A stretch of DNA of 28,352 bases from an uncultured Kineosporiaceae bacterium (GTDB taxonomy: Bacteria; Actinomycetota; Actinomycetes; Actinomycetales; Kineosporiaceae). Positions 1 to 28,352 of this stretch are shown piece after piece (the stretch's first letter is position 1; each line of letters starts with the position of its first letter). The translations under genes and the position numbers were made by a program. Location: positions 1-28,352 of the forward strand of contig CAYYCE010000003.1 of NCBI GenBank assembly GCA_964469635.1, given 5' to 3'. The notes under the pieces are model-generated. The model had not been told where the DNA came from. It searched no databases and saw only the letters and a list, made by a program, of their open reading frames with translations.

Positions 1-603
1 AGTTCGAGCTGCGGCAGGTACTGCGCAAGCGTGGCCGCCTGCGATGCCTCGCGCCGCCGGTTGGGTGTGGAGGCCATCGGCCTCTACCAGTTCCATCGGC
101 CGGACCCGGCAATCCCGTACGAGGACTCGATCGGTGCCATTCGCGACCTGCTGGATGACGGCGCCATCCGCATGGCCGGCATCTCGAACGCGAGCCCCGA
201 CCAGATCAGACTCGCCAACGGCGTCCTCGGCGGGCGCTTGGTCAGCGTCCAGAACCAGTTCTCCCCCTCCTTCCGTTCCAGCGAGCCGGAGCTCGAGCTG
301 TGTGACGAACTGGGCATCGCGTTCCTGCCGTGGAGCCCCTTCGGCGGCATCCGCCGGGCGGGGAGCCTGGGGCAGCGGTTCGGCGCGTTCCAGCTGGTCG
401 CCGACGCCCACGGCGTCAGCCCCCAGCAGGTGTGCCTGGCCTGGATGCTCGCCAGGTCCCCGGTCGTCGTCCCGATCCCCGGGGCCTCACGGCCGGAGTC
501 GATCCTCGACAGCGTGGGGGCCGCCGACCTCGTTCTGGACGGCGACGAGCTCGCCGCACTCGGCGGGGTACCCTCCGACTGGCCCGTCGGTGACGCGCCG
601 TGA
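1..603 (+). CDS. Aldo/keto reductase family protein, 5'-truncated by the window edge
   Basis: Frame 1 is open from base 1 to TGA at 601-603. It contains AKR motifs ACDASRRRLGVEAIGLYQFHRPDP, GISN, SVQNQFS, FLPWSPFGG, QVCLAWML and VVPIPGAS. The first ~10 codons do not look AKR-like, so the 5' boundary is uncertain. Confidence 0.9.
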   Translation, partial: SSSCGRYCASVAACDASRRRLGVEAIGLYQFHRPDPAIPYEDSIGAIRDLLDDGAIRMAGISNASPDQIRLANGVLGGRLVSVQNQFSPSFRSSEPELELCDELGIAFLPWSPFGGIRRAGSLGQRFGAFQLVADAHGVSPQQVCLAWMLARSPVVVPIPGASRPESILDSVGAADLVLDGDELAALGGVPSDWPVGDAP

Positions 604-616
604 CCCTCGAAGTTCT

Positions 617-697
617 CATGTGCGGCATCGGGCCCGTCCCCGCTGAGCAACGCGTGACGTTGTGCCCGTCGAGCGGGCACAACGTGACGTTGTGCCC
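617..697 (-). repeat. 81-bp dispersed palindromic element, copy 1 (23-bp palindrome, 7-bp spacer, 23-bp palindrome, 28-bp tail)
   Basis: GGGCACAACGT-G-ACGTTGTGCCC at 675-697 is a perfect palindrome. A degenerate unit GAGCAACGCGTGACGTTGTGCCC lies at 645-667, with spacer 668-674. The reverse complement of 617-644 aligns gaplessly with the tails of the copies at 6672 and 18270. Confidence 0.9.
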
Positions 698-735
698 GGG
701 GGGGTTGCGCGGGGATGCGGAGGGAAGGGGGGCGG

Positions 736-1092
736 GTGGCGGTTGAGATGAGCCGGGAGCGGTTCGAGGAGGCCGTGGCCGATGCCCTCGACTCGATCCC
801 GCCCGAGCTGACCGACATGATGGACAACGTGGTCATCCTGGTCGAGGACGACGCTCCCGCCGACGAGCCCGGTCTGTTGGGACTCTACGAGGGTGTACCG
901 CTGACCGAACGGGACGGCGCGTGGGCCGCCGGGGCCCTGCCAGACCGGATCATGATCTTTCGCCGCCCGACGCTGGCCGTCTGCCACACCGTCGAGGACG
1001 TCGTCGAGGAGGTCGCGGTGACCGTCGTCCACGAGATCGCCCATCACTTCGGGATCGACGACGGGCGACTCCACGAACTGGGCTGGGGCTGA
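736..1092 (+). CDS. Zincin-like metallopeptidase family protein (DUF1025-type minimal zincin)
   Basis: LLGLYEGVPLTER, LPDRIMIFRRP and the HExxH motif in TVVHEIAHHFGIDD. GTG at 736 follows a purine-rich RBS; ATG at 748 is an alternative start. Confidence 0.9.
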   Translation: MAVEMSRERFEEAVADALDSIPPELTDMMDNVVILVEDDAPADEPGLLGLYEGVPLTERDGAWAAGALPDRIMIFRRPTLAVCHTVEDVVEEVAVTVVHEIAHHFGIDDGRLHELGWG

Positions 1093-1126
1093 CCGGTCGT
1101 CGCGGGATCGCTACCGCGACTCGCCA

Positions 1127-1140
1127 GGGACCTAGGACCT
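1127..1140 (+). promoter_or_regulatory. Possible DosR/DevR-type box
   Basis: GGGACCTAGGACCT differs at 2 of 14 positions from the palindrome GGGACCTAGGTCCC and resembles the DosR core GGGACTWWAGTCCC. It ends 36 nt before the PNPOx-like start codon. Confidence 0.3.
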
Positions 1141-1176
1141 GTTGGCCGATTTTCCCGACGATGGAACGATCCGGGT

Positions 1177-1653
1177 ATGGATGCTGAGCCGACGACTCCT
1201 GGAATCGACCCGGTGGCGCGTGCGACCGGCGCCATGGAGATCCTCACCGAAGAGCAATGCTGGTCGCTCCTGGGCTCGGTGGAGGTGGGTCGGTTGGCTG
1301 TCGCGGCCGCCGGTGAGGTCGACATCTTCCCGGTGAACTTCCTGATCAACGAGCGCACGATCATGTTCCGTAGTGCCGAGGGCACCAAGCTGGTCGAGGT
1401 CGTTCTCGCCGGCCGGGTCGCGTTCGAGATCGACGGCTACGATCCCGAGCGCGGGCGAGCCTGGAGCGTCGTCTGCAAGGGGCAGGCCGAGCTGCTGGAC
1501 AAGTGGGACGACATCTACGCGGCCCAGGACCTGCCCCTGTTCCCGTGGAACCACTCCCCGAAGGAGCGGTTCGTGAGGATCACCCCCTACGAACTGTCCG
1601 GGCGACGGTTCACGGTGTATGCGACCAGGGACGGCGACGAGCCCAAGCTCTGA
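1177..1653 (+). CDS. Pyridoxamine 5'-phosphate oxidase-like flavin-binding protein (Pyridox_ox_2/NimA-like)
   Basis: LTEEQCWSLLGSVEVGRLAV, DIFPVNF, IMFRSAEGTKL, VAFEIDG, AWSVVCKG, PW and FVRITPYELSGRRF are typical split-barrel family motifs. Confidence 0.88.
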   Translation: MDAEPTTPGIDPVARATGAMEILTEEQCWSLLGSVEVGRLAVAAAGEVDIFPVNFLINERTIMFRSAEGTKLVEVVLAGRVAFEIDGYDPERGRAWSVVCKGQAELLDKWDDIYAAQDLPLFPWNHSPKERFVRITPYELSGRRFTVYATRDGDEPKL

Positions 1654-1831
1654 CGTGGGGCGGCGTACGGGGACCTTCCGCATTTCGTCAACTGCCAGAC
1701 ACGGTGTGTCATCGCGTTGCATCCTTGGGGTGATCGGTGATCGGTGATCGCCGCGGGGTGGTTCTTCTTGGGGGCCCGTCCGATTCAGACGATCGAGCCT
1801 GCGTTCCCATCGGTGCGGAGGAGGCAGCACG

Positions 1832-4600
1832 ATGGCAGTGGGTCGCCAGTCGTCCGCCGCCGCCCCGAACCCGGAGTCCCATCATCTGCGCGTCGTCCCC
1901 GGGACGGGCCGCGACGAGGACCGCACCGGTGCCCTGTTGCTCGGTCCGCGGACCGAGTCCACGCTGCTCGCCCGTGGGGTGGGCTGGCCCGCCGTCCTCG
2001 CCGCCGCCCAGGACCGGGTGCGTGCCGCCGGTCAGGCCGACGCCCTGCTCGAGGAACTCGTCGGTGCGGCGTCCTCCCTGGTCGACGCCTCCGCATCGGC
2101 ATCCCTGGTCGAGGGCGGTGTCCTCGTCCGCAAGGCCGCCACGGCGTCCGGGCCACGGCTGCTGATCGGCGCCGTGGTGCCGCACGAGGGCACTGTCTGC
2201 GGCGCCGCGGTCTCCGGACGACGGGTGGTGCGCACCGGGGTCGGTGCCCTGGCCGTCCCGGGCGGCGACATTCTGGGCGACGGGGAGCTGTCCAGCGCCT
2301 GTTGCCCGGGAGCGCGCTCCCACCTGGCCATCCCGCTCATGGACGGTGCCGTCGTGCTCGGGGTGCTGTCCCTGACCGCGGAGCAGCGTGGCTGGTTCGA
2401 CGAGGGTGACCAGGGGGCGGCAGCCCAACTGGCCGGGGTCGCGGCCCGGGCGCTCGCGGGCCTGCCGCTGCCCCGCGACCCCGCCGACGCGGCGGCCCCG
2501 GTGGACGAGGTCACCCCCGCCGGTCCCGGGTTGCGCGTCGTCGACCTCGACGCCCACTCGCTGGTCCCTCAGACCGACCTGGCCCACGCGTCCCTGCACG
2601 GGCTGGGGCTGTGGAGCTGGGACGCCACGACCGGGGACACCACGTGTTCGGCGTCCGTGACCGCTCTGCTCGGCCTCGGCCCGCAGGAGTACCTCACCCT
2701 CGACAAGTTCCGGGCCGCGCTGCATCCGGACGACCTGCCCCGCTTCGAGCAGGAGGTCACCCGGCAACTGGCCGGGGCCCCCCGCGTCGCGGGCACCTTC
2801 CGGGTGGGCACCCCGAGCGGCGAGCGGCAGGTGCACGCCTGGGGCGAGGTCCGGCGCGCCCCCCACGGCGGGCTCGCCGGTGCCTGGGGTGCCGTGGTCG
2901 ACGTCACCGAGCGCGAGCAGCAGGCGGCCGCTCTGCGCAGCACCCTGGCCGGGTTGCGGGCCGCCCAGGAGCTGACCGGCCTCGGGGTCTGGGAATGGCA
3001 CCCGCGCGACGGCCGATTGGAGTGGTCGGTCGGCATGTTCCGGATCGCCGGCCTCGAGCCGGGGGAGGCACACCCCTCCCTCGAGCTGTGGCACCGCCTG
3101 GTGCACCCCGAGGACCGCGACCGGGCCATGCGGCTGGACGCCCAGGTCGACGAGGGCCGGGGCACCGTGGAGACCTTCCGGGTGCAGGGCCTGGACGGCG
3201 TCCAGCGCCACGTCCAGGCCTGGTCGACGGTGATCCCGGCCGATGGCGCCTCCCCCCGGGCGGTGGCCGGTGCCGTCGTGGACGTCAGCCGTCAGGTCGA
3301 GGATCGTGTGGAGCTTGAGCGCCGTTCCTCGACCGACCCGGTGACCAAGCTGGCGAACCGGCTCGGGTTCGAGCGGCGGATGAAGACCCTTCTCGACGAG
3401 GACCATCGCGACGTGGGTCTGCTGCTGCTGGATCTCGACCGATTCAAGATGGTCAACGACTCGCTGGGGCACCAGGTCGGCGACCGGATGCTGGTCGAGG
3501 TCGCCCGCCGGCTGCAGCTGGTGGTCCCGCCGGGCAGCCTGACGGCGCGCATGGGCGGTGACGAGTTCGTCGTCGTCCCGCCCCCCGGGGTGGGATGGCG
3601 GGACCTGCGCGCCATCGCCCGGGAGGTGGTCGAGGCGCTGCGTATCCCGTTCTCGCTCAACGACAACGGCGAGGCGCTGTTCTGCCCGGCCAGCGTCGGG
3701 GTGACCTGCACGTCGGGCCGTCGGGTCGACAGCGACGTCCTGCTGAGCGAGGCGGACCTGGCGCTGTACCGGGCCAAGGACGACGGCCGTGACCGCTACG
3801 TGGTCTTCGACGACGCGCTGCGGGAGCGCGCCCGCGGTCGCCACCGGGCAGAACAGCGGCTGCGCGCCGCGCTCGAGGAGGATCGGCTGGTGCTGCAGTA
3901 CCAGCCGATCGTCGACTTCACCCACGGTCGGGTGGTCGGTGCCGAGGCGCTGGTGCGCATGCGGTCGGACGACGGCGAGCGGCTGCTGCCGCCGGAGACC
4001 TTCGTGGACGTCGCCGAGGACATCGGGCTCGTGGTGGAGCTCGACTGCTGGGTGGTGCAGACGGCGCTGTCCCAGCTCGCCAGGTGGCTGGAACACGCTC
4101 CGCCCGAGCGGGTCCCGTGGCTCGCGGTGAACGTCTCGCCGCGATCCATGGAGCACCCGCGCATCGTGCGCACCCTGCTGGACGGGCTCGAGGTGCGCGG
4201 CCTGCCGCCGCACCTGATCAAGGTGGAGCTCACCGAGAGCAGCTTCCTGTCCTCGCTGCCCGGCGGGGAGAAGGCCCTGCAGAAGCTGATCCGCCACCAG
4301 ATCCCGGTCGGGATCGACGACTTCGGCACCGGGTACTCGGCGCTGGCCTACCTGACCAGGTTCCAGCTCGACTTCATGAAGATCGACCGGTCGTTCGTCG
4401 CCTCGGTGGGTCAGGACTCCCGGGCCGACTCGGTGGTGACCGCCATCGTCGCGCTCGCCCACGCCCACCGCATGAAGGTGACCGCCGAGGGCATCGAGAC
4501 CGCCCGCCAGGCCCGCCGGCTGCGCGAGATCGGCTGTGACTTCGCCCAGGGCTTTCACTTCGGCCGTCCCGGGGACGCCAGCCGGATCCTGCGCGGGTAG
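1832..4600 (+). CDS. Diguanylate cyclase/phosphodiesterase: GAF + 2xPAS + GGDEF + EAL
   Basis: RBS GGAGGAGG precedes ATG 1832. GAF (SHLAIPLMDGAVVLGVLSL), two PAS_3-like repeats (GLWSWD...LHPDD; GVWEW...VHPED), GGDEF (LDLDRFKMVNDSLGHQVGD...MGGDEF) and EAL (AEALVR, VNVS, ELTE, DDFGTGYS, KIDRSF, EGIE, QGF). Confidence 0.95.
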   Translation: MAVGRQSSAAAPNPESHHLRVVPGTGRDEDRTGALLLGPRTESTLLARGVGWPAVLAAAQDRVRAAGQADALLEELVGAASSLVDASASASLVEGGVLVRKAATASGPRLLIGAVVPHEGTVCGAAVSGRRVVRTGVGALAVPGGDILGDGELSSACCPGARSHLAIPLMDGAVVLGVLSLTAEQRGWFDEGDQGAAAQLAGVAARALAGLPLPRDPADAAAPVDEVTPAGPGLRVVDLDAHSLVPQTDLAHASLHGLGLWSWDATTGDTTCSASVTALLGLGPQEYLTLDKFRAALHPDDLPRFEQEVTRQLAGAPRVAGTFRVGTPSGERQVHAWGEVRRAPHGGLAGAWGAVVDVTEREQQAAALRSTLAGLRAAQELTGLGVWEWHPRDGRLEWSVGMFRIAGLEPGEAHPSLELWHRLVHPEDRDRAMRLDAQVDEGRGTVETFRVQGLDGVQRHVQAWSTVIPADGASPRAVAGAVVDVSRQVEDRVELERRSSTDPVTKLANRLGFERRMKTLLDEDHRDVGLLLLDLDRFKMVNDSLGHQVGDRMLVEVARRLQLVVPPGSLTARMGGDEFVVVPPPGVGWRDLRAIAREVVEALRIPFSLNDNGEALFCPASVGVTCTSGRRVDSDVLLSEADLALYRAKDDGRDRYVVFDDALRERARGRHRAEQRLRAALEEDRLVLQYQPIVDFTHGRVVGAEALVRMRSDDGERLLPPETFVDVAEDIGLVVELDCWVVQTALSQLARWLEHAPPERVPWLAVNVSPRSMEHPRIVRTLLDGLEVRGLPPHLIKVELTESSFLSSLPGGEKALQKLIRHQIPVGIDDFGTGYSALAYLTRFQLDFMKIDRSFVASVGQDSRADSVVTAIVALAHAHRMKVTAEGIETARQARRLREIGCDFAQGFHFGRPGDASRILRG

Positions 4601-4775
4601 CCGCGCGGCCGAACCCGTTCCTCACCGCGGAAGGCGACGATCGGGTCCAGGACCACCTGAGGCCCTGCCCATCGTGCGGGCCTTCTCTGGGGCGAGGTCG
4701 AGCCGGGCCGGTGGATCCGGCCGGCTGGTCGGGGTCTGACCGGCCTGAGCGGCACGCCGGACTGTCATCGACGGA

Positions 4776-4781
4776 TACCGT
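4776..4781 (+). promoter_or_regulatory. Putative -10 element (TACCGT) of a leaderless transcript
   Basis: TANNNT hexamer 7 nt upstream of ATG 4789; no clear Shine-Dalgarno. Confidence 0.5.
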
Positions 4782-4788
4782 GAGAGCG

Positions 4789-6642
4789 ATGACCTGGACC
4801 GTGGCGATCGCCGCCGCGTTGCTCTTCGGCGGCGCCGGCTATATCGCCCTGGGCGCCTACGTCTGGCGGCGGCGGCGCGTGCCCGCCGCCGACGCCCTGC
4901 TCGTCGCCCTGTTCGGCAGTTTCCTGTGGGCCACCGGCTACGCGATCGAGATGACGACCCGGACGATCCCGGCGGCCACCGTGTGGAGCAGCACCAAGCA
5001 CATCGGGATCCTCATCCTGACCCCGGCGCTGCTGGCCTTCGCGGTGGAGTACACCGGCCGTGGCCGGCGCCTGACCCGACGGGGGCTGCTGCTGCTGTCG
5101 ATCGAGCCGCTGTTCATCCTGGTGGTGCTGGTCACACCGGGGTGGCACCACCTGATCCTGCCCTACCGCGATCTCAAGATCGCGACGAAGGACACGCCCT
5201 GGCCGATCCCCGGCAGCGGTCCCCTCTTCGTGCCGCACACCGTGTACTGCTACATCGTCCTGATGAGTGCGGTGGCGCTGCTGGCGGGGCGGCTGCTGCG
5301 GCTGGCGCGCCCGTACCGCCGTCCGGCCGTGACCATCATCCTCGTCTCGCTGACGCCCCTGCTCGGCAACATGTTCTACAACTTCGTCTACTCCGTCATC
5401 GACCCCACGCCCTTCTTGTTCGTGCTGCTCATGGTGGTACTGGTCTGGGGCTTCCTGCGGATGGGGCTGATCGACCTGGTCCCGATCGCCCGCGGCGCGG
5501 TGATGGAGCAGATGGCCGACGCGGTGCTGGTGCTGGACGCCTACAACCGGGTGCTCGACGTCAACCCCGCGGCGACGGTGATGCTCGGGGTGAGCGGCCC
5601 GCGCCTGGTGGGCCGCCTCGCCGAGGAGGTGCTGCCCCCGGTCTCCGACGCCTTCGAGAGGCATTGGCCGGGGGGATCGGCGCAGGTGGAGGTCTCCACC
5701 ACCACCGACAAGCTGGGCAGGTCCGGCGCCGACCCCGTGCACCTCGCCGTCCAGCTCAACTCGCTCGTGGACCGCAACGGGAGCGAGGCCGGCAAGCTGC
5801 TGGTGCTGCGGGACGTCACCGAGCGCACCGAGACCGAGCGCAAGCTGCGGGAGTTGCTGGATGCCGAGACCCACCTGGCCACCGTGTTGCAGACGAGTCT
5901 GCGGCCGGCGTCGCTGCCGACGGTGCCCGGGATCCGGCTCGCGGCGCGATCGCTGCCGGCCGGCCACGGCACGCATGTCAGCGGCGACTTCTACGACGTC
6001 CACCAGGCGCTCGGCGGCGACTGGGCGTTCGTGCTGGGGGATGTCGCCGGCAAGGGCGTGCACGCCGCCGTGGTGACTTCGATGGCGCGCTACACGGTCC
6101 GCACCCTGAGCGCCCAGGGGTGGTCGCCGAAGCAGGTCATCGAGCAGCTCAACCAGGCGTTGCTGGTCGACGTGGGGCCGGAACGGTTCTGTACCGTGGT
6201 CTACGGGCGGATCGGCGAGCGCAGCGTCGACGTCGACGGCCGGCCGCCGCCGGGGATCCGGCTGACCATCGCCCTGGGGGGACACCCGGCGCCGCTTGTA
6301 CGTCGCGTGGACGGCCGGATCGAGGCGATCGGCCGCTCCGGGACGGCGCTGGGCATCGTGCCGGTGGTCGACATCGAGGAGGTGACCGTCGAACTGGAGC
6401 CCGGGGAGGTGATGGTGGCGTTCACGGACGGTGTGACCGAGGCCCGCTGCGAGGGGGTCGAGTTCGGCGAGGAGCGTCTGGCCTGGACCATGGCCACCAG
6501 CGCCACCGGCCTGCGCGGCCTCACCGGGGAGGCCGCCGCGGCGCTGATGGCCGACGCCATGGCCGACCGGGTGATGGATGCCGTGACCGAGTTCGCCGAA
6601 CACCGCGACGACATCGCCGTCCTCGTGCTCGCCGTCTCCTGA
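4789..6642 (+). CDS. Membrane sensor PP2C phosphatase: HisKA_7TM-like N-terminus + PAS + SpoIIE
   Basis: Multiple hydrophobic helices with W/GY..E and YTGR motifs; PAS (MADAVLVLDAYNRVLDVNPAA...VLRDVTER); SpoIIE motifs LQTSLRP, VSGDFYDV, LGDVAGKG, FCTVVY, GGHPAPL, FTDGVTEA, DDIAVLVL. Start chosen at ATG 4789 rather than ORF start 4711. Confidence 0.92.
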   Translation: MTWTVAIAAALLFGGAGYIALGAYVWRRRRVPAADALLVALFGSFLWATGYAIEMTTRTIPAATVWSSTKHIGILILTPALLAFAVEYTGRGRRLTRRGLLLLSIEPLFILVVLVTPGWHHLILPYRDLKIATKDTPWPIPGSGPLFVPHTVYCYIVLMSAVALLAGRLLRLARPYRRPAVTIILVSLTPLLGNMFYNFVYSVIDPTPFLFVLLMVVLVWGFLRMGLIDLVPIARGAVMEQMADAVLVLDAYNRVLDVNPAATVMLGVSGPRLVGRLAEEVLPPVSDAFERHWPGGSAQVEVSTTTDKLGRSGADPVHLAVQLNSLVDRNGSEAGKLLVLRDVTERTETERKLRELLDAETHLATVLQTSLRPASLPTVPGIRLAARSLPAGHGTHVSGDFYDVHQALGGDWAFVLGDVAGKGVHAAVVTSMARYTVRTLSAQGWSPKQVIEQLNQALLVDVGPERFCTVVYGRIGERSVDVDGRPPPGIRLTIALGGHPAPLVRRVDGRIEAIGRSGTALGIVPVVDIEEVTVELEPGEVMVAFTDGVTEARCEGVEFGEERLAWTMATSATGLRGLTGEAAAALMADAMADRVMDAVTEFAEHRDDIAVLVLAVS

Positions 6643-6671
6643 CCACCCCGCTCCACCCCCACCCCAGGGAC

Positions 6672-6752
6672 GGGCACAACGTCACGCCGTGCCCGCCTGG
6701 CGGGCCCGACGTGACGTCGTGCCCGGCGGGTGTGGGCCCGACGCCACTCAAG
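6672..6752 (+). repeat. 81-bp dispersed palindromic element, copy 2
   Basis: GGGCACAACGTCACGCCGTGCCC (6672-6694), spacer GCCTGGC, GGGCCCGACGTGACGTCGTGCCC (6702-6724), tail GGCGGGTGTGGGCCCGACGCCACTCAAG (6725-6752). Confidence 0.9.
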
Positions 6753-6859
6753 GCCGGCCGGTGCGTCCCCGGGGTGCCTCCCACGGCCCGGCCGGGGATG
6801 TCGAGCTGATCACAACAACCCGGTCGTCTTCCGCACGGGGCGGCTGCAAGAATCGCGGC

Positions 6860-8077
6860 ATGCGTCACATCACCCAGTCCGCCAAATTGCGCGACGTCCG
6901 CTACGACGTCCGGGGGCCGATCCTCGTCGAGGCCGAACGGTTGGAGGCCGAGGGCCATCGGATCATGAAGCTCAACATCGGCAACCCCGCGCCATTCGGG
7001 TTCGAGGCGCCGGACGCGATCCTGCAGGACATGGTCCACAACCTGTCTCAGGCCCAGGGGTACAGCGACTCCCGCGGAATCTACTCGGCCAGAACGGCTG
7101 TGGCGCAGTACTACCAGTCTCGCGGGCTGATCGACACCCAGGTCGAGGACGTCTTCATCGGCAACGGCGTCAGCGAGCTGATCTCGATGGTGCTGCAGGC
7201 GTTCATCGACGACGGCAACGAGATCCTGGTGCCGGCCCCGGACTATCCGCTGTGGACCGGTGCCGTCACCCTGGCCGGCGGGAGGCCGGTGCACTACCTG
7301 TGCGACGAGGAGAACGGCTGGGCCCCCGACCTCGCCGACATCGAGAGCAAGATCACCGAGAACACCCACGCCCTGGTGATCATCAATCCGAACAACCCCA
7401 CCGGCGCGGTCTACTCCCAGGAGATGGTCGAGGCGCTGGTGGACATCGCTCGCCGGCACGACCTGGTGCTGATGTCCGACGAGATCTACGAGAAGATCCT
7501 CTTCGACGGCGCGGTGCATCACCACACCGCCACCCACGCCGGTGACGACGTCCTCTGCCTGACCTTCAGCGGGTTGTCCAAGGCCTACCGGGTGTGCGGG
7601 TTCCGCACCGGCTGGGTGACGATCTCGGGCCCGAAGCACCTGGCGGCGGACTTCATCGAGGGCCTGACCCTGCTGGCGAACATGCGGATGTGCGCGAACG
7701 TGCCCGCCCAGCACGCCATCCAGACCGCTCTGGGGGGCTACCAGTCGGTCACCGAGCTGATCGTCCCCGGCGGCCGGTTCTACGAGCAGGCCAAATTGGC
7801 CTCCCGACTGCTCAACGAGATCCCGGGGGTGAGCTGCGTCGAGCCCCGAGGGGCGCTCTACTGCTTCCCCCGGCTCGACCCCGACGTCTATCCGATCAAG
7901 GACGACGAGGCGTTCGTCATCGACCTGCTGCGGGTCACCAAGATCCTGGTCACCCACGGCACGGGGTTCAACTGGCCGAACCCCGACCACTTCCGGCTGG
8001 TGGCCCTGCCCAACGTCGAGGATCTGTCCGAGGCGATCGGGCGGATCTCCGACTATCTGGCCACGCTGCGGGACTGA
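6860..8077 (+). CDS. alaA: PLP-dependent class I/II aminotransferase, AlaA/AlaT (alanine transaminase) type
   Basis: QSAKLRDVRYDVRGP, KLNIGNPAPFGF, GYSDSRG, GNGVSELI, PAPDYPLWT, INPNNPTGA, DEIYEKI, PLP-lysine motif SGLSKAYRVCGFRTGW and GTGFNWPNPDHFR. ATG at 6860. Confidence 0.92.
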   Translation: MRHITQSAKLRDVRYDVRGPILVEAERLEAEGHRIMKLNIGNPAPFGFEAPDAILQDMVHNLSQAQGYSDSRGIYSARTAVAQYYQSRGLIDTQVEDVFIGNGVSELISMVLQAFIDDGNEILVPAPDYPLWTGAVTLAGGRPVHYLCDEENGWAPDLADIESKITENTHALVIINPNNPTGAVYSQEMVEALVDIARRHDLVLMSDEIYEKILFDGAVHHHTATHAGDDVLCLTFSGLSKAYRVCGFRTGWVTISGPKHLAADFIEGLTLLANMRMCANVPAQHAIQTALGGYQSVTELIVPGGRFYEQAKLASRLLNEIPGVSCVEPRGALYCFPRLDPDVYPIKDDEAFVIDLLRVTKILVTHGTGFNWPNPDHFRLVALPNVEDLSEAIGRISDYLATLRD

Positions 8078-8103
8078 GCTGCGGGACTGAGCTGCGGGAC
8101 TGA
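8065..8103 (+). repeat. Perfect tandem repeat, 3 x 13 bp (GCTGCGGGACTGA)
   Basis: Units at 8065-8077, 8078-8090 and 8091-8103. The first unit contains the last codons and the TGA stop of alaA. Confidence 0.95.
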
Positions 8104-8161
8104 GCCGCCGTCCGCCGTGACCGCGGGGCCGGTGCCCTCGGCCGCGGGTTACGGTGAGCGC

Positions 8162-9727
8162 GTGTCCCGTCGTCCGCAGCGTCCGCACAAACCACGTCCG
8201 GCCCTCCCGCTGGACGGTGTGAGCCCGGCGCCGCTGGACCCCGAGGTGCCGACCGACGAGGCCACGGGGCTGTCCCGGGTCAACGGCGAGGACATGGCCC
8301 GGGCGCTCTCGGTGCTGGCCGCCGTCCAGGACCTGCCGCCGAACCACGAGGACGCGGTGACCATCCGGCGGGCCACGGCCTCGATCTACAAGCAGTACAA
8401 GCAGGATCGGCGCACCGCCCGCCGCGAGGAGGTCAAGACCGCGGACGCGGCCGTGCTGGCAGCGACCGCCACCGGCAGCCCCCAACGCATCGACGACGAG
8501 ACCGCCGGGATCCCGCTGGTCTCGACCGCACCCGGGGCCAGCGCGGGGGAGTTCCGCCGCGCCCGGCCGTGTTACATCTGCAAGACGGAGTACACCACGG
8601 TCGACGCCTTCTACCACCAGCTCTGCCCGGACTGTGCGGCGATGTCGCACGTCAGGCGCACCGCGCGAACCGATCTCACCGGACGGCGGGCGCTGCTCAC
8701 GGGCGGCCGGGCCAAGATCGGTATGTACATCGCGCTGCGGCTGCTGCGCGACGGGGCTCACACCACCATCACGACGAGATTCCCACAGGACGCCGCCCGC
8801 CGGTTCACCGCCTGCGAGGACTCGGCCGAGTGGCTGGACAGGCTACGGATCGTCGGGATCGACCTGCGGGACCCCTCACAAGTGGTCTCGCTGGCCGAGA
8901 CAGTTGCCGCAGCAGGCGCTTTGGACATCATCGTCAACAACGCCGCGCAGACCGTGCGGCGTTCGCCCGGCGCCTACTCGGCACTGGCGGCCGGGGAGGC
9001 GGAGGCGTTCGTCCCTTCCGGTCCCGGACCCGGACCCGAGGTGCTCACCTTCGACCGGATCAGCGAGGCGCACCCGGCGGCGCTGGCGGGCTCGCTGGCC
9101 AACCATCCGCAACCCATTCTGTCCCGGTCGGTTTCGGGCTCGCAGTGGTCGCGTCTGGCGATGGTGGCGGGTTCGGCGTCGCTGGCCCGACACGAGGCGG
9201 GAACGGCGGTGGACGCCGGGGGACTGATCCCGGACGTCGGCCACGTGAACAGCTGGATCCAGCCGATCGGCGAGGTGGATCCGCTGGAACTGCTCGAGGT
9301 GCAGCTGTGCAACCAGGCAGCCCCCTTCATCCTGGTGAACATGCTCCGGCCGGCGCTGGCGGCCTCACCGGCACGACGCAGGTACGTCGTCAACGTCTCT
9401 GCGATGGAGGGGGTCTTCGAGCGCGGCTACAAGGGGCCGGGGCATCCGCACACCAACATGGCCAAGGCGGCGCTCAACATGATGGTCCGCACCAGTGCGG
9501 CGGAGTTGTTCGAGCACGACCGGGTCCTCATGACCGCCGTGGACACCGGCTGGATCACCGACGAGCGGCCGCATCACACGAAGATCCGGTTGGCCCGCGA
9601 GGGATTCCACGCCCCACTGGACCTGGTGGACGGCGCGGCCCGGGTCTACGACCCCATCGTCCAGGGTGAGGCCGGGGTGGACCTGTACGGGGTGTTCCTC
9701 AAGGACTACCGACCGCATCGGTGGTAG
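8162..9727 (+). CDS. Atypical SDR-family NAD(P)-dependent oxidoreductase with an N-terminal extension and a CxxC...CxxC motif
   Basis: CYICK...LCPDC precedes TDLTGRRALLTGGRAKIG, DLRD, LDIIVNNAAQT, VVNVSAMEG, HTNMAKAALNM and AVDTGWITDE. GTG 8162 lies 6 nt after TACGGT (-10-like, 8150-8155). Confidence 0.88.
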   Translation: MSRRPQRPHKPRPALPLDGVSPAPLDPEVPTDEATGLSRVNGEDMARALSVLAAVQDLPPNHEDAVTIRRATASIYKQYKQDRRTARREEVKTADAAVLAATATGSPQRIDDETAGIPLVSTAPGASAGEFRRARPCYICKTEYTTVDAFYHQLCPDCAAMSHVRRTARTDLTGRRALLTGGRAKIGMYIALRLLRDGAHTTITTRFPQDAARRFTACEDSAEWLDRLRIVGIDLRDPSQVVSLAETVAAAGALDIIVNNAAQTVRRSPGAYSALAAGEAEAFVPSGPGPGPEVLTFDRISEAHPAALAGSLANHPQPILSRSVSGSQWSRLAMVAGSASLARHEAGTAVDAGGLIPDVGHVNSWIQPIGEVDPLELLEVQLCNQAAPFILVNMLRPALAASPARRRYVVNVSAMEGVFERGYKGPGHPHTNMAKAALNMMVRTSAAELFEHDRVLMTAVDTGWITDERPHHTKIRLAREGFHAPLDLVDGAARVYDPIVQGEAGVDLYGVFLKDYRPHRW

Positions 9728-9752
9728 CCGATTCTGGTCCAGTGTTCGGCGC

Positions 9753-9786
9753 GGTGTTCGGTCGGGCGGCATTTCGGCCGAACACC
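9753..9786 (+). terminator. Stem-loop after the SDR gene
   Basis: GGTGTTCGGTCG (9753-9764) pairs with CGGCCGAACACC (9775-9786): 12-bp stem including one G-U, 10-nt loop, 25 nt after the stop. Confidence 0.55.
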
Positions 9787-9906
9787 CGATGAAACGGTTC
9801 TTCGCCGCCGACTGTAACGGCAAGTAGTGTTTCGACTACAGAACGTTGCTATGAGCTTGATCGACCGGCCTGGATCACGTCAAAGCGCCCTCGGGCGCCC
9901 CGAGAC

Positions 9907-9949
9907 CACGGTCGGCGGCGGCGGCCCCCGACGCCCGCCGCCGACCGTG
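9907..9949. terminator. Perfect 15-bp inverted repeat (terminator-like hairpin)
   Basis: CACGGTCGGCGGCGG (9907-9921) and CCGCCGCCGACCGTG (9935-9949) are exact reverse complements. Confidence 0.6.
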
Positions 9950-10035
9950 CTGGCCGGCCCCGGCCGAATCCCGGTTCACACTCCCTCGGTCCGCTTCCCT
10001 GAGCTCACTCCCGGCCGATCCCGGCAGGGGCGGAC

Positions 10036-10063
10036 TCTCAGCGAGTTCCCAGGGTCACCCCAG
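10036..10063 (+). promoter_or_regulatory. Three hexamer direct repeats at an 11-bp period (MprA/OmpR-family-like response-regulator box)
   Basis: TCTCAG (10036), N5, TCCCAG (10047), N5, CCCCAG (10058), ending 33 nt before GTG 10097. Confidence 0.5.
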
Positions 10064-10096
10064 CGCGGGTGGAGGTCGTCCGGCCAGGGTGACCGG

Positions 10097-12103
10097 GTGA
10101 CCTCGACCCTCGATGCCGCATCCTCCGCCGACGTCACGGACGCCCCCCGCCGGTTCACCCCGTGGGGCGGCGAGCGGGTCGCGCTCGCCGGCCTGCTCGC
10201 CGCCACGGCGGCGCTGTACCTGTGGGGCCTGGGGGCCTCCGGCTGGGCCAACTCCTTCTACTCGGCCGCCGTCCAGGCCGGTTCGGTCGGCTGGAAGGCC
10301 TTCTTCTTCGGGTCCTCGGACGCCGCGAACTCGATCACCGTGGACAAGACCCCGCTGTCGCTGTGGGTGATGGTCGCGTCGGTGCGTCTGTTCGGCCTCA
10401 ACTCCTGGAGCATCCTGGTGCCGCAGGCGTTGATGGGGGTGGCCTCCGTCGCCCTGGTCCACGCCACGGTCCGCCGCCGGTTCGGCGCCGCGGCCGCTCT
10501 GATCGCCGGAGCCGTGCTGGCGCTGACTCCGGTCGCCGTCCTGATGTTCCGGTTCAACAACCCCGACGCGCTGCTGGTGCTGCTGATGATCGGGGCTGTA
10601 TACGCGACCCTGCGGGCCCTCGAGACCGCGAGCACCCGGTGGCTCGTTCTCGCCGGTGCCCTGGTGGGCCTGGGCTTCCTGGCCAAGATGCTGCAGGTGT
10701 TCCTGGTTCTGCCCTCGCTGGTCCTGGTCTACCTGGTCGCCGCACCGACCTCGGTGCGCCGCCGGTTGTTCCAGTTGGTCGCCGGGCTCGGAGCCCTCGT
10801 GGTGGCCGGTGGCTGGTGGGTGGTGATCGTGGAGCTCATCCCGGCGTCCGCCCGTCCGTACATCGGTGGGTCGCAGAACAACAGCGTCATCGAACTCGCC
10901 CTCGGCTACAACGGCCTCGGCCGGCTGAACGGCGACGAGACCGGCAGCGTCGGCGGGGGCGGCGGCCGGGGGGGCCCCAACTGGGGCCAGACCGGATGGC
11001 TGCGGATGTTCGGCTCCGAGATCGGCGGGCAGATCGCCTGGCTGCTGCCGGCCGCCCTGGTGCTGCTGGTCGCCGGGCTGTGGCTGCACCGGCGGGCACC
11101 GCGCGGCGACCCGCGGCGGGCCGCCTACCTGGTGTGGGGCGGGTGGCTCCTGGTGCACCTGGCCGTGTTCAGCTACATGGCGGGGATCTTCCACGCCTAC
11201 TACACGGTCGCGCTGGCCCCGGCCATCGGCGCCCTGGTCGGTATGGGGTCCACCGAACTGTGGCGCCGCCGCAGGCATCCCGCCGCGGCGGCCACACTGG
11301 CCCTGACCCTGGCCGTCACCACGCTGTGGGCCTGGCAACTGCTGGGGCGCAGCCCCTCCTTCCACCCCGGCGTCCGCGCGGCCGTGGCGTTCCTCGGTCT
11401 GGCGGCGGCCCTGGGCGTCGCGGTCTCGGGCCGGTTCGGAGGGCGTGCCGTCGGCGCGCTCGGGATCTCGGCGATGCTCGTCGCCCTCACCGGGCCGGCG
11501 GCCTATGCCGTCCAGACGGCCGCCACCCCGCACGGCGGCGCGCTTCCCTCGGCCGGCCCCCAGGTCAGCGGCGGCTTCGGCCCGGGCGGGCGCCGGGGTG
11601 GGCCCGGCGGCGCGGCCGGCTTTCGGCAGGGGGGCGGTCCCCCGGCCGCGGGCGGTCGGGGCTTCGGGCCCCCCGGCGGTGCCGTGGGCGGCGCCCGTCC
11701 CGGTCGCGGCGCCCAGGGCGGCCTGACCCGGGGCGGACTCGGCGGCCTGCTCGATGCCGGTACCCCGAGCGACGCCCTGGTCTCCGCCCTGAGGGAGAAC
11801 GCCTCGCAGTACACCTGGGTGGCCGCCGCCGTCGGATCCAACTCCGCCGCCGGGGTGCAACTGGCCACCGGGCTGCCGGTGATGCCGGTGGGCGGGTTCA
11901 ACGGCAGTGACCCGTCGCCCACGCTGGAACAGTTCCAGCGGTACGTGGCCGCGGGGAGGATCCACTACTTCCTGGGCGGCGGCGGCATGCGGCCCAACGG
12001 CGGCAGCCGGATCTCTTCCGAGATCGCCTCGTGGGTGTCCTCGAACTTCGAGGCGACCACGATCGGCGGCGTCACCGTCTACGACCTGACCCGGGCCGTG
12101 TGA
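10097..12103 (+). CDS. GT-C fold membrane glycosyltransferase (GT39/PMT_2, ArnT- or YkcB-like)
   Basis: WANSFYSAAVQAGS..WKAFFFGSSD...ITVDKTPL, FRFNNPDALL, GLGFLAKMLQ, PYIGGSQNNS..ELALGYNG, FHAYYTVALAP, a Gly-rich loop and PVMPVGGFNGSDPSPTLEQFQ; many TM segments. GTG 10097 is preferred over ORF start 9827. Confidence 0.9.
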   Translation: MTSTLDAASSADVTDAPRRFTPWGGERVALAGLLAATAALYLWGLGASGWANSFYSAAVQAGSVGWKAFFFGSSDAANSITVDKTPLSLWVMVASVRLFGLNSWSILVPQALMGVASVALVHATVRRRFGAAAALIAGAVLALTPVAVLMFRFNNPDALLVLLMIGAVYATLRALETASTRWLVLAGALVGLGFLAKMLQVFLVLPSLVLVYLVAAPTSVRRRLFQLVAGLGALVVAGGWWVVIVELIPASARPYIGGSQNNSVIELALGYNGLGRLNGDETGSVGGGGGRGGPNWGQTGWLRMFGSEIGGQIAWLLPAALVLLVAGLWLHRRAPRGDPRRAAYLVWGGWLLVHLAVFSYMAGIFHAYYTVALAPAIGALVGMGSTELWRRRRHPAAAATLALTLAVTTLWAWQLLGRSPSFHPGVRAAVAFLGLAAALGVAVSGRFGGRAVGALGISAMLVALTGPAAYAVQTAATPHGGALPSAGPQVSGGFGPGGRRGGPGGAAGFRQGGGPPAAGGRGFGPPGGAVGGARPGRGAQGGLTRGGLGGLLDAGTPSDALVSALRENASQYTWVAAAVGSNSAAGVQLATGLPVMPVGGFNGSDPSPTLEQFQRYVAAGRIHYFLGGGGMRPNGGSRISSEIASWVSSNFEATTIGGVTVYDLTRAV

Positions 12104-12191
12104 GCCCCGCCGGCGGTGGGCCCGACCGCGGACGGGTAGCGTTGTCCGGGCACCCTCGAGGTGCCCTCCCACGAACAGTCGAGGATCTTCC

Positions 12192-13214
12192 GTGACGCCT
12201 GGCCCATTCCGTTCCGCCGTCCGCACGCCCCGCACCCCGCGCCGCCGCCGACTGCGGTTCGCCGCGCTGACCGCGGGCCTGCTGGTGCTCGCCGGCTGCG
12301 GCGGGGGGTCGGCGACCACGGCGGAGTCGTCGTCCGCCTCCCCGTCCGCCGCGGCCTCCGCCTCGGCCGAGGCGACCGTGGCGGCCGCCTCGGCACCGGT
12401 GCGCACCACCGCGATCGGGGTGTCGGTCACCGGCGACCTCGGGCAGAAGCCCAAGCTGACCGTGCCCTCCGGGGACGCCCCGAAGGATCTGAAGGTCCAG
12501 GTCCTCGTCCAGGGCGATGGCGCCGTCGTCGCCAAGGGCCAGACGCTGGTCGCGAACTACCTCGGCCAGACCTGGAGCCCCAAGGACGGCGCGGTCAACG
12601 TCTTCGACAACTCCTGGGACCGCTCCTCGCCCGCCGCCTTCCCGATCGGTGTCGGCCAGGTGATCAAGGGCTGGGACGACGGCCTGGTCGGCCAGAAGAT
12701 CGGCTCCCGGGTGCTGCTGTCGATCCCGGCGGCCCTCGCCTACGGCCAGGACGCCTCCACCGGCAACGAGTTGGCCGGACAGTCCCTGCTGTTCGTCGTC
12801 GACATCCTCGGTTCCCTCGCCGCGGACGCCTCGGCCACCGGCACCGCGGCCAAGGACGTCCCCGCCGGATTCCCCAAGGTGGACTCCGCCTCCGGCAAGC
12901 AGCCGAAGATCACCTCGGTGTCCGGGGTGGCGACGGACGCGGCCCGGTCGACCCTGCTGATCAAGGGCTCGGGCGAGGCGATCGACCCGGCGAGGTACCT
13001 GGCACTGCAGTTCGTCCAGACCGACACCGCCACCGGCAAACAGACGCAGGGGACCTGGGGACAGGGTGCCGAGGTGGTCGCCGCCTCCGCCGTGCTCACC
13101 GTGGCGGATGCGCTGCAGGGCCAGAACGTGGGCAGCCGGGTCCTGGCGGTCACCAAGGACGAGGAGAACAGCCCCAGTCTGGTCGTCGTGATCGACGTCA
13201 TCGGACAGTACTGA
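12192..13214 (+). CDS. FKBP-type peptidyl-prolyl cis-trans isomerase, lipoprotein
   Basis: Arg-rich n-region, lipobox LAGC, Ser/Thr/Ala-rich linker, FKBP domain (GDG..V..G..LVANYLGQ...FDNSWDR...GQVIKGWDDGLVG..IGSRVLLSIPAALAYG) and a degenerate second FKBP-like segment. The exact start is uncertain. Confidence 0.9.
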   Translation: MTPGPFRSAVRTPRTPRRRRLRFAALTAGLLVLAGCGGGSATTAESSSASPSAAASASAEATVAAASAPVRTTAIGVSVTGDLGQKPKLTVPSGDAPKDLKVQVLVQGDGAVVAKGQTLVANYLGQTWSPKDGAVNVFDNSWDRSSPAAFPIGVGQVIKGWDDGLVGQKIGSRVLLSIPAALAYGQDASTGNELAGQSLLFVVDILGSLAADASATGTAAKDVPAGFPKVDSASGKQPKITSVSGVATDAARSTLLIKGSGEAIDPARYLALQFVQTDTATGKQTQGTWGQGAEVVAASAVLTVADALQGQNVGSRVLAVTKDEENSPSLVVVIDVIGQY

Positions 13215-13227
13215 CCGGAACCGATCG

Positions 13228-16083
13228 GTGGCCCAGGGCGCTGCCACCCGCCGGGTGGGCGAGGCCGAGGAACTGGCCGCCGCGTTGCGGCGTTCCGGCC
13301 TCGCGGAGGTGACGACCGGGACCGCCCGCCGCGCGCAGTACTCCTCCGACGCCTCGCTCTACCGGGTGGTGCCCCGAGCCGTCGCCTTCCCGCGGCACGT
13401 CGACGAACTCACGGCGGCCGTCGAGGCATGCCGCTCGCTCGGGGTGCCGCTCACCCTGCGCGGCGCCGGCACCTCCATCGCCGGCAACGCCGTCGGCCCG
13501 GGAGTGGTTCTGGACACCAGTCGTCATCTGGACCGGGTCCTCGGGATCGACCCCGAGACGCGGACGGCGCGGGTCCAGCCGGGGTGCGTGCTGGCGAGCT
13601 TGCAGGCGGCCGCGGCGCAGCACGGACTGCGTTTCGGGCCGGATCCGTCGACCCACAACCGCGCCACGCTGGGCGGCATGATCGGCAACAACGCCTGCGG
13701 CTCCAGGGCGCTGGGCTACGGACGCACCGCCGACAACGTGGTGGAGCTGCAGGCCGTCACCGGTGCCGGCGGCCGGCTGACCGCGACCGGACCGGACGGG
13801 TGGCCGGCAGGTCTCGACGAGCTGGTGCGCGGCGCGCTGGCCACGATCCGGACCGAGTTCGGCCGCTTCGGCCGGCAGGTCTCCGGCTACTCGATGGAAC
13901 ACCTTCTGCCGGAGAGGGATCCGTCCCTGGCCAGGTTCCTGGTCGGCACCGAGGGCAGCCTGGTGGTGGTCACCGAGGCCACCGTGCGGCTGGTGGCCGC
14001 ACCGACGCGCACCGTGCTCGTGGTGCTCGGCTACCCCGACATGGCGAGCGCCGCCGACGCCGTCCCGCGGTTGCTCGAGCTGGCACCGGTTGCGGTGGAA
14101 GGGCTCGACGCCCGCATCGTGGACGCCGTGCTCGCTCAGCGTGTCGTTCGTGGTGGGGGCCCGATCCCCGACCTGCCGAACGGCAGCGGCTGGCTGCTGG
14201 TCGAGTTGGGCGGCGACGTCGCGGGTGAGTTGGTCGACCGGGCGGGACGTGTGGTCGCCGCGGCCGAGGCCCTCGAGGCCCGGGTGGTCACCGACGCCGG
14301 CGAGGCCGCGGCGCTGTGGCGGATCCGGGAGGACGGCGCCGGGCTGTCGGCGCGCAGCCCCAGGGGGCGGCCGGCCCACGCCGGCTGGGAGGACTCCGCC
14401 GTTCCACCGGCGCGGCTGGGTGCCTACCTGCGCGCCTTCGACGCGCTCCTGGCCGATCACGACCTGTCCGGGATCCCCTACGGTCACTTCGGTGACGGGT
14501 GCCTGCACATCCGGCTCGACCTCCCCCTGGAGGGCCGCGACGGCAGGGCCGCCCTGCGCTCCTTCCTCACCGACGCGGCCCGGCTGGTGGCCGCCCACGG
14601 CGGGTCGATGTCGGGTGAACACGGGGACGGCCGGGCCCGCAGCGAGCTGCTGCCGCTGATGTACTCGCCCGGGGCGCTGTCGCTGTTCCCCGACGTGAAG
14701 CGGGTCTTCGATCCCGACGGCGTGCTCAACCCGGGCATCGTCGTGGACCCGGCTCCGGTGGACGCCGACGTCCGTCTGCTGCAACGGCATTCGGTCTCGG
14801 ACCTGGCCCGCGAGGTACACCGGTGCACCGGGGTCGGCAAGTGCCGGGCGGACATCACCGCCGCGGGCGGCGTGATGTGCCCCTCCTACCGGGCCACCCG
14901 GGACGAGAGGGATTCCACCCGGGGACGGGCGCGGGTGCTGCAGGAGATGGTCAACGGTTCCCTGGTCCGCGGCGGCTGGCGCGCGCCGGAGGTGCACGAG
15001 GCTCTCGATCTGTGCCTGTCCTGCAAGGGCTGTGCCTCGGACTGCCCGACCGGCGTCGACATGGCGGCCTACAAGTCGCAGGTGCTGCATCAGGCCTACC
15101 GGGGACGGCTGCGCCCGCCGGACCACTACGCCCTGGGCTGGCTGCCGCTGTGGGCCCGGATGGCGACCGCCTCGTCCCGCGGGGCCGCGGCCGCCAACCG
15201 GCTGCTGGCCGTGCCGCGCGTGGCCTCGGCCCTCAAGCGGGCGGGGCGCATCGACTCCCGCCGTCCGTTGCCGGCGTTCGCCACCCGGACCTTCCGCGAC
15301 TGGTTCGCCGGGCACACCCCCGCCGCCGGGGGACGGCCGGTGCTGCTGTGGGCGGACACCTTCACCAACCATTTCGCGCCGCAGGTCGCGGTCGCGGCGG
15401 TCCGGTTGCTCGAGGCCGCGGGGTTCTCGGTGCGGCTCACCGCGCGGGACGAGTGCTGCGGCCTGACCTGGATCTCGACCGGTCAACGGTCGGTGGCCGC
15501 CCGGTTGCTGGAGCGCAGCATCAGGGCCGTCGAGGACGCCGCGGCCCAGCAGATTCCGGCGGTCGGCCTGGAACCGTCGTGCACCGCGGTGTTCCGCGAC
15601 GACGCCGCCGCCCTGGTCGGTCGCACCGTGCGGGTGCACACCCTGGCCGAGTTGCTCGCCGAGGCCGATCCGAGGCTGCTGCCCCGGCTCGACGGTCTCT
15701 CGGCGGTGGCGCAGCCGCATTGCCACCAGCACGCGGTGATGGGCTGGCAGCCGGACGCCGCATTGCTCGCCGGGGCGGGGGCCGACGTCCGGCCGGTGGG
15801 TGGCTGCTGCGGGCTCGCGGGGAACTTCGGCGTCGTGAAGGGGCACTACGACGTCTCGGTGAAGGTGGCCGAGACCGCTCTGCTGCCCGCAGTCCGCCGG
15901 TTGGATCGGGAGGTGCCGGACGGCGTGCTGCTCGCGGACGGGTTCTCCTGCCGTACCCAACTCGAGGCCCTCACCGGCCGCCGGGCCCGGCATCTGGCCG
16001 AGGTGCTGGCCGACCGTCTCCCCCCTCGCGACCGGTCGCCCTCGGTCCCCGGATGCGGCTCCCGCCGAAGCACCACTGGGTGA
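13228..16083 (+). CDS. FAD-binding and (Fe-S)-binding oxidoreductase (GlcD/YdiJ-like FAD-linked oxidase fused to 4Fe-4S and CCG domains)
   Basis: YSSDASLY, RGAGTSIAGNAVG, FGPDPST..RATLGGMIGNNACG, GTEGSL, GHFGDGCLH, SGEHGDGRARSE, LNPGI, CTGVGKC, MCPSY, CLSCKGCASDCP, and two CCG motifs (ECCG, GCCGLAG). Confidence 0.93.
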   Translation: MAQGAATRRVGEAEELAAALRRSGLAEVTTGTARRAQYSSDASLYRVVPRAVAFPRHVDELTAAVEACRSLGVPLTLRGAGTSIAGNAVGPGVVLDTSRHLDRVLGIDPETRTARVQPGCVLASLQAAAAQHGLRFGPDPSTHNRATLGGMIGNNACGSRALGYGRTADNVVELQAVTGAGGRLTATGPDGWPAGLDELVRGALATIRTEFGRFGRQVSGYSMEHLLPERDPSLARFLVGTEGSLVVVTEATVRLVAAPTRTVLVVLGYPDMASAADAVPRLLELAPVAVEGLDARIVDAVLAQRVVRGGGPIPDLPNGSGWLLVELGGDVAGELVDRAGRVVAAAEALEARVVTDAGEAAALWRIREDGAGLSARSPRGRPAHAGWEDSAVPPARLGAYLRAFDALLADHDLSGIPYGHFGDGCLHIRLDLPLEGRDGRAALRSFLTDAARLVAAHGGSMSGEHGDGRARSELLPLMYSPGALSLFPDVKRVFDPDGVLNPGIVVDPAPVDADVRLLQRHSVSDLAREVHRCTGVGKCRADITAAGGVMCPSYRATRDERDSTRGRARVLQEMVNGSLVRGGWRAPEVHEALDLCLSCKGCASDCPTGVDMAAYKSQVLHQAYRGRLRPPDHYALGWLPLWARMATASSRGAAAANRLLAVPRVASALKRAGRIDSRRPLPAFATRTFRDWFAGHTPAAGGRPVLLWADTFTNHFAPQVAVAAVRLLEAAGFSVRLTARDECCGLTWISTGQRSVAARLLERSIRAVEDAAAQQIPAVGLEPSCTAVFRDDAAALVGRTVRVHTLAELLAEADPRLLPRLDGLSAVAQPHCHQHAVMGWQPDAALLAGAGADVRPVGGCCGLAGNFGVVKGHYDVSVKVAETALLPAVRRLDREVPDGVLLADGFSCRTQLEALTGRRARHLAEVLADRLPPRDRSPSVPGCGSRRSTTG

Positions 16084-16093
16084 ACGGCCTCGT

Positions 16094-16858
16094 TCACTCA
16101 GACAGACGCGTCCTCCCTGAGCGATCGCCGCTCAGATGGGCGGCGAAGAAGGCCTCGATCCGTCGCCAGGCGTGTTCGGCGGAGTCCGGGTGCGGTCCGG
16201 TGGCGGTGGCGCGGAACACGGGGCGCAACACCGCCGGGCCGTTGGCGGTGGAATTGAGGAAGGAATGGCCCGCACGGGGGTATTCGAGGACGTCGTGCAC
16301 CACGTCGGCTCGGGTCAGCGCCGCTTCGACCCGTGCGGCCACCCCGCGCAGGCCGACGTCCCGGCCCCCGTAGCTGGCCACCACGGGACAGGCTCCGGCC
16401 ATCGCGGCGTCGAGGTCCTTGGGGACGCCGGCGCCGTAGTTCACCGCGCTGGCCTCGAATCCCCGGGAGGCCCCGATGAGCGCGAACCCGCCGCCCAGGC
16501 AGAACCCGATGACCCCGATCCGGCCGGTGCACTCGGGTGAGGCGATCAGCCATCGCCGAGCCGCCTCGAGGTCGGCGAACGGGCGTCCCTGACCGGCGAG
16601 CAGTGCACGGAAGGTCGACACGACACACCGGCGCGCCCCGCCGTCGCTGTACAGGTCGGGAATCAGCGTCAGGTAGCCCATCGCGGCGAGCCGATCGGCG
16701 TGACGGCGCATCTCGTCGTCCAGTCCGAAGGCCTCGAAGACCAGCACGACCCCCGGCCAGGGTGCGGGATGCGTCGCGGCGGCGGGGGTGGCGAGATGGC
16801 CGCGCAGGGCCGTGGACCGTCCGGGGACCTCGATCGAGGTGAGATCGACGTTCGTCAT
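16094..16858 (-). CDS. Dienelactone hydrolase family protein
   Basis: PWPGVVLVFEAFGLDDEMRRHADRLAAMGY...PDLY, nucleophile motif GVIGFCLGGGF, ACPVVASYGGRD and YPRAGHSF. ATG at 16858 lies inside the listed 16094..17854 ORF. Confidence 0.93.
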   Translation of the reverse strand: MTNVDLTSIEVPGRSTALRGHLATPAAATHPAPWPGVVLVFEAFGLDDEMRRHADRLAAMGYLTLIPDLYSDGGARRCVVSTFRALLAGQGRPFADLEAARRWLIASPECTGRIGVIGFCLGGGFALIGASRGFEASAVNYGAGVPKDLDAAMAGACPVVASYGGRDVGLRGVAARVEAALTRADVVHDVLEYPRAGHSFLNSTANGPAVLRPVFRATATGPHPDSAEHAWRRIEAFFAAHLSGDRSGRTRLSE

Positions 16859-16866
16859 GGCCCGAG

Positions 16867-17400
16867 TCAAGCATCCCCAGCAACGGTCGTCCCGCGATCG
16901 GCGGGCCCGGCCAGTTCGGCGGCGACCTCTTCGGCGTCCCGGTCGTCGGCGTCCACGACCACGTCGGCGATCCGGTCGTAGGCGGCGATCCGGTCGGTGT
17001 ACAGCTCGGCCAGATCCGGCCGCGCCAGCATCGGGCGGGCCGGATCTGCGCCCACCCGCTCCAGGGCCCTGGGCAGCGACACCTTGAGATGGACGACGCG
17101 TGCCCGCTCGGCGAGCAGGCGCCGGGTGCCGGCGTGCATGGCCGCCCCGCCGCCGAGGGCCACGACCCCGGCGTTGCCCGACCCGATCAGATCGGCGATC
17201 ACCTCGTGCTCGAGCGTGCGAAAGGCCAGCTCGCCGTCCGCTGCGAAGATCTCGGTGATGGTGCGCCCGGCGGCCCGTTCGATGGCGGTGTCCGAGTCGA
17301 CGAACCCCACACCGAGCGCGTCCGCGAGGAGCCGCCCGACGGTGGACTTGCCGCTGCCCATGAACCCGATCAGCACGGTGGTCACGGCGTCTCGAAGCAT
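16867..17400 (-). CDS. aroK: Shikimate kinase
   Basis: VLIGFMGSGKSTVGRLLA (Walker A), FVDSD, IFAADGELAFRTLE, ALGGGA and RPML. ATG 17400 follows RBS GAGGAAGG; GTG 17385 is an alternative start. Confidence 0.9.
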   Translation of the reverse strand: MLRDAVTTVLIGFMGSGKSTVGRLLADALGVGFVDSDTAIERAAGRTITEIFAADGELAFRTLEHEVIADLIGSGNAGVVALGGGAAMHAGTRRLLAERARVVHLKVSLPRALERVGADPARPMLARPDLAELYTDRIAAYDRIADVVVDADDRDAEEVAAELAGPADRGTTVAGDA

Positions 17401-17625
17401 GGCGGGAGCCTTCCTCGTCCGGGTGGGACGCCCCCAGGCGTGTTTGCGTCTGCGGGACCCGTGTCGTGTGCGAGAGGGGAGTCGTGTGCGAAAGGGAATG
17501 CGACCGTTCGGGCGATTCCGACCTCCGGTGCCGATATCGGGAATCCGGCGGCCGCCGGGGTCCTGCGCACTGTGTCGTGACCCAATCGTGACGGTCAACC
17601 GGAGGGCATCTGGTTGCCATCTCTT

Positions 17626-17639
17626 TGGAAACGCTTTCA
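17626..17639. promoter_or_regulatory. LacI/GalR-family operator-like site
   Basis: TGGAAACGCTTTCA matches TGNAANCGNTTNCA at all fixed positions and lies ~100 nt upstream of the sugar-binding-protein pseudogene. Confidence 0.65.
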
Positions 17640-17740
17640 TGTTCCACGTGTCGCGCCGGTGCCTCACGTCTGCGCCCGGTGAGACGGCAACCCGCTCGGG
17701 TTGGCAACCCCTGATCGATTCTCCTGGAGGAAGGCGCAGC

Positions 17741-18271
17741 ATGGCCTTTCGATCGACTCGACCACCCCGACGGCTCCGTCAAGCCGTGGTGCGCCGGCAT
17801 CGGCTCCGGTGACGCCACCGGATGGCCCGTCACCGACTGGGTCGAGGACGTCATGCTCCGCCTGGAGGGTCCCGACTTCTATGACAAGGGGGTCAACCAC
17901 GAGGTGCCGTTCAACGACCCCAAGGTCGCCTCAATGACCCCAAGGTCGCCGCGGTCTTCGACGAGGTCGGTCCATCCTGAAGAACCCCAAGTACGTCAAC
18001 GCCGGCCTGGGTGGCGTCACGGCCATCGCGTCGACCACGTTCCAGGACGGCGGCCTGCCGATCGTCCCGGACGCCGGCGGCAACGCGAAGTGCTACCTGC
18101 ACCGCCAGGCCTCGTTCTACGCCTCCAACTTCCCGGAGGGCACACACGTCTCCGAGAACGGCGACGTGTGGGCCTTCTACTTCCCGTCGATGGACGCCTC
18201 GAGCAAGCCTGCTTACCGCCGGTGAGTTCGTCGCCGCCTTCTCCGACAGGCCCCAGGGCCCCGGCCCTTGA
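17741..18271 (+). pseudogene. Degenerate AglE-like sugar ABC substrate-binding protein
   Basis: RBS GGAGG and ATG 17741 (MAFRSTR) jump directly to mid-protein KPWCAGIGSGDATGWPVTDWVEDVMLR...NHEVPFNDPKVA. A 20-bp tandem duplication at 17911-17950 and further indels shift the frame through ILKNPKYVN...KCYLHRQASFY...VWAFYFP and LTAGEFVAAFSDRP. The C-terminus is missing. Confidence 0.88.
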
Positions 18272-18350
18272 GCACAACGTCACGCCGTCCCCGTCTAACG
18301 GGCACGGCGTGACGTTGTGCCCGTTGGGGGTGGGTGGGATGCCGCTCAAG
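18270..18350 (+). repeat. 81-bp dispersed palindromic element, copy 3
   Basis: GAGCACAACGTCACGCCGTCCCC (18270-18292), spacer GTCTAAC, GGGCACGGCGTGACGTTGTGCCC (18300-18322), tail GTTGGGGGTGGGTGGGATGCCGCTCAAG (18323-18350). Confidence 0.9.
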
Positions 18351-18360
18351 CGGGCCGACG

Positions 18361-18408
18361 GTGGTCACATTCAGTCGTTGGTGACGCCCGGTCGAGGAAG
18401 GGCCGGGC
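18361..18408. repeat. 48-bp direct repeat, left copy (matches 22818-22865, the glycosidase 3' end and downstream flank)
   Basis: GTGGTCACATTCAGTCGTTGGTGACGCCCGGTCGAGGAAGGGCCGGGC versus GCGGTCACGTTCAGTCGTCGGTGACGCTCAGTCGAGGAAGGGCCAGGC: 42/48 identical, ungapped, and all six differences are transitions. Confidence 0.85.
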
Positions 18409-18409
18409 T

Positions 18410-18700
18410 TCCTCCGTCTGGGTGTGGCCGAAGGATGCGCCCCAACGGCATGCCCGTACACCGGGTGCGTCAACGAGTCGATGTCCACGAACGCCTGCCC
18501 GCCGATCCCCGTCCCTTCGTCCGCCGGCAGAACCACGTCCAGATCGTCGATGTCGTCCGCGCCCGCGGCCCCGCCACCATCGCGGTCAGCTTCGGGACCG
18601 AACCCGCCGAGACGACCAGGTTGGTCCCGTCGATCACCGTGCCGTGGCGGACCACCCGAGCGATGCGCGCAGGCCAGAGGGGACTCTCACCCTGCACCAG
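18410..18700 (-). pseudogene. Frameshifted coding remnant, possibly ROK family (sugar kinase/repressor)
   Basis: Two minus-strand frames with coding-like codon bias give HGTVIDGTNL...VPKLTAMV and then GAAGADDIDDLDVVL..EGTGIGGQAFVD....HPVYGHAVG. GTGIGG followed by hydrophobic residues and D resembles the ROK motif. No intact start or complete domain. Confidence 0.4.
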
Positions 18701-18731
18701 CCGTCAACACTCAGCCGGTCCACGGATCGAG

Positions 18732-18745
18732 GGTAAACGCTTCCA
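18732..18745. promoter_or_regulatory. LacI/GalR-family operator-like site
   Basis: GGTAAACGCTTCCA has one mismatch to TGNAANCGNTTNCA and lies upstream of the ABC operon. Confidence 0.5.
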
Positions 18746-18827
18746 AGAAGTATGGCCAAGTGACCAACCAGACGCCGGGCCCCGCCCATGCCAGTCGCGG
18801 TCGGCGGGTGGCGATCCGCTACATCAC

Positions 18828-18874
18828 AGCACCATAACAAGTGCTTGACAGGTGCTAGCAGCCAGGACGAGGCT
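18828..18874 (+). promoter_or_regulatory. Putative sigma70-type promoter of the ABC operon with an overlapping inverted repeat
   Basis: Perfect TTGACA at 18845-18850, then an 18-nt spacer to GAGGCT (18869-18874; weak -10). AGCAC-N8-GTGCT (18828-18845) overlaps the first base of the -35. Confidence 0.45.
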
Positions 18875-18978
18875 GCGACGTGTTCGTGTGAGACGTTTGC
18901 AGTCGAGCTCCCCCGAGGGATCGAGCAGACGTTCCAATATGCATGATCGCTCAGCTCGAGGGCAAAGGAGTCCTGCAG

Positions 18979-20298
18979 ATGCGAGGGTCTACCGTCATCA
19001 AGGCCGTCACCACGGCCGGCGCCGTGGCACTGTTGACCTCGGCGTGTCTGAGTTCCGGTTCGAGTGGCACATCGAGTTCCAGCGCACCCCCCTCCGGGGA
19101 CGCCAAGGGCTCGACGGTCACGGTCTGGGCCAGCGTCGACCAAGACGTCCTGGACGGCCTCAAGGCCGGGATGGAGCCACTGGCCCAAGCGGCCGGGGTC
19201 ACCGTCAACTGGTCGAAGGTCGACAACATCAACCAGTTGATCATGACCAAGATCCAGGCGAACGACACTCCGGACATCGCGCTCATCCCGCAGCCCGGCG
19301 TCGTGGCCGACATCGTCAAGCGCAACGCCGCCACCCCGCTCGACGACGTGGTCGACATGGCGGCGCTGAAGTCCAGCATGATTCCGGGAACGCTCGACGC
19401 GGGCACCGTGGACGGCAAGCTCTACGGCCTCTTGGTCAGCGCCAACGCCAAGAGCTTCGTCTGGTACCCGAAGAAGGCCTGGGACGCCAAGGGCTACCAG
19501 ATCCCCCAGTCGATTGACGAGCTCAATACCCTGACCGACAAGATCAAGGCCGACGGCACCGCCCCGTGGTGTCTGGGAATCGGTTCCGAGGCCGCCACGG
19601 GCTGGCCGGCGACCGACTGGTTCGAGGACCTGATCATGCGCTACGGGGGTGCGGACCAGTACAACCAGTGGGTCAAGCACGAGATCCCGTTCGACTCTCC
19701 ACTGGTGAAGGAGGCCGCGGCGGAGTTCGAGAAGATCGCCTTCACCGACGGCAACGTGCTCGGCGGCCGCAAGTCGATCGCCAGCAACCAGTTCGGTAGC
19801 GCCGGCAACGCGATGTTCGACAACCCGCCGAAGTGCTTCATGTACAAGCAGGGTTCGTTCATCACCGGCTTCTTCCCGGACGCCGTGAAGGCCGATCTCG
19901 ACAACCAGGTCGGTGTCTTCTACTTCCCGCCGGCCAAGGCCGGTGGCGACAAGCCGCTGCTCGGTGGCGGTGACATGGCGGTACTGCTGAAGGACAGCGC
20001 AGGTGCTCGTGCGGTCATGAACATGCTCGGCGACAAGAGCATCGGCGAGAAGGCCATGGGCACCAGCTTCCTGTCCCCGCACAAGGACTTCGACGTGTCC
20101 CTCTACCAGGGCAAGACCGCGCAGGATGTCGCGAAAATCGCCTACGGGTCGTCGGTGTTCCTGTTCGACGGTTCCGACCAGATGCCCGGTGCCGTGGGGT
20201 CCGGTACCTTCTGGAAGGACATGACCGCCTGGATCAGCGGTCAAGAGGATCTGCAGACAGCCTTGAAGAACATCGACGCGAGCTGGCCATCCAGCTAG
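18979..20298 (+). CDS. aglE: Sugar ABC transporter substrate-binding lipoprotein, AglE (alpha-glucoside) type
   Basis: RBS AAAGGAG precedes ATG 18979. Lipobox-like LTSAC, PDIALIPQPG, KSFVWYPKKAW, PWCLGIGSEAATGWPATDWFEDL..R, WVKHEIPFDSP, QGSFITGFFP and FDGSDQMPGAVGSGTFW. The symbol reflects family resemblance; the substrate is not proven. Confidence 0.9.
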   Translation: MRGSTVIKAVTTAGAVALLTSACLSSGSSGTSSSSAPPSGDAKGSTVTVWASVDQDVLDGLKAGMEPLAQAAGVTVNWSKVDNINQLIMTKIQANDTPDIALIPQPGVVADIVKRNAATPLDDVVDMAALKSSMIPGTLDAGTVDGKLYGLLVSANAKSFVWYPKKAWDAKGYQIPQSIDELNTLTDKIKADGTAPWCLGIGSEAATGWPATDWFEDLIMRYGGADQYNQWVKHEIPFDSPLVKEAAAEFEKIAFTDGNVLGGRKSIASNQFGSAGNAMFDNPPKCFMYKQGSFITGFFPDAVKADLDNQVGVFYFPPAKAGGDKPLLGGGDMAVLLKDSAGARAVMNMLGDKSIGEKAMGTSFLSPHKDFDVSLYQGKTAQDVAKIAYGSSVFLFDGSDQMPGAVGSGTFWKDMTAWISGQEDLQTALKNIDASWPSS

Positions 20299-20305
20299 TG
20301 TCCCG

Positions 20306-20349
20306 AGCCCGCCGGGGTGTACGGCCGAAGCCGTACATCCCGGCGGGCT
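20306..20349 (+). terminator. Intercistronic 20-bp stem-loop after the binding-protein gene
   Basis: AGCCCGCCGGGGTGTACGGC-CGAA-GCCGTACATCCCGGCGGGCT, with one G-U pair. This position is typical of mRNA-stabilising or attenuating hairpins in sugar ABC operons. Confidence 0.75.
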
Positions 20350-20467
20350 GTCGGAGCCGTCCGGTCGGTGGTAGGGAAGAACCAGGCCCGACGGGTATCT
20401 ACCAGTCGAACCACCCGATCGACGTGGCCGCAAGCCGCGGGATTGCGGCCACAAGGAGGCGGTGCTC

Positions 20468-21448
20468 GTGATCAAATTGATCAATTCGATCTTGACTGTG
20501 GTGGCCGGTGTCGGTGTTGCCTTGGCCGCCTTCTGGATCCTCAACAAGATCGCCGAGCTACTGCCCGGGCGGTGGGAGGACCGGGTCAAGCCCTACCTGT
20601 ACATCCTGCCGGCGGTCGCGGCGATCATCCTCTACGTGCTGTACCCGGGCATCCTGACGATCGAGTACAGCTTCGCCAATGCGCAGAGCACCAAGTTGGT
20701 CGGGTTCCAGAACTACAGCAAGCTGTTGGCCAACAGCGGCTTCCGGGATACCTTGCTCACCACCCTGGTCTGGATCATCGTGGCGGCGATCGCGGCCGTC
20801 CTGCTGGGCCTGCTCGTGGCCACGCTGGTCGACAAGCTCACGCCGGTCAGCGAGAAGACCGCCAAGACCATCATCTTCTTCCCGATGGCGATCAGCGCCG
20901 TCGGTGCCGGCACGGTGTGGCGGTTCATCTATGCCACCTCCCCGCCCGGGCAGCCCCAGGTGGGACTCCAGAACGCCATCATCACGGGGTTGGGCTTCGA
21001 TCCCGTCGCCTGGCTGGAGCAGCGCACGCTCTACATGAACACCTTCATGCTGATCATCATGTTCCTGTGGCTCCAGGTGGGCTTCTCGATGGTGCTGCTG
21101 TCCGCCGCGATCAAGGGCGTACCCACCGACACGCTGGAAGCGGCGCGGGTCGACGGGGCCAACGAGATGCAGATCTTCCGTCGGGTCGTGGTGCCGCAGA
21201 TCATGCCCACCGTGGTCACCGTGTACGTGACGGTCCTCATCGGTGTCATGAAGCTGTTCGACATCGTCTACGTGATGACGAACGGCAACTTCAACACCAA
21301 CGTGCTGGCCACCGAGTTCTTCAACCAGATGTTCACCAACTTCAACAACGGCTACGCCTCGGCGATCGTCGTGATGCTGATGATCGCGGTGATTCCGGTC
21401 ATGATCTTCCAGGTGCGTCAGTTCCGGATCCAGGAGGCGAACCGATGA
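20468..21448 (+). CDS. aglF: Carbohydrate ABC transporter permease (AglF/MalF-like)
   Basis: KPYLYILPA, GFQNY, KTIIFFPMAIS, WLQVGFSMVLLSAAIKGVP and the EAA loop LEAARVDGANE.QIFRRVVVP. GTG 20468 is 8 nt from AGGAGG. Confidence 0.92.
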   Translation: MIKLINSILTVVAGVGVALAAFWILNKIAELLPGRWEDRVKPYLYILPAVAAIILYVLYPGILTIEYSFANAQSTKLVGFQNYSKLLANSGFRDTLLTTLVWIIVAAIAAVLLGLLVATLVDKLTPVSEKTAKTIIFFPMAISAVGAGTVWRFIYATSPPGQPQVGLQNAIITGLGFDPVAWLEQRTLYMNTFMLIIMFLWLQVGFSMVLLSAAIKGVPTDTLEAARVDGANEMQIFRRVVVPQIMPTVVTVYVTVLIGVMKLFDIVYVMTNGNFNTNVLATEFFNQMFTNFNNGYASAIVVMLMIAVIPVMIFQVRQFRIQEANR

Positions 21449-22380
21449 GCACGGGTCAGCAGGCTCCGACCGCCACCTCGGACAAGGCAGCGAAGACCGG
21501 CCGCAAACCGCGGGTCGCCGGCATCGGTAGGGCTCACTGGACGGTGAAGGTCGCGGTCATCGTGATCTGCTTCTTCTGGTTGGTCCCGGCGGTCGGCACC
21601 GTTGTCACCTCGTTCCGCTCCGAGAGCGCGGCGAACAGTTCCGGCTGGTGGACGGCGGTGTTCAATCCGTCCGCGTGGAGTCACTTCACGTTCTCGAATT
21701 ACCACGACGCCATCGTCAACGCCAACCTGGGCACGGCGCTGATCAACAGCTTCGCCATCGCTCTGCCGGCGACTTTCATCCCGATCCTGATCGCGGCGTT
21801 CGCGGCCTACGCGTTCACGTTCATGAGCTTCCCCGGCCGGAATGTCATGTTCCTGGTCATCGTCAGTCTGCTGGTGGTGCCGAACTTCGTCTCGTTGGTT
21901 CCCCTGCTGCAGCTGTACGGAAAGCTGCACATCGGTGGCTTCAAGATGGCCGGCAGCTTCCCCTCCGTGTGGCTGTTCCACATCGGATTCGGCATGTCAC
22001 TGGCCATCTACCTGTTCCGCAACTACATGTCCACCCTGCCACGTGAGGTCATCGAGTCGGCCAAGGTGGATGGGGCCAGCCACTATGGGACCTTCTACCG
22101 GCTGGTCCTGCCGATGTCGACACCCGTCCTCGCCTCGTTCGCAATCTTCCAGTTCCTCTGGGTCTGGAACGATCTCCTCGTGGCGTTGGTGTTCATCGGA
22201 CCTGGCGACAACGCCCCGATGACCGTGGCCGTGAAGAACAATCTGCTCGGTCAGCAGGGTCAGGGTTGGAACCTGGTGACCGCGGGCGGCGTCCTGACGA
22301 TGATCGTGCCGGTCATCGTGTTCCTCTCGATGCAGCGCTATTTCGTCCGCGGCCTGACCGCCGGTTCCGTGAAGGGGTAG
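21445..22380 (+). CDS. aglG: Carbohydrate ABC transporter permease (AglG/MalG-like)
   Basis: ATGA overlap with the upstream stop. WLVPAVGTVVTSFRS, FSNY, INSF.IALPA, AAYAF, EAA loop VIESAKVDGAS, FQFLWVWNDLL and QRYFVRGLTAGSVKG. Confidence 0.92.
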   Translation: MSTGQQAPTATSDKAAKTGRKPRVAGIGRAHWTVKVAVIVICFFWLVPAVGTVVTSFRSESAANSSGWWTAVFNPSAWSHFTFSNYHDAIVNANLGTALINSFAIALPATFIPILIAAFAAYAFTFMSFPGRNVMFLVIVSLLVVPNFVSLVPLLQLYGKLHIGGFKMAGSFPSVWLFHIGFGMSLAIYLFRNYMSTLPREVIESAKVDGASHYGTFYRLVLPMSTPVLASFAIFQFLWVWNDLLVALVFIGPGDNAPMTVAVKNNLLGQQGQGWNLVTAGGVLTMIVPVIVFLSMQRYFVRGLTAGSVKG

Positions 22381-22406
22381 CGGCGGCGGCCGACTCGATT
22401 CGACAG

Positions 22407-22446
22407 GACATGGTGCCTGTGGCCTTGAGGCCACAGGCACCATGTC
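22407..22446. terminator. Perfect 18-bp stem-loop, likely terminator of the ABC operon
   Basis: GACATGGTGCCTGTGGCC-TTGA-GGCCACAGGCACCATGTC, 26 nt after the aglG stop. Confidence 0.75.
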
Positions 22447-22472
22447 GATGGGCGAAGTGGCAGACTCGTGCT

Positions 22473-22727
22473 GTGAGGATCGTTGGCGGAGCTGAGTCAG
22501 CCCCCGGCCGGCGCCGCCCGCAACGGTGGGGTCTGCGAGCCCTCGGCTTCTTGGTCCTGGGCATCGTGTCCTTGATGACTGCGTCGCAACTCGGCAGGCA
22601 CACCGTCGGGACCCTCGGATCGTTGATCATCGCCGTCGTGGGGGCCGGGTACTGCAGCATGCGGGGGATCTACAGTGGACTTGAAGGCGGGCTGCTCCAG
22701 CGTGGCCGGCCCGGTCGACGTCGCTGA
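22473..22727 (+). CDS. Small hypothetical protein with two predicted TM helices
   Basis: GTG 22473 lies in ORF 22266..22727. Hydrophobic stretches WGLRALGFLVLGIVSLMTA and TLGSLIIAVVGAGYC are flanked by Arg-rich ends. CAGACT sits 6 nt upstream (weak -10). Confidence 0.45.
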   Translation: MRIVGGAESAPGRRRPQRWGLRALGFLVLGIVSLMTASQLGRHTVGTLGSLIIAVVGAGYCSMRGIYSGLEGGLLQRGRPGRRR

Positions 22728-22817
22728 CCCTCCGTCGGTCGGCCCTCTGCCCCGAGCGCACACTCCGTCTCCCCTCGAGCGCGGTGCCGCCTCGGGTTCG
22801 CGAGTTGAGCATCGCGG

Positions 22818-22865
22818 GCGGTCACGTTCAGTCGTCGGTGACGCTCAGTCGAGGAAGGGCCAGGC
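22818..22865. repeat. 48-bp direct repeat, right copy (overlaps the glycosidase stop codon)
   Basis: 42/48 identical to 18361-18408. It includes the last glycosidase codons (AWPFLD, TGA at 22847-22845). Confidence 0.85.
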
Positions 22866-24422
22866 GCCGTCCGGTTCGATCCAGTCGTAGGTCTGTTCCC
22901 GGTCGCCGAGCCGCCAACGGGACGGTGTCGTGGACGTCGTCCAGTCCAGCGGCTCGGCGACCGGAGGCGTTCCGGCGGCCAGGGTGAATGCGTCCCGGAC
23001 GGCGGCCGCGACGGTCTGGGTCCGCGAGGCCGGGTCGACGGAGACGAAGGCGGGTGTTCCGCTGGCGGCCAGTAGATGCAGCCACTGGACCGCCTGTCGC
23101 CAGGGCAGGTCTGGCGTGATCGGGGCGATGTCGGCGTCCACGGCGTAGAGCGCGCCGTGCTGGGCGGCCCGGAACGCCAGGGCGTTGACTCCCATCCGCC
23201 GGCTCCGGTTCCACGACCGGCCCGAGGTGTCGTCGCCGATCCGCTGCAGTTCGACGTGCCCGGCCGACAGATGGCCGAGGGTGTTGCAGCCGATCACGAG
23301 CGCCTCGCCGCACGCCCGGCGGATCGTCGCGTACAGGTCGGTGACGATCTCGGCCGTGGTCCGGGTGCGGTCGGCGAACGCCCAACCGTCGTCCGTCACT
23401 CCGGCACCCATCTGGGGTCCCCACCGTCCCAGCAGGTCCCATGTGGTGAAGTCGTGTTTGATCATGGTGTAGCCCCAGCCGGTGATCCGGGCCAGCTGCT
23501 CGCGGATCGAGGCGGCCACCTCGGGGATGGTGGGGTCCATGGCGCCGCCGCCGCGGGCCAGTCGCCAGCGGTCGCCGTGCTCGGGCAGCGGTGTCAGCGG
23601 GCGGTACCACAGCCCGGGCCGGACGCCGCGCTCACGCAACCGATGCGCGAGCCCGCCCATGTGGCCGTAGCGGTGGTTGCCGATCCAGGGCCCGTGCCCC
23701 AGACCCCCGGCGGACCAGCCGTCGTCCACGACACAGTAGGGCCGGTTGCCGACGTCCGGTGAGTTCGCCGAGACGAACTCCGCGAGGGTGAGGACGACGC
23801 CGGCGTCGGCCCGGCCCAGCGCGAAGTGCCAGTCGTTGGCGCCGTACACGCGATGATCGGGCAGCCGGGGCGCTGCCCGTCCGGCCGCGGCCATCGCGCC
23901 GCAGAGCCGGCGCTGAACGGCGAACGCGCTCTCGCCGTCCGCGCCCTCGACGGCGACCACGTCGCACACGTGCAGCCACCGCTCGCCGAGAACGATCGGC
24001 GAGCCGCCGTTGCGGACGTCGGTCCACAGGCTCACGCCCGCCTCGTCGGCGGTCCAGAAGCACAGGGCGCCGGGGTTGGTCGCGACGCCGCACCCGACCG
24101 TTCGATCGGCGCCCGTGGCCACGAACGACCAGGGCATGACCCGTTCCGGGCGCATCGGCAACCAGGCCAGGTCGCCGTAGGAGCGTTCCCACGCATCGGG
24201 CAGCAGGTGCTCGACCTCCGAGAGGTCCGCGCGCCAACGCAGCCGGAGTCGGCTCACCGCGGCGCTCCCGGTCAGTTCGACCCGGACCACGCCCGCGGCG
24301 CCGTCCCCTTCGTGGACGGTGCACCGCAGCGCCAGCCGGACGTCGTCCAGCGCCACCTCGCCGTCGGGGCCGAAGGCCCGGACCCGGTCGGGCGGACGGA
24401 GCACGTCGAGGCCGACCCGCAC
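22845..24422 (-). CDS. Glycoside hydrolase of clan GH-D (GH27/GH36-like, alpha-galactosidase-like), no signal peptide
   Basis: TIM-barrel motifs YGANDW, VVDDGW, RPGLWYRPL, DPTIPEV, MIKHDF (nucleophile KxD), IGCNT and LQRIGDDTSG (acid/base D). Confidence 0.75.
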   Translation of the reverse strand: MRVGLDVLRPPDRVRAFGPDGEVALDDVRLALRCTVHEGDGAAGVVRVELTGSAAVSRLRLRWRADLSEVEHLLPDAWERSYGDLAWLPMRPERVMPWSFVATGADRTVGCGVATNPGALCFWTADEAGVSLWTDVRNGGSPIVLGERWLHVCDVVAVEGADGESAFAVQRRLCGAMAAAGRAAPRLPDHRVYGANDWHFALGRADAGVVLTLAEFVSANSPDVGNRPYCVVDDGWSAGGLGHGPWIGNHRYGHMGGLAHRLRERGVRPGLWYRPLTPLPEHGDRWRLARGGGAMDPTIPEVAASIREQLARITGWGYTMIKHDFTTWDLLGRWGPQMGAGVTDDGWAFADRTRTTAEIVTDLYATIRRACGEALVIGCNTLGHLSAGHVELQRIGDDTSGRSWNRSRRMGVNALAFRAAQHGALYAVDADIAPITPDLPWRQAVQWLHLLAASGTPAFVSVDPASRTQTVAAAVRDAFTLAAGTPPVAEPLDWTTSTTPSRWRLGDREQTYDWIEPDGAWPFLD

Positions 24423-24447
24423 ACTGGGCAGCCTAGGGGCTCGGTGA

Positions 24448-26754
<2,307 letters not shown>

Positions 26755-26764
26755 TCCGCGCCCC

Positions 26765-26811
26765 GTGATCATGCACTGTCGGAACGTTCGGCGGTGCTGA
26801 CTGCCGATCAC
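26765..26811. repeat. GTGATCATGCAC motif, left copy, with a GTGATC...GATCAC inverted repeat
   Basis: 26765-26776 is identical to 27513-27524. GATCAC at 26806-26811 closes an imperfect hairpin just after the argG stop. Confidence 0.6.
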
Positions 26812-27480
26812 GCCTGGGACTGCGCGGCGCGGGTCGCGGGCTCGTTCACGGTGCGGGGGGTGGTCCCCCGGGGATCGGGTCGCCCTCGTCGCGACGTCCT
26901 GCGACCAACTCGTGACGGCCGTGCTCGGGACGGCGGCGCTCGGCGTCGTCCCCGTGATGAACACGCCGCTCCGGTCGAGATCGCCGAGGTCCCCCTGGTG
27001 CGGCCGATGCACTACACGTCCGGCACCAGCGGCCGGCCGAAGGGTGTCCGCGGTGGGGTACTGGACGGCGACGCCGCCCGCGCGCGCTGGTCCTGGACGA
27101 GCGAGAGGTCTGGGGCTTCGCACCGGACGACGTGCATCTGGTGGCCGGCCCGATGTACCACTCGGCGCCGCTGCGGTCGCTCGGCACCCTGCTGGCCGGT
27201 GGGTCGGTGCGGGTGCTGCCCCGGTGGTCGGTCGAGCGGTTTCGGCGTCGAGACGGTGTGGGTACCTGTGGATCGAGTCCCGGCGCGAGGACCTGATCAT
27301 CACTGGTGGCGTGAACGTGCACCCGGTCGAGGTGGAGCAGGCGCTCTCCCGGGCGCCGGGCGTGCGCGAGGTGGCCGTGTTCGGGGTGTCCGATCCCGAC
27401 TGGGGGCAGCGGGTGTGCGTGACCACCCGGGACGCCGTCCGCGCCTTCGCGACCTCCCCCTTCGGCAGGGTGCTCGCCGC
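26794..27480 (+). pseudogene. Fragmented AMP-binding acyl-CoA synthetase
   Basis: Motifs are spread across three frames: MHYTSGTSGRPKG (~27007, frame 1), DDVHLVAGPMYHSAPL...LLAGGSVRVLPRW (~27126, frame 3) and GYLWIESRREDLIITGGVNVHPVEVEQAL...VAVFGVSDPDWGQRV (~27260, frame 2). A large central part is absent. Confidence 0.85.
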
Positions 27481-27512
27481 CGTCTCACCGACCTCTTCTC
27501 CCCACCCTCCCA

Positions 27513-27537
27513 GTGATCATGCACAGCGCATGATCAC
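27513..27537. repeat. Perfect 10-bp inverted repeat GTGATCATGC-N5-GCATGATCAC
   Basis: 27513-27522 and 27528-27537 are exact reverse complements. The repeat ends 14 nt upstream of TAGCCT (-10-like, 27552-27557). Confidence 0.8.
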
Positions 27538-27564
27538 GAGAGGGGCGCGCGTAGCCTTGGAGTC

Positions 27565-28352
27565 ATGGGGTTGCTGGAGCGACGGACCGAGCTGACCGGT
27601 CTGGAGGCCGCCCTCGCGGACGCCGCAGGCGGCCACGGCCGCGTCGTGATCGTCAGCGGGGAGGCGGGGATCGGCAAGTCCGCGCTGGTGGCCGGGTTCG
27701 TGGCGGGCCTGGCCGGGGGCCGGGCGCTGCTCGGCCGCTGCGACGACCTGTTCGCCCCCCGGCCGCTCGGTCCCCTCCTCGACGTGGCGCGCCACGCGTC
27801 GTCGGGACTGCGCGATGCGTGCGCATCACCATCGTCGGATCCGGCCCGGGTGTTCGAGGCGCTCTTCGAGGAGCTGAGTCGGCCGCCGGCTCCGGTGGCG
27901 CTGGTGCTCGAGGACCTGCAGTGGGCCGACATGGCCACGCTCGACGTCCTGACCCTGCTGACGCGACGGGTCGTCGAACTGCCCACGGTGGTGGTGCTGA
28001 CCCATCGCGACGACCTCGCTCCCGATCACCCGCTCCGCGCGGCACTCGGTGCCCTGACCGGGGCGCCGGTGTCGCGACTGCGACTGGAACCGCTGTCTCC
28101 CAACGCTGTTCGCGCTCTGGTAGGGGACCGGCTCATCGACCCGGTACGGCTGCACGCCACCACTCGCGGCAACCCTTTCTTCGTTCTGGAGACGCTGGCC
28201 TCGCAGGGCCAGGAGCTGCCGATCACGGTGCGCGAGGCGGTGCTGGCCCGCCTGGCGGGGCTACCGCCGGGCGCCCGCCAGGTCCTCGACGTCGCCGCGG
28301 TGATCGGTGCCGTCGTCGACGAGCGTGTGCTGGACGCGCTGGTCCCCGGCAG
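27565..28352 (+). CDS. AAA ATPase domain protein (LAL/MalT-like LuxR regulator N-terminus), 3'-truncated by the window edge
   Basis: Open from ATG 27565 to the window end, which explains its absence from the ORF track. LLERRTEL, Walker A VSGEAGIGKS, GRCDDLFAPRPLGP, Walker B LVLEDLQWAD, LEPLS, TRGNPFF and LPITVREAVLARL. The LuxR HTH is expected beyond the window but not seen. Confidence 0.9.
   Translation, partial: MGLLERRTELTGLEAALADAAGGHGRVVIVSGEAGIGKSALVAGFVAGLAGGRALLGRCDDLFAPRPLGPLLDVARHASSGLRDACASPSSDPARVFEALFEELSRPPAPVALVLEDLQWADMATLDVLTLLTRRVVELPTVVVLTHRDDLAPDHPLRAALGALTGAPVSRLRLEPLSPNAVRALVGDRLIDPVRLHATTRGNPFFVLETLASQGQELPITVREAVLARLAGLPPGARQVLDVAAVIGAVVDERVLDALVPG

Follow-up and report, generated by a model that had tools for sequence, protein, structure and literature searches.

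A family of phased palindromic repeats resembling REP/BIME elements in Kineosporiaceae and related uncultured Actinomycetota

To our knowledge, palindromic repeats of the REP type have been studied almost exclusively in Proteobacteria, and their spread there is accounted for by a GTAG tag together with a RAYT transposase. REPs of this type are imperfect palindromes of 20-40 bp that carry a conserved GTAG at one end and occur in many extragenic copies per genome, and two of them in inverted arrangement make up a REPIN. A hallmark of REP/REPIN-RAYT systems is a single-copy gene encoding the RAYT, a Y1 HUH transposase, that is flanked by the repeats. Such systems have been described in Gammaproteobacteria (Bertels & Rainey, PMC3116915; bioRxiv 10.1101/2021.07.10.451892). 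The BIMEs of Escherichia coli, as summarized in PMC2817692, consist of regularly spaced REPs in alternating orientation with conserved linker motifs, and the same source gives possible protein-binding and mRNA-stabilizing roles for them. A further group, the CGTC-tagged families CGTC-1 to -4, is characterized by an unpaired end tag, a stem of 8-9 bp starting with A/T, a loop of 4-5 nt, and a CCA tail (Di Nocera et al. 2013, PMC3733652); the main text of that catalogue names no actinobacterial host (0 occurrences of "Actinobacteria").

A palindromic element present in three copies in a 28,352-nucleotide stretch of DNA from an uncultured Kineosporiaceae bacterium (contig CAYYCE010000003.1, positions 1 to 28,352; hereafter the window) shares several traits with these systems. 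As in REP/REPIN sequences, short, imperfect, extragenic palindromes occur in high copy number, here within an element of ~100 nt; doublets are often able to fold into one long hairpin; and vertical inheritance, long persistence at orthologous sites, and genome-specific subfamilies are seen. Unlike REP/REPIN sequences, the element carries no GTAG tag (0 occurrences of GTAG or CTAC in 29 aligned elements, as had been reported for the window copies in a preliminary description of this DNA), its 7-nt linker is itself conserved, a degenerate third unit makes up a fixed tail, the proportions of direct and inverted doublets are those of independent orientation, no RAYT was found in ~0.6 Mb, and the host phylum is Actinomycetota. 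Regularly spaced palindromic units, conserved linkers, and a location at gene 3' ends and between convergent genes are shared with E. coli BIMEs, but the unit sequence is unrelated, alternation is not obligatory, and arrays of up to six identical units follow an exact 30-nt period. Like the CGTC-tagged repeats (PMC3733652), which are without a dedicated transposase, the element contains CGTC and lies mostly downstream of coding regions, and no transposase for it was found in the DNA covered. Membership in the CGTC-tagged families is nevertheless ruled out, given that CGTC here stands at the apex of a unit with 11-bp G+C-rich arms and a 1-nt center.

No match to the element was found in Rfam or in the GTAG/CGTC catalogue of PMC3733652, and no description of it was found in the literature searched, in keeping with the initial suggestion that it may be uncharacterized. 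There is little doubt that the window copies are members of a real, lineage-specific, REP/BIME-like repeat family; it falls outside the GTAG-REP and CGTC-REP families and is probably non-autonomous. With the tag absent and a transposase not found so far, the known range of REP-like elements is widened. The family also provides a clean case for how "orphan" palindromic repeats arise and persist, in that the core shows orientation, the phasing is fixed, and orthologues have flipped.

Anatomy of the element and of its copies in the window

The window has a G+C content of 70.6% and is chromosomal DNA with ordinary genes, encoding an aldo/keto reductase, a zincin-like protein, a PNPox protein, a GAF-PAS-GGDEF-EAL protein, a 7TM-PAS-SpoIIE phosphatase, an aminotransferase, an SDR, a PMT_2 protein, an FKBP, and an FAD oxidase. 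For the SpoIIE protein, the top-ranking homologues carry a Kineosporiaceae annotation, and no tRNA genes were found in the window. The three copies of the 81-bp element lie at 617-697 (minus strand), 6672-6752 (plus strand), and 18270-18350 (plus strand), all intergenic and with the sequences originally described, each with a 28-nt tail behind a pair of 23-nt quasi-palindromes that are spaced at exactly 30 nt. Scanning the window with the pattern GGGCACRRCGTSACGYYGTGCCC, allowing up to three mismatches, returned six matches, at 645, 675, 6672, 6702, 18270, and 18300, always paired 30 nt apart, versus 0.05 expected from shuffles (0 of 100 shuffles reached six). A search of the 28-kb window with a profile built from 29 family members recovered exactly three copies, in the orientations first given, with scores of 63-68 bits (E ~1e-19 to 1e-20) on the forward strand compared with 45-49 bits on the reverse strand; this profile detected no further degenerate copies.

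The canonical element spans ~110 nt and is composed, in order, of a C-tract, a unit, a 7-nt linker, a second unit, a G-tract, and a degenerate third unit. Units take two forms, X (GGGCACAACGTCACGCCGTGCCC) and Y, its reverse complement. The arms are symmetric (GGGCAC/GTGCCC and CGT/ACG) about a center of 1 nt, and positions 7, 8, 12, 16, and 17 are asymmetric, so that the unit has polarity. One strand of the dominant unit contains two A·C mismatches and the opposite strand two G·T pairs; the most invariant bases of the unit are those of the apex, C9-C14 (CGTCAC), and of the outer arms. The 7-bp spacer, at first regarded as variable, is in fact a conserved motif, GTCTRGC or its reverse complement. 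Of the leader, positions -12 to -5 are occupied by C in 16-25 of the 29 family members, and in the predicted fold this C-tract is base-paired to the tail's G-tract. The gapless length noted for the window copies extends to the whole family: its members align over 116 nt without a gap, the unit apex being invariant, and 29 of 30 tail-bearing copies from four genomes have the same length when counted from the first palindrome through the tail.

The 28-nt tail exists as described but resolves into a 9-nt G-rich linker and a degenerate third palindrome unit, which is non-palindromic (GGGCGYGAYGCCRCTCAG) and has five invariant positions. It occurs only beside units (28 adjacent matches versus one marginal solo match in 0.52 Mb), which rules it out as an independent host motif or target. 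Two other readings of the tail were rejected: consistent pairing into a hairpin of its own is absent, and the TCA that it contains coincides with the stop codon of a convergent gene in just 2 of 31 cases.

Units are nearly always paired at 30 nt, and arrays reach five to six units. Among 80 doublets, XX, XY, YX, and YY arrangements number 37, 22, 14, and 7, respectively, so that 44 are direct and 36 inverted, matching independent orientation (p = 0.75).

Copy 1, read on the minus strand, begins with a C-rich leader at 698-727, which on the plus strand is a G-rich stretch that extends as a C/G-rich flank to the start codon at 715. Its first unit (675-697) is a perfect palindrome variant, AA..TT, that matches the pattern exactly; a linker reading GCTCGAC on the minus strand (668-674), a degenerate second unit with three mismatches (645-667), and the tail AGCGGGGACGGGCCCGATGCCGCACATG (617-644) follow. 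The tail ends 13 nt from the stop codon (601-603) of the upstream aldo/keto reductase gene. The two alternative hairpins proposed for this copy are real, in that the arms are able to form pairs inside their own unit or, alternatively, with the neighboring one.

In copy 2, a C-rich leader (6645-6671) lies between the stop codon at 6640-6642 and the first unit (6672-6694), an exact pattern match in the X form GGGCACAACGTCACGCCGTGCCC that equals the family consensus. The linker GCCTGGC (6695-6701), a variant of GTCTRGC, separates it from a Y-like second unit, GGGCCCGACGTGACGTCGTGCCC, with one mismatch (6702-6724), and the tail GGGCCCGACGCCACTCAAG, G-rich linker plus degenerate third unit, occupies 6725-6752 (tail profile, E = 9e-4). 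Copy 3 comprises an X-form unit with two mismatches (18270-18292), the linker GTCTAAC (18293-18299), a Y-form unit that matches exactly (18300-18322), and the tail GTTGGGGGTGGGTGGGATGCCGCTCAAG (18323-18350), all on the plus strand. Copies 2 and 3 begin 29 and 44 nt past a stop codon, respectively, with the tail distal to it. The statement that each copy sits just past a gene 3' end thus holds for these two; copy 1 is also past a stop codon, but in the opposite orientation.

Family size, host range, and genomic position

Searching 185,579 species genomes with the exact pattern yielded 61 tiles, ~59 of which derive from three related MAGs: CAWGTT01 (G) and CAWHEL01 (H), both uncultured Actinomycetota, and JBAPWU01 (K), from the Kineosporiaceae. 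Two single matches, in Cellulomonas and in an acidobacterium, look like chance. The genome tiles, one metagenome contig (L001), and the window together hold 174 units in 74 clusters, and 206 units are reached when the metagenome contigs are included. The predicted high copy number was thereby borne out, with dozens of copies in the three MAGs plus a few metagenome contigs; the metagenome scan returned only 15 contigs. One of these, Ga0307417_10107629 (L063, the same match as that first recorded as L001), is 99.7% identical to window positions 500-1620. Plasmid and phage collections contained no match, and an origin from plasmids or phages was rejected on this basis.

A variant subfamily with the unit GGGCACGCTGTGACGTTGTGCCC and linkers such as ACCGAGT or GCTGAGC was observed in contigs of metagenome Ga0081539 (L064 5381-5523, L065 1045-1216, and L070 10433-10515). 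It forms arrays of three to six units with an exact 30-nt period, each of which closes with one unit of opposite polarity.

The position of the family was assessed with one crude gene caller run on all tiles. Clusters were found in 20 of 70 convergent intergenic regions and in 31 of the 289 that are tandem or divergent (odds ratio 3.3, p = 4e-4). The element thus sits in intergenic DNA and is enriched between convergent genes. An orientation bias was also evident among the 31 tail-bearing copies: 21 are in the sense orientation after a stop codon, defined as a co-oriented upstream gene with its stop 60 nt or less from the first unit, versus 3 that are antisense only (p = 3e-4). The typical distance from stop codon to element is 10-60 nt, in one orientation. 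Copies 2 and 3 of the window conform to this rule, and copy 1 is an exception. In practical terms, the element marks gene 3' ends in this lineage, is a likely cause of assembly breaks, and creates spurious open reading frames because runs of units translate as GHNVTPCP-like repeats.

Approximately 15 of 84 palindrome clusters in the relatives adjoin a short tandem array of two to eight copies with a period of 12-28 nt, whose repeated unit is an outer arm of the palindrome (GGGCAC... or ...GTGCCC) together with the adjacent flank. Examples are L012 6242-6329, L013 302-372, L021 3133-3205, L031 5310-5370, L049 937-1038, L057 3835-3910, L060 857-915 and 960-998, L069 3062-3115, L073 32-102, and L074 710-751; none adjoins a window copy. 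Judging by these abutting arrays, it looks as if the foot of the hairpin is a hotspot for junction duplication.

Persistence and in-place change at orthologous sites

In the lipB-lipA spacer, the element is present in CAWGTT01, CAWHEL01, and JBAPWU01 with differing architectures. At two further pairs of CAWGTT01 and CAWHEL01 loci, L046/L005 and L007/L026, the flanks are alignable, and the insertions are therefore orthologous. The tail and flanks of both pairs have diverged, and the units are still at consensus. Comparison of L005 7100-7215 with L046 5864-5979 and of L007 4804-4919 with L026 1279-1395 revealed that the 11-nt unit core and the 7-nt linker are inverted, and one of the two pairs also differs by one whole unit. 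These inversions at orthologous loci indicate that asymmetric segments between inverted arms flip in place.

Both occupied and empty orthologous sites were found among relatives when syntenic loci of 20-22 kb, fetched via homologues of the SpoIIE protein, were surveyed. Copy 2 follows the SpoIIE gene; this site, occupied in the window, is empty in five relatives (CAWGTT01, CAWHEL01, Kineosporia sp. R_H_3, and two further Kineosporiaceae MAGs). Between the aldo/keto reductase and zincin genes, where the window carries copy 1, the site is also occupied in CAWGTT01 and is an empty 38-nt spacer in Kineosporia sp. R_H_3, the flanks of which are too diverged for a target-site duplication to be defined. 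No recent insertion polymorphism inside one species was seen.

The surroundings of these sites differ in other respects. The aminotransferase gene (6861-8077) that follows copy 2 is missing from the syntenic loci of all five relatives (L079, L080, L082, L083, and L084), so that copy 2 borders a lineage-specific gene insertion. Four of the loci (L079, L080, L082, and L083) have an SDR gene downstream of the SpoIIE gene, directly adjacent to it in all but L080, and in L084 an ABC transporter takes its place. At the empty site after the SpoIIE gene of CAWGTT01, a different, repeat-rich palindrome, gatgtcgcggattcgcgacatcgcggatccgcgacatc, is present (L083 11960-12010). At the site of copy 1 upstream of the zincin gene of CAWHEL01, the sequence CCCCACTGAGTGGCGCTGTGCCC followed by a G-rich run (L079 4752-4774) resembles the reversed start of a tail fused to the last arm of a unit and, on this likeness, may be a deletion scar of the element.

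The persistence of copies at orthologous sites, together with a nearly invariant CGTCAC apex and arm bases beside a diverging tail and flanks, would also be expected of immobile host cis-elements, either binding sites for a conserved host protein of the nucleoid, gyrase, or regulator type or gene-end insulators, in which units are kept by selection and multiplied by local duplication alone. The 30-bp phasing, the stems without covariation, and the failure to find a transposase (see below) fit that explanation equally. Dozens of unlinked loci, however, share the ~110-nt composite, including its non-palindromic tail and genome-specific variants, which requires copying to new sites rather than local duplication. 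Diagnostic variants of this kind, for example GGGTGC in CAWHEL01, are common to many unlinked loci of one genome and imply copying from master copies. Sites are moreover empty in close relatives, and the neighboring genes are functionally unrelated housekeeping genes. Host cis-elements are thus considered an unlikely explanation. A repeat family spread in trans to intergenic sites immediately past the ends of genes would account for the same data, with inserted copies inherited vertically, as the orthologous pairs indicate in part, and changing in place through gain or loss of units, 30-nt tandem expansion, and inversion of core and linker, a course of events for which the differences between orthologues provide partial evidence.

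Candidate mobilizers, predicted folds, and possible roles

A search for a transposase or nuclease gene flanked by the element had been proposed, and none was found in ~0.6 Mb of element-bearing DNA. A motif scan for HUH plus Y in six-frame translations of this DNA returned nothing, phmmer with E. coli RayT gave no match at E below 10, and all-versus-all clustering of open reading frames near elements recovered housekeeping families only. Pfam analysis of 85 flanking open reading frames revealed housekeeping families and one tyrosine recombinase in a ParA/MipZ context, which is probably XerD, and no Y1/RAYT or other transposase was present among the best 25 families listed per set. Genes lying between two clusters were equally ordinary (an MFS transporter, NhaA, LacI, and an AbiEi-like open reading frame). 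The last of these products has 320 residues, is encoded at L047 593-1555 between two elements whose tails point inwards, has a GC3 below that of its neighbors, and weakly matches the N-terminal domain of the AbiEi antitoxin (E = 0.005).

The tyrosine recombinase bears on the idea that an integron-like or other site-specific recombinase uses the repeats as recombination sites, comparable with attC or VCR. Imperfect palindromes of fixed length, placed just downstream of open reading frames in a preferred orientation, are what such sites would look like. The copies are, however, scattered among core housekeeping genes and not in cassette arrays, no integron integrase was seen, the sole tyrosine recombinase stands in a context typical of XerD, and a unit center of 1 nt leaves no crossover region for recombination. 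The probability of this explanation is considered negligible.

The preliminary description had termed the element non-autonomous and REP/MITE-like. Its dispersed, extragenic, REP/BIME-like character is upheld, and the MITE assignment is not. A classical MITE, an internally deleted DDE-type IS with terminal inverted repeats and target-site duplications, would likewise be short, non-coding, dispersed, and structured, and its flanking C-tract and G-tract show partial complementarity, with 59% of cells paired. Against this, no parent IS carrying the element ends was found in 0.6 Mb, the left edge is fuzzy with no recognizable target-site duplication, arrays of one to six units with direct and inverted dimers are not MITE-like, and plasmids and phages are without a match, making a MITE highly improbable. 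Because no transposase was found, non-autonomous mobility is a property that we infer.

Elements derived from IS200/IS605 and associated with palindromes provide a closer parallel. They share with the present family subterminal hairpins, the absence of terminal inverted repeats and target duplications, one sharp and one fuzzy boundary, and an orientation bias that could reflect strand-specific single-strand transposition. They differ in that a TnpA/TnpB gene was not found here, a conserved target tetranucleotide was not identified, and the hairpins of the present element are near-identical to one another. Dispersal in trans might be the work of a sequence-specific protein that recognizes the invariant CGTCAC apex; an HUH/RAYT-like enzyme that acts on single-stranded hairpins is one possibility. 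That the mobilizer is specifically of the RAYT type is doubtful. A more speculative proposal, for which the prospects are poorer still, is that of a RAYT-independent palindromic repeat system in Actinomycetota, in which a protein not of the IS200 type would recognize the CGTCAC apex and would disperse and homogenize the modules while cores and linkers invert in place ("flip-flop"). If true, REP-like repeats would here be made and maintained in a new way, which might also explain the "orphan" CGTC-type repeats that have no transposase.

For all three window copies, both strands are predicted to fold into a long hairpin between units (z-scores from -3.2 to -6.0). In the 29-sequence alignment, 87% of cells are paired in the intra-unit helices and 89.5% in the inter-unit helix, but neither set of stems shows covariation beyond shuffled controls, so that a constraint on RNA folding is not evidenced. 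The independence of unit orientations within doublets further indicates that a perfect long hairpin is not selected. Conservation is best at the unit apex, which points to sequence-specific recognition by a protein rather than to a helix; judged from this pattern in the alignment, protein recognition of the sequence would appear to fit better than a purely structural RNA constraint. Of the two geometric constraints that had been put forward, the RNA fold thus finds no support in covariation, whereas a protein complex gains an indication from the conserved apex.

The same results bear on whether the copies are structured RNA genes or 3'-untranslated riboregulators conserved in sequence for an RNA function. 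The strong orientation bias downstream of stop codons and the very stable predicted folds are consistent with such RNAs. Covariation is absent, however, unit cores and linkers flip strand at orthologous loci, and promoter-like sites were not found. Rfam returned 0 matches at the gathering score, and permissive E-values brought up nothing but generic long hairpins (miRNA precursors) far below threshold. Functional RNAs of this kind are therefore regarded as improbable.

A role at the RNA level may nonetheless follow from position. Most copies of the REP/BIME-like family are in one orientation and within 60 nt of a stop codon and so are probably co-transcribed with the upstream gene. With a co-transcribed copy, the 3' end of the mRNA would carry a hairpin longer than 23 bp, which could act as a terminator devoid of a U-tract or as a barrier to 3' exonucleases. 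An intrinsic (Rho-independent) terminator consists of a G+C-rich hairpin followed by a U-tract. The element supplies the hairpin, but no T-run follows it, which rules out an intrinsic terminator; neither U-tract terminators nor sigma-70 promoters were predicted at the three window copies. The assignment of a 3'-end hairpin function to the element is tentative, with the chances slightly against it; if correct, it would bear on how transcripts end in high-G+C bacteria. As a whole, the explanation that we favor, with some reserve, is of elements that would have been dispersed in trans and would now serve as hairpins at transcript 3' ends.

A second small repeat of 57 nt, with 84% identity between copies, occurs in the window at 18360-18416 and 22817-22873. 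The first copy begins 10 nt past copy 3 of the element, and the other spans the stop codon of a minus-strand gene (22845-24422); no protein-level paralogy between the two copies was detected. The GC3 of an open reading frame upstream of copy 3 (17938-18225) is coding-like; Pfam gives no match to it, and it lacks an obvious start codon. Its product (…NGDVWAFYFPSMDASSKPAYRR) resembles the C-terminal part of a solute-binding protein and may be a remnant of one.
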